In this document: positions 1 to 64,000 of the stretch, in pieces | How the letters are laid out: every line of letters begins with the position of its first letter | Position numbering within the stretch: position 1 is the first letter of the stretch | Sequence record: MH494197.1 | Strand: one strand, 5' to 3' | Length of the DNA stretch: 64,000 bases | The notes under the pieces: generated by a model | What the model was told of the DNA's origin: nothing | Seen by the model: only the letters and a program-made list of their open reading frames with translations | Databases searched by the model: none | Program-made: the position numbers and the translations under genes

Positions 1-456
1 GGCTGTTCCTGTGGTGCTGGTTGTGGAGCATTGTCAGGTTGAGCTTGTGGTGCAGGACGTTGTTGTTCTTCACCTTTATCATCATCACGATAATCATTCA
101 TCAAGTCACGTGCTGCTGCCAAGAGCAGAACCAACATCTTTAGGAGTAAAAGTACGACGACTGTTATTTCCCAGTGTTTTATATCAAGGTTATTTCCTTT
201 GAAGAATTGTGCAACATCAGCATATGGTACTGATGGCTGTGCTTTACCGTATTTGTGACCAACATAGCGTTTAAATTCAGCCCAAAGACGGTTTGCTTCT
301 GCACCAACTTCTTGTGCACCTTGTTCTATGACCACTACCGAAAAAGCCTTTTACTTTTCCTTTTGCACTATCTACTGCACTTTGTGAACGACTATATGGA
401 CGAGCTTCATTTAGCTCTTCATCATTATAGTCTAACATTTCATTAAGTATACTCAT
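1..456 (-). CDS. Hypothetical, probably virion, protein with a Pro/Gln/Ala-rich region; frameshifted and runs off the window edge
   Basis: Starts MSILNEMLDYNDEELNEARPYSRS at an ATG overlapping the upstream stop; continues across frame breaks (EQGAQEVGAEANRLWAEFKRYVG...PAPQAQPDNAPQPAPQEQ). Confidence 0.55.
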
Positions 457-988
457 GTCTCAATCCTTTTACCAAAACCAGCACTCATATATTGAGAGTA
501 TTTATTGTCACTTTTAACTGCTTCAATCGCATCTTTAACTGTGGTTACAGCACGTTCTTCACCAGCTAAATCATGGCTGTCTTCTGGTTTGCCAAAATCA
601 ACACCAATTACTGGTTCGTAATCGTCAAAGTCAATATCATCTTCGAGTTCGGTCATTTCTTGTTGACGTGGTTCATCTTTACTACGTACACGGATTAGAG
701 CTTCAGTCATACTTAGTAGGTTGCCAATTTCATACATTAGTACGTTTGATTGAACACCACGGTGGCATTTGAAATCAAACATCCAAATTTCACCACAATC
801 TAATTCATAAAATCTAGTGGTCTTTCCATGAAAATAGTTTTCTTTAGTGCACCAATATCAAATGCATCATAACGATCCATTAGGCGTTGTGATACTTTAC
901 TTAGTTGCTCATTGGTAGGTTCAACTGCAAACTTGACTCGGTATTCAAAACTGGTTTTATCCGTTAGGATTTGTTGTAATCTATTCAT
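453..988 (-). CDS. Hypothetical late protein (ORFs 800..988 and 453..782 joined across a frameshift)
   Basis: SD GGAG before the ATG, TAAATA upstream at 1014-1019, continuous coding across one frame break. Confidence 0.55.
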
Positions 989-1012
989 TTTAATAACTCC
1001 AGGTCGTTTAAG

Positions 1013-2022
<1,010 letters not shown>

Positions 2023-3082
2023 TTAAAAATCTCCTAATATGTTGCCTAATCCGAATTTTGAGCTTGCAGAAGAAACGATGCTTCCTAAACCAATAGCATT
2101 TGCACCTCTTGTCACTGCGGAACCTATGTTTCGGATGGTATCAGGAGTAATGTCACCACGAAGGATATCACCAGCACTACTGATTATATCACTAACTGAT
2201 GTTCCTGCTCGGATAATTTTACCAACTGTCGAAATTCCTTTAGTTTTTTGCATCAATCCATCACACCAAGACCTTCAGTATCGGTGATGAGTTGTGCAAT
2301 TTCCATTGTAGGGACACCAATACTCAAGTACCCTTCAGGACCAAAGTTGTTACACGCTTCATAACGCATAGTCAAAGATAATAGTGCTCACCTTCACTTT
2401 CCATAGATTTAGTTTCTAATTGTATATCTTCGATGAATACATTTATCATGTTATGAACTGTATAGGTTTCATTATCAATTTCATAGATATTAATTGATTT
2501 GAAAAGTACTGGTTGTCGTAGTTACCATTGTTCATTACAGAACGACCCCAGTTTCCACCTAAACCATTGAAATTTTCTGGTGTACTGAGTACGTCATTTC
2601 GGTAAGATTGTGGTTCTTGTCAAAGTCACCATAGTAGAACTTACGATATGCGTCCATTAAAAGATATCCAGCACCATCGACGGTATCATAGAAAACAACA
2701 TTACTGGGTTTATAAACAATATCACCAGTAACTAAACGTTTTTGTTGTATTGGTTTACGGTTTCAACACTGAAAGAAAAGCTAGGAAGTGTTACGTCTTT
2801 TACAAAGCACGATACATTATTAACATCAAAATCAGTATGTGTATCTGGGAGTTGAGTTTTAATAAAGTTCTTTGCGAACGGGTTAGTACAAATTCGATAA
2901 TAAAACTGTTCTTAAATTTTGGTAAATTATAGAATGAAAAACCCATTTCACCTGCTGTACCAAACACTCGTTGTGCAGCGTTATAATTTTCAAAAGCTGG
3001 ATCTCTAATGATGTTGATATTGTCAATAACACCATTAACTATACTAGTTCAGTACTGACAAATGAATCAAAAAATCACTCAT
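2023..3082 (-). CDS. Tail-tube-fold baseplate or tube-initiation protein (gp48/gp54/gp19-like); multiply frameshifted
   Basis: LPKFKNSFIIEF...VKDVTLPSFSFSVETVNQYNKKRLVTGDIVYKPSNVVFYD is a typical gp19-fold pattern; adjacent to two tube paralogs. Confidence 0.6.
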
Positions 3083-3092
3083 GGGTTATCTC

Positions 3093-3869
3093 TTATAATC
3101 CAATGCTACCGAAAACACGGTCAATGATATCTAATCCTTGGTTTACGTTTTCAGGTAAAAGTGAATTTATTCTAGTACTGTACATTTCTTCGATATTATC
3201 GAATTGGATACAATTATCAGGTTTTATTGTAATAACCATTTCAACAGGAGAACTTGAACTATAGTCAAGTGAATCATATGATATATTTTGTATAACACAT
3301 CCTGTTAGTACAAAGTACTCCATAACGCCAGCACTATTGTATGATGATCCACCAATGAACTGATCAACAGCGTTGACTAATCCAGTATTGTTGGTAGCGG
3401 CAGTTGTTGCATTAACTAATGTGTTTCTTCCCAAGTCTTCTAGTGTATCATCAGAGTTGCGACCATTCAACATCTGAATGACAATTCCGAACTTATATGA
3501 ACCATAATCATGGTCAGTTCTGGAAGTAATTCTTCGTTGAAAATCTAATTGTTTCTGTAATTGTCTTGACAAGGCTTTTGCTGATGCATTACCAACTGAA
3601 TCACGGATAGTTAAAGTAATTGGGTCCCAATCGTGACTACCAATGTAAGATGTATTTGTTGTAAATTGATATAGTTTATGAGTACTGAAAGTAACAGTAG
3701 GTCTATCAACTTTATCAACATCTAATGCAATGTGATCACGCTCATCTATATCAGTACCGAAATTATATACAATAACACGAAATTTGTATTTTGCTTTCGG
3801 TTGTAACATTGAACGGTTACGTCCTGATGGTAGAGGAACGCCATATTTATTAATCATGTTATTTGCCAT
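3093..3869 (-). CDS. Tail tube-like protein (gp19 family paralog)
   Basis: Intact 258-aa ORF; QPKAKYKFRV, WDPITLTIRDSVG and YDSLDYSSS motifs shared with 3957..4642. Confidence 0.75.
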   Translation of the reverse strand: MANNMINKYGVPLPSGRNRSMLQPKAKYKFRVIVYNFGTDIDERDHIALDVDKVDRPTVTFSTHKLYQFTTNTSYIGSHDWDPITLTIRDSVGNASAKALSRQLQKQLDFQRRITSRTDHDYGSYKFGIVIQMLNGRNSDDTLEDLGRNTLVNATTAATNNTGLVNAVDQFIGGSSYNSAGVMEYFVLTGCVIQNISYDSLDYSSSSPVEMVITIKPDNCIQFDNIEEMYSTRINSLLPENVNQGLDIIDRVFGSIGL

Positions 3870-3903
3870 AGCAACCTCTTTTATTTTATAAGGTATTATA
3901 CTT

Positions 3904-3940
3904 TATTTAGCATAAAAAGCCCCGAACTAGTTCGAGGCTT
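3904..3940 (-). terminator. Intrinsic terminator followed immediately by a TAAATA late-promoter motif
   Basis: Minus strand AAGCCTCGAAC-TA-GTTCGGGGCTTTTT, then TAAATA at 3904-3909. Confidence 0.65.
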
Positions 3941-3956
3941 ACGTTTAAAAGAAAAA

Positions 3957-4642
3957 TTAATTTTCGTAGAAGTTACTATCTGGTAGAGTAGTACTACTAA
4001 TGTTGGTTTGTGCACCACTAATAGAGGTAGCAGTGGATGGGTTACCGAAACCAGTAATTTCATCACCGAACGCTTCACCATTAGGACCGAGTTTTGCACA
4101 GCCGTCTGGTTGAATTGTCATAGAAATAACTTGTGCTTCACTTGAGGAATAATCCCAGTCACCAAAGTTACTAGATTCGATAAAGCAGCCTTGACATACC
4201 CAAGTACTCAAAGTACCTTCAAAAGGTTAGAAGTGTTTTCACTATTGGAGCCATCTAGCTCTTGAATCCACATTTCAAATTTGAACTGGGAATCAGTCAT
4301 ACGAGATTCTTGACTGTAATAGTTAAATTCTTTACGCATTTGGTTATAAAGAGCTTTAGCAGAAGCATTACCAACTGAATCACGGAAAGCCACATCAATA
4401 GTATCCCAAGTATACTTACCTTTATAGTGAGCAGAACTGTTATAACTATGCACAGTGACGTTTTCATGTGATACAGATACAGCACCAACGGTGTTGGTAT
4501 CTAGGGTAATCATATTGCCATCGTCGTTAGCACCGAAGCCAAAGAAAACAACACGGAATTTATATTTTGCTTTAGGTTGTTTCATAGAGATACGACCACC
4601 GCCAGCGAGCGGAACGCCATATCGATCAAGCATTGTAGCCAT
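3957..4642 (-). CDS. Tail tube protein (ORFs 4208..4642 and 3957..4211 joined)
   Basis: QPKAKYKFRV...WDTIDVAFRDSVG...WVCQGCFIESSNFGDWDYSSSEAQVISMTIQPD; lies downstream of the sheath gene. Confidence 0.8.
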
Positions 4643-4735
4643 TTATATTCTCCTGTTATGGAATGACATCTTTATATTATTTATCTATTACACACTTTTA
4701 TTGAAGTATCTCATCAACAGGAAACCAATCTATAT

Positions 4736-4940
4736 TCACACAATACAAGTACTTTTTTCTTGTTTATGATCTGTATAGTTTACACCAACCGACCATTTAC
4801 CATTTGTGTAAACATTGTATTCTCGAATTATACCGACAATGTTCCAAATTTTGTATAAAAGCTTTAAGGATTTTACGGCATCGTCCTGTGTCGCTACAGT
4901 TTTACTTACATCTTGTAATGTTTTTAAGTATTTCTTCCAT
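4736..4940 (-). CDS. Small hypothetical protein between sheath and tube
   Basis: SD AGGA plus ATG at 4940, with a frameshift into ORF 4736..4990. Confidence 0.4.
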
Positions 4941-4991
4941 ATTATTCCTGATCGTTGAATTAATAACATAACGTATTTAATTTTAAACAAT

Positions 4992-5013
4992 AAAAAGGAA
5001 CCAAAAGGTTCCT
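4992..5013 (-). terminator. Intrinsic terminator after the tail sheath gene
   Basis: AAGGAACC-TTTT-GGTTCCTT followed by a T-run. Confidence 0.75.
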
Positions 5014-5020
5014 TAGTGTT

Positions 5021-7670
5021 TTATTGAGTCTTTTCAATACGAATAGGTACGTAAATGAAGTTGATAGACTTAGTAGGTTGGATTGCAATATCCATCCAAA
5101 GTTCGTTACGGTCAATACGTTCAGAAGTGTTGTTACTTTCGTCACAAACTACTGCGAAGTTGTATAGACCTTGTTGTTGAACGATTTCAGCTAGAAGCTA
5201 TTCACTACACCACTGAATTCCTGACGAGTACTTGGAGTATTCAAACGGAATAGGAATGGTTCAGAGATGATTTCTAGTTGACGACGAATGTAAACAACCA
5301 AACGAGCAACGTTAACACGGCTTAGTGCAGAGGTTTGGTTAGCAGATAGTGTTTTATCACCATATACTAGCAAGCCACGGTTAGGACGCATTGCAATTGG
5401 GTTAATGTTGTTGGTATACATCACGTCACGTTGACCTTGGTTGTATACTACTGGTTGATATTCACCTTCACTGTTAATGAAACCAGTACTTGCAGCGTTG
5501 GTTACAACACCACGAGTAGTACCAGCAGGTGGATACCATACAAAACTAACACTATCACTGTACGCATAGGTACGCATTGCAACAGTACTGCCCGGAACCG
5601 CTACTTCTTCACCATCAACGTTAGTACTTAGACACCAGCCCATGTACTGAGCAGCATAATCATATGCAGAAGTACGGCCTACTGAACCATTACTTGGTGC
5701 GTTATTCGCGTTAGTAGCCCATTCTTGAACTGCACTACCGTTTCCGGTTGGGTTCAAACGAGCAGGTACATCAGTTACAATGAACGCTGTTTCTTTACGA
5801 TCAGTGTTTAGGGTAATACATTCATCTAGAGTTTCTACATAACCGGAACACAGATTAGGTTGAAGTCGATGAATTCAGAACGGATATCATCATTACCGAC
5901 GATTACAGCAGCTAGTGCTTCAACGATTAGTTTGCGTTGTGCTGCACGACCGAATAGACCTGCACCATCAAGACTAACACCACTAACAACTTGCCATTGA
6001 CCATTAACCATTTTCTTAACAACACCTTCGGTATTACCGAGGTCAATTGCAAAGCATACCATTCTGATAAAGAGCAGCAGAAGCAACTTGTTCAGGGAAG
6101 TTAAAGTCAGCGAAAATCATACCGTTTAGAGTACTTTGGTCAGTATTGTCTAGTTTAACCCACTCACCATCAACGTTACGATAGAAATCATAACCATCAA
6201 TGCCTTGAGATAGAGGGCGTACCCAAATTAGGCGGTCAGCCGATGGCTCATCAACTTGAACGTATTTGTTATCTTCTTGTACTAGATCCCATTCGTCATT
6301 TGCAACATCTGCAATGTACATGGTAACAGTTAGGTTATCTGAATTACCGAAATCATACCAAATAGTACCGTCTTTAGCAATACTACGTGGAACAGAAGAG
6401 CTAACACGCAAGTTATTAACGTTAACTAGAGAATAGTTGTTACTATCTACAGTTAGTTTAGCTAGTTCATTCGCTGCAAAATATCATCACCGCTTTGGGT
6501 AACTTTAAAGCTATAACCTTTGGTGTTTGTAACTACCAAACCGCCATTAGATTCACGTTTGAATTTGAATCCATCATTGATAAGATCAGCACTAACATTT
6601 AGATTATCGATGATAGTTTGAGTATTAATTACGCCACCTTGTGGTACTGCAAGTACTTTAACAGATTTGTTTAGGTAAGCGAAAGTCAAATAACTATTTT
6701 CACCAGCTTGCTCAATAACAGTTTCACCTAGTGGTACTGCTGGAGCACTAATTGCTGATAGTTTTGCACTTTGAATATAGAAAGAGAAACTCTTACTATC
6801 GTCATCAAAACGGCAAGCAATATAACTGTTGTTTAGTACACCACTCTTAGCTTCAACTTCTTGGAAAGAATTACCAGTATATGCTGGAACGATATTCCAA
6901 ACTTGAGTTAGAGATGCATAACGTTTTAGAACAAAGCGAGTGCCAAAATAGTTTGAACCATTTTGAGTATAACCATCACGAATCCATACGTTACCTTGTT
7001 CAACAGTTGAACCAACTGGAACTTTGTTGATTGGTGATAGATAAGTTTCAACCTGTACTAGACCAGATGCTGCACGTTTGTACATAAGCATTTGACCATT
7101 GGCTTATAACGTAGAACTAGATCATCAACGTTTAGACCAACTAGGCTAACATCGTCAACTTCTTCAGAACTTACGATGGTAACAGGCTTCAATTGCCAGT
7201 CATAGAAGCTGCTTGGGCTGTCTTTCTTAGCAACATAAGCTTCAATTTGTGATTGAGCAGCATCAAACCATAGAGTACCATTTGGTACTGGGCCAGTTAG
7301 TGCAGTTGCACTTGGTGATAGTTGAGCCAAATCGATATCAGCACGAATAACATATGCACGGTTGGTGATACCTAGATAAGAATATACAGCATGTAGACCA
7401 TATTCGTTTAGTTCGTCACCTTGAACAACTGAACCATTGTTCATTTGGAAAATTGGTGAGCCAAATGTATCTAGTGAGCTTTTCTGTGATGTTAGTAGCT
7501 GTAGTTTACCAGCGTTTGCTTTAGTGGTTCCCGCAGCGATTGCACTGCTACGAACAAGTTTGTCTTCAGCAGTAGCGATTACAAATAGTGGTACTGTGCA
7601 GCAGCAGCAGTACTCATACTTTCATCAGTTACTGAAATGGAAACGCCGGTGAGAGTAGATCTCCTGCCAT
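5021..7670 (-). CDS. Tail sheath protein (gp18 family); about six frameshifted pieces
   Basis: N-terminus MAGDLLSPGVSISVTDES; DIRSEFIDFNL, NINPIA, YGDKTL, LSRVNVARLVVYIRRQL; C-terminus DIAIQPTKSINFIYVPIRIEKTQ*. Confidence 0.92.
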
Positions 7671-7720
7671 ATTAAATCCTCCAAAAATAATTGGTTATTC
7701 GAATTATATTCGTATAGTCT

Positions 7721-7726
7721 TATTTA
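7721..7726 (-). promoter_or_regulatory. T4-type late promoter core TAAATA upstream of the sheath gene
   Basis: The same hexamer precedes other structural or lysis genes (1014, 3904, 4678, 9577, 26513, 36310) and the Dps-like gene (23276). Confidence 0.6.
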
Positions 7727-8388
7727 TTGAAGGATTTGAATGTCAAGTCCTAATTGTTTTAATTTCACTTATTGGCATAAATAACGCTCAATGCTTGTTG
7801 GTGCAACGCTTCAATTGTGCTATTATTTTGTACAATGATATCAGGATTATTGATACCAATCCACGCCCATTCAGATTCATGAACTGATTCTAACTCAATT
7901 GGTTTCATGCTAATATCACCTTTATTAAAGATGCTGCTAAACCATACCAGTGTGGGAGGGTACGCTGAACTTCAATCACAATACCATTTAATGAACGAAT
8001 CATTTTTAGTTCATTTGGGAATCGACAGTCAGTAATGATAATATTCCCTTCAACAGATTGCATTGACTTCTCTAAACTATGGACCCAAATATCATTATGA
8101 AAGTACTTACGCAAAATATTAGTACCGTAATTCTGTAATACCCATCGAGGGAAACATCATCACGCCCCAACTTCTCGCACCAGTACTGGTCTGGCTCTTC
8201 ACGGAGTTTACGACTTTCCTTAGTCGAACCCTCAAGCATTTCACGATCCATCCAAAGATAGCAGCAACTGAATCTTTAAGATTAGTTGCAAATGACATTC
8301 TTGTGTAACCATTATTGATAAAAGTTTCACCAAAAGTATCTTTGCCACTACCGATAGTACCGTTAATTGCAATTATTTGTCTTTCCAT
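7724..8388 (-). CDS. Deoxynucleoside monophosphate kinase (T4 gp1-like); frameshifted
   Basis: IIAINGTIGSGKDT P-loop, SFATNLKDSVAAIFGW, IITDCRFPNE, VHESEWAW. Confidence 0.88.
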
Positions 8389-8406
8389 AATACTTCTCCA
8401 TGTATA

Positions 8407-8685
8407 TTATATAAGTACTACTAAATCCTTTCCTACTAAACATTCAAGTAATCCAACTATAAACTCACTCCCATAATATATAGTAACATAAGTGATGTAG
8501 AATGTTTCACCATTATCATCACGACATATACTCGCCCACGCGTTTATTCGATCTCTACCGAAAACATCTACGATTGATTCTTTTATAAATTTCCAGTTCT
8601 TTTCGGTTGATTCATAATCCAATGTAGGTGCTCCACAAGTATATTTGTTATACATTGCATACACTGCATCTATGTTGTTATTCAT
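8407..8685 (-). CDS. Hypothetical protein
   Basis: Intact 92-aa ORF with an SD; TGA-TATAAT -10 element upstream near 8713. Confidence 0.55.
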   Translation of the reverse strand: MNNNIDAVYAMYNKYTCGAPTLDYESTEKNWKFIKESIVDVFGRDRINAWASICRDDNGETFYITYVTIYYGSEFIVGLLECLVGKDLVVLI

Positions 8686-8759
8686 GTCAGGTTCCTTTAG
8701 ATTAATATTATCATTATATCACAACATATAAAAAGACCCCATATAGAGTCTTTTTTGTT

Positions 8760-9546
8760 TTATCCGATAATCATTCCAAGTGGATCACCACCATCTTTGT
8801 ATCTCTTCAACTGTTCTTTAAGCTGTTCTTGAAGTTGTGCACCTTCATTACGTAATGTATCACCATCCATAGAGAATGTACCCTGTGGTCCGCAATGTAG
8901 CAAATTTAGCACGGTTGCGACCCAACATAATCATAGCTTCAGACAATGCCCAGTCACGTAGCCAAGGATAGCTTTGTTGACGTTGGAATAGCAATGGTTC
9001 AGGTATATTATGATATACATGTAATAGCACTTCTTCAGTACCACGAATATCACGGTCAATTATTAGTTTTTGGTCATTGGGTTGAACTGGAAGATGATTT
9101 CTCTACCAAACATACGCCCAACTAATTCTTGGAACTGAAAACTAAAATCATAAGTAGTTAAGTCATAACCACCAGCGTTACGTGCAGACGTTAAAAGGTA
9201 AGTGTTGGTAAATGCGAGTGAAAAGGGTCTACTGAGTTACCACTTCCAGAACTTAGATAACCGTTACCATAACGATAAATCTGTTTGACAATTTCAACTT
9301 CAGTAGGAGCATGTATACAGATTGTGAATCATAGAATTTCATGTTCAAGAATGCTTCTTCTTTTGAAGCAGAACTCCATGCTCGGTAGTTTGATACCGCA
9401 TTATCAATTGCAATTTCCAATTGACCATCAGTAATTTCAACTTCAACTGCACCAGCACCTAACATTTGAGTGATAACATCTTTCAGTTTTTCACGATGAT
9501 CAAAGTTTGGAGCATCTGGGTTTCCACCCATATAATCGTAAGACAT
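8760..9546 (-). CDS. Neck protein (T4 gp13-like); frameshifted
   Basis: LKDVITQMLGAGAVEVEITDGQLEIAIDNAV, WLRDWALSEAMIMLGRNRAKF...GPQGTFSMDGDTLRNEG, C-terminus GGDPLGMIIG*. Confidence 0.85.
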
Positions 9547-9754
9547 AAAAAGCACCTCATTAATGTTTATATACATTATTTAGAGGTGCTAATAGTTATT
9601 TGGAATTATACAAGCAATACAAGTATACCATAGGAGCAAAATGTTCGGTATCAACTAAGTATATTAACTGGGTGTCATATATACCGTACAAATCTCGAAA
9701 TTTATCTCTGTACAGCAACAATGACTTATTGTTGTGTGGAGTCAACCCAGTACT

Positions 9755-10183
9755 TTAAGTCATTGTAGTGCAACGTGTTATTACGGTAACCTGATAATAT
9801 TTGTTTTTAGCCAACTTTTTACAATTACTTAGTAAATGCATGATGGCATCAGCGGTAAATGGTCCCAGTACTAAAACTTCTTCTCCATTACCGAAGATAC
9901 TCAATGGTACAGATTGTTGTCCTGCTAGATATTCGATTTGTTCTAATTCGAAAATGTCATCAGCAGCATAAACAACCTGTTCCATTTCATTATCTTTAAT
10001 CCATGACTGCCAATGTTCTTTAAACTGCTTCGCTTCGTATTCCAGTACATAGTTAGGTGATTCTGGATTGTACTGATGTAGCATTGTCATACCAGCCATA
10101 ACCAGTTCTTTTGGTGATGGAGTAGAATCTTTCAGTACTACGATAGCTTGGATAGTTTTAACTTTAACGTTTTGAGCAGCCAT
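9755..10183 (-). CDS. Peptidyl-tRNA hydrolase type 2 (Pth2)-fold protein, degenerate
   Basis: QAIVVLKD...W..W...VV.A....EL......A....VP.....VLVLGP...I..L...K.L follows the Pth2 pattern; aligned from memory only. Confidence 0.5.
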   Translation of the reverse strand: MAAQNVKVKTIQAIVVLKDSTPSPKELVMAGMTMLHQYNPESPNYVLEYEAKQFKEHWQSWIKDNEMEQVVYAADDIFELEQIEYLAGQQSVPLSIFGNGEEVLVLGPFTADAIMHLLSNCKKLAKNKYYQVTVITRCTTMT

Positions 10184-10518
10184 TAGATACCTCTATTATA
10201 GAATGATTTTGTTATCAGGAACAATCAGTGCTGGTTTTCTTCGATAGCCTTGATTGCTTCAACATAAGCTTCAACTAGTGCAGGGTTTGCATCGCTGATG
10301 CTAATGATGTTGGATTTATAAAAATAACGCCTTTTTCAGAACTAATGAATTCTAGGTAATCACGTAGAATGATTTCACCTTGTTCGTCAGTACCTAGCTG
10401 TGCTGGGTAGTTAACTACTACTGCTTCTGGTGCATCATTTTGTAGAATTGCTAGTACTGCCAACGCTGTTGATGTTTAGTAGTTTAACGGTCATAGTCAT
10501 TTTGTCAAGTCCTTTTGT

Positions 10519-10995
10519 TTATTTTAGAAAGTATAAGTGTTTTTCTGCATTAACCAGTCTGTGGTCAATGATTTCTTTGATAACGTTCCAGTTACCACCG
10601 CCTAAATCGGCTCCAATTTTCGGGAAGTGTACATGAACAGTGCGTTCAACGTTACATAAGTAATTGAGTTGTTTGAAAACATCATCGATTGCATCATAAC
10701 TCACATACTTAGAACCGTCATTACCATAGTACTTTTGGGTAATGCAGTTTGCGATAAGCAAATCATCACTTATAGAAGAATATGAAATTTGTCCTGTTCT
10801 TAGAAATCCCATTTCCTTTTCATATGCTTTATAATCATCATATGCCATCGGATAACGATTTCTTAGTTCTTTTGCAAAACCCGAACCCATCTTACCCTGT
10901 GCATTACAACCATGAGCGATTATATGCAACGCGGTTTGATCATCAGTAACAGTGTTGAACAATTCAAACAAATTACCTAGGTGTTCATGTATCAT
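10519..10995 (-). CDS. Macro-domain protein (T4 Tk.4-like ADP-ribose hydrolase fold)
   Basis: HIIAHGCNAQGKMGSGFAKELRNRYP, IANCITQKYYG, HFPKIGADLGGGNW. Confidence 0.85.
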   Translation of the reverse strand: MIHEHLGNLFELFNTVTDDQTALHIIAHGCNAQGKMGSGFAKELRNRYPMAYDDYKAYEKEMGFLRTGQISYSSISDDLLIANCITQKYYGNDGSKYVSYDAIDDVFKQLNYLCNVERTVHVHFPKIGADLGGGNWNVIKEIIDHRLVNAEKHLYFLK

Positions 10996-11011
10996 TATAT
11001 TCTCCGAAAGA

Positions 11012-11035
11012 AAGGACTCTGTAATCAGAGTCCTT
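11012..11035 (-). terminator. Intrinsic terminator
   Basis: 9-bp stem AAGGACTCT/AGAGTCCTT with a T-run on the minus strand. Confidence 0.7.
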
Positions 11036-11569
11036 AATTTATATTTTATTCTTCTTCACCGAATCGAATTTTTTCAATTCTTTTCGTTGTTTGCGAGCAA
11101 TGGTACTTTTGTGAAGTCTATTACCACGTTTTGTGTCTTTCGTAATGTACCATGAATCTTCTGGTGCATCATAATCACAATAACCATCTTCTGTAATCGT
11201 CCCTAAGAAAGCAGACTTTTAGGAATGGATGTTTGAGCTTTAGCAGCGAATTGGCCTTTTGCTAATTGTTCACGAAAACTGAGCATAATAGTATCTCCCA
11301 AATTGTTACGAAGAACTTGTGTTCTTCATTATTAGGGTTGCTCGAAACCTCTACTGAAGCGATGAATGCCAAAATATCATCTTTACTGAAAGCTTCAATA
11401 ATATAAGCAACCGCTTTATCGTACTGTTCTTTCTTAGTAGTGTATTCTTTCATTTTGTGAATTTTACGTTGTGCTTTAACTTTTGCAGCTTCCATATCAG
11501 GCATTTTAAATTCAACACCCAATGTGTCAGCTAAATGTTTTGCACGAGATGATACTTTATCAATATTCA

Positions 11570-11814
11570 TTAATTCCAGCGACCTTCTTTAAGACCTTCA
11601 ACGAAACCAGTACAGCCACGGAACGTAAACATCGTTTACGAAAATTTGTGGAACCTGTCGTACTGGCTCACCACATAGTTCAGATAGTTTAGCACCATCA
11701 ATACCAGCGGTAACATATCGATAAACTCCATATCAAATTTGTTATTTTCACATACTGCTTTAGCAGTGTCGCAGAATTACAACCAGTAGTGCGACCATAA
11801 ATTTTAACTTTCAT
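11570..11814 (-). CDS. Glutaredoxin (NrdH/NrdC-like); frameshifted
   Basis: MKVKIYGRTTGCNSCDTAKAVC (CxxC motif), EPVRQVPQIF. Confidence 0.8.
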
Positions 11815-11863
11815 TTCTTTTCCTTTATTTCGTTGAAACATCGTAACAGCCTTTATTATACTG

Positions 11864-12244
11864 TTACATTCGTTCAGTCAAATACTTTTGACAATCTAGT
11901 ACATCAATGTACATGAACTTATCCAATTCTGGGTGACTTCTACCATATCTGTTTGTGTAAGTACTTTTACACTCCAACTCTTCTGGTATAGGCTTATCTT
12001 TGGCTGTATAGAAAAATAAAACTAAACGTTTCCCTTTCTATACGATACATCACCAAGAAACAGAAGATCATCTTCATCGATTTCATATCCTGTCTCTTCG
12101 TAGCATTCACGTACAGCAGCCTCTTTAAATGTTTCTGTACCTTCAGTTTTACCTTTAGGTAAGTCCCAGTGATTCTGTCCGTGTTGTATGCCCGATAAGT
12201 ATCTGACCATCACGATAAAATATTATACCACAGCTATAACGCAT
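11864..12244 (-). CDS. Nudix hydrolase; frameshifted
   Basis: HWDLPKGKTEGTETFKEAAVRECYEETG Nudix box; C-terminal HPELDKF. Confidence 0.88.
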
Positions 12245-12319
12245 AATCTTATCTCTTTATCATCAAGTGATGTTCAGATACTAGTAATTATATCAGAAGA
12301 TGTTAACTTGTCCCAGCTT

Positions 12320-13427
12320 TTAGAACATTTGCTTGATTGCTTCAATACGCAATTCAGCAACAAAATCACGAATCTCCGATGTTTGGAGTTCACCATCTTT
12401 CACTAACTGCTGAATATCAGGTAATTCAACATCAGTATAACGATCATAAACTTTAATAATCAAATCTTCAAGTTCAGAATCAATTTCTTTGTTCAAAATG
12501 AAGTTTTCCAGTACTTTGTAAAGGAAATCTTCACCACCATTGTTTTTGATATTCATATCCAGTAAGATTTGTCCCATTTCAACTGGGGTCTTCTTACGGA
12601 AGGTTTTAATATCTTCACGGAAACGCTTGATGTAATTACTAACTTCACGTACTTAACTGGAACCTTAATGGAACCGTTAAGTACTGAATCATTATTACTT
12701 CTTCATTTTCAAAGTACTGTCCATAAGAAATATGGTTTATATTCTTCTGTACAATTTACAGAGATAGAATCAATTAATTCCAGACGTTTCTTGGTAACTG
12801 GAACTGTAGTAAATGCCTTTTCGTAATAACCAAATTGTACCAGAGTTTTGATAAACTTGGAAGGGTTTTCTTCAGAAAGTGCTTTTCGAATTCAACAAAA
12901 CACGATCTGGAACTAGATGGTCTAGTTCACCAGTACTAACCATATCTTTACACATTGTCATAGTATCATCATGGATTGTAAAGTCGGAGAACGCGTAGCG
13001 AAACGGGCCAAACGTAGAACACGCAATGGATCTTCTTTAAAGTGTTCTGATACATGACGAAGTACTTTGTTCTTGATATCAGCTTTCCCGCCATAAGGGT
13101 CGATGTGAATCTGGAGTACTGGATCATATGCAATACTATTGATTGTGAGATCACGACGATATAGATCTTGTTCTAGTGTCACACCTTTTGTATTCACTTC
13201 GAAACCACCATATCCAGTACCAGTTTTACGCTCAGTACGGGCTAATGCGTGTTCATTACCTTCTGGACTTAGATATACAGGAAATCCTTACCTACTTGCT
13301 TGTATCCAATACTTTGCAAGTATTTAATATCGGATTCGGTAGCACCGACAATAACATAATCTTTGTCTTTTGCACGGATGCCCATTAAACGGTCACGAAC
13401 GTAGCCACCAACCAAATACTTTTTCAT
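12320..13427 (-). CDS. cca: tRNA nucleotidyltransferase (CCA-adding enzyme); frameshifted
   Basis: [73 protein letters not shown]. Confidence 0.93.
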
Positions 13428-13429
13428 AT

Positions 13430-13550
13430 CATTCCCCATCAACCAATCACGTAGACGTTCCCAGAAGCCTTTTGGCTGATATTCTGGATATTCATATTCA
13501 TCTGTTCCTTGCTCGGAAACACCCCAATCTTCTTCTAATACTGTAATCAC
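13430..13550 (-). CDS. About 40-aa acidic microprotein, copy 1
   Basis: SD GGAGG; [39 protein letters not shown]; paralogous to 14556..14679. Confidence 0.55.
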
Positions 13551-13561
13551 AATGCCTCCAA

Positions 13562-13983
13562 TTAAATTAATCTATCACGTAGACGGTCGTAATATTTTGC
13601 ATGTATATCTAGTATACACTGAAATGACGGATAGTCAATACTAAATGTATCATCAATGAACATGTACTGATCAAGTGTTTCAGGACCATTATCATAAACT
13701 GGCAATGAACCTTCTTTTTTAACAGTGTGTTCCACATCAAATCACATGTAGTATCGAAAATTGCGTATGCTAATTCTATCTTACTTTTTCTAAGTGTAAT
13801 TAATAATTCATCATTCTCTACTAACGCGTTTCGTATTTTTACACGTACTGTACCCTGAAATTTATTAGTGGTTAGTACTCTATATTGATTATACGAAATC
13901 ATGCCTCGTATTTCAGTACTGATTTCTTGTTCAGAAAAGTACCTTAATGTACTGTGGAAATTTGGTATTTTACGAATGTCCAT
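13562..13983 (-). CDS. Hypothetical protein, FIDDTF paralog family; frameshifted
   Basis: Cross-frame C-terminus [30 protein letters not shown]. Confidence 0.55.
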
Positions 13984-14380
13984 TCAAATTCCTTTCGTAT
14001 ATATGGTATACGTTCATTATACTATTATATAGTTCAAAGTCAAATCCAAATGTGTCATCAATGAACTGATATTGTAGATACTCTTCATATGAAGCATCAA
14101 TTGGTAATGAGCCAGAACGAATATCATCTGATTTAAAATCGTCAATATATCTTAATGTTATTTCTTCATCAACAGTGATATCTATCATCAACGTATCGTC
14201 ACTGTACCAAAGGTTATGTATACGGATGTAAAGTTTCTTAGCACGATTAAAACTAGATACATTGGTATTGCGATGGAGTTTATCTAAGTTGAAGTAAAAC
14301 CGGCTCGTTTTACTTATGTTTTTCATATGTTCTGCAATCGAATCAATTATATAATCAATGTTGAATGTTCTCATAAACAA
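13970..14380 (-). CDS. Hypothetical protein, FIDDTF paralog family
   Basis: GSLPIDASYEEYLQYQFIDDTFGFDF. Confidence 0.6.
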   Translation of the reverse strand: MFMRTFNIDYIIDSIAEHMKNISKTSRFYFNLDKLHRNTNVSSFNRAKKLYIRIHNLWYSDDTLMIDITVDEEITLRYIDDFKSDDIRSGSLPIDASYEEYLQYQFIDDTFGFDFELYNSIMNVYHIYERNLNGHS

Positions 14381-14555
14381 ATCTCATAGCGGTTTGTGTT
14401 TGGATTGTAGCAATAGGTATCATTAATTTTAACACCGGTTTAAGTGTTATTGTTGTTCCTACTTCAGTACTGGGTTCTGCATCACAATAAATCATCACAC
14501 CAACGCCACAGATTAAAGCTAAGATACAAATAATAGCACATATTATATATTCCAT

Positions 14556-14679
14556 CACTCCCCATCAGCCAATCAAAGAGACGTTCCAAGAAGCCATTAG
14601 GCTTGTATTCTGGTTCTTTGTTCACGTCGGTTTCTTGTTCATAAACACCCAAATCTTCTTCAAGTATAATTGTATTCAT
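14556..14679 (-). CDS. About 40-aa acidic microprotein, copy 2
   Basis: MNTIILEEDLGVYEQETDVNKEPEYKPNGFLERLFDWLMG. Confidence 0.55.
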
Positions 14680-15062
14680 TATATATTATACTCTATTATA
14701 CCATCATCACTTTCACCAGACAACCACTTAATGTAATTTACTTTGTAGAAATTAATCAATGCATAAGTGCTGTACTCAATCAACAAGTGATCTCTCAAGA
14801 ATTCGTCTTGAGCATATCCATCTTCATCCAAATCTGTTGGAATATCAGTTTCTTTGTCTTGAATGTGTAAAGTTATTGTGTCTTTTGTTATACAAATTTT
14901 TATATGATTACAAATAGTAATGATGATTATGCTATATGTTCTATTGAAATATATTGTGAAATCTTCATTAATATTATATCTTCGACTTTCTTCATATTTC
15001 TGATATGGGTCGAAATGTGATAAATTAACTTTAATTAATGTATTTCTCAACTTACACCTCAA
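14679..15062 (-). CDS. Hypothetical protein, related to the neighbouring array
   Basis: Intact 127-aa ORF ending ...DIPTDLDEDGYAQDEFL. Confidence 0.55.
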   Translation of the reverse strand: MRCKLRNTLIKVNLSHFDPYQKYEESRRYNINEDFTIYFNRTYSIIIITICNHIKICITKDTITLHIQDKETDIPTDLDEDGYAQDEFLRDHLLIEYSTYALINFYKVNYIKWLSGESDDGIIEYNI

Positions 15063-15457
15063 TCATATAAAGTAATTATACATTTTATTGTACAATATAA
15101 AAGGTCTTTCACATTATCATAAGTAATATCAGATATATCATGAATTAATGATAACTGAAAAATGAAGCTTCGTCTATCTCTACTGGGATTATAACATCAT
15201 AGTCTTCGTCAATTTTATGGGTGTAGTATTTTATGTGATCAGCATTCAACACAAGGTTGTATTTTGTATCATCTTCAATTAATCCGACAAATTGAGATTT
15301 TTGATTAATAAAAATCCAATCCCAACACAACGGTTATCTGGATATGGATAGTACCATCTATTAATAACTAGGTGTTCAGGTAAGTCCATATCATGTGTTG
15401 ATATTAAAGATTTTACAATTCCCATCCGAGAATAATTCATAATTAAAACTCCATAAG

Positions 15458-15486
15458 AAAAGGGACAGAATAATCTCTGTCCCTTT
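15458..15486 (-). terminator. Intrinsic terminator
   Basis: AAAGGGACAGA...TCTGTCCCTTTT. Confidence 0.7.
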
Positions 15487-15494
15487 ATTATATC

Positions 15495-15824
15495 TTACTC
15501 TTCGTCTTCAGTCAAGTCTTCTTGAACTGGATGTTCGGGTGTTACGGCGATGCAATTTGATGCTTTTGTCTTTACCTAAGACAGTTTCCATTTTTCAAAT
15601 GAATCACCAATTGCTTTGTATAAATCTGCATCATCGGCGGTGACAATCTTACCACCTGATGTTAAAGTTACGGAATATTGATTCTTATGCTCTTTCTTCA
15701 CATGAACACCGATATAAAGTACTGAAGAATCACTAAATTTCGTTAGTACATTTGCTTCTGCATGAATCGCGTCATTGATTGCTGGAGTAATATCAACATT
15801 ACCTTGGATAACTAAATCTAGCAT
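15495..15824 (-). CDS. hpf: Ribosome hibernation factor HPF/RaiA (S30AE family); C-terminus frameshifted
   Basis: LVIQGNVDITPAINDAI...LTKF...IGVHV...VTADDADLYKAIGDSFEK matches the S30AE pattern. Confidence 0.65.
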
Positions 15825-15839
15825 AATTTACCTACCTTT

Positions 15840-16761
15840 TTAGAGTGAGCTTAACAGCAAATCCGCTCTGTTTGTAACTTGGCGATACCACAAGGAATTC
15901 ATGATTTCTTTCTTGAACTTCTTAGGGTTATCCATTTTAACACTTTTCCAAAGTTTGTCAAATGTTGCCAACTTATCAACGCCCATTGTGTATGACATTT
16001 CAAACAGGATACGCTGCTGTTCTTTTGTCAGATTAACTGCATCTTTCTTCTGCATCAATAGTGTAAAGTCCTCGTAAGTCCTTTTCATATCTTGCATTAA
16101 AAGTTTGTTGGCCTGTGCTTTGGTAATCCCGTTTCTGTACTTCATTGCATCAGAATCTTTCTTACCCAAATAATGCCCATAACCAATTGTATAATTACCT
16201 TTCATGTCCTTATAGGGATGAAATTTAGAATTGTGGAAAGGAACTCCAACTTTCCCACCAAGTAATTTACGTTTGTTCTTGGACTGAAATTCAATAGAAC
16301 CTTCAGCTTCTTTGATGTGATCGACAATTTCTGGATCTTTATAATCAAACAGTACAGTCACATCTGGTAACAATACGTTCTTCAAATCCTCTTTTGTTGG
16401 GATAAAGATACCCTGAGAAGTATGAAGAGTTGCATTTAAGTTGATATTCTTCAACAAAATGACATAATCTTCAATCTGTACATTTTAGGTTTAAATTTCT
16501 GTGCAATAGAATAATAACTATCTCGGTTGAACCGTATAATGTTTCTCGCTGCTTGGAACTGCCTTTGGTACTGATACCTTTAGTAGTTCCTGCTTTTGAA
16601 TTTGTACAACTTGTGGTTTTAAATTATGCACCTGACTTTCGTCTAATGATGATGCACGATCACTTTGAGAAAAACCATAAAATCCAATCGCAGCGAATAG
16701 GGCTGATGAAACTAACACGCCTATGGCAATTTTAGTTTTCAGTGCTTTTTCGCTTTTTCAA
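15840..16761 (-). CDS. Membrane-anchored LysM plus T4-type (GH24) lysozyme; ORFs 16518..16718 and 15840..16457 joined
   Basis: N-terminal hydrophobic segment IAIGVLVSSALFAAIGFYGF; LysM-like HYTVQP.DSYYSIAQKF...LLKNINLNATLHTSQGIFIP; lysozyme IKEAEG...PYKDMKGNYTIGYGH...EMSYTMGV..L..F...SLWYRQVTNRA. Confidence 0.78.
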
Positions 16762-16877
16762 AACGCCTCCTTTGTTGGTTGTTAACAATGAGCAATCACA
16801 AAGAGGGCAAAGAGGCCATTTGCAAAAGCCTCATTGGACTTTCTACAGTACTCATTTGTTCTTTGGAACATTTAAGT

Positions 16878-16905
16878 AGTATAGCATACTTTTTAGTTAT
16901 ATCAA
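16878..16905 (-). promoter_or_regulatory. Sigma70-like promoter for the LysM-lysozyme gene
   Basis: TTGATA-N16-TATACT with an extended TG. Confidence 0.55.
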
Positions 16906-16928
16906 GACCTATTTACCAAATAACCACA

Positions 16929-17335
16929 TTAATCGTAGTATGTTCTACCAATGGTGATGTGATATTTGAAATATTTAGATGCCAAACCCAGTTCATTACG
17001 AATATGTGCAATGAAATCATCTTCAAACTCTATGATAAAGAATGACCGTTTCTTATTGTCTTTTACTTCTTCGATGAAAGGATCGAACTTAATCTTAACT
17101 TTCATACCATCGTACTTTTTCCAGTACTCTGGATTTGGTGGCACTTCACCACGAACGATACTGACATGTGCTCCCCATTGTGGGTCTTTAATATCAATAT
17201 GTAAGTCAGTTCTGATGAAGTACTGGTAGTATCGAACCAACTGTAATGGAAGTTGCAGTACTAACCAGAAGTCCTTCTTCTTTTCATAGTGCCACGATCT
17301 GGATCATACACCAGAGTTCCTTCCATTTCAATCAT
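16929..17335 (-). CDS. 2H phosphoesterase superfamily protein; N-terminus frameshifted
   Basis: Two HxS/T motifs: WGAHVSIVRGE and KYHITIGR. Confidence 0.7.
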
Positions 17336-17692
17336 ATTTTACCTATAAATTTACATATATATTTTTATTTTCAATACGAACATAAGTTTCTAAAACATCT
17401 TTCGGAATTTTATTACTTGTTTTGTACCATGTAGTATTATCTACTAAAACAAAAGTTTCACCTTCAGTTTCACCAAATGTACTTAGTGCATAAATGAAGT
17501 AGTTTGGTGATGCACTACAATAAACATCAGCATTAATTTCAATCATATTTTACACCACAATAAAGCTTAATACAACGAGTGTAATAAACACACCCACAAT
17601 GGCGGTCATTTCAGGGTTAGCATCGTATGTATAACGGATGCACTTTAGAAAATCTTTACCAAACTTTTTTAGTCCATTCATATATTTTCCTT

Positions 17693-18049
17693 TCATTTCT
17701 TGTGTAAAGGGTCGGCACTTTCATAATAGATTGTATCATTGTTTCGCTCAATAGTAAAACTCTTTTGACACAACTCTTCAGCTAAACCCTTAGCATAGTT
17801 TAATACATCTCGGTTGAGATATACTTCTTCTTTTGGGAAGCGTGGGTACTGAATAATACGAGCACACATTCCACTTTCAAGACCACCCGTGTAGATGTAT
17901 TCACACGGAATCAATTGTACACAAAATCCAAGCTTGAATGCAAACTTTCGTGTGTACTCTCTTGCTGTTTGGATATCACCAGCAATATGAATATTCCAGT
18001 ACTGTGTTTCAACTGTACCTTTGTCGATGTATTTCATACTCATCTCCAA
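17693..18049 (-). CDS. Conserved phage hypothetical protein
   Basis: HIAGD...GFCVQLIPCEYIYTGGLESG...IIQYPRFP pattern recalled from many phages; function unknown. Confidence 0.6.
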   Translation of the reverse strand: MEMSMKYIDKGTVETQYWNIHIAGDIQTAREYTRKFAFKLGFCVQLIPCEYIYTGGLESGMCARIIQYPRFPKEEVYLNRDVLNYAKGLAEELCQKSFTIERNNDTIYYESADPLHKK

Positions 18050-18435
18050 TTATAGCATAAAAATCCTACTTGCCCAAATCTTCTATAATTCTTTTATGAT
18101 ATCATTGTTTTCCAGACATAAAGTACTGAAATTTCTACCTGTTTTTTCATTGAGTTCATTAATCTCAAGCATAAGATAACCATAAGTGATATCTTGAACC
18201 CTACTTCGTTTTACCCTTGAGTACAGTCTGATGGGTACAGATACGCGAGTATTCAAAAGAATTCTGATAAATCATAACGATATACGGTATTCATTCTTGT
18301 AACGTTTACGACTGTACGATTCTAAACACTGTGGGAAACGTCTATCAAACATACTACTTCTTAGTTGAAGTATGATTGATCTAACTTATGCGAGAAATAC
18401 TTTTGATTATTTTATTAAATCTTGTTACATGTCGT

Positions 18436-18891
18436 TTACGCCATCTCATAATCAAACCTTAAAAATATAATAGGAAAGTATTTTGTTTCCGAATCTGAAA
18501 TACTGTTACAGTAATCTTTCAATTCATCATGGATAACATTCAAATGAATAGTAGGATAGTTCATAGGTTTCTGTACTGGGCCAGTGGCATATACGCAATC
18601 TGTTCTATCCCAACTTACATATTGGGTTGGGTAATTATCTTTAGTACGTTCTTCAATAATAATATTATATTCTGGTGTATTGAATACATACATATCACAT
18701 TGTGAAATGTACTGAACATTAAAATCACCATCAGTTAGATGGATCATGTTCCCATCGCAATATAAGCATGATGGTTCAGTGTATCCTAAAATTGAAGATA
18801 AAGTTCTGAAGTTTGCTCGACCCAAATATACCAAATTCGTGTGTAAACAAATATCAATGAAACGTTTGAAGACTTCAGTTTCGTTATGCAT
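18436..18891 (-). CDS. Hypothetical protein
   Basis: Intact 151-aa ORF directly after a terminator at 18903-18926. Confidence 0.55.
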   Translation of the reverse strand: MHNETEVFKRFIDICLHTNLVYLGRANFRTLSSILGYTEPSCLYCDGNMIHLTDGDFNVQYISQCDMYVFNTPEYNIIIEERTKDNYPTQYVSWDRTDCVYATGPVQKPMNYPTIHLNVIHDELKDYCNSISDSETKYFPIIFLRFDYEMA

Positions 18892-19074
18892 ATAGATACC
18901 TTAAAAAGACCCCACATAGTGAGGTCAAACACTTTTAAACGTTATCATCATCCAAAGCTTCACGGTAAACATAATAAACATGCGTACCTAGAAGAACAAT
19001 GAGTACAATGAATACTAACCAGAATGGTACAAAATGCAGTACAAGTGCAAATGCCATTACGGTAATAACCATCA

Positions 19075-19731
19075 CTACTGAACTAAAAATAAGACTAGTC
19101 GCTTTTTAAATCCAGATAGTACATCATTCAAAACGCGTTTCATAAATGAATCAACCATTTTATTCCTCATATAATCCATATAGCAAGTTCTGCATAGACT
19201 CTTGTATGATTCATCACCACCAATAAAGACTTTATCAGTACTTTCAACTATACGGGCATTCATAGTGGCTTCTTTGCCACACTTCTGATTCTCACACACG
19301 TTCTTAAGTTCATGTATGTCATCAGCTATTTCGAACAGTCTTTGTGAACCTTCAAAAGATTGGATTCAAAATCTGTTCGTATTCCATAACAGGAAACATC
19401 AACACCATAATTATCTGCTATATCAGCTAAATGGTCAATTTGTTCTCTGTTTAAAATTGACATTCATCAACATAGATACTGTTAATGTCAACGTCATTTT
19501 TGAGTGTTTCTTTAACTTTAAGAAGAACACTAATGTCATTTTTGGAATTACTTCAGCCACAGCTTCGATGCCAATTCTTGAAGTAATCTTTCCTGTTCCA
19601 TAACGATCATCAAGTGCACTGGTTAAGTAAATTACCTTCATTCCATTTTTCTTATGGTTATATGCTTTTTGTAAAAGATGAGTACTTTTACCACTAGACA
19701 TACTACCATAGTAATATACTAATTTACCCAT
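19075..19731 (-). CDS. tk: Thymidine kinase; frameshifted
   Basis: LVYYYGSMSSGKSTHLL, DDRYGTGKITSRIG, C..CGKEATMNARI, IGGDESYKSLCRTCY. Confidence 0.93.
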
Positions 19732-20170
19732 TTTAATCCTTAAGTACGTGTGCTTACATTTTAATCTATTACCATAGGATGAAATTGGGATATTGAACAT
19801 TTCTATTTTACCCTCTTTTAAAAGACGTAAAATATCTGGATCGTTTTGGTTTGTACACAATGAAGACCATTGACTTGAATTTCTAAACCATTCTTCAGAA
19901 ATTCATAAATCTTCTGTCTACGCTTCCCACCGAAACTTTCATTTCGGATAACATCTCTTAGGTCTTTATATTCTTGTTTTAATTTCCTGTCAAAAGTGTT
20001 CCATCTTTCTTTCTGATTTCTTCAATACACTTATATTGAGTTTGTCCTCTAAGAGCCATATTTGACCTCGTTGGGATATTTCTTCATTAACTCATGTAAA
20101 CGTTGAATTTCCTGATTTTTCTTATGTTCTTCATCATACTTCTTAGAAAGATTCTTTCTTGTATTTGTTT

Positions 20171-20826
20171 CTAATAATCTAAAATTAGTACAGAATCTAT
20201 CATTTTAGCAACGTTCTTACGTAACGCATCAAAAACAGTACTGAAATAGTTATCCAATGGAAAAGAAGTATCAGTGTAATTATAAAAATCCATTACATTT
20301 GTCATGTTCACATGTTCAATTACCGCACCATTGTGCGTTACAATAAACATTATATCACCATAATTACAATTTGCATCAGTACGGTACAGATATAAATGAT
20401 CACGTAAATAATCTTTTAATTTATGTTCAATACCACTTTGTTCAGTACTTTGAAATACCAAAACTTCACCATAGATTGTATTACCTTCATAATCATTTGG
20501 TTCGCGGATAATTGTAAGGTTATACATATAACTCCTTATACCGGAGATACGGTACTCAGCATTAGTAGAGCAGTGTTTTCATCAATTTCATGTTGATTGT
20601 CGCACACTAGTGTTTCCAATAGGTCTGGATTGTAATAATAATGTTCATAATCTGTATCATTTGGAATATGGTGATAGGTGAATACAATGTCAAATACATC
20701 ATCATCATTTTCACTTTTGAAACGCTTTAATTCTTCTACACTTTCAACAAAACCATACTCTTCAAAAGCAGTAGTACCATCAGTAAGTTTCATCCATGCA
20801 CTTGCGACAATTTTCATAAATTTCAA
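20171..20826 (-). CDS. Two hypothetical proteins (20171..20527 and 20536..20826)
   Basis: Intact ORFs with SD sites, tightly packed. Confidence 0.55.
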
Positions 20827-20847
20827 ATCCTTATTCTTTTGTAATGT

Positions 20848-21415
20848 TTAGTTTAGAAACGAAATGGTTTTTGCTTCTTCAAATGTCATTGAAGTATATA
20901 CTGGGTTCCAATTATCGTCAAGATCTGTAAGTACTTTAACTTCCATTACATCTTCAGGTGTGTAGAATTGCCATGTGTTATGATCTGGTTCATAATTAGG
21001 GTCTAGTGTGAAAACTGTTCCATTCTGACCATAAACTTGTCCATCCTCTAATAGCTCACGAAATAAGTCTTCCCCAGTTGTTGGGTCTTCGTATGCATTA
21101 TAAAAGGAAAACAACATTCTCAACATCAGTTCGGGTAGTACCATCGTCTTCATCATATTCAACCAAACGGTCCTGATGAAATACTAGGTCAATAGCACCA
21201 ATGCGAGGTTTATTATGTGGAGTTTTGATTTCTTGCTGGGAATTGTAATCCATACGTTCAGTACTGATGAATACACCACTTGGTGTGATTTCAATACCAG
21301 ATACATTTTCTGGTGAATAATAAGAGTCACACATATCATCAATATGCATGTGCTCATGATACACTTCCATTTCAGGGTTCTGCATCAACAGTGCTGCTAG
21401 GTCTTTTGCTTTCAA
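20848..21415 (-). CDS. Hypothetical protein, paralog of 22272..22763; frameshifted
   Basis: MKAKDLAALLMQNPEMEVYH...ITPSGVF...TPHNKPRIGAIDLVF. Confidence 0.55.
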
Positions 21416-22004
21416 TCTTCAATCTCCATAGAGTCATCACTTTCGTAATCATCACTAGTGTACTTAGTTTTACCTCAATACCATTCTCATGAAGGTATGT
21501 GATAAAGCCATTACCATGAACGAATTGATTATAATATGTATTTTCTTCTACATGTGAGTCATAATCATCTTCGTAATATGTGGGCATTGTAACATCATGA
21601 CCAGCACTTTGCAAGTACTGGAACAATTCTTTCAGAACTACTTCGATATCACCTTCTTCTGTGCCATAACAATATGCAGGTTCACCGTGAGTGAATTTGA
21701 ATCCTTTACAGGAAACTGTATAAATGTCACTCATGTTCATACCACAATCATCACATTCATGTATAGAACAATGCTGGTGGAATTTAATCTTTTGATTTGC
21801 ATTTAGAAAATCCTGTAAAGATGTAGTAGACATTGGACTATCAGCACCATCATACCACAGTGATGTATATGGCTGAACTGAACTAATATCAATACAGAAT
21901 CCTTCACGCTCACATTTTCGAGCGAATTCTTCAGTAGTTAGTTTGTTACCAAAAGAAATCTCAAATTCATAACTAGACATATCAATATCAGTACTGTAAA
22001 TCAA
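21372..22004 (-). CDS. Acidic hypothetical protein, possibly two genes fused by an error
   Basis: 210-aa ORF; ECDDCG motif mid-ORF. Confidence 0.45.
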   Translation of the reverse strand: MIYSTDIDMSSYEFEISFGNKLTTEEFARKCEREGFCIDISSVQPYTSLWYDGADSPMSTTSLQDFLNANQKIKFHQHCSIHECDDCGMNMSDIYTVSCKGFKFTHGEPAYCYGTEEGDIEVVLKELFQYLQSAGHDVTMPTYYEDDYDSHVEENTYYNQFVHGNGFITYLHENGIEVKLSTLVMITKVMTLWRLKIESKRPSSTVDAEP

Positions 22005-22271
22005 TGTACCATCATATGTAATATGGAGTTTAGAATCTGCGTCAAAAGACGATCTGAAATAGCTTCATAATCATCTTCAGGAACTGCTTCAATAAGACGG
22101 GCCATTAGTCCAGATGTTACGCGGTAATCACTCATTTTTAATCCTTTTTTATTTTTCAAGTTTATCAATAATAGAAGGTGATACTTTTACATTGAATTCA
22201 GAATCAGGAAAATCTTTAGAAAATGAATCAATTTGTTCTTGTGAAAGTTCTTCTTTTGTGGAAATAACATT

Positions 22272-22763
22272 TTAACTAAATTTTTACCACATTCAATTGC
22301 TTCATCATACGACATAGTTTCCCATGTTCCATGCCAAGTACTAGGTTCATATTCTGTCAGTACAGAAATGAAATCAATATCATCGGGTGTATACCAAACA
22401 GCATTTTGATTCCTGATGGTGCTGATTGATTTTACCTAATAAAACAATTGGCTTTTCATAAGGAATGTTAAATATCAACCCAGATTCTAAGTTAAGAACA
22501 GTTTGAATAGATGAACCCTCCAATTTTGGAGTAATAGTACCATCCTTAAAGAAAATTTGTACATGACCCAAGAGTGGGGTTTCATATGGTGTAAGTACAT
22601 TTTCAGAAACTGATGTGGGTTTTGCCGTTGTGAAAATACCAGATGGGGTGACCATTAATTTATTATCAAAATTCTGATAATGCAATTCACTATCCACATC
22701 ATAATGATAAATGTCTAGATTTGGTTGAGATAGTAGTAATTTTGCTAAATCATGAGATTTCAT
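22272..22763 (-). CDS. Hypothetical protein, paralog of 20848..21415
   Basis: MKSHDLAKLLLSQPNLDIYH...VTPSGIF...TPYETPLLGHVQIFF. Confidence 0.55.
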
Positions 22764-22778
22764 TTTATTTCTCCAAAG

Positions 22779-22803
22779 AAAAGGAGAGTCACAATGACTC
22801 TCC
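22779..22803 (-). terminator. Intrinsic terminator after the Dps-like gene
   Basis: GGAGAGTCA-T-TGTGACTCTCCTTTT region with an 8-bp GC-rich stem. Confidence 0.7.
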
Positions 22804-22810
22804 ATATATT

Positions 22811-23248
22811 TTATTGTAAAACTTTGAGTTTGTAAAGCATTCCTTCACAAAAACTCATAATGTCTTCTAGCGTGTTAGTACTACCATAGTCTTCAGCCTC
22901 TTCTAGCATAGCATGAATGGCTTTACATTGACTAACATATTCTTCAAGAATTGGTACACAATCCTCGATAGGGTAAAACGATAACTGTTACCAGTACCTA
23001 CCTGCAATGCCCGCAGTGTTCATAATACCCTCTACAAATGCATCAACGTACTCAGGTAACTCTTTGTATAGTTCATCCAATTGTAGGTGCTTCGTGTAGA
23101 AATGGCTCTGTAAATGCCAGTTGTGAGCAGCAGCACTTAAAAATAAACTATTCTCAATAAATGTAAGTAGTACTTCATCATAAGAACTATCTTCTTCAGT
23201 ATCTCCGATAAAGTCCATTACATGTCGTAAATCATTAATATTTTCCAT
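22811..23248 (-). CDS. Dps/ferritin-like four-helix protein; frameshifted
   Basis: AHNWHLQSHFYTKHLQLDELYKELPEYVDAFVEG; C-terminus TLEDIMSFCEGMLYKL. Confidence 0.72.
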
Positions 23249-23424
23249 AAATCTCTCCTTAGAGTTATTCTATGGTATTTAGTTAATAATAAAGGTAACT
23301 TCAGGATTCATTTCTGAAACTGCATTTCTCTTACTTCTATTCCATAGTACTCTATTGTTATATAATGAAGAATCACAAATTATAAGTAAGCAATTCCTTA
23401 ATCTACTTACAGTACTTTGATTAC

Positions 23425-23706
23425 TTAAATCAGTTTCTGTAACAAAAATACATTATCAGGAACTTCTACAGGAATTGATTTATCAAAGAAGAAAACTACA
23501 ATAGGTCTGTTTGTATGAACTAAATTAATAAAGTCTAAAATACTGTTATAAAATTCAGTTCCTTTGTTTAAACTTAATGGATCTTTGATTCTCTTCAAAT
23601 AGGTCTGAACCAAATTATGATCGCTTTTGATTTGATACTCAAAATATTCTTTGAATAACATTTGTGTTAATTCAGATGTATTGGATATTTTCGTTGTGTT
23701 ACTCAT
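23425..23706 (-). CDS. Hypothetical protein
   Basis: Intact 93-aa ORF. Confidence 0.5.
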   Translation of the reverse strand: MSNTTKISNTSELTQMLFKEYFEYQIKSDHNLVQTYLKRIKDPLSLNKGTEFYNSILDFINLVHTNRPIVVFFFDKSIPVEVPDNVFLLQKLI

Positions 23707-23843
23707 TCACTTCGTTCTCTCGTAACTCAAGAAGTCACTACGTTTACTTCGTAAACTAGTTCCTTCTGAAAATGATAATGTACTTTAAAAGCTTGACGGG
23801 ATTTGTTGAGGACTATTTCATCCCGCAGGAATGAAGGTAATAA

Positions 23844-24352
23844 AAAGAGACAATTAAGTCTCTCTTGACGATGATGGCATCGGATATTATCGAATTGAAT
23901 TTCTCAAATTTTGGACGGATCTTTCCTGTACCAAAATTTAGAGAGCGAAAGCGGGTTGCTCGGTTTCTCTCTATCGCAGTCATATGCAACGGTCGCTGGT
24001 CTTTTCATCAACAGCACTCAGTACTAAACTCTATTCGATCAAAGTAGTACCTGTTCTCAAATTTTGGACGCAACTTTCTTGTAAAATCGCGTCCACAATC
24101 CTTGAACTCCCTTAGCAAATTCGTAAGGTGCGAACCTTATACATCTATCTAGGAACTCTCTGTGTGCTTATTGGAGTTCTTTATACAGCCGTGTCGCCGT
24201 GATTCGTGGTCTTATCTCGTGTTTGTTTGATTGCCAGTACTCTAACAGGTTTCTTTTGCTGTTCGCTACAACGGTAAAGCTCATCTATCCTTTACATTTT
24301 CAAGAGAAGTAGGTTCTCATTATCCATTTTTCAATGTCCGTTGTCATTTTAC
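23844..24352 (-). ncRNA. Candidate large structured non-coding RNA (about 500 nt)
   Basis: No credible ORF; promoter at 24360-24387, terminator-like hairpin at 23844-23866, at least eight local stems; GC visibly above flanking genes. Confidence 0.55.
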
Positions 24353-24359
24353 AATATAC

Positions 24360-24387
24360 ATTATATCACTAGGATGTATTATGTCCC
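24360..24387 (-). promoter_or_regulatory. Sigma70-like promoter GGGACA-N16-TATAAT with extended -10
   Basis: Same architecture at 44536-44563, 49888-49915 and 53398-53425. Confidence 0.6.
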
Positions 24388-24784
24388 GTTACATGTATAC
24401 CTTTTTCAAATCCTTGGAACAACGGTCAAAATTGTGTTGATGAATTCGACATCCTCTTTGATATTGGAGTCTATAGCATCATTCTCGTTTCTTGTTGTGT
24501 TCCTGTATTTGTGTTCAGGGTGATTGTATACCACCTTGACTACATTATTTAGGTCTACAAAAATGACGATTTTTGCGTATAGGAAGCCTGAAGCTTGATG
24601 AGTTTACCATCGTTTTGTAGATTAGTCTTGTGAATTAGTTCTTCAATACCATCTAAATGGCTATAGCTATCCTGTTCTTTGACGAATGTAACAGTTACCA
24701 GTACTGACTTCTCATCTCCAAAGTCAGAGATATTTTTAACAGCACTGATGATTTCTAAGTTTGAAAAATCTAATTCTTTTAGCA

Positions 24785-25140
24785 TTACAAATATTTCCAC
24801 AAAGTTCGATAAGTGATAATTTCTTCTCTGGTAACAGAAACTTCATAGCACTTAACACCATCAGTTTCATTTCTGAATGGTTCTGCTGGTCTATCTTCTG
24901 TTAAACCTCGTTCATACGTACAATGATAATATTTGTTCGTGTTCATGTCAAGAAAAACTAGATCAAATTCTTCTGTCCATCGTCTATGCCCTTTACTTTC
25001 ATTACTAATGATTTTGTACTTAACATCGGGATTGAATGATTCAGTACTGTCATCCCATGTACCATAGTCAGTATATTCATCATCTTCATCTAACTCTGCC
25101 AGATGCCACATTAACTGTGGTAAAAGATTTTAGATTTCAT
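24785..25140 (-). CDS. Hypothetical protein
   Basis: ORF 24785..25111 plus a frameshifted start near 25140. Confidence 0.5.
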
Positions 25141-25202
25141 TTATTTTCTCCAAAAATAGGGACTCGATTTCTCAAGTCCCTATCATAACATATTAATTGT
25201 GA

Positions 25203-25800
25203 TTATTCAATTTCTTTTGTTCTTTTTAGAGCTTTCATATGTCGTCCAAAATCACGAACATGCCATATATGGTCGGTTTCCCATAGTTCTGTACGTAAAC
25301 GGCGTTCTTCCAATTCTTCTGGAGTAGGAATTTTAGATTTCTTCTTATCTTTATTGAAAAAATCATTCATATGTTCTTCCAGTAGATTTCTACCCTTAAC
25401 TTTTTCCGGAATTCATCTACTGATTCAGTTTTATTAGAACGAAGACTGTTACAACGTGAACACATGGTGTTGTAATTTGACTCTAAATCAGGTCCACCCT
25501 TAGATGCTAGTTGGTTATGATCTACTGTCATCAGTACTTCATATAGACCACAAACTGCATAGACATTTAAGTGAGGTTTACCATATACCGGATCAGTGCT
25601 ATGTGAACGCTCAATGCGAACTTCAGTGGCTTCAATACCACACGCAACGCATTTACAATTCTTAACGAATGTAAGTACTTTTGTGGGAAGTATCGGAAAG
25701 TAACACCGTTATATGTATAGCGTTTCATCTGTGTACTTCTTTGATTTAACTCATCAAGAAGTGATAGTTTGGCAACATAGTAGACCTGATATTTTGACAT
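25203..25800 (-). CDS. HNH endonuclease-family protein; frameshifted
   Basis: CKCVACGIE, KPHLNVY, LMTVDH...SKGGPDLESNYNTMCSRCNSLRSN read across frames. Confidence 0.7.
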
Positions 25801-25802
25801 TT

Positions 25803-26117
25803 TTAATCCTCGGATTTAATTTTAACCTTAACATCTTGATTTTGTAAATCACGAATAGTTTTAATTAATGCATCATGTTTTAGTGCACAGTCATTGTACA
25901 TTGCATCCCATTTTACGAGTACTGCAAGAATTTCAGCACCATCATATCCTCTGAACCCGTTTTTATCGACCATGATTTTACTTGGTAGTGGTGTATTTTC
26001 GTCACAACGTTCAAGTAAGATTTCTTGTTCTACAATTGGTTTAGGTTGATACTTAATTTCTTCAGCACAACCACTAATTAATAGAAAAGAAATTGCAAAT
26101 ACTAAAGCGTATTTCAT
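25803..26117 (-). CDS. Outer-membrane spanin (o-spanin, lipoprotein)
   Basis: Lipobox LISG-C; ERCDENTPLP...W..MYNDCALKHDALI; overlaps the upstream i-spanin stop. Confidence 0.75.
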   Translation of the reverse strand: MKYALVFAISFLLISGCAEEIKYQPKPIVEQEILLERCDENTPLPSKIMVDKNGFRGYDGAEILAVLVKWDAMYNDCALKHDALIKTIRDLQNQDVKVKIKSED

Positions 26118-26485
26118 TTGAATTTATTCCTCGCTGCAAGGGAATTCTGTTTAAGTTCATTCAGAAGTTTAACGCCATCTTCATCTAGACATACGTTTTT
26201 GTAAACTTCTCTTTCTACTATAATAGGCACTTGTGTCTCGATAACTTTAGCATTATCTTGCATTATCTTTTGGTTTCTATATAGTTTTTGCATTTTCTTG
26301 CTGCATCTTAGCGAGTGCAGAATCAACTTTCTTTTCTATTTTTGGTCAATACTTTCTTTATAACCAGTATAATAAGTATTTGCTGACCATCCACCGTAAA
26401 CACAACCTGCCATTACTCCTACTACCAAAATTGGTTTCCAATATGGTATTAAAACTTTTGAAACAATAATTTCTAGTACACTCAT
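26114..26485 (-). CDS. Inner-membrane spanin (i-spanin); frameshifted
   Basis: N-terminal TM segment, coiled coil, IVEREVYKNVCLDEDGVKLLN; TAAATA upstream at 26513. Confidence 0.7.
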
Positions 26486-26525
26486 AATAACATCTCCTAT
26501 AGTTGGTAATATTATTTAGAGTGTA

Positions 26526-26954
26526 CTATATTATATGTTTACAACATTTTTGAATATGATCTACGAGTTTATACAGTTTAGTGTTTTCATTCTCGTATTC
26601 CAAATCAACTTCAACTTTGAATTCTTCTTCAAGTTCCATGATCATTTCAATCCAGTCAAGCCAATCGAATTTAAATTTTTCCACGACTTCACATTTAGTA
26701 AGATGGAAGTTCATTGATACATCTTTTTCGGATGCATTTTTGTCGCGACTTGTAATGAATTTGACAATTGCTTTTTCAACGTCAGTTAGTTCACGTGTGC
26801 GATATTCTGGTTCAAGATACCATTCGCCATTATTGATAGCTTCCAACGAAAGTCTAAGTTCATGCATTAGTTTATAACGATCAGTACTTTTATGGATGCG
26901 GTTAACTTCGCGATTCAGTACACGTAGTGCGTCTTTGATTTGTTCGTTTAGCAT
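26526..26954 (-). CDS. Protein with a C-terminal acyl-carrier-protein-like domain lacking the phosphopantetheine Ser
   Basis: FDWLDWIEMIMELEEEFKVEVD...LVDHIQ versus E. coli ACP [22 protein letters not shown]...AIDYIN; own SD GAGGA before MLNEQ. Confidence 0.65.
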   Translation of the reverse strand: MLNEQIKDALRVLNREVNRIHKSTDRYKLMHELRLSLEAINNGEWYLEPEYRTRELTDVEKAIVKFITSRDKNASEKDVSMNFHLTKCEVVEKFKFDWLDWIEMIMELEEEFKVEVDLEYENENTKLYKLVDHIQKCCKHII

Positions 26955-26964
26955 AACAATCCTC

Positions 26965-28198
26965 TTATTTTTTCTGTACCATTGCATTTCACGGATATCT
27001 AATAGTACCTTCGTAGCCAACTTTATGTTTGGTCGCTTCGGTAGATGGGTCTTATGATACGCCACATTTCGGATGTAGTCAACCTTTTCGTTGAAATAAT
27101 CCATAACTTCTTGATACAACCACTTCCCGTTACGAATGTCCATCAACATAGCAGCATCCGGTCGGTGAACTTGGATGATGCCAGTTTCAAGTGCTTCCTG
27201 TGCTGTATTCAGCAGCCTGATTGTATGCATAGCATGTTTGCAGTCATAACCGTGGTGTGATTCAAGAATAGCACGTTTGGCATTACGATTCTGCTTCCAT
27301 TTGTGATAACTCTTACGGTTCTCACTATTTTCTTTGTATTCCTTTTCATTGAATTTTACAATGAGTTCAGGACGAACTTTCAATTCTTCTGTAGTACGTT
27401 CTTTGTTGAAGTAACGTAGTGAACCATCAGCATTCACTGTACTTTCATTCGGGTTGATAATTACCCCAAAGATGTTTTCACCGTAATGGATTAGTTCATA
27501 TCCAGAATTGTAATTCAATAAATTGAAATCACGATCTAATACTTTATCAGTACTATAATTATGTACTAAACGTACAAAATGATATTGTTTCAATGCTTGT
27601 GTTGAAACTAATTGTAATGAAGTATCACGCATGTATTTTTCAAAATCAATTTTTGTAGCATTGAATGGGTGAAGATTGGATTTATTCAAACGGTCAACCA
27701 AATACTGCGGGAATGTATCATACATCCATGAAAGTACTTCGTCAACTGGATGTTCTTCTAAAATTTCATTTAGTTTACGTTCAGCAATTCGTTCCTTATC
27801 GAGCCAGCCGTGGTGATTAGACATACGCTTAACCTGATTGTATGCATATCCACTGTATGAGTGTGCAATCTTTGAACTCAATAATTGCTGATTGAATGAG
27901 CGTAGATAGTCATAGATTTCAGTACTTTCTACGATGTGTTCCGGTTTAACCCATAGTGATTCAAGAATGTTTGGGTTAGCTTCAGTATACAGACTTAAGT
28001 ACTGATTGATTTCATAAAATTTAGTATCTTCTTCAGAAGTATCTGAAACTTCCTTAACATTAAAAAAGGAGTTAGGATATATTCTTTGTTTGCAAGGAAG
28101 ATACCACGATAATCTGTATCACTTTCTGGTGTGCTTGTATACGCCTGTGAACCAGCTAAGTGTTTCACAATAGTTTGTTCTAGAAAATTGTTTTTCAT
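26965..28198 (-). CDS. Pol-beta-superfamily nucleotidyltransferase (RlaP/Nuc-transf type); frameshifted
   Basis: LAGSQAY.TSTPESDTDYRGIF, NPNILESLW, SYSGYAYNQ, GYDCKHAMHTIRLL. Confidence 0.85.
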
Positions 28199-29953
28199 AA
28201 GTAAATCGTTAACTCCTTTAGAAAACCATTATAGTATCGTTTAAAATCATGATCCAGTACTTGATAGTCATTGTAACTAAATCCAAGATTGATGATGGTA
28301 TCTTCTTGGAAGAATTTCTCTTCATTCATTACTTCGATGGGTTCGTATTCTTTCCCACCTTTATATACTTTAGTAAAGAACATACCATCATTGTTAATTT
28401 CAACGTACATGAAATTATTTTCTGGATCTCGTGGACACACAATGTTTAGTGAACTTGTCCCATTGTTATTATATTCGTATGAAATAATATCAAAAGAATC
28501 GATACCATAACATTTGGACTTTTCTTTGTCACCAAAGACTTTTCTATCTGTACTCATATTGCGTATAGTACTGTAGATATCATCGATTGTAGTCATAATT
28601 AACCACCGTACTTTGACTTATATGTTTCTAAAGATAAAGAAATGCGATTTTGCTTTTAATTCTTTCATCAATATCCTTTGAATTCTTAACACTTCTGTAT
28701 ACATCAGCTAATAAATTATAATCTTCTTTATTTGAGCTATGTAATGCCCAACCTATATCTGTTTTGATTCGAACATATGCTTTATTTGATGTGAAATAAA
28801 AATTGAATCCGTTAGACCCATCAAAAATATCATAAGTATTTACCCAATCTCCATAAGGAAAACTCATTGGTACTGACTCATAATCAATGGTGATATCCGA
28901 TAAATTTTAGAACAGTACTTTACAAAGTGGTAAACAATCGGATCACATTTTGATAATTCGTATTTGTATTCAATGATAGTTTTTCTATTAGTATCATTGA
29001 TGGCATATTCTTTTATCAATGGACTTTTTGATGATAAGAGTCCATAGAAACGATTCTAATCCAGTTTCATCAACTTTTTCTTTCTTTTGAAAAATGAAAT
29101 CATTTATATAAACCCTTAATTTTTGTCTATTATGTATATCATTTTGCTGAATTTTCAAATTAGTAAGATTGTGTCTTACACCTTCAACGCCACGCATTAT
29201 TTGTAACATAATTAGTGATTCGTCATATGTTAGAACATTGCTATTATTATCGATATATACTTTCACTCCACTTTCAAGATAATCATTTTCTTTGGAGTTA
29301 AAGTTTCTAATAGCAAACTTAACGCCATTTGTTGCATCACTGAATACATATCGTTCCGCACCGTAGAATGTTTTTCCACGAAATAAACCGCCTTCTTCAA
29401 ACTTCCAACGACTGGATTCATAATCATTAACGTAATCAATGATTAATGGTAGCAAAGGGTGTTTGCTCAATTTATATTTTGCTTCTAACAGAACACGACG
29501 ATCTTGATCTGTATTGATGATATCTTTAAGTGTGAAACTTTTGATATAATTTTAAAGATAATTTCATGCCAAATTAAAGTACTGTTTTGTTTTCCAACTG
29601 GGCCAAAAACATATTCATTCCTCATTAGTATAAATCAGTAATGTCTTTGTATGCATTAATCTGTTTTGTTGTAATGAAAGTTCATTGAGTTTAGTTACCA
29701 TTTTATCTACACCAACACGTATATAGAAAATAATAAATGAATCTAACTTGCCTAGAGTAATTCTTGAACTGTAAGTTGAAAGTTTTCTTGCATAAACATA
29801 AATTTCTTCTTCACTTGGTAAACGTTTCTCAATCAGCAAGTTTTCCACACCATTCGGCTCATAATCAATTTCGAACTCTACGCCTATCACAGTATCTTGA
29901 ATGATATCAGTATATGAACCACCGAAAAATACTCTCTTGGTTTGGCTCTCCAA
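28195..29953 (-). CDS. Run of hypothetical proteins (28195..28596, 28628..~28990, 28994..~29570, 29615..30189)
   Basis: Contiguous minus-strand ORFs, several frameshifted; no recognisable motifs. Confidence 0.45.
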
Positions 29954-30257
29954 CGAGGACTAAATGGGTCAGATGCGTATTCTTTAACAAATTTGTAAAA
30001 GGACATTTTACTGAGCATATATTTCATCTCAATTAGTGCTTTGCGGTCATCATCAGTTTTAAACTCTGCTTTGAGCGATGGACTTTTACACAGTAACTTA
30101 ACTAAATTGTTGTACATCTTTAATGTACGTTGGTCTTTCATTTCTTGGATTTTGTGACGCTTTGGTGGTGGTAGTAAAGATTTGACCATAATTTCCTCCT
30201 GTATTTTCTAGCATTATACACATAAAGAAAAGCCCGTCAATAGACGAGCTTAAAATT

Positions 30258-32977
30258 TTAATGCCAACGTGTACCAGAGCTTGAAGGAACACCAGAACTT
30301 GCAGGGATAGCAGAACCACGCTTGGTTGTACTAGGTCTGTATGTCAAGAATCGTGTTACCTTTTCCGTATCAATTGACGTGATACTCGTACTTCCAGTAA
30401 CAATATCACCAACGTATACGTTTGTCAATGTCTCATCAAGAAGAGTTGTACTGATAACGTATGCCGCTTTTCTTGTGTTACGGTTCATTTGAATGTAAAG
30501 ATAAAAAGTACTGTTAGCTGGGTTAGTTTTAATAGTACTTAATTCTATGGTTTGAATCGCTAATCTATCAAACATACCACCAAGGAATACCGGAACTTCA
30601 CGGGTGAAGTACACCGTGAAACCTTCAGCAACATCTTGTGAAACTACTACGATTTTATCTTGTACAGTTCCTGAACCATCAATCAACCCATCCATCTGTG
30701 CTGATGTTGTCCCAAAGAGACTAAACACTGCTTTAGTTTGATAATCTGAATCTTGAAGATGATAGTATCCAAATCCAACACCGGTATAACTCCGTGCTGG
30801 AATGCATTGCCATTATCTATGTAGCTGGATGACATAAATCGGTTAGATGTAATCAAACCATTCACTGTTTTAGCAATCATCAATTTGAATTGAGCATTAC
30901 GGTTGTGAAAACTGATGAACTGCATCAACCCCAATATAACCAAATCCAGAATACTTTGCAACAGTTAGACCAGTACAGCGTTTCATATAGGCTTCAGTTA
31001 CAATACCTGTTACAGAATTAAGTGTTTCGTATCTAGAACTCACCATAGTCGCAGAACTAATATTGGTTCCTGAAATGGTAACATCAACTTCAGAATATAT
31101 TGCATAACCTTGGTTATTGCCTAAGTTATATGCAGAAACCACCGCAATAGATTTTGAGAAAGAACTATCTGGTACATAATATAAAGCAATTTTACCAGTA
31201 AATGCTCCTACTATTCCAATATTAGCAAGTATTTCTTGTTTTAATGTTTCCAGAACATTATCACCAATTGTATAAGAACCATCAAATTCTAAAGTATCTG
31301 GGTTAAACAAACCACCACTTGTTTTGTATACACCTTCAATGAATGATGTCCCATAGCATTTAACTGAACCGTCAGTGTCAATTAATGAAATCATACCTGT
31401 ATATTTGTAGTTGTCGCCGAGGCGAATTCGGTTGGCTTGTGGTGCAAAACCATTAAGTGTTGTATTGTTTTGTACTGAATTGAACTGGAAGGTTGGTTCA
31501 GTACCAATTTCAGAAAATACTGTATTGTTATAGCCATATGACTCATCTTCATATGTTCCAGAACATGCTAACAGTACTTTACGTTTATCAATAAAACGTG
31601 TTCCTAAAAGGTTTTCACCTACTGCACTACCATATGTTGGTGCAACGTTTACAAATTTGGAATTGTTCGCTTTACGAGTACTGGCAACCCAACTATCATA
31701 TGGTGTTCCTGTTACGTTATAAACCTGAATACCATAGGTTTCAGATGAACTCCAACGAGCACGTGTGCTGAATACTAAACCGTCATAGGTTTGGCATATA
31801 GAACCAACGTTACCTAATTGTGGAACACCTAACTGTGTACCCATGAAGTTATTCATCTCAATGGCAAATGGGTTTGTTAATGTGAATCCATCAACATCAT
31901 TATATTCCGCTGCTATTGGTGCTCTACTACTTCCATCAATTGATAATGATTTAGAGTTGATAGTATAAACAAAACTAAAACCACTAGCATAAACAGTACT
32001 AATATATAGATTTGATACTAAACGGTTAGTTGGGAATAATGTAATTCTAATCTTTGATAAATCTGGACTTACGTTTGCTTGTATATTATAATCTGTATAA
32101 TCTGAATATTCAACTCGTGTAACTGGTGAAGTGCATTCAAATAATGAATCATTACTAGTTCCAACTGAATATAATCTTTCATAAATTTTCAAATTATTAG
32201 CACTTGTGTAGTTAACACTTCTTAAGGTTTGACCAGAAAACCAGTAACCTTAGCAAAAGTACTCATAGTACCATCTTTAATACTACTTGTATTAACAGTA
32301 TATAATGTTAAAGCCAAACCATAGTTTGCTATAGTAGTGTCTTTGCACCACACAAATACTTTATCATTGACGATATGTGCATATAATGGTTTATCTGTAC
32401 CAAATGATGTAGCAGCGATAGAAGCGTGAATATGTGCAACTTCGTTAAATGTACCATTTGTTAAAGTGAAAATATAATTACTTGCACTAGATAGGCTAAC
32501 TAGTAATTCATAACCATTCGTTCCGATAAACTGTTTAACATTTTCAGTACTTGGAAGAATTCTAGGATGATATTTTGATGTAGTACTGATAACACTACTT
32601 TGTGTTAGTGCATCAATATTACGCAAATCACGAATGAATGCATAGTAATATCCTTCAGTACTACCATTTGTACCAGCACGTAATACCACACCAGTACCAT
32701 CATCTTCGACTATTGTTGGTTGCATACGGTATACATCTGAAAGCGACGTTGCCTTCGTATGAACCATTAACGTTTAATGGTAGATAATCCATTTCTATAC
32801 GGGAGATTGGTAACATATCAAGTATTTTTGAACTTCTGATCTTTTATAAATTGGATAGTCAACAATACCTGTATTTGCGTCTGGTGCTGTACCATTAAAA
32901 GTACGCATAGCGTACTTTCCACCAATTGCCAAATTTCCAAGTATAGCAGCACTACCAATGATGCGTTTGGATGACAT
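30258..32977 (-). CDS. Large virion tail or baseplate fibre-like protein A (about 900 aa); multiply frameshifted
   Basis: Pieces 32795..32977, 32222..32767, 30897..32192 and 30258..30728 read as one protein; N-terminal TFNGTAPDANTG motif; paralogous to 33591..36280. Confidence 0.65.
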
Positions 32978-32992
32978 ATTCTTTTCCTTTAA

Positions 32993-33578
32993 TTACCAGC
33001 CTAATGTACCAGTTTGTGTTGGATTTCCAGTACTGACTGGGAAAGATGAACCTTTTGTGTTGTACTTGGTCTGTATGTATTGAATCGTGATACGCGTTCA
33101 ATGTTGATAGCAGTAATACCAGAAGTTCCAACGGTAATAGTCCCGATGAACATTATAATCTGTGATTCTTGTAATTGTGAAGTTGAGATTCTATAAATTG
33201 GCTCACCCAGTACTAAAGTAGCGTATACATATTGTGTTTGTGTGCCTGATGCCACTGTTGGTGCTGTCACTGCAACAACAGGGTAATTATAAAGATAGCC
33301 ACCGATGAATGCAGGTATCTCTCGGTTAAAACGTAATGAATAACCGCTTGATGTAATTGACAAACTAGATACATCATAAAGTTCACCATATTGTGATAAT
33401 GGTAAACCGTTAACAATAGAATCAACTTCATCTTTTGTTAAGAGGGGAATGTACATTCCCCATTTGCGTCTGTTCGATACGATACGTCATTAATATCACT
33501 AATAGATAGTCCAGTGTTTTTATTCTGGACTACGATTTGTGACATAGCTTCGATATCGGATCTTATAATATATGCCAT
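32993..33578 (-). CDS. Short paralog sharing the N- and C-terminal domains of the large tail proteins
   Basis: DANGNV, LPLSQYG, FNREIPAFIGG, RVSRFNTYRPSTTQKGSSFPVSTGNPTQTGTLGW. Confidence 0.6.
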
Positions 33579-33590
33579 AAGATTAATCCT

Positions 33591-36280
33591 TTACCAATTA
33601 ATTGTTCCTGTTTGTGACGGTAGACCATAACTAACTGGGAATGAAGAACCAGCAGCTTCAAGAGACGCACCGAAAATATCCAATCTTGAACGTTTTTGTA
33701 TGTTAACATTTGATATTTGTATTGAGTTTGTTTGTATAGTACCTATCCAGAAAATATTATATGCTGTAGTACCAGTCTCTGAAATAACATCAGTTGTTAT
33801 TACATATTTTGCATTACCTTGTTCCATTTTAACATATACATGAAATAATGTGTTTGCTGGATTAGCCTTAACTGTAGTTAAGTTTATACTAGTAATCGGT
33901 AATGTAAATGCTTTACCAGAAAGAATTACTGGAGTTTCTTCTGTGAAGTACACAATAAAACCTTGAGCAACGTCTTGTGAAACTACGTTAATCGGTGCAC
34001 CTTGAGCAGTCCAGTTATTATAATCAGCAATTGTAGTACCACATTTTGGAAAGTCATTTTGTTTACATAGTCTATTGCTTGGAAATAACCAAAACCAATA
34101 CCGTAAAGCTGCTGGTTGAATACCTTGCTCATAACTTGCATGTGAACCACTGATAATAAAACTATCAAATTGTGCAGTTGCTTTTGTTACATATGCTCTG
34201 AATTGGTGTGTGTTTGTATTACCAATAGTTGGGTGAGATAATGGGTCAGAACCACCTATGAAGTAGAAAGAACCACCATCATATATTGTTAAACCAACAG
34301 AAGACGATGCAAAACTACCATTACCATTTGGTGTAAAGTTACTTCCGTAAACGTTTTCTAGTACTAAACGCTTGAAGGTAATTGTAGTGATATTACCTGA
34401 ACGTGTATTCACATTCACTTCAGCAATTCTAATATAGTTCTGATATGTATTTGTAACTGTACTTAGCATTACAAATGCAGGTATATCAGTTTGTTGTGGA
34501 ACAAACAATGTCATATCTTTATAAGCAGCAGGAGATAAGTTCCAGTCGCTTAGTACTTTGGCGTATTCAGCATTTCTGAAATTATCAAGTACAGATTGAG
34601 TAACACTAATGATACCAGTTCCGTTCATATTTTTATCATATGATAGTGATTGGGAATATCTCTGACCTACCATGAATATCCCACCATTTGTAGTAACATT
34701 ATTACCACTAATGGAACTAATAAAACTCTGTTGTTCGTGTTATCTGTCACATTAGCACGTTCTGTTGTTGGCTCATAACCTTGTATGGTTCCACGTGATA
34801 AAGAATTAAACGTAAAGTTAGAGTACTTTTATGAACTGCATAAGATGGACGGAATGCACCAGAACCAGTTGAACGAGAATACTGTTTAGTACTGTTCCCG
34901 GAAGCAATTCTACGCCGTTAATAAAAGAACCAACTGCTGAACCAAATGAAGGACGAACTATGCCATTTCTGAAATCAGTTGAAATGTTCGCACGTACATT
35001 AATCATGCTATATATTGATTGTGCAGTAAATTTAGCTTTCTGCATAAGTAATGGTTCTGCTAAGTTTGGACATGCAGTACAGAATACTTCACCTGTATTC
35101 AAATAATAATATGAACTGTAAATGTTTCTTGCACCGCTATGGTCATATAACGGATCGTTGTTGAGAACATTACCAGTAGCAACCAATGCCGAACCTGTGT
35201 TTGTAACAACAAATGGTGCAGCAAATGTACCAATATCGTTCCCATTATCCAAGTTACATTGTTTAGTACTCATGTTAAAATTGAAACTATAACTATGCTG
35301 TGGTCGGGTATTGTAGTTTGCCATAGTGAACCATGCGTCACCATTCATTCTGAATCGGAAGTTCTGCGTTCCGGCTCCTGAGCAACATATAAATCGATAG
35401 ATGTCATATAAATCCCCATACCAGCCAAATTTTGTGGTACATAGACATAGGGCTTATCAGCAATATTAGTTGAGTTAACATGGTCAGTAATGATCATATT
35501 ATTCTGAGCAGTATATGTAGTATTGTAAAAGTTTTTGTTGTCCACCCCGTGATTCGGGTAGCAGTATAAGTACCGTTTGCAATATTCAACACAACACGAA
35601 CAACAACAATCTGTAGTTTGTTATTTTCATTAAGGACGTTGAATACATAAACTGAACCGTCTTCTGCCATCATAGCATACTCAATCCCACCTTCAGGTGA
35701 AATATCAGCTTGGTTCACAAAAGACCACTATGTTGAGTATCATCCAATGTACCATTCGTTACTGATATAAACAACCCATTAGTATTGGTAGATGTGTCAT
35801 TGTAACGACCTAACAGTATTTTTGAATCGGTATTGTATAAACCAATAGCAACACGGTTTGCCCCAAAATAGCCGGCTTATACTGACGGCTTGTATTAACA
35901 GTACGGCTCATATCGGTAACGGATAATGCGTTCGCTAGGTAAGAATAAAATAAACCTTCAACACTACCGTTTGTACCACTACGTAATAGTACTAATGTGC
36001 CATCGTTTTCTAAAAGTATTTTGTTTCTACGTTGGGATTGGTTTTCTGATGCACCATTAAAATCACCAGATACCCCAGCAGGTAGATAGTTATGTGTACC
36101 ATAATGCGAGATTGGAAGTAAACTAATTACATCAAGTAATTCTTCTTTGGAATATGTATCAATTTCCATATTACCATTAGCATCAAATACTTGATCATTG
36201 ATACCCTGTACTGTTCTTTTCCTTTAACTGTCACATTATGAGTGACGTCTAAGCCACCATATATTTTCTTTGACATACAT
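33591..36280 (-). CDS. Large virion tail or baseplate fibre-like protein B (about 900 aa); multiply frameshifted
   Basis: FDANGNM, LPISHYG, LENDGTLVLLRSGTNGS, C-terminus GSSFPVSYGLPSQTGTINW*; TAAATA at 36310. Confidence 0.65.
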
Positions 36281-36324
36281 ATCCCTTGTAATTTAGATAT
36301 TAGTTACTGTATTTATGAATGTAA

Positions 36325-36346
36325 TAAAAAGCACCCATTGGGTGCT
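36325..36346 (-). terminator. Intrinsic terminator after nrdG
   Basis: AAGCACCC-AAT-GGGTGCTTTTT. Confidence 0.75.
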
Positions 36347-36351
36347 TGTGT

Positions 36352-36820
36352 TTAAAAGTCTTTATTTTTATATAAAATTCGTTGGTTATTTGAACCACGA
36401 AATGGTAATGTTAAATTCTTTTCTTCTGAAACAAATTTACCATCAACTAATACATCTAAGTACTGAAGAATGTCTTTAGCATGATTATTCATAATCTCTT
36501 CTAAAGTATATCCACTCCAGCACCAAATAGTTTTATTGGGATAAGTTTCTTTTACAATCTTACATAGTTCTAAAATTGTTTCTATGTTCTTTTTCATTAG
36601 AGGATCTCCACCAAGGAGGGATAATCCACTAACGTAAGGCTTACTGAGTTCAGCTAAAATTATATCAATTGTATCAGTACTGAACTCTTGTCCACTTCTA
36701 TAATCCCATGCTTCTTCGTTGAAGCATCCGGCACACCCATGACTGCACCCACTAACAAAAGGGAGCATCTTACTCCCTCCCATTAATAAGGTCGTCTTTA
36801 ATTATCGTCTGGTAATTCAT
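36352..36820 (-). CDS. nrdG: Anaerobic ribonucleotide reductase activase; frameshift near the N-terminus
   Basis: MNYQTIIKDDL; FVSGCSHGCAGCFNEEAWD radical-SAM triad; GLSLLGGDP, DVLVDGKF, FRGSNNQRI. Confidence 0.93.
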
Positions 36821-37120
36821 CTAATATTGCACTCACTATCTCAACGAGAACATCACCATGACATGATTTCGGTTTACAGAAACAGCCAAGACGTTTCTGC
36901 TAACTCAAGTAAATCATCAATCTTAACTTCTCCATTAGAAATACGCTCAATAATGTATTCTCTGAACTTTTCGATTGATTCTTCCCTTGTAGCAACAATG
37001 AACTCGGCTTTGGTCTGTTTATCACTGATATGGGTAAATGGGTTTCCATTTAGACCCACGCCCGATATACACATCATACGGTTCTTTATATTTGTTAACC
37101 ACAATTGGCTTTAAATCCAT
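36802..37120 (-). CDS. DUF4326-family protein; frameshifted
   Basis: VVNKYKEPYDVYIGRGSKWGNPF...REESIEKFREYI...LGCFCKP..CHGDVL. Confidence 0.7.
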
Positions 37121-37128
37121 AATGTACC

Positions 37129-38929
37129 TTATTTGTGTTGTATACGCTCACAACATTCTTGTTGTTTTCCTTTGTTGAATCCACGAGACGATGGGTTCCC
37201 AAATATCCAGAAACACGACGAATCACTGAGATTGTCTTCTCATTGCGATTATCACATACTGGACAATGAAAACCGTGTTTATCTACACTGAACTCACCTT
37301 TATACCCACACTCGTAACACTGGTCAATTGGCTGGTTGATGCCAAAATATGGAATCTTTGTGTAAGCGTAATTGACTAAAGTCTCAAGTGCTTGAATATT
37401 GTTACTTAGGTTGGGTGATTCAACATAACTGATGTTTCCACCATTACTGAGGTAAGCAAATCCCTCTTCGTAACTCCACTTATCAAATGGTGAACTTTCT
37501 ACCCATACTGGTTGATGGAAGGAATTTGTGATGTAATCACGTTTTAGTACTGAAGGGTATTTAGATTCGATGCAACGTGCAAATTTGTAGCAAAGTGACT
37601 CTGCTGGGGTTCCATATAGACTAAAAGCTATATTACTCTCTTTTTGAACTCATCGCATTTTACTTTCATATAATTCAGTACTGACATACAGAACTCCTTA
37701 CTGATAGAACCAGTCAGAATTTCTGAACATTCAACTAAACCAACGTAACCAATACTAATACTAGCATATCCGTTATAAAATAGCTTGTCAATCGTTTCTT
37801 CTGCCCCTAAACGTGAAAGTGCACCTTCCATGAACAAAATCGGATTCTGCTTCGCTTTTGTGCCTTTTAAACGCTCTACGCGGTTCATCTGAGCACGATA
37901 TGCAATATTCATATGCTCGTCTATTTTATCAAAAACTCTCCATCTGAGGCACTTTCAAGAGCAATTAGAGGTAAATTGATAGAAACTACGCCTAAGTTGA
38001 AACGACCGTTATATTGCTCATTTCCATTGGAATCTTCCCATTTTCCCAAAATGAACGACAGCCCATCGGGGTTACTGCTGTACTGCTACTTCCTGTAACT
38101 TTGTGATTTAACGGCACAGAAACGAAGTCTGGGTAGATTCTCTTCGATGCACAACGCATTGCCAACTGTTTCATGTCATAGTTGCAATCATCGCTATTCA
38201 TGTTGATTCCGTCCTGTAAAAAGAAAATTACTTTAGGAAACACAGGAGTAATCTTATCTTTACCTAAACCATTCTCATGTACTTTTAAGTACTGTTCAGT
38301 GATTAATTTGCCAAATTTTGAAGTATTCAGTCCTAAACTAAGAGAAATGAATGCTGCTTGTCCGTTTGTACTAATCATTGAATTTGTCTGGTAAAGTAAG
38401 GTTTGACACCCATCATAGACTTCTTTTCGTAATTCTTCCTCAATGTATTCAGTACTGAGATTATATGCCTTTTGCTTCGCTAATAGCTTATCCCACGACT
38501 TTTGGACGTAAGGTTCAAGACCAACGTCGATATGAGCCAACGATTGACCACCGTACTGGGAACTTGCAACAGCTTGTACAATTTGTGTCAGTACTGTACA
38601 TGCTACACTAAAACTCTTTGGTTCTTCAATTTTGGCACAACCAATGGTAAATCCATTTTTAGCATATCTGGATAGTTAACCAAGCAACAGTTAGTTAATG
38701 GGCTGATATAGTAGTCTAAATCATGAATGTGACCATAACCATCATTATGCCACTGCATTAGCTCCTTTGGAATAACATCTTGTGAATAATGCTTAGATAG
38801 GATACCAGCAAGTAAATCCCTGTGTGTATTGACGCATTTCGCATCTTTGTTTGCATTTTCATTTGTAAGATCAGTATTGCTCTGATTTAGGAAATTTGTT
38901 ACGTCAGTATATAATTTATCTAATTGCAT
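37129..38929 (-). CDS. nrdD: Anaerobic (class III) ribonucleotide reductase, no ATP cone; multiply frameshifted
   Basis: NENANKDA, HIHDLDY...TNCCL, VFPKVIF, YPDFVS, PMGCRSF, YITNSFH, CPVCDN, VIRRVSGYLG. Confidence 0.93.
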
Positions 38930-39063
38930 TTTACTTTCCTTGTATTTTGAAATCATCTGGGGTGAAGTTATTTAACATCACCAGACACCATTATAGCGTC
39001 AGAACAGGGTATTTCTATTGATCTATATCAAGGAAAGGTCACATTGCTTTTATTTGCACAAAT

Positions 39064-39086
39064 AGAAAAAGCACCTCTAGGTGCTT
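39064..39086 (-). terminator. Intrinsic terminator
   Basis: AAAGCACC-TAGA-GGTGCTTTTT. Confidence 0.75.
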
Positions 39087-40015
39087 TAAAGTACTGCTAA
39101 TATAAAACTGCCCAAATTAGCAGTACTACATTGGTTGGAGCGGCAAAAACATATATGCAGCAATAGCACTGCATCCGATTACAAGTTTAGCTAGTCTCAT
39201 CTGGACTCCATGTAATAGTCACAGTAAATGTGCCTTCTTGGAAACCAAACTCATCTTGTGGGATTTGACCAGCTAATGGGTTAAATCTTGAATCGAATGC
39301 TTCATGTACGTCTCGCTGAATATCATAGAGACTTTCACCATCGTATTCTTTTTAAAGATTTCATTCTGCATTTATACGTAACGACCCTCGTATTCTGTCT
39401 GGATATCCATCAAATAGATCAATGAATTGGTTTAACGCATAAGTACTGATGAATGGATTATTCTTTGCAAGTTCTATGCGTTTTTCAAAATCCATTAATA
39501 TAATCTCTGGTCTACTGAAATTTCCTTTACGTCTATATGTTAGTAAACGCTCGGTATGACCACTGAACTGAAATTCAAAATATGTTGATGCTGCATAATC
39601 ACTTCCATCAGGAACCGGAATTGAAAAATCAACATTGAACTTATTACCAAATGCGAAAAATACCCACCATCTTCGTGTGGTATAGTTTTATCATTTAGAT
39701 GGAAATCTATTTCATCACCTAATATATCAAATATCTTGATACTTAGAGACATAAAATCATCGGCTAACATTTTTTTACCTTATTTTATAGCTCTACAATA
39801 GAAATGAATAATATACGGAAATATAGGATTATCGACGTATGTTGCAAAATTAGCTATGGTAATTTTTTATAGTACGAGTTATGTATGGATATAATGGTTT
39901 GTGGGTCGATTGCTTCTCTATTTGATAGTTCAACAAAACGACCACACTTCATATAAGCCTTACCATAATAATCGTAAGTTATCTCATATTGATCCATTTA
40001 TTCTGGTTCTTTGTT

Positions 40016-40351
40016 TTATCTACAGTATTGTTTTGTTTAGATCAATTTGTAACGCCATTGCAGCTTCAGTATTTTCTTCATGTGTACCATTGAATTTATA
40101 CCCATTCTTGATGAGATTCACAGTGTAGTACTTATTATAAAGAAATGCCCACGACCATTGCAATTGTACCCACAATCCAAAAAGACACTGCGTTGAGGAT
40201 GAAGTAAATTACAAATGCACCGATGAACGTAATAAAGTCACCACGAAACAATGCAGGAACGGACCAAAGAACAATGTTGTCCATGAGAATCCAAAGAACC
40301 CATCTTTGCGTTGTCCTACATTTTCATTTTTAAAGAAATAGTTTTAGCCAT
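40016..40351 (-). CDS. Small membrane protein (HrgC/DUF2628-like); frameshifted
   Basis: GFSWTTLFFGPFPALFRGDF...FLYNKYYTVNLIKNGYK. Confidence 0.55.
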
Positions 40352-40578
40352 TGTTGACTCCTTACATGTTATGATTTGGTATACAGTACACAAATACTAA
40401 ATTGGAAAAGTGTTCAGTACTGGAATATTTTGCTAAATCTGTTATATGGAAGTAGACATCTTTGAAATTATCATTCTCAAATGTCGTTATTTGTAAACAG
40501 TGTGTGGGTCTGAAAATATAATAATAAAATATATCATCTTCAGCCACAACTGTATGGTTTTGTAGCGTTCAATTTTTT

Positions 40579-40946
40579 TCATGTGTGAATAATTTCTTTG
40601 ACCCCATATTCCATAATTGCCAACGTACAAATCTCACAAGGCTTGGCAGGGACTGGAATACCATCTTTACTTACCCGTGCAATCAACAAAGTATGAACTT
40701 CAGCACGAGAAGCCAGCAAACATGAGATTTCAGCATGAAGAAATTCACCTTGTGGACGACCAGCACGGATTGCAAAACCTTTCTGTACTGGGTGAGTATG
40801 TGTGTAAGAATTAGTACGTGTTGCCAATACACGACCTTTCTTATCTAGTGCACGAGCAATCACACGATAACGTTTGTAGCTCCCACTTGCTCGATTGGTG
40901 GCATCCGTCGCAATTCTTCAATTAGTTTCTCAAGTTTACGATTCAT
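40579..40946 (-). CDS. Zn-dependent deaminase-fold protein; N-terminus frameshifted
   Basis: FLHAEISCL and AKPCEIC (HxE...PCxxC). Confidence 0.78.
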
Positions 40947-41135
40947 AAGTCTAAGTCTATACCCTTTTCAAATGATTTCTCTAGAACCCAAAGTTTACAT
41001 TCTTCACTCTCCAAATGCATCTTTGCCTCTTTCTGTTGTTCTATTGTACAAGACTTTATAAATTCACGCAAGGCTTCTATTGTACTTTTTATATTTTTAT
41101 GTCTTCCAGAATTGTTTCTTTGGCTTCAGCATCAA

Positions 41136-44095
41136 TTACAGATGAACTCCACCCGTGACGTTCTTCCCAAACTGTTTTGCTGGATTGTAAATTGATGATG
41201 TAGAAATGACTGCATGGATCTTATTAAACGTATCGTCTGCTTCTTGTTGGGTGTAATCACCATAAGTGTTTAGCACATTTTTGTATAGTTCATCGATTGC
41301 CTCATCATAAGTATCACCACCGCAATCTAACTCATAATCATGTGCTTGTACCCATTCATCATCTTGCTCAATGTACATAGGTGAGATGAATTCTACCCAA
41401 AATTGTGTCTTTGTATTCAGAGCTTTAAATGATTCAATGCGGTTTGTGATTGGACACACATCATGTGGTTCGATATCAATCCTTGGGGAACCATATCTCT
41501 GTTGATGAATTTAGGATGACCCAAAATCCACCAGTACTTTTCAGATGTAGTCATAGTAATCTCCAATTAAAAGTACTGCCACTATAACAGTACTGATATT
41601 AAATGTAACGTTTCTTTTATAATCATACCCTACTGCTTTGTAAAAGTCAAACAAAGAAGCATGTTCAAATGTAGGTAATAGATCATATGGGTGCTGATAG
41701 TTCGCAATACCAACAATAGCCATCATTGATTCAGCCGTTCTGGAATTTTCACTATCCCATTCATCTAAACGCCAAAGTGAGCAAAGTACCTCGCGTTCAT
41801 GTTGCTTACCCAGAAAGAATTCAGCTTCACGGTCACGAAATGCACCTGCACTGATAGTACTTTTGTACCAGTCTTCTTCACCATAAGCTGGCATACGGAT
41901 AATATGTTTTCTTGAGCTTCACCAAAGCGGTGAAGAAATGCCACATAATCACTCATAATTTATAACCCATTACAGGTTTGGTATGATCCGGTTCGTAAGA
42001 CTTTTCAGTACTGAACCCTCTGAAATTACCACGACGGCTTCGGACAAGCCATCCCTTCTACACCGTGCTTACCCTGAACCTTTCCGCAGTTTTTGCATTT
42101 GTATCCAATAACTTCTTTCATTGTGCATCCTTTGGAATAGTGTTAAGGCGTGTACGGTTTACAATCTTCCTGCACATGAGATTAAGATCTTGCCCATGAC
42201 GCATCTCATGGCAAGCATACAATGTGCCATCATAGTTAAGTTTAGTCAAATTCTGGCGAATGAACTCTGCATCAGCCTCCTGAACTTTAGGTGCACAGCC
42301 TGTTACTAACATCATGAGTGCTGAAACAATTGCAATAGAAATAAATTTCATAATTTAATCACCTATACATAAGTACTCGATTGATGGTTTACCATTAACT
42401 AACACAATACCAGTGTGAGTTAATACACAGTTCGTTGGTGCTTCTTCAAATACTGATACGTAAATGTATGAACCATTACTAACTGAACAAGATAATACCA
42501 TAAGAACGGCGATTAGTACAAGTAAAATTTTCATATGAACCTACTTTTTGATTTATGTAATGCAATTTGTACTCGCGTAATGAACTCACGCTCTACTTCA
42601 TCTGAATTAACACCATCATATTGTGTTTTGAATAGTTCCATAGCTTTGATAGCCATCTGAACTGAAAGATCAGCAATACTTTCAGTACTGGTACTTTCAA
42701 ATACATTTTGAGGCTTAGTTCACCATCATCAATACATTCTTTTGGTTTGTTGATTTCTGGTACTTGGATGTATCGCAATGCTTTGTATTCTGCTTTGGTC
42801 AGATTCCCAGTCCATCTTGGTTCATTGAACAAGTCATGCATTGTAATGCCAGCTTCACCCATTAGGTGTACTAACTCTTCATTTCGGCGAATATGCTTTT
42901 CTTCATCTTTGAAATTTTTGTAAGTGTAAGCACAACGCATGATAGCCAAACGTACTTCACCACTTTTAGTAATTGTATACGTATGAATTGCATTATCGTA
43001 GTCACTTTCCCATTGTTGACCCGCATATTCGTACCAAAGGTCATTTGTCTCCCAACGGAGCATTTTACCTTCTAGTAGCTCGTCAATCATTTTAGCCATG
43101 TTACCATGATATTCACAACTGGTAATATTAAATCCACCATTGTACTTTGCAAGGTATAGAATCTTTTCTTGTGATACATTTTTCATTACATGTAATCCTT
43201 GATGTATTTTAGCAGTTTAGATTTCTCTTCGGTACTTAATGATTTCTTGTTCATCAAGTGTTTCATTTCTTGACGTTCAATTTCTTCACATATTTTAGAT
43301 TCAGCTTCAATTCGTGCATGGTATTCTTCGTCAGTTTCTTCTCTGGTCCAAATTACATTGTATCCATGAAAACCGCCGTAACCACCGTCTGGTGTAAGAC
43401 TAATGTGACCGTTATATTCAGCACGATACTTATTAAGAGTGTCAATAAAGGTATCAATGCCACACGGTTCAATTTCAATATAACCAATCACTACAGTAAC
43501 TTCAATTTTGTTCATAAAGTTCACCTATAAAATTAGGAGCATTAGCTCCTTTGTATTGATGTTTACGTTTTGTACTGTATTTCCAGCCAGTACTGTGTCT
43601 TGTTCTGATATCGTCCCAATACGATGGTAATGAACGCATCTTACGTCTTCCACGTATTTCAGGTTCCCCTCATCCTTCAGTACTGCACAAGCCATACGAC
43701 GCTCTTGTTGGGTCTTAGGACGTTTGTATCGGGAGTGGTTATGTTTGTACATATACGAACGCTTGTGTCGCCATTCAGTGTCACGAGCATTTCGTTTATG
43801 CTCCCAGTACTCATTATAGAGTATCATGTATTCACCCATAAGTAAATCAGGAGATACAAGTAATCCTTTTTCAGTACAAAGATAATAACCTACGAACTTT
43901 TCTGGATACATTTCGTAATAGAAACGGTTCTTCCAAAATGTTTCACGATTCTTTTGTTGAATTCAGCTAAATCGAATTTCATCTTACTGTGGAAACGGTC
44001 TATACCATCATGTTCCGCAATGTACTCTAACAGATTATCAATAATCTCAACTTTACCTGAATCATGGTACAACGTAAATGTTTGGTCAAAAACAT
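41136..44095 (-). CDS. Array of about nine small hypothetical genes, including a lipoprotein (42118..42351, LVTG-C)
   Basis: Tightly packed minus-strand ORFs with SD sites; no assignable catalytic motifs. Confidence 0.45.
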
Positions 44096-44317
44096 ATATT
44101 TCTCCTTTAAGTTAAACTAACCTAATGGAATGTCATTCTTCCTTTACTACATGTTCTCATGGTTTAATCCTTTTGTCAATATCTAGAAAGAAAAATCCCT
44201 GCCAAAAGACAGGGATGAAAAACTGAAATAACACATGGAGTTCTTTTAAATTAATAAAAGTATTATTATTCTTATGAAAGTATTTATCATGAACTCCAGT
44301 TTATTGCTTCAAATGAA

Positions 44318-44505
44318 TCAATAACCTTTTTGTGCTACTAGCTCACGGTATTGAGCACGAGTTAGAACACCTTGTTTACGTAGAGCTTGAAGACCTGTTA
44401 GGGTTTCTGCTTTACGTAGTTCGAAAATACGTTGTTCTTTAGATTGAATAACTTTAACTTTCTTAACTTTTGCTACTGGTTCTTTTTCTTAGGTTGCTTT
44501 GCCAT
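44318..44505 (-). CDS. Small highly basic protein (about 62 aa); frameshifted
   Basis: MAKQPKKKEPVAKVKKVKVIQSKEQRIFELRKAETLTGLQALRKQGVLTRAQYRELVAQKGY; SD AGGAG and own promoter at 44536-44563. Confidence 0.55.
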
Positions 44506-44569
44506 GAGTATTTCTCCTTTGTTGTTAACAATATTATTATATCATGTATGGGACGAATGTCCCACATTA

Positions 44570-46010
44570 TTACATATTTTCTTCAGCAAATTCTGCCAGT
44601 GGTGAACGAACAACACCTTCTAGTTCGATTACACGACAACCGTCCCAGTTCTTGAACTTCTCGGTAACATAAGTTAGACCGCTGTTTACTGGACTAATGA
44701 ACTTAGAGTCAATCTGACTCAAGTTACCCATAATAACCACTTTACAGTTCATTCCTGCACGAGTCAAGATTGTTTTGCCTGAGCAGGTGTGATGTTCTGG
44801 AATTCATCAACTACTAGGATAGTATTTGTGAAAGAACGACCACGAACGAAGTTTAGTGCTTTGAACTGGATAACATTGCGTTTCATGATTTCTTCGATAC
44901 TGCCTTGTGGGTTAGCATCATCTTTGTGTAGGAATTCCAACGCATCAATTGCTGCACCACAGAAAGGAATCACTTTCTCTGCTTCAGATCCGGTAAGAAA
45001 CCAATGTCTTCGAATTGGGAATCTTGTGTTTTGGAGAAGATGATACGGTCGTATTTTTCTTCTCTAGTACTAGCTCAGTGCAGTTGCAATAGTGATTAGT
45101 GTTTTACCAGTACCTGCTGAACCTAACAGTACTGTTAGATGAACATCAGGATCTAAAATACTGTTGATTGCTAGTGCTTGCTGAATATTCTTAGCCTTGA
45201 TATCCCACACTTTAGCACGTAAAGCAACTGATTGTCCAACGTCTTGGAATACAAGAATATCTTCTGGTGTTAAAGTACCATCATCTTCTTCAATTGCAGA
45301 TTGACCTTCGTACACAAATAGAACATCAGCATTATCATATAGGTAATCACCGATGCAAATATTTTGTGGCATGATATGTTCAATCAAGCTTTTGGAATGT
45401 AGTGGTACAAACGACGACCAACTTGTTCAGACTGAATAGATACATCAGTCAGATTACTATACACATCCCAGAAATGTAGATCAAGGTGATGTTGACCAAT
45501 GTGAATCAAATCACTATCACCAATCACGATATCATGACGGTAATCTTGAACTTCCACCCCGTAGCTTAGAGCCTTGATACGCATATTGATATCACGGGTA
45601 ACCAGTACTGAATCAGTTGCTAATGCTACTAAAATGATTTTATCATCTGGTACTGTGCTTTTTAGAAGAGTTTGAACTTTCTCTTCGTTACCAGCAGTAC
45701 GAATTAGTGCTTCCGCTTCTTCGCTTGTAATAACAAACAATTTGCTTTCAGGACTCATATTAGTATGAACATCAGCAATATTAACACCAGTACTACTAAT
45801 TTCTTCATGTGATGCATCAGAAAGGATAGCTTCAATGTTACGGATTGCAACACGAGCATCACGGGAAACATCCACATTACGACTTTTGATTGAATCCAAT
45901 TCTTCAAGTACTGTGAACGGTAGAATGATAGCTGCTCCATCAAAAGCAATGGTAGCATTTGGATCAGATAGTAGTACGTTTGTGTCAATTGTATATTTTT
46001 CATAAAACAT
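44570..46010 (-). CDS. phoH: PIN-PhoH fusion (YlaK/PhoH2 type); multiply frameshifted
   Basis: YTIDTNVLLSDP (PIN), VTRDINMRIKA, LLGSAGTGKTL, RGRSFTNTILVVDEFQN, LTRAGMNCKVVIMGNLSQID, VRSPLAEFAE. Confidence 0.92.
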
Positions 46011-46082
46011 CCTTGAGTTATGAGTACATCCTTGTACTCGACTAATGGTTAGTGACTCGAATATTACATGCTCGGTTCGTAT

Positions 46083-46364
46083 TCAACATAACATCTTGAA
46101 CCACGAGCCTTTTCCTCCCAGCATTCCGTAAACTAGTTGACCAATTGATACTGGATCTCTTGATAACCCATTACGAACTTCACCAGTACTGGTTTTATAA
46201 GTAAATGAGCATTTATTTTCATTACATTGACCTAATCCTGTTACAGTCGCTGTATTGTAATGAATATTGTAACGTTTAGTGTTCTCATGATATGAACTGA
46301 ACCATAGAACACCTATACCTAACAGTGTTGTGCAAATAAGACTCTTGATATGTGTTGAAATCAT
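46083..46364 (-). CDS. Small membrane-anchored protein
   Basis: N-terminal TM segment, then a beta-rich domain. Confidence 0.5.
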   Translation of the reverse strand: MISTHIKSLICTTLLGIGVLWFSSYHENTKRYNIHYNTATVTGLGQCNENKCSFTYKTSTGEVRNGLSRDPVSIGQLVYGMLGGKGSWFKMLC

Positions 46365-46678
46365 AGTGCATTAAATCCATTAGTTAAGTAAGTTTCAATA
46401 TTAACTTTCCTACTGGATTACTACTATGTACATAGTATTTAAATGGTTCTTTAATATTATGCTCAAACATATAATCAATTAGAAATTTGGCAAAAGTGTA
46501 TCCAGTTTTCTCATCTGTACTCAAGTCACCCAAGTCATGGTCAAATGAGACAAATGCTGGAATTCCATTTTGATTACGTATTCACATGCACTTTCGTAGT
46601 CACGACACAATACCATCTCTTGGTCAGGATAATATTTTGATAATCACGAATATCATCCAAGAACATTGAGTACGACAT
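46361..46678 (-). CDS. Cyclic-phosphate-processing receiver-domain protein (cREC); frameshifted
   Basis: MFLDDIRD, VSFDHDLG, TGYTFAKFL, VHSSNP.G. Confidence 0.75.
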
Positions 46679-46687
46679 TTTAAACTC

Positions 46688-47238
46688 CTATAGATAGCTG
46701 ATTAGTAAGTTTTCTTTTTGTACAAGATACTCTAATTCTTGTTTCGCAGTTCCGATGAAGTTCTGTGTCATAAGATTATTATATCCTGCTTCTCGATTTT
46801 GTCCCTTCGAATAACGAGAGATGTGACATAAATTTACACCAGCCACCTCTGCACTAGCATGTTTGCCATATGCATAATTATCACGAAGTTTTTAAGTTCA
46901 GCATAAGTCATTTCATAACTATAGCTATGTGAGTGACCCTCTGGAAACAATTCAAGTGATTTTAATGGAGACAGGCGACTTTTGTCAATGATATAGTTCA
47001 TTTCTTCTTGAACTTCACGCTGTAACGCATCTTCTAATGACTTATCAGTACTTTCAACTGTTCCACCACATGCACCCAACAATCCATCCCAACGCACTTG
47101 TAGGAGTACTAAGTTAACCACTGGGATATCATTTAGTTCATAACCAGCGTATGGGGTACATTCTTTTGCATAAAAGAAACAGAATACAAAATTTGCACGT
47201 TTCCCCATTTGCCCCAGTGGTACTTCCGCTTTACTCAT
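46688..47238 (-). CDS. NUDT16-like Nudix hydrolase; frameshift near 46900
   Basis: LLQVRWDGLLGACGGTVESTDKSLEDALQREVQEEM...HASAEVAGV...NFIGTAKQEL. Confidence 0.75.
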
Positions 47239-47307
47239 CGCATTCGTTCCTTAATTATAGTTTCAACCTGTGGAATTGCTTTCGTCGCAGGTTTGATGAC
47301 CTTCTCA

Positions 47308-47983
47308 TTAAAAGAAAATCATTATCATTTTTCGGATGTTAACATTTACACTATAGCATGGAAGTGCACCAGCTAGTCTGGACCATACCAGTACTGTATC
47401 ACTACTTCCAATAACTACAACTGTATCATTTTCTGTGAGACTTTTCAACACTTCATTTCGTTCTTCATAAATGGGGAGACGTACCCCATCAACGTAGCGA
47501 TGATACTCACCAATCATCACTACATTTGGTTTTGCAAAAACATCAGCTTTAGGAATATATGGTTCATAACCACAATTAATGACATTGTAATCATCAGTAT
47601 TAATAGAAAAGTTCTCAATTACTTCACATAAATTGCCGTGTAGTTTGAGTTCGGTTCCACCAATTCTAGTATATAGATCATCCATATTAGAAGTCATGTG
47701 TAAAAACAATCACCATACAAATCTTCTAATGATTTAATAAAGTAATGCATTTCATTAGGATGACATTCACCTAATTTTACACGCAATGTATTATAAAATG
47801 AATGAACTACATGATACTTAGAACTAAGTCGTGCAATGTTACAAACATCATTAATTTTGAAATTGTCCCACAACCCATCATCAAAGCGGAATGGTTCCAT
47901 CCCGCTCTCAACTGAAAGACCTGCCCTGAAATTATAAGTAATCTTTTGTTCCCAGCATTTTGTATAAATTTATCTGATATCAC
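47308..47983 (-). CDS. Sir2/sirtuin-family NAD-dependent enzyme; frameshifted
   Basis: LIISGAGLSVESG, FR.DDGLW, FYN, PNEMH, TSNMDDLY, LHGNL, KPNVVMIGE, VVIGSS. Confidence 0.85.
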
Positions 47984-48214
47984 ATTTACTCCTTATATAA
48001 AAAGTATCAAGTTTAATACTAAAAATACAATGATAGCAATATGATAGACATACATCCACTTATTGTGTCCATGTTTATTACCATTCCTGAATTCTCGGTA
48101 TAAACATTTAGTGTGATTGTATAACACCACACAAATAAACACAACTATGAAACAAAAATCCACTCGTAAATTATGTATGCCATCAGATACACTCTCTCTT
48201 TATAATTATTATTC

Positions 48215-48804
48215 TCAGTATTTCAAAATATCAAACTCTGGACTAACACTTGTTACATTATCACTAACAATTTTGAAAATAGACTCAACACGTTCATGTA
48301 ACTGAACATTGGTTTCTTCTTGAACTTCAATATACGCTGACATGGATGCAATTGCATGATAAGTCCCACTTCCGACAGCAGTAATTTGTGTTTTAGGTTG
48401 CAGTACTGAAAAGTCTTCTTGAACTTCATAAATCGTATGATTATGAAGAATAATGAACTGACCACCACCAACATCTTGTGATGCATCACGAGCACCCATT
48501 CATCTTTAAACATTTGACGAATGATAGGAATAACTTTCAGTACTAGATACTGTGAAAAGGTTTCCTGCAACTTGTTCTGGTAGAGTTAGGTTGTAATTCA
48601 ACAACTGTCCCATGCGGAACGAGGTAGTATACCCAACGCCATTACTTCTTTAGTGCGAGAAAGACCATCCTCATTGAGTTTAATGAACTCTTTCTCAAAC
48701 ACTTTAGGCTCAGTTTGAACTGCTTTAGTGAAACCATTGCTTCCTAATTTATCACCAGCGATGAAGGAAGATGTGCCATTTGTGTGAGCGATAATACAAG
48801 TCAT
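48215..48804 (-). CDS. Ntn-hydrolase / HslV-proteasome-beta-like peptidase; frameshifted
   Basis: N-terminal (M)TCIIA...AGD, KVF, GYTTSFRMGQLL, AVGSG. Confidence 0.7.
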
Positions 48805-49150
48805 GAAATAACTCCTTGTGCAAAAGTGCCGTATACAACCAGTATATCAGCAACCCTAGTGTAAGTAAACATGCTCCATAAGAAATTGATAGAACATAGT
48901 AAATTCCTGCTTCGAACTTGGATGCAAATTTGTGTGTACTGGAATCCATAAAACCACGTTTGTAGTCTTTATAGATGAAACATGTTAAAACTAATGTAAT
49001 GCAATATACTATAGTTGTTGCATAAAAACAAGAGATGTTAAGTTTTGTAAATTTGTCATAGTTTATACACTCTAGTGTATGTGAACTTATAACAAAGGAT
49101 GTACCACTTTATCATCCTCTTATTATAATATTATTATTTTGTATCTAATA

Positions 49151-49745
49151 CTAATGAATGATACTACCTAATTCGAGCAACTGATCTGGTGTAAGTCTCA
49201 CAACTTCATTACCACGAACCTTACTAACCTCCACTAACAATTCTGGAGGAATACCATTCGCTGCATATAACGCAAATAGAACACCAACCTTAGTTGATAG
49301 CTGTTCAGCAAAAATAGTCATTTGGCGAACTGATATGTATGTGTCATCACTATTTCGTGCTTTACTTTCGATTGACACATTATGTAGACCTAGAATTGAG
49401 TCCTTCATCATGTATCTGTTTTCTATATTAGCACTAAAGAATGCGATAGTGCAAGAAGAATTACAATATCTTTCAACAATAATTGTTAAATTGTTATCAT
49501 TGACAAAATTTCCTAGTGCCACTCCGCATCAAAATCACCACCGTGACGTAATGATGATAGTGTCAAATGGGTGTGTTTCTCTAAAACCATCAAACGGTTT
49601 ACAGTATTTTCAGTTAAAGTTGAAATGAACTGAACTGTCTGTTTAGATTCATCATATCTAATGATACTTTTCTTTCAACACCTGCACTTGCAGGAAAGTT
49701 AATTAAGAAAATAATAATAATAGATTGGATGATTTCTTTACATAA
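49151..49745 (-). CDS. Exported ClpP/crotonase-fold protein (COG3904-like); frameshifted
   Basis: ITSRGGDF...ALGNFV..NNLTIIVERYCNSSCTIAFFS...R.....ILGLHN. Confidence 0.55.
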
Positions 49746-50005
49746 TCGTACCACTGGTTAACCCTCTTAGTTGATTGTTGATTACATAAATAATATTATA
49801 GGAAGATTTAACTTAAGTCAAATTGTTTTTATATCACTTCACAAATTCCCTCACAGAATCACCCGCCTTTTTACCTTCTTTTGAATGATTATATCACACT
49901 AATGTATAATGTCTATGCTTTTGTCAACAAATAACGTGGTAGTACTGAACTCGTTGTTGGTTCTAAGAGTTTTCCTGAAATTCAAACAAGTTGTGTACTA
50001 ACAAA

Positions 50006-50030
50006 GAAAAAGGAGCCTTATGGCTCTTTT
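50006..50030 (-). terminator. Intrinsic terminator
   Basis: AAAGAGCC-ATAA-GGCTCCTTTTT. Confidence 0.65.
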
Positions 50031-50317
50031 TATTCTACGTATTAAGTTTCTGACAAATCATGTCAGCTTCAACACGGTCTTTATAATAAATGGTAAAACC
50101 AAATTTACCAGTTACTTTATACTCTTTACAAGTTAAACAATTTACAATGTAGTACTTGTTGTTTTGTGCTGAAAATCGTACTTCATGATTACGCATCACT
50201 GGTGGAGTAGTATTATCATTTAATACCATCATCACTAAGAGTACAAGAATCACAACTGCAAATGGAATACCTAAAATCAAGAAAGTCAAAGTCACAACCC
50301 CTTATCATAAATGCAAT

Positions 50318-50767
50318 TTACAATAATCCCAGCATCTTCCAGTACTTTAATAGCTTCTGGTGGAGTGCGAGGATAACTTTGTGATAAATCACGCGAGCAA
50401 TACCACTTCCCGCGATCAACTTAGAACAAGTATAGCATGGTTGCAGCGTTGTGTAAAGTGTTGCTCCCTGACGTTCGGTAGGTGAACTGTATAACAATGC
50501 ATTCATTTCAGCATGGATTTCATGGATATTACTCCATTCATGGTGTTCATGCTTTGCGTCATCGCTAACCCAGTCTTGGAAACGTCCACCATTAACTAAG
50601 TGCTCATTAGCGTCACAGCAGTTAGGTTGTTTAGATGGAGTGCCATTATAACCAGTACTCAATACTCGGTTATTTTTAACAATAACACAACCAACTTTCT
50701 GTGAAATGCATTTACTCTCTTCAGCCACGACTTCGGCTATCTTCAACCACGTCAAGTGTTTCATCAT
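50318..50767 (-). CDS. cd: dCMP deaminase
   Basis: SKCISQKVGCVIVKNNRVLSTGYNG, IHAEMNA, TTLQPCYTCSKLI. Confidence 0.92.
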   Translation of the reverse strand: MMKHLTWLKIAEVVAEESKCISQKVGCVIVKNNRVLSTGYNGTPSKQPNCCDANEHLVNGGRFQDWVSDDAKHEHHEWSNIHEIHAEMNALLYSSPTERQGATLYTTLQPCYTCSKLIAGSGIARVIYHKVILALHQKLLKYWKMLGLL

Positions 50768-51881
50768 ATACTCCTAGGGATTGTAATTTGGTTTTACAGT
50801 TCGAATGTATTTTAAGAACACGAAGGTAGTTTAGCACATCTGATTCTTCAATGTCAAATGGTTTCGCTGCATAAACGTCCCATGCTCCCATTAATTCTGT
50901 ACAGAACTTGATATCACCCGAACCCAGCAACTTGTCACGGAATTGTTTAAACTCGATTTCTTCATCGGATAATGAAAACCCAAATCCATAAAGCACATAC
51001 CACCAGCACTGAAGCATGACCCAGATGATGTACCAATTAAAATATCATCCATCCCATATAAGCCGTAAAAATATTGGAGTACCAAGTACTAAGTTTACTT
51101 CGGTGATGATATTTAAGAACATTCTTCTTGATATTTACATCTAATGAATTAGCTGTTGATATCACTTTTTGGTTAAAATAATAGTTTTGTTCAAATTACT
51201 CAACCATACTTTAGTATCAGTTGGGCTAAGAGCAGTGTATTTCATATTAATCCTCTAAATTCCATTCATCAACCATAGTTGAGCATAATTCCATGTGTCG
51301 GAAATATTTCTCATTAAGTGAATATGGACTCTTATAAAATTGTCTTACATCAGTGAATATATCATAGTTTCTATATATAAATGACATATTTTTATTCATG
51401 AATTCTATAATCTTCCATAACTTTTCTGTATCGTTTTGTATAGTTTCTGCACTCAATCCCGTCAATTTCATTAGACGCTTGATTTTAAAGCCAGACTCTA
51501 TTGACGTATTGTTATGCTTGGTTAAGTAACTATAGCCAATGGAACTATATATTAGTTCAATACTATCAGTACTGGTTATTGTTCCTAGAAATGATTTTAA
51601 ATTTCTATTCAACCAATACCATTTTTGTTCTTGTTATAGCAAGAATACCACTTTTAACTATAGCTATTGCCTCTGAATTTAAACTTTCGGCAAATTCATC
51701 AATTAAAACATGTGATTGTAAAATAAATCACTTTGATCTTCAGATAATTTATATTGCTGCATATCCACCTACCCTATTAACAATTACACCTTGGGTATTT
51801 ACCTTGTATGGATCAATTTTTGATCAATAATTTTTGATATACAGCAAATAAAATGGGAATCATTAAAGATTCCCTAAGTAA

Positions 51882-52617
51882 TTATTTCTGGAATGGAGTG
51901 TACTGGTACTGCTCACAATCAGATACAGTTAGTACACCTTCATCATAACCGTACTGGAGAATAAGATCAAATGCTTTATCAACCATAGCTACAACGTCTT
52001 TGTAACGAACGATGGTGTGTGCCTGTTTCTCAACTGCTTTCATAATACCCATCAGCATCCAGCGGCCTTCATCAGTGTGAAGTTTAGCAAAACGAGGACG
52101 TTTAGTTGCTGCCATAATGTCAGTCCATTCTGCTTTAAACACTGATGGACGTTTAGGAATATCATACAGAGTTGTTGGGAATGTTACGTTGTTTTTCTTC
52201 ATAGCTTCAGCTTGTGCAGCACGATAACCTTGACGGAATAGTGGGTGCTGTGATTTTAGCTGTTCATTGTTAAAAACTACTTTGTTTTAAACGCGTCATA
52301 ACCTTCTTTGTATTGTGCATTAGACATATTATTCTTTCCCTCGTCAGTACTGATGAATTTTTTATCTGAGAATGTGCCGTGTTCTTGACGCATAGCTTCT
52401 GCGTGTTGAACTGCGTTAATTGGATTAATGTTCTTTTAATAAGAACTTCTTGCATTAATTCGAGAACAATAGAAAAACCATTGAGTACTCGTTCTGCCTC
52501 GTCAACACCTTTCAATTCAATAGCCACTGCACTAATCTGATCTAATGCGGTATTAATAAACTCTGAATCATCTAACACATCATTGACTTCAGTATTATTA
52601 CGTACAAGAACTTTCAT
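51882..52617 (-). CDS. Hypothetical protein; frameshifted
   Basis: ORFs 52270..52656 and 51882..52202 join; terminator at 51849-51875. Confidence 0.5.
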
Positions 52618-52668
52618 ATAATCTCCAGAAATAAGATGCCCCAAATGAGGCATCAAATGAAATTCAAA

Positions 52669-53363
52669 TTAGACCCACTCTTCCACGCCACCGCGACGTT
52701 TGACGAGATACTTACCTTCTTCGTTGCGTGGACCAAGGATGATACCATCAATGAAACCATGTTCACCGTATTCGAGTGCTTCTTCAGCGTTCAACCACAA
52801 GTCACGGTCTGCATCTTTCAGTAGTTGTTCGTGCGATACACCAACTGCTTCAGCAATTTCTTTCGTCAATAGTGTGTTCAATGCGTCAGAGTGTTTCAAA
52901 GAAATCTTCTGATCGGTAATCAGACCCTGAGTACCGGAACTCACTTGGTGACACATGAAGTAAGAACGCTTACCACCTAGACGGAAACCTTTAGTTCCAA
53001 CTACTGATTGTGTATAGCAACCCATTGATGCTGCATAACCCATTACTACTGTACGGATAGGAGATACACAAGACTTAGCAATGTCAGCGATACCCAAACC
53101 TGCGTGTACTGAACCACCGGAGAACTAATGTAGAAGGTAATTGGTTCAGAACCCTGAGAATCCAACCACACCAATTGTTGCTTGATGATATGTGCCATTT
53201 GGTCATTGAAGTCAGTATCAAGGAAAATGATACGGTCTTGCATCATACGAGATGCTAGGTCATAAGTACGTTCTGCACCATTAACTTTTTCAACTACATA
53301 AGGAATAGAAATGTTGCGAACTTCACCACCAGCATAACCACCAAAATTGAATTGTTCAACCAT
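52669..53363 (-). CDS. clpP: ClpP protease subunit; one frameshift
   Basis: IPYVVE..NGAERTYDLASRMMQDRIIFL, YISSPGGSV, GYAASMG, FMCHQVSSG, DRDLWLNAEEALEYG. Confidence 0.93.
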
Positions 53364-53397
53364 TGTTATTTTCCTCTATTGTTTCATTGTTGTGAGT

Positions 53398-53425
53398 ATT
53401 ATATCACAGTGTTCGTATTTGTCTA
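53398..53425 (-). promoter_or_regulatory. Sigma70-like promoter for clpP
   Basis: TAGACA-N16-TATAAT with TG extension. Confidence 0.6.
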
Positions 53426-54208
53426 CAAGTTTCTTAAAAATCTAGTAAACCGCAAATTGTATGTTTATTAAACATATCGTGGTCAATCTTTAACAACTTA
53501 ACCATAGCATTATCATACACCGTAGAGTCGGTAATGTCAAACAAAGAATTTGTGTAATAACGTTCATTTTCTACATAAATGTATAAATCATTTGATTTGT
53601 CAAGATCTTCATAGAAGTTAGCATCAAAGTACTCTGCATTTCCATCAATCCAAACCTCAACTGAATCATCATCTAAGCAGTAGTTTCTTGCTTCTTTGAA
53701 TATATTTCCAGCTTTCTGGCTGCACTGGAGTAATGTTTATAACCATTAATCACGTACTTGATTTCATCATTGTACTCAATTATATATACAACAACATTTT
53801 CCATCAGTACACTCCTATTGACGCAAGAGCATGAAGAAATTCATATCGTATACCAACTGGGATGTCATCAAAATCAATCTCAATCATTCTTAGTGAATTT
53901 GAAAATTGTTCGTATTTAAAGAACATATTAATTGATAAAGTACTGAATGGTAACACACCACCACGTCTATCATCATTAATTAGAACATACACCTTTCCCA
54001 CAAATGAATCTAAATCGTCTGCTTGTTTTACATCACTGGTGAAGTGATGCCTATCTTTCATCACAGTACCAGTACCATCAGGATTGTAGTATTGGGTTTT
54101 GTCACAAGAGTATAGCATACGCATACCCAATCGTCGAAACATATGACAACTACCCAATATAACAAGCATTTTATCATCAATGTGAAGTGTATGTATCATA
54201 ACATTACC

Positions 54209-54997
54209 TTAGATTTCAAATACAAATTTAGGATCGTAATCGAAGTTCTCACATGCACCACTGTAAGATTCATAACCTCTTGGATTACAAATGATACGAG
54301 TTTTCCCAATGTTGTAGTCAAAGCTACTATGAACGTGACCATGAATCCAAACATCAGCACCCAAATCTTCGATGTACTGGTCCATATCAGAACAATAACA
54401 TCCATTCAGTGAGTCATTCTTGTATCTCGGAGATACACTCTGATAACTTGGTGCATGATGTGTTACCACCACAACCTTGAAATCATTATCATTCATTAGA
54501 CGAACTGTGTTAACTGAATTTTTGATAAATTGTTTATCCTGATGATGCATGAACTCAACATCATCAGGTTTGAGCTTACGTTTCCACGGTTCTGATGTTG
54601 TTCCATGACGAATGTGTTTATAATCATTCATCTTTTGTTGAGCATCAAACTTAACCAGTGCGTTGCCTTTATCAAAGTCAGTCCACAGTGTACTACCAAC
54701 CAGCAGTACACCATCCAGCCATACAAATTTGTTTTGTAAAAGATGAAATTTGGAATCTCATCTTGCATATCGGACAGTACTTTATTAGTCTTGTGAATGT
54801 TTGAACCGTAGTACTCATGATTACGGAACCAGTACTACATTCTTGAACTGCTTGCACAGGGATTCGATGCCAGTACGATAACGACTACGTTTAACTTCAT
54901 CAAAATCCCCAGCAATAATCAGTACTGTATCACTGTAATCACCACTATGGAGGTAATCAGTGCCACCGTGTACGTCTGACGTTACAACAAATTTCAT
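54209..54997 (-). CDS. Calcineurin-like metallophosphoesterase; frameshifted
   Basis: TSDVH, IIAGD, GNHEYYG, GSTLWTDF, VVTHHAPS, WIHGHVH, CNPRGY. Confidence 0.88.
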
Positions 54998-55016
54998 AAT
55001 TACCTCCTATAAATGA

Positions 55017-56431
55017 TTAACCGAGTGATTCAAGAATACTATTAGAGAACACCTCAACAGCACTATCACGAATTTCTAAGATACGAGTATAGTCGTCACA
55101 GGTGTTTTTGTCAAATCTAAATTCAATAAACACTGGTAAAAATAGTGATGGCTCACCAGTACGCTTATCGAATACAATATCATTGCACTCTACGGTCACT
55201 ACTTGACCAATGAGTTCTTGCATTCTTTCCCAAATGGTTTTAAACGTCCATTCTGCGTCTTTCTCTTTAATTCCAGTACCTACATTAACTTTCAATGTAC
55301 CACAAGCACTTTCCAGTTGTAAAGAACCAAGGCTACCTTTACGCTTACCTTCACCTTCATTGAAACCAACAATACGCAAGTCCAATTGCATTTTAAGTTT
55401 CATTTTCAATTGCTTAGGAGAAGTGTGAGATTTCCAGATACCATCTTCACATTTCAGTACTGAACCCTCTTCACCTTCGTTCATTAGTTCACTATTGTAC
55501 TCAAATGCTTCTTTGATGTTTAGAACTTTACGGAATCCAACCATACGAACAAAATCACTACCGAGTTCGTTAATTGCATCTACTAAGATCTCGCGGCGTT
55601 CTTTGCGTTTTACATTCCATACACCTTCACAAAATGCATCATATGGAACAACATCCCAGAGAACGAATACAGTACGCATTGCTTCATTCTGACTGATGCT
55701 ATCTTTACCAGCTTTCTGAATGATACCGTTACCAGTAGTGCGTGGGAGAATGGTTTCTCCATCATTGTCCAGTACTACACCTTCACCCATAAAGACTACA
55801 CCACTACTAAAACGTTCATCTTTACTTTGGATGATGTGAGCAAGACCTGCCATTTCACCATCACGACAACCCGAAGTCGTATAGTTTGCCATTACGGGAT
55901 GTAGAAGTTAATGAACCATTAATGACAACGTGGTTCAAGTACTGACCATCCATTTTAACTTCTGATATAGCATAACCATAATCTTTGAAGTTAATGTTCT
56001 TTGCAGTCTTTTGTCAATCAAAGAACAACGCATGTATGGTTCGTCTTTGATGAAACCTTTCCCGAACACATCATTACAGTTCTTTTCTTGGATACCACAA
56101 TCAAGGTTCTTCGTGAGCATTTTACGAAGAACTTCTTGGTCATCTTCTGATACAGAACCCAGTACTGAAGCAATGAAGTCACGTCCAGCATTTCCGGTCA
56201 CACCACGTTTGTAAATGCATTCTAGCTTATCAATTGCTTCGTCTAATGTCATATGTTGGTATAGATCATCAGCTTGTGGTAGCTTTTTATATCCACTTAC
56301 AATTGAAGGGTCTAGTGTATATTTCAGTACTTTTTGTAATGTTTGGTTATCTTTGTTTTGTTCAAGGATAGCTTTTTACCCAGAGTACTGCTAGTATTTT
56401 TAATGCTTTCAAGAATTGCTAAAATGCTCAT
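55017..56431 (-). CDS. lig: ATP-dependent DNA ligase (T4 gp30-like); frameshifted
   Basis: DEPYMRCSL, KMDGQ, VFMGEG, RTTGNG, WDVVP, EGEEGSVLK, KLKMKMQLDLRI.G..EG.GK..G.LGSL, LFLPVFIEFRFDK. Confidence 0.93.
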
Positions 56432-56442
56432 TGTATATTCCC

Positions 56443-57643
56443 TTATAGATAATACTTTCCAATGTAAAGTTTATTACTTAGTGATAGCTGGACGTGACAA
56501 GGTTTTTCTTGGTAGTAACGAGTTGATGATGTTTTATTTTCAGTCGGTGGGAAGAAAGGAGAACGGTATCCGTTCCATGTACCAAATGATACATGTTCGT
56601 TTAAATCCACATCCATTGTCATAATACCATTAGCATCAATTTCAACTGGATACGCACTGTATCGTTCAAATACATCAGTGTATTGAAGAATATAATCACC
56701 ATTACGACCATAATAACTTCTGGTTGTATTGTTCTTTACACCAAAGAACACACGATATGCTTGGTCACCAACTTTAGACATGAACGGTACGTTCTCGTTG
56801 AATCGTCCATTACTCATTATATCATCAGGATTGATTTCTTCGTACTTTACTTTCAAATCTTGTGCTTTAAACGACTTATCACTTATCAGTACTGGAATAT
56901 TGCTTTCACATAATGGGTTACTGCGATTTCGTTGGATATTTTGCCAAAATGCATTAGCTTTAACAATTTCATCTTGAACTGTAGTTTTTACATTCAGTGC
57001 AGCACTTGGTTCTAACGCATAAGTTTCAAGACGAGCATTAAGAGCATATGTCCACGAGTAGTATTATATACTAAGTGATATTTGGAACTCTTATCAGAAA
57101 ATGAAAACTCTTTAGTTTTCTTGATACAAATAGCATTTACTTTACCACAATAATAGTAATCTTCTTTATTGTGTCTAAAACCATCACCTACTTTCAATTT
57201 AGAAACAACTTCTTTTTGTTGTTCTTTCTTATTCTCCTTCTCAACCAATTTAGCAAAGGTTTTAGTTTTACCGTTAATTAGTTCTAAACTATTATTGAAG
57301 AACATAGGTTCAACAAATACACCCTTAACAATATCATTGTTGATGATAAGGTCGTTCATGTTTTTAGCACTCACCAAGAACTCGAAACCTTCAGGGTGAC
57401 GTATGGTGAAGTATGTTTCATGAGCATGAACAGTGAGCTTATGTACCACAGAAAATCCAATTGTAGGCACATTATCAATCCACAGTGAAGGTAGATTGTT
57501 TTTCTTAGCCCAGTACTCGGCCTTTTCTTTTTAGTCTCAAACGCTTTTGTGTGTGATTTTGTAGCATCTATAATGTAACCAGTAACTTGGTTATGATTTA
57601 CATATGAACGAGCCACAAATAACTTCTCTGGAAAATCCATCAA
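56443..57643 (-). CDS. Two hypothetical proteins (56443..~57000 and 57012..57643), frameshifted
   Basis: Coding continuity across frame breaks. Confidence 0.45.
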
Positions 57644-57704
57644 ACAGTCCTCATTGTGCTAATTGCTTTTAATGTGTTAAACAATGCACCATATTTTACT
57701 TGCA

Positions 57705-58058
57705 TTAGTTGATCCCAGCAGGAAGATTCATACGCATAACAGACATGTCTTCAACCATTTCAGATGTACATAGTACTGCTACACATGTAGTTGCATCATT
57801 TAATCCGGCTTCATTGAATTTAGCGAATGGCACTTTTCCCTGCTTACAAAGGTCATCATAATAAGAATTTAACTTATCATGACCACCAGCATTTAGTACT
57901 ACAATAGTTTCGTGGTCATAATACCATTCATCAATAATAGTACTGAAAGCAGTACCTTCATATTCTTTAATTAGTTTTATGCCAGCATGAAATGCTTGAA
58001 TGCCAGCTTGTACACCTTGGCAGTACATGTTTGTTAAGCAATATAATTTCATTTCCAT
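57705..58058 (-). CDS. Pth2-fold protein
   Basis: GVQAGIQAFHA...EW...TIVVLNAG...PFAKFNEAGLNDATTCVAV follows the Pth2 layout. Confidence 0.55.
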   Translation of the reverse strand: MEMKLYCLTNMYCQGVQAGIQAFHAGIKLIKEYEGTAFSTIIDEWYYDHETIVVLNAGGHDKLNSYYDDLCKQGKVPFAKFNEAGLNDATTCVAVLCTSEMVEDMSVMRMNLPAGIN

Positions 58059-58557
58059 ACCTCTTGTTTTTCTACAAACCCTTTACCATCACAATGTGGA
58101 CAAGCATAATAACTGCGATAGTCTTCAGATGGAACTTGTTGTGTACCATTACATGTAGGGCACACTTTACGTGCTCCAGAAATAATACGTTCATGGTGTT
58201 CAGCTTGTTTTGCTGAATCAAAATACGACCATCTTCAGTTTGGTATTTTTCTACCATAACTTGAATTACTTTCATTTCTATTTCCTTATAAAAATGTTAA
58301 ATCTTCAGTACTTAATTGTAATAATTTACCATCATATTCAATTTCAACATATACATTTTGGTCATAAACAGCAACTACACGACTAATAACTCCACTCTTC
58401 ACCACATTCTTTTGTAGTTGAATTCAACTGAGCAACCAATAAGTTTCTTTGATAGAATCTCACGTATTTGATTAGCATGGTCTTTTAGGATAGAATTAAT
58501 AGATTTTTTCACAACATATCTATCATTTAAGTATTTTTAACTACATCATGCATATTA

Positions 58558-59299
58558 TTACCTTTTGAAGCGGTTAAATGAGTACTCATCTTTTTCTTTA
58601 CGTAAGTATCTCATCCCACCACTTTGGGGAGTTGCAAGAGTCAAATCACCAGTTAAGAACTGACTATCAATCCAGATACGATTACCATAAATGAGTGGGT
58701 CGGATACTGCGGTATGACCACTAAAGACGCAATGGATACCATCAAGTCTAGGGACGTAATATGTGTTATTTTTCTTGCAGTAGTCGAATGTATCACGTTC
58801 CCACAAGCACTTCTCAATTATATCAGCACTAAGTGATTTTGTCCCACTAACGAAACGTTCCCATGTTGTATATTCCAATGGAACACCAGCATGAACTAGT
58901 CCAATCTTCAATCCTCGGTGATTGATTTGGATAATCATAGGGAGTTCCTTTAAGTACTGACGAAAGAACTGTATACCTGTCTCACCAACTTCATCAAGAA
59001 ATTTATCACCACCATTACTTTGCCAGCAATGATACCAATCCCTCATTGTTTCGGAGTCCACACACATCATCTCGTGGTTCCCAGCAATCATAAAACGGTT
59101 TTCACCGAAAAGGAATTCAAACAGTAGTTTGGAATTCTGGTCACCACGGTCAATAACATCACCTACACAAAAACATAGTCATTATTGGTAATGCCAAATT
59201 CTTTCTTGGTAGCATCCCACAGTTTTCCATTACCGTGTAAATCACCAACGATATATAAATCTTTATCATCCGGTACTGTAACTTCCAAAAATGTTTCAT
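58558..59299 (-). CDS. Ser/Thr protein phosphatase (PPP; NinI/PphA-like); frameshifted
   Basis: IVGDLHG, GDVIDRG, AGNHE, GLVHAG, LWER, FSGHT, WID. Confidence 0.9.
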
Positions 59300-60103
59300 T
59301 ATTGTTCCAACCATATAATGTTAGTGTGTTTTGTAACTTGTGTACCTGCAAAAGAACCATCTTTAAGATACGTATTAACTTTGAAACGCCATTCACCACC
59401 GCTAATATACATATCAGCGATAATGTACTTCCCATAACCCTTGAGTTTATCAAACGTACTTCTTGTCCAATATACTTCGGCTTCAAATCATTAATAAAAT
59501 CATCAGCCAAAGACATAAGATATCGCAAATGTGAATAGTCGGTGTTGAACATTATTTCTTTCTCTTGAAGTGGGATATGATATCTTTTGTTATTGAGATA
59601 AAAAGATACACCATAGTTACAGGCCAAATTATAGCCATTAGTGCTGCTGATTGTAGACTCATTGCAGTTATGATTTCATCTTTGAAACATTTCCAATTCA
59701 GTACTAGAAAGTTACATATAAATGAGCAAAACGCAACAAATCCATATATTGCAAAAAGGTAGTCATTATTATTCCTCATCAACTTGAATAAGATATTCTA
59801 AACTTATTTCATCACCAAAGGCAGCGGCATCAATTGCATCGTGATTGATGTATTCTACTTGTGCAATTAAACGTATACCGTATTTCATAATTTCAATAAT
59901 TCTCATTCTTGTATTGGGATTTATGTACTGGTAGTATGATTCATACTCTGGATCATCGTCCATTTCCGCATATCGGTTGATGTACTCGTCAGTAAATTTT
60001 ACTATCTTACCGACGAGTTCTGTTTCTGCACTTTTATAGAAATCATCTTTCATTTGATGCAACGCAATCAAGTACTGATTATATTGTGCAAGATGTTTCA
60101 TTG

Positions 60104-60697
60104 TTAATCACAGCTACCGGAACTTGAACTAGAGCTTGAATCACAGCTAGAGCTATCATATGAACCAGTATCAGCAGAAGAGATATATGGCGTTACGATT
60201 GCTGCGGTGGTGGCTGCTGTAATAATATGGGAAGTATGGTCGTGTACCTTGTTGTGGTTCATCTTGGACTTTGTTTTATTCTTCCCTTTAGTATAGCGAG
60301 CTTTCTTTGTAGTTTTGGTGTTCTTTGGTGCTTTAGTACTTTTCGGTGCTGCTTTAGGCTTTACTTCATTAACTAAAGGAACAACAGTAACATTAACTTT
60401 AGGGTCAGATTCATCAAGTGCATTGTGAACATTCACTTGCATTTGAACTTCAACTTTAAGTTCTTCTTGTTCTTCAGGAATAACTTTTTCAGGTTCTGGT
60501 GTAACCTGATCACGTTTATCATTAATCATGAAGTTGATATTACGTTCACCTAGCACTAATAAAGTAACGATGGTGAGTACTGGGGTTAGTACTAGACTAA
60601 GTAGTACATAGCCGATGACACTACGATTGTAATTGTATGCAAGCATACCTGCAATAACTACACCAAGTACACTAATAACTGCTGCGATTGTTAACAT
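60104..60697 (-). CDS. Two-TM membrane protein with a Lys-rich linker and Ser-rich tail
   Basis: Two N-terminal hydrophobic helices; KPKAAPKSTKAPKNTKTTKK; ends SSCDSSSSSSSGSCD. Confidence 0.65.
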   Translation of the reverse strand: MLTIAAVISVLGVVIAGMLAYNYNRSVIGYVLLSLVLTPVLTIVTLLVLGERNINFMINDKRDQVTPEPEKVIPEEQEELKVEVQMQVNVHNALDESDPKVNVTVVPLVNEVKPKAAPKSTKAPKNTKTTKKARYTKGKNKTKSKMNHNKVHDHTSHIITAATTAAIVTPYISSADTGSYDSSSCDSSSSSSSGSCD

Positions 60698-62649
60698 ATT
60701 CTACTCCTTTGTATATAAATTTACCAATATCTTCGATGTATAAACAGATTCCACCTCGATCATTTAACACAAGCCAATCACCAAAACCACAACTGATGTT
60801 GCATATATTAAATTCTTCAATACCATCCGGTGAATACGCAATGAATGGACATATTTCATCTGATATACCATTTACATAGTTATTACATATTAAATCAAAT
60901 GTATGTGAACTATAAGAATTATCAGTACTGAAAATGTGCATTAATGAACTAGATAGAATTACTATTGTTTTTCCCACATTTTTAAAAATCGTTATTCACA
61001 ACAACTACTCCATGTCAGTGTTGTAATGAAATTATATCACCGAATCAAGATATGTCTCATGAGATTCGCATTTCATCCAGATATAAACTACATGCTTCGA
61101 AATTGTTGTCAGCACTTAAACCTAAATCAACCATCAGACCACAATGCGTTCCACAGAATTTCTTTATGTATAGTTTCTTATTGTTTGTACTTAAGTCGTA
61201 TACATATTCATTTTCGAAAATAGTTTTAAATCATTACAAATACTTTTACTATCTTCATTACATCATTATGATACTCATATGGTATTCCATCTAGTTCATC
61301 AATGATAATAGCAAAACCATTGTCATAGTACTTTAGTTTATTGAATGTTTGTATATCCATTTAATATATAATCTCACTTACTTCTATGGTGTAGACACCA
61401 TCATCAGTCATTAATCTAACTGCAACTTTAATATTACTAGACATTCGTGTAACTATCAATCCAATAATTATACCATTCTTTAAAGTACCATTATGGTATC
61501 TAACTTTTACTTCAGTTTTATTATCAATTAAGTATCTTCTAATTATGTGTATTTCCGTTCTAAACAGTTCTAAATAAACTTCACTATACTCCTTATCAGA
61601 ACCATCAGCACAGCTATACAATAAATGTACCTGTTCTAACAAAAGTTTTAAATTCATAAGAACCTCACAGATTTAATATTACTTGTTACATGTTTAAACA
61701 CAGTGTTATCGAACTTGTAAACAATTGTATTAAGTGATTTATGAAAATTAACCTCACACTAATGCCTTGGAACCATTGATTGTACAGACCGTGGATGGTA
61801 AGTTGTTTGCTAATATCTCTTTTCATCTAAACATAGTGAACTAATACAATCATAATAGAGAGGTTCAAGAACTTTTCAGTACTAAGAAAATCGAAAGCAA
61901 GATCATCTATTTGTTTTATGTAATTGAATAAATTTTGATAGTACTCATTCATTGTCAATCCTCTTGAATTTAGCATTATTCGAATAAGTATATGAATGTC
62001 CAAAATCATTTACACCATGCACATTCAATACACCGTCGATGAAATAGATTCGGTCAATGGTGAGTTCACGTTTATAATCCGAATCATCATACCAGCACAG
62101 AACACGAATACCTTTATACTTTGTAGTTAGCTCTTTTCTAATGTAACTAAGTACTCGATATAACTTTTGAATAGCTCTAAGTCCTGCTCAAACATCATTG
62201 TTCCTCGTATAATTCCATGTCATCAACTCCAACTTGGCGAATTGCAGTACTTCTTTTAAATGTACCTTTTTCATATAAACATACAGTTAAACGTATTTCA
62301 CACTTCAATGCACTGTAATAAATCATATCAATAACACCATATGTTTCATACATTTCTAAGTATACATTTCGTCCTAAGTACTTTTCTTCTAAATCAGTAA
62401 TTAGACTATTGATAAGATTACCTATCTGTGTTATATCTGTGTGAAATTTATCCATTACAATAATCCTCTCACATAAAACATTGATGAAAATAGATAATCT
62501 TCAGTACTGGAATTTAGTAGTTTATCAAAACTATAATTTTTATGCTTATTTTCATACAAAGACATTCTATAGTATCGTTCTATATTTTCTAAGTAGTCTT
62601 TTCGTAATAACATCTGTGTTGTTACATTCACTATAATGTACCTTAAAAG

Positions 62650-62676
62650 AAAAAGGGACCAATATATGATCCCTTT
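62650..62676 (-). terminator. Intrinsic terminator after pnk
   Basis: AAAGGGATC...GGTCCCTTTTT. Confidence 0.65.
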
Positions 62677-62679
62677 GTA

Positions 62680-63606
62680 TTAGAAATTTCCTTCAGCCAC
62701 TTGGAAAACTTTCAACCCAAGTAGCTTACGCCACATGAACACAACTTGATTGCGGTCATCATATACCTTTTAACATCGTAATGATCAACCACATTTTTCA
62801 TGTACAGGTCGAATTTGACAACATCATCAGGACGTTTATCATCAATGTCTCGCATAAACAATGCATCGTAAGGAATACCCCAATTCTTAAGCCACTGTTC
62901 GGTATCAGCACGACACCCTTCAGTACGCCCACTCATGACGATAATCTTGCGTTTATGAAAACTGCTTCTGCGATAATAGACAAAATAACTTCTTCGTCTG
63001 GTGTATCCGAGTACAGTACTTTCATCGAACGGGTTACGTCCCCATTTATGAGCAAGAGTACCGTCGATATCAACGATAATAGCAGCTTCTCGTGAATTAC
63101 CATAGTAACCAATGTGTAATGCCTTACTATAATAGTACGTATCTGCCATAGTGTCAATGATATTATCTTGTACTGAACGCTCACGCTGGAGGTTATATTT
63201 CTTACAAAGTTTTACGAACTCTTTAATCTTAAAGAATTCATGAACATCTGCACCACGGTCTTCATTAGGTACAAAATCATCATAGAAGTTCTTTTCTTTG
63301 TAATCATAACCATTATCTATAGCCCATACTTTCCATAGATTACGGAAATGTTGTTTAAGGTTTGTATCGGATATGATGATGTTCCAACCATTCTCTGCTG
63401 CTGAATTTGCTGCACTGAACTGTAAATTAGTTACGTACTGCTCATTAGCATCGTTGAATTTGTAAGCATCATGTGACCCAGCCATAGATTCACGAATATC
63501 ATCACGGTTGATGTTGATAGTCTTGGATTTGGCTTTTTAATCTCTTGCACTGCCCATGTAGTTTTACCACACCGTGCAATCCAACTGTTAGTGTGATAGT
63601 TGGCAT
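62680..63606 (-). CDS. pseT: Polynucleotide 5'-kinase / 3'-phosphatase (T4 PseT-like); frameshifted
   Basis: TVGL.GCGKTT, NRDDIR, IISDTNL; HAD domain VDIDGT, GRNPFD, MSGR, MRDIDDKRPDDVVKFDLY. Confidence 0.92.
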
Positions 63607-64000
63607 CCTTTAATCCTCTAAAAATTTAACATGCTCTATATTATGATAGGTGAGCCATTCCTGTGGTGTTCCTTGCGTATTAAAACACCAATATACGCAA
63701 TACCATTAATTAGACCATTACTATCAGTATTCACATCAACTTTCACAATCTCGGAATCGTACCAGTGTTTGAATGTGTAATCCCAACATCTGACTTTCTT
63801 TCCAATAAGATTGCTCTTGTATTTGTCAATCATTTCATCGACGATAGTTTGTACTGAATTTTTAATTTCATCTTCTACTGACTTTATATATAGTAAATTA
63901 CTTTGTGCATTGTTTATCATTGTATTTCCCAATCCCAAATCGCTTGAGATTTTCACAAGTACAGATTCATCACAACGAATACTAGCAGTATCATTGGATG

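Follow-up and report, generated by a model that had tools for sequence, protein, structure and literature searches.

A large structured non-coding RNA, apparently of an undescribed family, encoded between two genes of an Asteriusvirus jumbo phage

The locus considered here raises the question of what occupies an apparently empty stretch between two genes of Escherichia phage CMSTMSU (Asteriusvirus). The window, that is the whole stretch of DNA analysed, comprises 64,000 nt and corresponds to bases 1-64000 of MH494197.1, with which its coordinates coincide; the genes around the gap lie on the minus strand. The first-pass annotation had described this gap as the largest non-coding one in the window. 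The description holds for ORFs of at least 65 amino acids, where 23707-24554 (848 nt) is the longest ORF-free run, but not at a threshold of 80 amino acids, where the same run is the third longest, and part of it proved to be a broken gene. The record is flagged UNVERIFIED_ORG and its sequence is rich in indels. Comparison with the near-identical phage TH47, in which the flanking genes are separate and complete ORFs, indicated that both are broken by frameshifts in CMSTMSU. Using tblastn, the upstream gene (137 amino acids in TH47) was located to 24392-24800 in three reading frames and the downstream gene (142 amino acids in TH47) to 23282-23706 in two. Since 24392-24554 represents the frameshift-broken end of the upstream gene, the genuine non-coding gap extends from approximately 23707 to 24391. 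Within it, a gene for a structured RNA almost certainly occupies the minus strand, starting at about 24353 and reaching 23792 or beyond.

Searches with blastn recovered the core of this region (window positions approximately 23794-24317) from 72-73 phage records, without exception RaK2/GAP32/121Q-like jumbo myoviruses of Escherichia, Klebsiella, Salmonella, Erwinia, Yersinia, Cronobacter, Pectobacterium, Serratia and "Xanthomonas". Identity of the core between genera was 65-70%. Each record had one to five detectable places, typically three to five; the whole 352 kb genome of TH47 carries four copies on the same strand, at 49.5, 146, 262 and 346 kb, which are 70-73% identical to the window copy. 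No second copy was found within the 64 kb window by a repeat search and nhmmer. The RNA is also present, as one copy each, in small integrated enterobacterial islands from bacterial assemblies and metagenome contigs. Most homologues were obtained with a retrieval pattern consisting of the most conserved block, through which 31 IMG/VR, 60 metagenome and 7 bacterial-assembly loci were fetched. The pattern fixes part of two elements described below, PK1 and P14, and the covarying partner in PK1 fell in an unconstrained gap of the pattern. An nhmmer search returned 115 matches, 78 of which were unique and full-length, the match in the window spanning 24316-23793 (E = 9e-121). The plasmids searched yielded no homologue, and among GenBank temperate phages the only matches were to the same jumbo phages; two of 5426 complete E. 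coli genomes had a homologue. Loci were syntenic across genera. In a tree of the RNA the paralogues form old clades, and the island RNAs fall inside the phage diversity at two separate places. The RNA has been borrowed by, or is shared with, integrative islands.

Covariation among homologues, a check put forward in the first-pass annotation, was assessed on an alignment (A1) of 50 sequences with pairwise identity below 93%, in which 70 base pairs in 15 helices were scored. An earlier, raw alignment of 78 sequences had given a poor RNAalifold result owing to misaligned variable inserts, and the first mapping of P1, P7, the outer part of P10 and P11 scored badly for the same reason; these helices were remapped or trimmed. 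For helices that were partly chosen on the same alignment on which they were later scored, canonical pairing amounted to 97.3% of 3354 cells, compared with 80.3 ± 0.4% in shuffles, none of 500 of which reached the observed value. When partners were slid by 1-3 columns, canonical pairing fell to 40-47%. Double-sided changes were found in 49 of the 70 pairs as opposed to 15-21 after sliding, the cells with double changes numbered 550 as opposed to 42-86, and the covariation score was 0.481 as opposed to 0.05-0.10. The folding energy of the window copy was -146.5 kcal/mol, against -122.6 ± 6.7 kcal/mol for its shuffles (z = -3.6). Pairing was also asymmetric between the strands: there were 278 G.U cells and 24 A.C cells, and reading the same pairs on the other strand lowered the canonical fraction from 97.3% to 89.7%. 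The folded molecule is therefore the minus-strand transcript, and it is under strong purifying selection.

A coding function was rejected. No long ORF is conserved across the homologues, in which the median longest stop-free run is 76 codons, and column entropy in the alignment displayed no lag-3 periodicity. The lengths of the 50 sequences modulo 3 are evenly spread (17, 17 and 16). It had been foreseen that a corrected sequence might restore a conserved protein ORF, yet even where the flanking genes of a relative are intact, the RNA interval contains no ORF.

The structured core of approximately 560 nt (23792-24353, minus strand, as are all features that follow) was delimited by alignment A1 and covariation and runs from a 5' motif to a GC hairpin and the tail CAACAAAUCCCGUCAAG. 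The RNA comprises at least 15 helices, three of which are long-range or pseudoknot pairings (PK1-PK3), and the family possesses many invariant unpaired nucleotides in addition to optional peripheral hairpins. PK3 (24268-24344) joins the 5'-terminal ACAACGG (24344-24338) to CCGUUGU (24274-24268) in the apical loop of P3. At this one position at least 13 complementary sequence variants were found, with at least 6 bp formed in 38 of 50 sequences; the ACAACGG/CCGUUGU of the window is replaced by UCAGUGG/CCACUGA in phage A4, by CUGAUUGA/UCAAUCAG in GAP32 and by AUGUUGG/CCAACAU in RaK2. Enclosed by PK3 are the P1 hairpin CAUU-GAAA-AAUG (24336-24325) and P2a/P2 (24312-24285), which is 94.9% paired with six of eight pairs covarying and presents the conserved loop GAAAAUGUA at 24301-24293. 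A three-way junction, GAUGA-(P3: GCU...AGC)-GAA, follows at 24265-24285; its flanking purines are invariant and the P3 stem is 100% paired, two of its three pairs covarying. P4 (ACAGC 24262-24258 with GCUGU 24189-24185, 100% paired) and P5 (CUGU 24248-24245 with ACGG 24200-24197, 99.5% paired) together enclose a variable insert (24185-24262).

The central part begins with hairpin P6, formed by GAACUCC and AGAGUUC (24179-24153), in which all five pairs covary. The conserved GAUAGAUGUAUAAGG is located between the P6 and P7 hairpins, within 24124-24179, and P7 itself is the hairpin UAAGGU-UCGC-ACCUUA (24139-24124). Beyond it lies the invariant UAAGGGAG (24114-24107), of which AAGGGA is unchanged in 50 of 50 sequences. 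A pairing of UAAGGGAG with the 3' tail was proposed by RNAalifold and discarded, being broken in several clades when A1 was inspected by eye. Insert 1, an optional peripheral hairpin GGACGC...GCGUCC (24094-24066), is restricted to a subset of copies and forms with insert 2 a 30-nt internal direct repeat.

The 3' core (23890-24051) contains P10, PK2, P11, PK1, P13, P14 and P15 together with insert 2. The loop of the P10 hairpin (24051-24020) engages in PK2, where UCGAAU (24038-24033) pairs with AUUCGA (23895-23890) some 140 nt downstream; this element is 100% paired and all six of its pairs covary. P11 occupies 24016-23994. PK1 pairs GUUGC (23990-23986) with GCAAC (23959-23955), inside the hairpin loop of P14, and is 100% paired with one compensatory pair (CG in 44 sequences, UA in 6). 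P13 is formed by UGCG (23978-23975), its partner being truncated in the window by a 2-nt deletion (23897-23896), and is 99% paired across the family. P14 (GAGAG 23971-23967 with CUUUC 23951-23947) is 100% paired, and P15 with insert 2 covers 23944-23902. A hairpin around CCGAUG...CAUCGUC was left out of the model as its register is ambiguous. Compared with the TH47 and 121Q copies that are 98-99% identical to it, the window copy is short of 2 nt in the P13 3' strand, of a single U following P16 and of 5 nt in P17. Because both neighbouring genes are frameshifted, these deletions are most simply explained as sequencing errors, which they probably are; real decay is the alternative.

Six of the ten helices that the first-pass annotation had named from the letters of the window are supported by the homologues, namely ACAACGG/CCGTTGT (PK3), GAACTC/GAGTTC (P6), TAAGGT/ACCTTA (P7), GGACGC/GCGTCC (insert 1), AAATTTTGG/CCAAAATTT (insert 2) and a terminator-like hairpin (P16). 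The remaining four (GAGAA/TTCTC, GTAAAG/CTTTAC, AACAG/CTGTT and AGAGAG/CTCTCT) clash with the covarying helices P2/P2a, P3, P4/P5 and P14/P15 and have no such support. A promoter at 24360-24387 had likewise been suggested, and was upheld: it is of sigma-70 type, with a -35-like GGGACA, a 16-nt spacer and an extended -10 element TGaTATAAT (10 of 12 matches). Its kind is kept in the family, TGnTATAAT or TGnTATACT being found upstream of at least 69 of 78 homologues, usually with GGGACA or TGAAAC as the -35-like element. Transcription is predicted to start near 24353, a few nucleotides ahead of PK3. Many other copies show this close spacing; in GAP32-type and clade-D copies PK3 is preceded by an interval of some 30 nt or longer, or by a leader hairpin.

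The same annotation had the RNA end at the terminator-like hairpin, which proved too short. P16, AAGAGAGAC-UUAAUU-GUCUCUUUUU (23842-23866), is optional: approximately 55% of copies have it, its columns are gapped in 21-25 of 50 sequences, and where it is present all five pairs covary. Conserved structure runs on to 23792 in the window and about 150 nt further in relatives. Located 3' of P16, and present in all aligned copies, are the GC-rich hairpin P17 (23835-23817; 5 nt shorter than in near-identical relatives) and the conserved tail CAACAAAUCCCGUCAAG (23808-23792; family form CAACAAAUCYCGUCA), each motif being unique within the window. P17 is 99.6% paired and changes from C-G to U.G only. 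A second module lies 40-90 nt downstream in relatives and consists of GAAUUGA followed by hairpin A, closed by GAAUU/AAUUC with the apical loop GAACGNAGUGA, and then hairpin B. This two-hairpin shape was recovered in 28 of 28 phage and island copies (median z = -3.0). In the window only a degenerate remnant (23683-23756) represents it, and the ATG of the downstream ORF, at 23706, falls inside this remnant. Judged from sequence, the conserved unit is approximately 0.7 kb, about 150 nt longer in intact relatives than the core in the window. The start, the end or ends and the stability of the RNA are predictions.

No known family accounted for the RNA. A cmscan of the whole window against Rfam 15 gave no match at the gathering score and only noise at E values up to 10, and no family matched the intact copies from GAP32, 7t3, RaK2 and one island (7t3 to E 5). 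The SRP RNA in one of the intact-relative loci, which served as a positive control, was found; permissive thresholds gave only noise and terminator look-alikes. ARAGORN detected neither tRNA nor tmRNA in the window. The earlier reading that hallmarks of tRNA, tmRNA, RNase P and introns are lacking agrees with these results. Bacterial RNase P RNA was rejected for want of a match at E up to 10, and a group I intron on the grounds that no Rfam match was obtained, that the flanking ORFs are separate and complete in TH47 and that the RNA has its own promoter. By eye only, AAACAGAGCAACCCGCUU resembles the CR-IV region of RNase P. The jumbo-phage genome papers and recent large-scale ncRNA surveys consulted held no description of the family, and literature searches with its characteristic motifs returned no match. 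The view of the locus as an undescribed large structured ncRNA of the ROOL/GOLLD kind gains weight from the strong one-strand covariation, the lack of a coding signal and the absence of the family from Rfam and from the searchable literature.

The ROOL family has an Rfam entry, and its typical context is in prophages of Firmicutes or of the rumen, often near tRNA genes. Neither the ROOL nor the GOLLD covariance model matched the window or the intact copies, and the context differs also: the hosts are Enterobacterales, the window has no tRNA and the four tRNAs of TH47 each lie at least 14 kb from any copy. Both families are large, ornate RNAs of phages and prophages, for which cryo-EM has revealed homo-oligomeric RNA-only assemblies (PMC12286853). 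The present RNA is like them in being large (0.5-0.8 kb) and elaborately structured, in occurring in phages and integrated elements and in having its own gene; it is unlike them in having no Rfam match, in being found in Enterobacterales and their jumbo myoviruses, in having several diverged copies per genome and in lacking adjacent tRNA genes. It belongs to neither family and is comparable to them in general kind only. The nearest published counterpart is the set of lncRNAs defined by RNA-seq in jumbo phage PA5oct, where four ORF-less 'putative lncRNAs' (ncRNA001-004) of 236-619 nt were reported; two, at 2-5% of phage reads, were highly abundant for the whole course of infection (PMC7318152). 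The likeness, which is one of analogy only, lies in the related jumbo-phage lineage and in the ORF-less transcripts. No similarity to the RNA family was detectable by nhmmer for ncRNA002 and ncRNA004, the two that were compared. Viewed by eye, only the 3' end of ncRNA004 bears a loose likeness to the GC hairpin and tail.

The surroundings of the copies bear on how the RNA might act. Although most copies are upstream of co-directional genes, the downstream ORFs belong to at least 12 unrelated clusters across loci, and at the paralogous locus beside endonuclease VII and baseplate-hub genes the RNA is flanked by opposite-strand genes, with a strong bidirectional terminator approximately 50 nt past the second module. 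The islands share a backbone in which a serine or tyrosine integrase is followed by the RNA and then by a converging cI-like repressor, beyond which lie a cro-like gene, a 224-327-aa membrane protein and LprI. The distance between integrase and RNA is 0.4-0.7 kb in most islands; in one (L063) three extra ORFs intervene. Island cargo includes defence genes, with KwaB (Kiwa) in one island and the candidate system PDC-M45 in an E. coli island beside ffs. No island protein was found to have a homologue in the phage; the only apparent matches were antisense ORFs that overlie the RNA and are spurious.

Four features favour a stable RNA with a trans-acting role: its 5' end is locked, a GC-rich hairpin lies towards its 3' end, it is independent of the genes beside it, and at one locus a terminator closes the unit. 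Host RNA polymerase would make it early in infection, and the locked 5' end together with the GC-rich 3' hairpin would render it long-lived. It would then act in its folded form, binding a partner through its invariant unpaired surfaces, perhaps as scaffold or decoy for a protein or a complex belonging to host or phage, and by a mode other than base-pairing to one mRNA or regulating the adjacent gene. That the RNA is stand-alone and trans-acting appears probable; a binding or decoy mode is put forward tentatively. The best explanation overall, adopted with some reserve, is a stand-alone gene for a stable, trans-acting ncRNA of an undescribed family.

The main rival to this explanation, although itself unlikely, is that the locus is a replication origin at which a structured RNA serves as primer; a transcription-primed origin had also been the chief alternative in the first-pass annotation. 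ColE1 RNA II and the R-loop RNAs of T4 oriF and oriG are primer or origin transcripts of this type. The folded transcript would stay hybridised near the 3' tail or the AT-rich stretch and prime the leading strand, and islands would carry the element so that an infecting jumbo phage replicates, and perhaps packages, them. Resemblance to the known cases extends to a predicted transcript of about 0.5 kb from a host-RNAP promoter of early type and, for T4, to dispersed sites in a related genome with AT-rich DNA following: the four co-oriented copies are spread over the 352 kb of TH47, and GC content averages 23-31% over the 50 nt that follow the tail, although the phage genome itself has approximately 34%. 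In the islands the element belongs to the backbone beside the integrase, the island ORFs that were scanned included no recognisable replicase, and the occurrence of island RNAs in two clades of the phage tree is as might be expected if they tracked particular phages. Plasmids bearing T4 origins were reportedly found by Kreuzer and Alberts to replicate and to be packaged on T4 infection. Against this, the fold is far more complex than those of ColE1 RNA II and the T4 origin RNAs, three pseudoknots and invariant loops going far beyond the needs of known primer RNAs. Terminator hairpins lie within or after the unit: in about 55% of copies the terminator-like P16 precedes the stretch where priming would occur, and at the endonuclease VII/hub locus a strong terminator closes the unit. 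There is also no sign of an antisense regulator. Copies A, B and D of TH47 are away from GC-skew turning points and only C is near one, which is a weak test, GC skew being a poor guide to origins in T4-like phages.

A catalytic RNA, that is a new large ribozyme that processes itself or acts on another substrate, is less probable again. Its appeal lies in the compact, multiply pseudoknotted core and the many invariant unpaired purines, as well as in the junction CAGAUGA-(stem)-GAA, which with a possible tandem sheared G.A beside a covarying stem recalls junctions of the hammerhead or k-junction type. The hammerhead core has unpaired CUGANGA and GAAA around three stems and an invariant A6. The likeness is superficial, since here the CAG covaries as a helix with CUG and the equivalent of A6 is either A or U. 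No Rfam ribozyme model matched, and neither a cleavage-site context nor a candidate substrate was evident; a hammerhead was rejected on these points.

Slighter still is the chance that the RNA is a cis-acting leader of the downstream genes, working for example through processive antitermination, attenuation or translational control. Such a role would fit the co-directional genes that follow most copies, the terminator-like hairpin inside the unit, the hairpin with a U-tract found just past the promoter in clade-D copies, and the second module, which in many phage loci adjoins the ribosome-binding site of the next gene. A leader or riboswitch would be expected to keep a constant downstream gene family, whereas the downstream genes belong to many unrelated ones, the endonuclease VII/hub locus has opposite-strand neighbours only and the island copies converge on cI, all of which tells against a cis leader. 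Finally, it is barely credible that the locus is a protein gene that has decayed or been mis-sequenced, or nothing more than a DNA repeat or mobile element: the indel-rich record with its frameshifted flanking genes and the label 'repeat_region' given to part of one copy in one record are countered by the lack of an ORF in relatives whose flanking genes are intact, by the missing periodicity, and by the compensatory changes, asymmetric G.U tolerance and synteny across genera, and a broken protein gene is excluded.

Returning to the stand-alone ncRNA, a further and rather speculative reading takes it to be an element common to both sides of a conflict that sets RaK2-like jumbo phages against small, defence-carrying integrative islands. 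Were this so, the phage would need the RNA early, as a scaffold, ribozyme or origin RNA, and the island copy beside the integrase and the cI/cro switch would sense, hijack or titrate the phage machinery. This would amount to an RNA-mimicry route to satellite-like parasitism or defence, and would place the RNA in a new class, large and with three pseudoknots, whose function has no precedent so far.

Large structured RNAs of bacteria and phages form a short list that includes RNase P, tmRNA, introns, OLE, GOLLD, ROOL, raiA and a few others, each of which opened new biology. Annotations of jumbo phages scatter small "hypothetical proteins" over the gene described here or leave the region blank. 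The family should be easy to study, since some of the phages that carry it grow on laboratory E. coli (the listed host of Sharanji is K-12 MG1655; 121Q and PBECO4 are also in culture), and its rich covariation helps modelling and its size suits cryo-EM. The multiple copies per phage genome, and the place of the RNA in the backbone of islands that bear an integrase and defence cargo, point to a role where phage, host and mobile element meet.

Inside the window RNA, a large pseudoknotted non-coding RNA read from the minus strand, a 30-nt direct repeat (..CGUCCAAAAUUUGAGAA) at positions 24054-24083 and 23901-23930 reveals a peripheral hairpin module, optional in the family, that is present here twice. 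The apical loop of this module, UACAAnAUAG, is conserved, and individual members of the family carry zero, one or two such hairpins.

When compared with the 98-99% identical copies of the close relatives TH47 and 121Q, the window copy exhibits three small deletions: 2 nt at 23896-23897, affecting the 3' strand of the covarying 3'-core helix P13; 1 nt at about 23847, within the U-tract that follows the P16 hairpin; and 5 nt at about 23826, in the GC-rich hairpin P17 ahead of the conserved tail. Both genes flanking the RNA are also broken by frameshifts relative to TH47, extending over three frames at 24392-24800 and over two at 23282-23706. These interrupted genes, together with the UNVERIFIED_ORG flag on the CMSTMSU record, suggest that indel errors are frequent in this sequence. 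Further ORF-poor stretches of the window were noted at 38957-39539, 2288-2970, 43912-44569 and 11571-12187, the first of which, judged by eye, looks like a frameshift-interrupted coding sequence rather than a second RNA gene.

The 3' end of ncRNA004 from the related Pseudomonas jumbo phage PA5oct (L119:960-1035), UUCCUUCCCAAACGGGGAGGAAAUCUUCUCCGCCCGAAUAUCA, loosely resembles the GC hairpin and tail of the family; no homology between the two was detected using nhmmer. In the jumbo phage RaK2 (L004:1221-2117), the gene immediately preceding the RNA copy carries the annotation RNA polymerase sigma factor, an adjacency that may be coincidental.

The RNA also lies within the conserved backbone of small integrative islands of Enterobacterales (L063:3733-14625; L117:4959-15303; L056; L053), which comprises an integrase, the RNA, cI-like and cro-like genes, a membrane protein of approximately 286 amino acids and LprI. 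Defence cargo differs between islands and includes KwaB/Kiwa and PDC-M45. The membrane-protein family had no match in Pfam, PHROG or PADLOC.

Copies of clade D (L011:35113-35190, L012, L081, L034) possess a terminator-like hairpin with a U-tract between the -10 box and the 5' motif of the RNA; this hairpin may serve for attenuation or to stabilise the 5' end. In many phage copies (L002:2992-3010, L003, L005 and others), TATAAAT-like sequences similar to T4 late promoters lie directly 3' of the conserved tail; they were absent from the island copies examined. They may provide the genes downstream of the RNA with a late promoter of their own.

Follow-up and report, generated by a model that had tools for sequence, protein, structure and literature searches.

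Acyl carrier proteins (ACPs) are defined by an invariant Ser, and they also act as adaptors in mitochondrial complex I, Nfs1-Isd11, and MukBEF. In the mitochondrial ACP (mACP) of Plasmodium falciparum, the attachment Ser is replaced by Phe, and the protein serves as a protein-binding subunit that needs no prosthetic group, with the Phe being required for binding to Isd11 (PMC8547962). Among phages, the ACP genes of Eneladusvirus and Mimasvirus (fHe-Yen9-04 g153, GAP32_159, and CBB_163) have been described previously, with only their position near a spanin gene being remarked on (PMC7760394). RlaP enzymes, which include T4 NrdC.11, extend RNA 3' ends by one or two nucleotides and label only RNA among the macromolecules of Escherichia coli (PMC12776372). 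In addition, the distribution of RlaP in jumbo phages tracks that of RNA ligases (PMC7824862). No report on the dispensability of the Ser in the phage family described here was found in the literature.

The window is a stretch of 64,000 nucleotides from Escherichia phage CMSTMSU (MH494197), an Asteriusvirus jumbo phage; the record carries the flag UNVERIFIED_ORG. As assembled, the locus contains two minus-strand ORFs of 67 aa (positions 27995 to 28198) and 451 aa (positions 26526 to 27881), and the longer one consists of the remainder of a nucleotidyltransferase (NTase) joined to an ACP-like tail. In the relatives, the same region encodes two separate proteins, a 412-aa RlaP/NrdC.11-type NTase and a 138-aa ACP-like protein. 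Eight relatives with 98.6% to 99.3% identity align over 1,907 bases with 1,901 bases of the window, and the six bases absent from CMSTMSU are distributed over four sites of the locus. The 67-aa ORF is the 5' piece of the NTase gene, and its frame is lost at a T run (28062 to 28067) that is one base short in the alignment to relatives and splits the gene. The body of the NTase continues in a second frame (26974 to 28061) and, as assembled, runs on into the ACP-like gene; the intact gene encodes 412 aa in vB_Ec-M-J and ph0011. A 3-base deletion at 28138 to 28139 removes the GGC that in relatives encodes the Gly of AYG, right after the GS motif. At the gene junction (26960 to 26974), the relatives carry an extra T between positions 26974 and 26973 and read TGG TAC AGT AAA AAA TAA (WYSKK-stop), followed by GAGGA and ATG; with this T restored, the NTase stop codon is the TAA at 26965 to 26967, and GAGGA lies at 26960 to 26964. 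The ACP-like gene, which encodes 138 aa in relatives, then spans 26539 to 26954, all on the minus strand. Its ORF as assembled extends to 26526, with an A run (26547 to 26551) being one base short and the C terminus being altered.

Over 7.9 kb, CMSTMSU differs from its 99% relative vB_Ec-M-J by 31 internal indels, most of them in A/T runs, and all 31 are one-directional, with bases missing from CMSTMSU and never from vB_Ec-M-J. The i-spanin and HNH genes of CMSTMSU are broken by the same kind of indel. Because the A/T-run deletions are one-directional and the neighboring genes are broken alike, the joining of the NTase to the ACP-like protein and the split in the NTase gene are attributed to assembly, and the sequence comparison indicates that the fusion is an artifact of homopolymer under-calling in CMSTMSU. 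A genuine fusion protein was ruled out, as a stop codon and a Shine-Dalgarno sequence lie between the genes in all close relatives and the deletions run in one direction. The first-pass annotation had treated the ACP-like domain as being in frame with the NTase, which is correct for the assembly as deposited but does not describe a real fusion, since relatives are annotated with two genes. It had also proposed that one extra A in the run at 26968 to 26973 would yield a separate gene led by a Shine-Dalgarno sequence; one added base does restore such a gene, but the base present in the relatives is T and not A. All gene analyses were run on intact orthologues rather than on window genes read through the breaks.

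The C-terminal domain of the ORF at 26526 to 27881, reading FDWLDWIEMIMELEEEF, is ACP-like. The 138-aa protein matches E. coli AcpP in a BLASTP analysis (E value of 4e-8, 39% identity over 44 aa), and the family profile matches solved ACPs over residues 58 to 136 (E value of 1.4e-6). ACP families of PHROG are also matched (E value of 3.6e-8), and the protein's own family is phrog_18343, whose function is unknown and which covers residues 2 to 138, hairpin included (E value of 3.2e-43; 2.7e-51 for the RaK2 orthologue). The AF2 model (pLDDT of 85.8) has helices at residues 2 to 19 and 25 to 41, followed by the ACP fold, in which helix II starts at residue 98. Among the best 50 Foldseek matches in the PDB, all are ACPs, with TM scores by target of up to 0.78, and fold searches of AFDB and the Atlas gave the same outcome. 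The phage protein shares with AcpP (PF00550) the four-helix fold and, in an acidic helix II, the pattern D-x-L-D...E...E-E-E-F, but it differs in having Trp in place of the attachment Ser, Trp in place of Thr39, and an extra 55-residue hairpin. It also differs in falling below the curated cutoffs, with 13.2 bits against 20.8 for Pfam PF00550 and 25.6 bits against 70.45 for NCBIfam TIGR00517. With profile, pairwise, and fold searches all returning ACPs, the domain (residues 56 to 136; 26547 to 26789) is a genuine ACP-like one, as the first-pass annotation had proposed from sequence likeness.

The part of the protein with no AcpP counterpart is the N-terminal helical hairpin (residues 1 to 55; 26790 to 26954), which was delimited by AF2 secondary structure and conservation and carries a conserved motif comprising L10, E16, S23, R26, and Y27. 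The hairpin Ser, S23, is near-invariant. No known family was matched by the hairpin in Pfam or in an Atlas search with residues 1 to 57. The helix II equivalent, residues 97 to 112 (DWLDWIEMIMELEEEF; 26619 to 26666), was located by entropy and by alignment with AcpP. Of its 16 positions, 11 match E. coli AcpP, with the acidic residues D35, D38, E41, and E47 of AcpP being kept, and in a 13-sequence alignment no other segment of the family is as well conserved (mean entropy of 1.35 bits, against 1.8 to 2.5 bits elsewhere). The ACP part as a whole is acidic, like AcpP, with a net charge of -8 to -18.

Trp98 (codon TGG, 26661 to 26663) occupies the site of the phosphopantetheine-bearing Ser, pairing with Ser36 of E. 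coli AcpP in the alignment. The same TGG is found in at least six independent genomes (CMSTMSU, vB_Ec-M-J, phAPEC6, 121Q, PBECO4, and Salmonella phage SD-2_S15), which bears out the Trp reported in the first-pass annotation and rules out a sequencing error. The change of the attachment Ser to Trp means that the phosphopantetheine arm cannot be carried, as had also been proposed. Both Trp and Ser occur among the relatives, together with other residues. Other Asteriusviruses have Ser (TCA; ph0011, UE-S1, and A4), Asn (JNE01), Arg, or Thr at this site, while RaK2 has Thr and metagenomic relatives have Glu, Asp, or Lys. In a maximum-likelihood tree of 29 sequences, site 98 takes eight residue types (S, W, T, N, R, E, D, and K) through at least nine changes, and Ser-bearing branches are basal to a supported Trp clade. 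With an entropy of 2.57 bits in the 13-sequence alignment, it is among the most variable sites, and yet it adjoins the invariant D97 and lies near the near-invariant D100. The second Trp, Trp101 (codon at 26652 to 26654), is the equivalent of AcpP Thr39 and is invariant in Asteriusvirus and RaK2.

The ACP-like gene evolves under purifying selection, with dN/dS values of 0.17 to 0.42; for two Trp lineages with 28% of their residues differing, the value is 0.18. Its dN/dS is 3 to 5 times that of the NTase gene (0.05 to 0.12), and more than 40 genomes carry an intact ORF. Like the class of Ser-less ACPs, the phage protein therefore lacks the Ser and yet is retained under selection, as judged by dN/dS. 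The freedom of site 98 to vary, together with its invariant flanks and purifying selection, indicates from sequence evidence that this carrier-fold family functions without phosphopantetheine. The replacement of the attachment Ser by a bulky aromatic residue, Trp here and Phe there, recalls the Plasmodium mACP (PMC8547962). Unlike that protein, the phage protein is viral, has an extra N-terminal domain, and varies freely at the site.

The gene order around the ACP-like gene was compared among relatives. The gene lies directly upstream of an i-spanin/o-spanin pair in every lineage examined. In the window, the i-spanin gene (26114 to 26485; phrog_1152 with an E value of 1.2e-27 on the orthologue) is split into two ORFs by indels at 26267, 26284, and 26338, and the o-spanin lipoprotein gene (25803 to 26117) has a LISGC lipobox, both on the minus strand. 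The o-spanin also shows a weak LysC-like match. A conserved CTAAATAAT motif is present in the gap between the ACP-like gene and the spanins, and in Munch and Yen9-04 an annotated or predicted terminator comes after the ACP gene. When the window was scanned for promoters and terminators, there was no excess over shuffled sequences, and the CTAAATAWT motif shows no enrichment there.

Upstream, the arrangement varies. The NTase gene directly adjoins the ACP-like gene in contig L010 and the CMSTMSU clade; in contig L009, the start of the ACP-like gene is overlapped by a truncated NTase ORF. In ph0011, the two genes are 139 bases apart, and the spacer contains a terminator-like hairpin. In 121Q, phAPEC6, A4, and JNE01, a tail-fiber cassette lies between them; a role as a tail-fiber chaperone was ruled out, as the tail fiber is upstream in some lineages only. 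Two phrog_10375 paralogues and one phrog_21561 gene, three genes in all, stand between them in RaK2, Eneladusvirus, Mimasvirus, Munch, and several contigs, so that the common order runs from the NTase through the phrog_10375 pair, phrog_21561, and the ACP-like gene to the spanins. The end of the phrog_21561 gene overlaps the start of the ACP-like gene in the RaK2-like genera other than Asteriusvirus. In contig L013 (237 kb), the NTase gene is followed directly by the spanins, and the ACP-like gene is absent. The linkage of the NTase and ACP-like genes is thus not a constant feature of the relatives.

The phrog_21561 proteins show 55% to 81% identity between lineages and an invariant HxD...H pattern, and their nearest structural look-alikes are 2OG-Fe(II) oxygenases. 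phrog_21561 is consequently regarded as a predicted 2OG-Fe(II) oxygenase, an assignment from structural likeness that is a lead and not proof. No Pfam family was matched by the phrog_10375 and phrog_21561 proteins, and a search found phrog_21561 to be absent from all Escherichia phages. The orthologues in Eneladusvirus, Mimasvirus, and Munch have the canonical DSLD with Ser, and that of the Yersinia phage passes the Pfam PP-binding cutoff. The described ACPs of Eneladusvirus and Mimasvirus share the hairpin motif, length, and spanin adjacency of the ACP-like protein (PMC7760394), but they differ in keeping the DSLD Ser and in the overlap of the gene start with the end of phrog_21561. It is likely that an ancestral true carrier was paired with an oxygenase-like module, that the Ser was lost repeatedly, and that Asteriusvirus lost the module as well. 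A strict link between the loss of the Ser and the loss of the module was ruled out, because RaK2 (Thr), L024 (Asp), and L026 (Asp) keep the module without the Ser.

The NTase belongs to the RlaP type, in agreement with the first-pass annotation. The intact orthologue from vB_Ec-M-J scores 59.8 bits against PF10127 (cutoff of 23; E value of 4.2e-16), a profile that covers only the N-terminal half of the protein, and matches phrog_388 over its full length (E value of 4.8e-75). G16, S17, D28, and D30, which form the GS motif and DxD, are invariant in 28 homologues, and in the window these residues are upstream of the frameshift, although the gene is broken as assembled. The upstream gene's orthologues thus resemble RlaP and T4 NrdC.11 in passing PF10127 and keeping GS and DxD, and they differ in their length of about 412 aa, with extra inserted segments. 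A total of 483 NTase homologues were returned, many of them outside the RaK2-like phages, and PF10127 is present in all but one of the 120 homologues listed; at least two homologues have no adjacent ACP-like gene. A structure model of the NTase has a pLDDT of 90.1, and neither the single NTase sequence nor an NTase profile gave a useful match in sequence searches of the PDB. By family membership, the enzyme would be expected to add nucleotides to damaged RNA 3' ends. A functional coupling of the ACP-like protein to the NTase, including possible joint action, had been suggested at first; it falls away with the fusion being an assembly error, the adjacency not being kept, and RlaP acting on RNA only (PMC12776372). 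With no support for coupling, the NTase is regarded as a syntenic neighbor through inherited gene order and not as a functional partner.

The locus holds two separate genes, and we consider it probable that the ACP-like one encodes a cofactor-independent binding protein built on a degenerate carrier fold, with the NTase as a mere neighbor. The ACP-like protein would descend from a Ser-bearing carrier protein. Asteriusvirus has lost the module, and its attachment Ser has given way to other residues, which in CMSTMSU and most other isolates means Trp. The present protein is most likely a cofactor-independent binding protein, in which the acidic helix II (D97, D100, E103, and E109, flanked by Trp98 and Trp101) and the hairpin would dock on the basic ACP-binding site of a partner. 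Binding through helix II is the mode that we infer, and the partner may be a host ACP client or, as the ancestral pairing suggests, a phage protein. Since site 98 varies, Trp101 may be a better candidate anchor, with residue 98 being unlikely to be a key contact. Several observations speak against this explanation. The gene evolves 3 to 5 times faster than the NTase gene and is absent from contig L013, which makes it dispensable and possibly subject to drift. Residue 98, if it were a key contact, should be conserved, and its variability suggests mere tolerance; in addition, the conservation of helix II is to be expected in any ACP fold and is no specific sign of partner docking. If the protein is such a binding module, it would be the second, independent case, after the apicomplexan mACP, of a carrier reused purely for binding and the first in phages.

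A decoy directed at the host, as in the first-pass annotation, is a plausible but less likely explanation. An unmodifiable look-alike would compete with AcpP for client proteins such as AcpS, PlsB, SpoT, MukB, IscS, or LpxA/D and, acting like toxic apo-ACP, would divert host metabolism or a defense or shut it off. The agreement of helix II with AcpP at 11 of 16 positions, the kept acidic residues, and the acidity of the ACP part are all consistent with this idea, and the fast evolution of the gene is what a gene for host interaction would show. A tblastn search of the RaK2-like phages returned no AcpS-like gene, which is also compatible with it, and the AcpS of the host would find no Ser to modify in the Trp protein. 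Apo-ACP inhibits growth via glycerol-3-phosphate acyltransferase (Keating et al. 1995, cited in PMC4736557), and this toxicity makes a decoy plausible. However, helix II of the RaK2 orthologue is much less AcpP-like, and the invariant Trp101 and the conserved hairpin, which lack an AcpP counterpart, suggest a specificity of its own; other genera pair the orthologue with the phage oxygenase-like gene, pointing to a phage partner ancestrally. A specific form of mimicry is rather doubtful, in which the cofactor-free protein would dock through its AcpP-like helix II on host clients such as AcpS, PlsB, SpoT, MukB, or IscS, so as to block or reprogram lipid, stringent-response, or chromosome functions of the host, and in which the changes at residue 98 would reflect an arms race at that interface. 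Were the partner a host ACP client, the protein would stand for a new way of taking over the host and could serve as a natural probe of the interfaces between ACP and its clients.

The adaptor roles of ACP and the Plasmodium mACP precedent (PMC8547962) would also suit a small acidic adaptor serving as a structural or assembly subunit of a phage complex, possibly virion borne, and late or structural genes encoded on the same strand surround the gene. LC-MS/MS found the 15.6-kDa Eneladusvirus orthologue in three preparations of purified phage (counts of 3 to 5 and 8 to 15; PMC7760394), but these low figures could reflect lysate carry-over. In phAPEC6, the ACP-like protein is not among the 62 virion proteins, whereas the neighbors gp314c and gp315c are (PMC7247149), and we regard a structural role as unlikely. 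The absence of the phrog_21561 module from Asteriusvirus could instead mean that the gene is a decaying remnant, which lost its partner module and then its Ser and is drifting toward loss of function. Its absence from contig L013 and a dN/dS that exceeds that of its neighbors would fit such decay. Decay is nevertheless quite improbable, given that dN/dS stays well below 1 even between the divergent Trp lineages, that more than 40 genomes keep the ORF intact, that conservation is strong in both helix II and the N-terminal motif, and that the Ser was also lost where the module is kept. A lysis-associated factor working with the downstream spanins is highly improbable. The constant position upstream of the spanin pair, kept even with differing upstream neighbors and remarked on earlier (PMC7760394), speaks for such a factor, but the CTAAATAAT motif between the genes and the terminators in Munch and Yen9-04 suggest separate transcription, and L013 has the spanins without the ACP-like gene. 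Lipoprotein acylation is also not known to use acyl-ACP.

Databases name the products of these genes ACP or D-alanyl carrier protein or list them as hypothetical, and a PF00550 note appears in the records of GAP32 and CBB. The names "acyl carrier protein" and "D-alanyl carrier protein" are misleading on these phage genes. In addition, the CMSTMSU record is full of homopolymer deletions, which lead to false fusions and pseudogenes.

In the Cronobacter phage GAP32, the annotated 84-aa ACP GAP32_159 (L021:3060-3464) begins at an internal Met. Because the N-terminal hairpin motif of the family runs on in frame upstream of this Met, the real gene probably encodes about 135 aa. The turn of the hairpin carries, inside the motif K-S-T-D-R-Y, a near-invariant Ser at residue 23 of the ACP-like protein (window about 26886-26888), a position that every member fills with Ser, Thr, or Cys and that could serve for modification or for contact. 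In RaK2, Eneladusvirus, Mimasvirus, and Munch, the ACP-like gene overlaps at its start with phrog_21561 (L004:4015-4578, L016:3912-4481, L021:2501-3076, and others), which encodes proteins of 185 to 194 aa with identities of 55 to 81% across lineages. An HxD...H pattern is invariant in these proteins, their look-alikes are 2OG-Fe(II) oxygenase-like, and the gene is missing from all Asteriusvirus genomes. The pairing of a carrier protein with this predicted oxygenase hints at a tailoring reaction of unknown kind.

The nucleotidyltransferases (NTases) of the related phages ph0011 (L003) and phAPEC6 (L007) are 96% identical, whereas their ACP-like proteins share only 70% identity, which indicates mosaicism by recombination on a scale of a few hundred bases. 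In 121Q-type, A4, and JNE01 phages, a tail-fiber cassette lies between the NTase and ACP-like genes (L007:2507-5925, L006:3011-6425, and L005:1585-4933); it is missing from the CMSTMSU clade and ph0011. Virions of phAPEC6 were found to contain the cassette products gp314c and gp315c. The slot between the NTase and ACP-like genes looks like an exchange hot spot for host-range genes.

The spanin pair lies directly 3' of the ACP-like gene in the window and comprises an i-spanin gene (26114-26485), which three indels split into two ORFs, and an o-spanin gene (25803-26117) encoding 104 aa with an LISGC lipobox. The motif CTCTAAATAAT precedes the start of the i-spanin gene by about 25 nt (window 26511-26521) and also occurs at 9575-9585; it is conserved from Asteriusvirus to RaK2 (alignment A9) and is similar to the late promoter of T4, TATAAATA. 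The window has four matches to CTAAATAWT, each of them on the coding strand, and their number shows no excess over chance. At 25203-25800, where relatives have a single 612-nt HNH endonuclease gene, the window holds a broken gene that is read as a series of short ORFs, with indels at 25222, 25407, and 25678.

Across 7.9 kb (window 23400-31300), CMSTMSU shows 31 deletions relative to vB_Ec-M-J, all in the same direction and the majority in A/T homopolymers; many of the apparent pseudogenes and fusions in the CMSTMSU record are therefore likely artifacts. Upstream of the NTase operon are three tandem paralogs of 169 to 188 aa (phrog_7868 and phrog_18641; window 28600-30200 and L001:5206-6806). 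One such paralog is annotated as a major capsid protein in ph0011, a label that looks doubtful.

Follow-up and report, generated by a model that had tools for sequence, protein, structure and literature searches.

A NUDT16-family Nudix hydrolase within a conserved gene block of Rak2-like jumbo phages

The gene at positions 46688-47238, on the minus strand, of the 64,000-nt stretch of DNA analysed here (the window) encodes a true member of the NUDT16 family rather than a generic Nudix hydrolase. The window is part of record MH494197.1, the 386 kb genome of the Asteriusvirus Escherichia phage CMSTMSU, which GenBank flags as UNVERIFIED (UNVERIFIED_ORG). The gene occupies the second position of a block that recurs across five genera of jumbo phages in the order CobB-like Sir2, Nudix, cREC, small membrane protein, PIN-PhoH. 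The Nudix protein is probably an active pyrophosphohydrolase that partners the cREC protein on NAD- or ADP-ribose-derived nucleotides, a reading that we prefer and to which we give about an even chance.

The gene, assigned from its open reading frames, their peptides, and comparisons with Pfam, PHROG, PDB and AlphaFold/Foldseek, has 183 codons in intact orthologues. In CMSTMSU, a one-base deletion within a homopolymer shifts its reading frame once. The minus strand of the window contains every peptide quoted in the initial annotation: the ATG at 47236-47238 opens the frame of the long Nudix-box stretch, while HASAEVAGV and NFIGTAKQEL are in a second frame, which ends at the stop codon at 46688-46690. 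Because the frames of these peptides open at this ATG and end at this stop, 46688-47238 comprises exactly one gene, from start to stop, in two frames. Relative to the 98.3% identical phage vB_Ec-M-J, the ~10 kb around the gene contain 53 deletion runs and no insertions, and 41 of the 53 runs are in homopolymers of at least 3 bases. Within the vB_Ec-M-J gene boundaries, all five genes of the CMSTMSU block are broken. The naturally unbroken vB_Ec-M-J orthologue has only 1 mismatch in 552 nt with CMSTMSU; the closest relatives (98.9-100% protein identity) have a single unbroken Nudix ORF, as do almost all other carriers listed; and, among the tblastn matches listed, the Nudix match is in one piece everywhere except in CMSTMSU and Salmonella phage 40. 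Given the deletion-only, mostly homopolymeric pattern and the intact gene in the closest relatives, the Nudix frameshift is a sequencing artefact that arises from homopolymer errors. The record is untrustworthy at homopolymers and thus its frameshifts are not to be taken as biology. The "frameshift-hidden tail" described in the initial annotation thus reflects an error of the record and not the biology of the phage. The queries in full-length tests were natural intact orthologues, and the CMSTMSU frames were left unjoined.

The intact orthologue matches Pfam PF22327 (Nudt16-like) from model position 4 to position 161 of 161 (E 1.5e-18, 67.7 bits, cut-off 27). The N-terminal CMSTMSU piece alone already reaches this family (E 2.2e-12, 47.7 bits, with the same cut-off) and matches human NUDT16 chains (E 1.4e-08); the C-terminal piece aligns with the last 33 positions of the model (129-161) below threshold (E 0.12, 12.8 bits) and matches the phage family PHROG 9999 at E 2.2e-21. 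Residues 28-179 of the vB_Ec-M-J protein align with residues 29-181 of human NUDT16 (E 8.8e-12), and identity over the end-to-end PF22327 alignment with NUDT16 and its Xenopus counterpart X29 is ~25%. The initial annotation's proposal of a specific, full-length likeness to NUDT16 is therefore sustained, and generic bacterial Nudix proteins are not the best matches: all 15 PDB chains with E < 1e-7 (E 9e-12 to 4e-8) are NUDT16, X29 or TIRR, whereas the best generic Nudix has an E value of 0.019. An AlphaFold monomer model (pLDDT 90) gives the same assignment. The first 39 Foldseek ranks are all members of the NUDT16 family (NUDT16/X29/TIRR; E ~1e-14 to 2e-11, TM ~0.7-0.8), and rank 40 is a CoA pyrophosphatase (E 3e-7, TM 0.55); the modelled fold includes the extra N-terminal strand and C-terminal helix seen in NUDT16/X29 (TM 0.8).

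T4 NudE/NudE.1 and NadM-type Nudix proteins, the two major phage clades named in PMC9503650, are likewise phage-encoded and linked to NAD or ADP-ribose; T4 NudE acts on ADP-ribose, FAD and Ap3A. They belong, however, to another Nudix family, and that paper makes no mention of NUDT16. Membership of the phage protein in the ADP-ribose pyrophosphatase, NudE-type or NadM-type groups is ruled out by its match to PHROG 9999 at E 1e-45 versus E 5e-4 for the general MutT/NUDIX PHROG 1198, and by a score of 15.5 bits, below the cut-off of 79.55, for NCBIfam TIGR00052 (YffH/AdpP, ADP-ribose pyrophosphatase). Structures of ADP-ribose pyrophosphatases resemble the model at TM ~0.55.

A neighbour-joining tree built from 167 members of the family places all 17 phage proteins in a single clade that has two environmental sequences as its sister; metazoan NUDT16 and TIRR form a clade apart from them. 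The phage protein is a member of the family and not an orthologue of metazoan NUDT16. The initial annotation had called for a phylogeny to establish the direction of transfer; since the phage clade lies outside the metazoan clade rather than nested within it, there is no sign of transfer from animals to phage, and a recent transfer of this kind is rejected. Nor is the likeness confined to vertebrates, as first proposed: it is to the NUDT16 family as a whole, which also has relatives across many metagenomes and in one genome of Patescibacteria. (The genome-contig search for bacterial relatives used a single Patescibacteria-type member as query.) A word-indexed protein search with the intact orthologue retrieved 11 close clusters, the distant relatives came from an exhaustive HMMER search, and a search of IMG/VR with the phage alignment found one locus, a 121Q-like contig. 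In BFVD, the model matches homologues in phage CBB (TM 0.96) and an Aeromonas phage (TM 0.72). A tie to Nudix proteins of giant or other eukaryotic viruses is rejected, since their BFVD matches have E values of 1e-7 or weaker and TM ~0.5, like any Nudix; the decapping Nudix proteins of large eukaryotic DNA viruses are also virus-encoded and act on nucleotide-linked 5' ends, but no specific kinship exists.

The catalytic residues of the family are retained. In human NUDT16, Arg50 and Asp52 clamp the phosphates, and roles have likewise been assigned to Glu76, Glu79 and Glu80 in the Nudix helix and to the distal Glu136 (PMC4485890, PMC6459841). The corresponding phage residues, R49, D51, E75, E78, E79 and E131, do not vary among the 17 phage-clade proteins, and at least 135 of the 150 distant homologues compared keep these positions too. 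The phage proteins thus share with NUDT16/X29 the Arg/Asp pair, the REUXEE glutamates and the distal Glu. In the C-terminal base-binding helix, human Ile164 aligns with I/V and Ser166 with T/S, so that these Ile/Ser-type positions may be shared as well.

The genes of the block follow one another closely on the minus strand. The first, at 47235-47983, encodes a CobB-like Sir2 (an NAD-dependent protein deacylase), as assigned from Pfam SIR2, PDB matches and the annotation of relatives. Its start was set by analogy with PBECO4 gp095; the start annotated in vB_Ec-M-J is equivalent to 47900. It contains 3 frameshifts within the vB_Ec-M-J boundaries and 4 up to the PBECO4-like start, all of them single-base deletions. 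Its best PDB matches are CobB deacylases, including 1s5p and 6rxj (E ~1e-22), and NCBIfam CobB models match it only below threshold. The Sir2 stop codon overlaps the Nudix start codon in CMSTMSU (ATGA), and the two overlap or abut in Asteriusvirus, RaK2 and GAP32. In L009, the 248-aa protein upstream of the Nudix gene has no recognisable Sir2, which counts against a Sir2-linked reading. The cREC gene (cyclic-phosphate processing receiver-like domain; 46361-46678, 106 codons in relatives) starts 9 nt past the Nudix stop and carries 3 single-base deletions; its intact orthologue matches PF20274 (cREC_REC) at E 1.9e-23 and the CMSTMSU fragment does so at E 6.8e-08. No solved structure related to cREC came up in a search with its alignment. 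The next gene (46064-46364, 100 codons in relatives) encodes a small predicted membrane protein that is annotated in PBECO4, RaK2, GAP32 and CBB and matches no Pfam family; in relatives there is a 4-nt overlap between this gene and the cREC stop, and in CMSTMSU the gene has one 2-base deletion. The last gene (44570-46003), recognised from annotation and tblastn, encodes PIN-PhoH, a PhoH2-type predicted RNase/ATPase. It has 6 single-base deletions, is annotated in CMSTMSU as four "putative ATPase" CDSs and is matched by tblastn in 4 pieces; PIN_4 and PhoH domains are present in homologous contigs. A scan of the block found 24 promoter-like sites (17.8 +/- 4.7 expected) and no terminator. PADLOC gives no defence-system match for Nudix, cREC or Sir2, including none to a defence-Sir2. 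NARP3 and RyDEP were considered as explanations and set aside, as neither system involves the NUDT16-like family.

In every Rak2-like phage context examined, cREC is either adjacent to the Nudix gene (Asteriusvirus, RaK2, L006, L009) or fused with it (CBB, GAP32, Yersinia fHe-Yen9-03, P0013, P0166, P0167). Shared descent of the Rak2-like phages may explain part of the gene order, leaving the Nudix-cREC fusion as the one independent element. Genes of NAD metabolism are also nearby: NAMPT is 1-3 kb upstream in RaK2, GAP32, CBB and Yersinia fHe-Yen9-03; metagenomic relatives have NAMPT, NMNAT-Nudix and an Acb1-type 2H phosphoesterase within the same few kb; and a distant homologue lies inside an NAPRTase-NMNAT-[Nudt16-like]-NAD synthase operon. 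No homologue of NAMPT, NMNAT-Nudix or Acb1 was found in the 64-kb CMSTMSU window. Among the 20 longer homologues checked, the recognised fusion partners (ITPase, HD_4, NMNAT-like and cREC domains) are all small-molecule nucleotide enzymes. The comparative-genomics paper that defined cRec (Iyer, Anantharaman, Krishnan, Burroughs, Aravind 2021, PMC7824862) predicts that this domain linearises cADPr-type molecules or opens 2',3'-cyclic phosphates, after which a Nudix enzyme releases AMP. The CMSTMSU module fits this cRec-then-Nudix scheme; however, in the portion of that paper considered here the partner Nudix is not named as NUDT16-like, and the Sir2-Nudix-cREC-membrane-PhoH block is not described.

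This gene context favours NAD/ADP-ribose chemistry as a plausible function for the Nudix protein and brings in a partner absent from the initial annotation, cREC, which is obligate in the Rak2-like contexts examined; caps or ADP-ribose marks, the targets suggested in the initial annotation, are likewise plausible. In our preferred reading, the enzyme would bind a purine nucleoside diphosphate-X, whose base would lie buried at the C-terminal helix and whose diphosphate would be held by the conserved Arg/Asp pair and by Mg2+ on the REUXEE glutamates and the distal Glu; cleavage would then yield NMP and phospho-X. The Nudix would be translationally coupled to the upstream CobB-like Sir2 and would form a two-enzyme unit with the downstream cREC, to which it is fused in some genera. 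The likeliest substrates would be adenine nucleotides derived from NAD: ADP-ribose, O-acyl-ADP-ribose made by Sir2, or derivatives of ADP-ribose, cyclic or phosphorylated, that cREC has opened beforehand. The products would be AMP and ribose phosphates, so that these molecules would be removed and the resynthesis of nucleotides and NAD would be fed during infection. The family provides a precedent: human NUDT16 and Xenopus X29 are known for decapping of U8 snoRNA, as (d)IDP diphosphatases, and as pyrophosphatases of ADP-ribose and protein-ADP-ribose, and human NUDT16 both binds and hydrolyses ADP-ribose (PMC6459841). However, its Km for free ADP-ribose is high, 837 uM (PMC6459841), which counts against ADP-ribose as the substrate. 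Our literature search found no study of a phage-clade Nudix protein or its activity.

A possible, if somewhat unlikely, alternative is that the block processes RNA. In this case, the Nudix would resemble X29/NUDT16 in removing NAD, FAD, dephospho-CoA or Np4N caps or a 5' pyrophosphate from RNA of the host or the phage to leave a 5' monophosphate, cREC would clear 2',3'-cyclic phosphate ends, and PIN-PhoH would degrade or unwind the RNA, making the block a cassette for RNA end-clearing, turnover or repair. RNA binding and decapping are the founding activity of the family and are conserved in metazoa (PMC2566886), PMC7337524 reports that NUDT16 acts on metabolite caps, and T4 provides a phage parallel, as its RNA is NAD-capped and NudE.1 removes NAD caps in vitro (bioRxiv 10.1101/2024.04.04.588121). 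The neighbors of cREC point in the same direction. In two of the three distinct phage contexts with a standalone cREC gene, which are independent of each other, this gene is directly upstream of an RNA ligase of PF09414; one of the two contexts also has a T4-type Rnl1 and a kinase. Operons of cRec and RNA ligase are noted in PMC7824862. PIN-PhoH, moreover, is downstream of the module in every Rak2-like context examined. This presence of PIN-PhoH, like the proximity of standalone cREC to RNA ligase, points to RNA ends and speaks against the NAD reading. However, proteins of the phage clade have a pI of 4.8-5.6 and a net charge of -5 to -12 and are more acidic than the 7 vertebrate NUDT16 proteins used for comparison (pI 6.1-7.0). 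No RNA-binding domain is fused in the 20 longer homologues checked, in which the recognised partners are the small-molecule enzymes described above. In addition, the tightest linkage of the Nudix gene, through overlapping stop and start codons, is to Sir2 and not to PhoH, and a second Nudix of the generic type is encoded in the window and could serve RNA 5' ends.

Still less likely, in our judgement, is a role for Nudix and cREC as a two-step eraser of ADP-ribose-based molecules in host-phage conflict. Possible targets are immune signals based on ADP-ribose in cyclic or phosphorylated form, and ADP-ribose linked to protein, RNA or DNA. In such a scheme, the modification would be opened or trimmed by cREC, and its pyrophosphate would be cut by a NUDT16-type enzyme with an open mouth.

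The base-binding pocket bears on another proposal, that the enzyme clears inosine nucleotides. Here, as in the joint action of mammalian NUDT16 and ITPA, the Nudix would yield (d)IMP from (d)IDP/(d)ITP and would shield phage replication from deaminated purines; it might also blunt RADAR/Cad1 defences, in which ATP/dATP becomes ITP/dITP. The preferred substrates of human NUDT16 are IDP/dIDP, and its complex with IMP defines a pocket in which the backbone of Phe57, within a GFP motif, reads the purine 6-oxo group (PMC4485890). Cad1/RADAR make ITP/dITP antivirally, and the Cad1 paper cites NUDT16/ITPA as safeguards (PMC11645235). A natural Ham1/ITPase::Nudt16-like fusion is present in metagenomes beside purA and purC, and genes for dCMP deaminase and anaerobic ribonucleotide reductase are a few kb to ~10 kb away in relatives of CMSTMSU. 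However, the GFP motif is absent from the phage clade, in which all 17 proteins have G-[A/G/T/H]-[C/V/S/T] (G-A-C in CMSTMSU), whereas it is kept in the ITPase fusion and in metazoan enzymes. Among the 150 distant homologues, which include metazoan proteins and the ITPase fusion, the Phe is kept in 125 and the Pro in 77; the motif is a subfamily signature and no requirement of PF22327. Human Gln170, which contacts the base, aligns with a Glu that does not vary in the Asteriusvirus-type alignment and occurs in 113/150 distant homologues, with Gln in 8/150. With GFP lost to small residues and Glu in place of Gln170, the phage pocket is unlike those that have been solved, a difference that counts against our preferred reading. 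HMMER leaves the region of the stacking residue His24 unaligned; in its likeliest column, Tyr/Phe is found across the phage clade, while 11 of the 150 homologues have His, and the phage strand carries an invariant Phe19 and a Tyr/Phe23. Finally, the phage gene has no ITPase or purine-synthesis neighbor, its neighbors being Sir2, cREC and NAMPT. Clearance of inosine nucleotides seems improbable.

Two further explanations deserve very little credence. A non-catalytic binding protein that sequesters a nucleotide or protein partner would parallel TIRR/NUDT16L1/Syndesmos, the inactive paralogue that masks the 53BP1 Tudor domain, and TIRR/Syndesmos chains are indeed among the significant sequence and fold matches (E ~1e-8, TM 0.7-0.8), while phages are described as often deploying sponge proteins against nucleotide signals; but the phage clade retains every catalytic residue examined, with R74-E75, E78-E79 and E131 (phage numbering) invariant, and scores better to the active NUDT16/X29 (E ~1e-11 to 1e-14). 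A real frameshift, whether in a decaying pseudogene or as programmed ribosomal frameshifting, takes the deposited two-frame sequence at face value and is just as hard to credit, given the deletions-only pattern of an unverified record, the unbroken relatives, and the improbability that a plaque-forming phage would bear so many broken genes.

A dedicated phylogeny of NUDT16 found orthologues in metazoa only (PMC2566886). The present findings extend the NUDT16 family to enterobacterial Rak2-like jumbo phages, many metagenomic contigs and one Patescibacteria genome, although the phage members form a separate clade with an altered pocket and a more acidic protein, encoded in a Sir2-Nudix-cREC-PhoH block and sometimes fused with cREC. 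The natural fusions with ITPase, HD, NMNAT-like and cREC domains offer independent hints about the native substrates of NUDT16, which are debated. NAD/ADP-ribose biology has lately yielded several phage counter-defence enzymes. The Sir2-Nudix-cREC-PhoH block, often near NAMPT, would be a hitherto uncharacterised component of the toolkit with which jumbo phages handle NAD and ADP-ribose, and, should the eraser reading be true, a family that the literature has so far described only from metazoa would be a counter-defence tool of these phages.

The window is 100% identical to Escherichia phage CMSTMSU (MH494197.1), and window coordinates are those of the record. CMSTMSU is a 386-kb Asteriusvirus jumbo phage whose record carries the GenBank flag UNVERIFIED_ORG; vB_Ec-M-J, Turkey3, Ecwhy_1, fEgEco12, EC.P1, WPEC5, and TH47 are among its close relatives (98-99% nucleotide identity), and the PBECO4/121Q group is ~80% identical to the window. 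On the minus strand, an ATG at 47236-47238 starts the frame holding the Nudix-box stretch quoted in the initial annotation, and a second frame, ending at the stop codon 46688-46690, holds both tail peptides quoted there. These sequences are indeed present, and 46688-47238 spans precisely one gene, from start codon to stop codon. A ribosome-binding site, AAGGAA, lies 5' of the ATG, and the bases ATGA are common to the Nudix start and the stop of the upstream Sir2 gene. The two frames were never joined: the pieces were searched singly, and full-length tests used the natural, uninterrupted orthologues from vB_Ec-M-J (one mismatch in 552 nt) and PBECO4 (gp094).

The N-terminal piece alone scores 47.7 bits against the Pfam Nudt16-like model (cut-off 27) and matches human NUDT16 chains (E ~1e-8); both pieces match the phage family PHROG 9999, one at each end. 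The intact orthologue matches the Pfam model from end to end (positions 4-161 of 161, E 1.5e-18), and its residues 28-179 align to human NUDT16 residues 29-181 (HMMER, E 8.8e-12). All 15 significant PDB sequence matches are NUDT16, Xenopus X29, or TIRR/Syndesmos (a NUDT16 paralogue without activity), the top generic Nudix protein reaching only E 0.019, and a profile built from 11 phage proteins gives the same picture. When the AlphaFold model of the orthologue (mean pLDDT 90, pTM 0.87) is compared with the PDB by Foldseek, ranks 1-39 all belong to the NUDT16 family (E ~1e-14 to 2e-11, TM ~0.7-0.8, 166-188 aligned columns); the first match outside it is an unrelated CoA pyrophosphatase (TM 0.55). 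Since both sequence and fold matches are specific to the NUDT16 family, the possibility that generic bacterial Nudix proteins are the best matches is set aside, and the full-length likeness to NUDT16 proposed at the outset holds.

This family is small: among 1.84 billion representatives searched exhaustively with HMMER, only 478 proteins have E <= 1e-3, 151 of them E <= 1e-10. Named matches are mostly metazoan NUDT16 or TIRR. Where phage-clade proteins are named, the label is NUDIX hydrolase of E. coli, some unnamed metagenomic proteins are auto-labelled "U8 snoRNA-decapping enzyme", and most distant homologues are without a taxonomic label. In bacteria, the slot between tsf and frr is usually occupied by pyrH. 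An abundant bacterial protein type, P0165 (at least 26 contigs), is encoded by a NUDT16-like gene between tsf and frr (contigs L016 5001-5597, L017 1436-2032, and L018 762-1358), and a full-length relative, 55% identical, is present in a Patescibacteria metagenome-assembled genome (L025 1857-2453). A neighbour-joining tree of 167 members, based on simple distances and lacking support values, groups the phage proteins into one monophyletic clade whose sister is two environmental sequences, and places the metazoan proteins in a separate clade of their own; there is no sign of capture of the gene from an animal. The sole dedicated phylogenetic paper found follows orthologues from humans down to Cnidaria, with none in yeast or in plants (PMC2566886), and the microbial and viral branch, visible in databases, has apparently gone undiscussed in the literature.

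By tblastn, the protein is present in 75 of 50,697 phage records. Among the matches listed, the isolated phages that carry it are only Rak2-like jumbo phages (genera including Asteriusvirus, Alcyoneusvirus, Mimasvirus, and Eneladusvirus) and a few Aeromonas phages; the gene is also present in related Erwinia, Serratia, Xanthomonas, Salmonella, and Klebsiella phages.

In Asteriusvirus, Sir2 is followed by Nudix, then by genes for a 106-aa protein and a 100-aa membrane protein, and last by PIN-PhoH, with overlapping or very short junctions and no terminator-like sites found in a promoter/terminator scan of the block. The 106-aa protein carries a cREC_REC domain (E 1.9e-23). The coupling of Nudix to cREC and Sir2 is conserved: RaK2 carries the same Sir2-Nudix-cREC-membrane-PhoH block, and in GAP32, CBB, and Yersinia phage fHe-Yen9-03 Nudix and cREC are fused into one protein of ~300 aa. 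In metagenomic jumbo-phage contigs with the block, cREC is either adjacent (L006, L009) or fused (L008). NAMPT lies 1-3 kb upstream in RaK2, GAP32, CBB, and fHe-Yen9-03, and L006 and L008 have NAMPT, NMNAT-Nudix, and an Acb1-type 2H phosphoesterase within the same few kb; none of these three is found within the window. The closest relatives of the Sir2 protein are CobB-type deacylases, and it has no match among defence-system models. Its annotated start differs between close relatives, so that the vB_Ec-M-J protein has 222 aa and the PBECO4 protein 250 aa (L002 5243-5995 versus L003 5242-5994); the longer version reaches about a dozen positions at the beginning of the Pfam SIR2 model that the shorter version misses.

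Aeromonas phage LAh_6 (101 kb) encodes a more distant NUDT16-like Nudix (33% identity, L031 3911-4456) with no Sir2, cREC, or PhoH annotated nearby, and so the block is not universal for the phage members of the family. Klebsiella phage K64-1 protein P0250 (111 aa) is named "nudix hydrolase" at source and has cREC_REC as its sole Pfam domain; this label probably stems from the neighbour gene or else from homologues with the fusion. Elsewhere among large-phage contigs, a cREC gene standing alone is found immediately upstream of an RNA ligase (PF09414; L020 4000-5544, L021 2053-3597, L024 4001-5476), and L020 additionally has a T4 Rnl1-type ligase and a kinase-like gene. The window also contains another Nudix gene (11818-12210, minus strand), a generic one whose Nudix box is canonical and which matches the general Pfam NUDIX model only, not Nudt16-like. 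It corresponds, in a single tblastn match at 63.7% identity, to the 136-aa "nudix hydrolase" of vB_Ec-M-J, whose gene adjoins that for tRNA nucleotidyltransferase.

Among distant homologues, the NUDT16-like domain is naturally fused to Ham1/ITPase, HD_4, an NMNAT-like nucleotidyltransferase, or cREC. The Ham1/ITPase fusion P0059 (391 aa; metagenome contigs L014 5001-6176 and L015 5001-6176), with purA and purC homologues alongside, unites in one protein both mammalian ITP/IDP-clearing enzymes. HD_4 (RelA/SpoT-type HD) fusions (metagenome proteins P0060, P0096, and P0132) occur in both domain orders. P0018 (278 aa; L013 5001-5837, on an 888-kb metagenome contig) lies inside what looks like an operon for NAD biosynthesis, whose genes are, in order, NAPRTase, NMNAT-like transferase, Nudt16-like, and glutamine-dependent NAD synthase. 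Every recognised partner is a small-molecule nucleotide enzyme, and no RNA-binding domain is found among them.

A link between cREC and Nudix domains in jumbo phages was already predicted in general terms in 2021 from comparative genomics, and the substrate route proposed below fits the general scheme given there (PMC7824862). Pfam already assigns the gene to Nudt16-like, many relatives are annotated "nudix hydrolase", and one homologue, in an Aeromonas phage, has received the automatic name "U8 snoRNA-decapping enzyme"; for these reasons the gene is of a known rather than a new kind. In the literature searched, the cREC-partner Nudix of Rak2-like phages is not explicitly recognised as NUDT16 family, and neither the conserved five-gene block nor the spread of the family beyond metazoa is described.

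In human NUDT16, Arg50 and Asp52 bind phosphate, Glu76, Glu79/80, and Glu136 serve in metal binding and catalysis, His24 stacks on the base, the backbone of Phe57 in the GFP motif reads the 6-oxo group, and Ile164, Ser166, and Gln170 on the last helix contact the base (PMC4485890, PMC6459841). Mapping by HMMER alignment and column counts (17 phage-clade proteins, 150 distant homologues) places R49, D51, E75, E78, E79, and E131 as invariant in 17/17 phage-clade proteins and present in at least 135/150 distant homologues. On the last helix, phage proteins have I/V and T/S at the first two base-contact positions and a Glu that never varies where human NUDT16 has Gln170, and GFP, retained in metazoan proteins and the ITPase fusion, becomes G-[A/G/T/H]-[C/V/S/T] in every phage-clade protein. 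The His24 region aligns poorly, and the likely equivalent column is Tyr or Phe in phage proteins. Thus, the phage enzyme looks catalytically competent, with a base pocket predicted not to be identical to the solved one.

RNA 5'-end decapping, the founding activity of the NUDT16 family, is a possible though rather unlikely role. It would fit the RNA ligase genes beside cREC in other phages, the position of PIN-PhoH after the module in every Rak2-like context, and the presence of NAD-capped RNA in T4 infection (bioRxiv 10.1101/2024.04.04.588121); however, phage-clade proteins are acidic (pI 4.8-5.6), and the partner domains are of the small-molecule type. Clearance of inosine nucleotides, possibly countering ATP-to-ITP defences, is improbable: human NUDT16 biochemistry (PMC4485890), the natural ITPase fusion, and the Cad1/RADAR literature (PMC11645235) speak for it, but the GFP motif is lost clade-wide and the gene neighbours of the phage Nudix point elsewhere. 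A non-catalytic binder of the TIRR type, set beside the invariant catalytic residues, is given almost no weight.

A real pseudogene or programmed frameshifting is just as hard to credit and is rejected on the pattern of breaks in the record. Compared with vB_Ec-M-J, the Nudix gene has one mismatch and one single-base deletion, in a homopolymer run. The surrounding 10 kb (42021-51970), 98.3% identical to vB_Ec-M-J, has 110 mismatches, 53 deletion runs, and 0 insertions, and 41 of the 53 runs fall in homopolymers of three or more bases. All genes of the local block are broken, by deletions every time (Sir2, 3 to 4 breaks; Nudix, 1; cREC, 3; the small membrane protein, 1; PIN-PhoH, 6). Consequently, many genes are split in the depositors' annotation: PhoH is divided among four CDSs, and Nudix appears as a hypothetical protein that is truncated. 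The protein is in two pieces in CMSTMSU, in three in Salmonella phage 40, and uninterrupted elsewhere among the tblastn matches listed. Such a one-sided excess of homopolymer deletions, breaking many genes of a plaque-forming phage, indicates sequencing error, and the "frameshift-hidden" tail is hidden by an artefact. The error load was measured in 42021-51970 and probably affects the entire record; frameshifts anywhere in the window should be treated as sequencing errors until proven otherwise. That the gene is a Nudix of this family and its break an artefact of the record is nearly certain. Its homology is solid and specific and its function testable; the frameshift contributes nothing.

Nudix enzymes use metal-dependent attack on the diphosphate of a nucleoside diphosphate-X to yield NMP and phospho-X, and the phage protein would carry out this established cleavage. 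Its substrates may be NAD-derived adenine nucleotides, a class assignment that we consider about equally apt to prove right or wrong. They could be ADP-ribose, or the O-acyl-ADP-ribose made by the CobB-like Sir2; alternatively, cyclic or phosphorylated ADP-ribose derivatives might be processed by cREC first. The products would be AMP and ribose phosphates.
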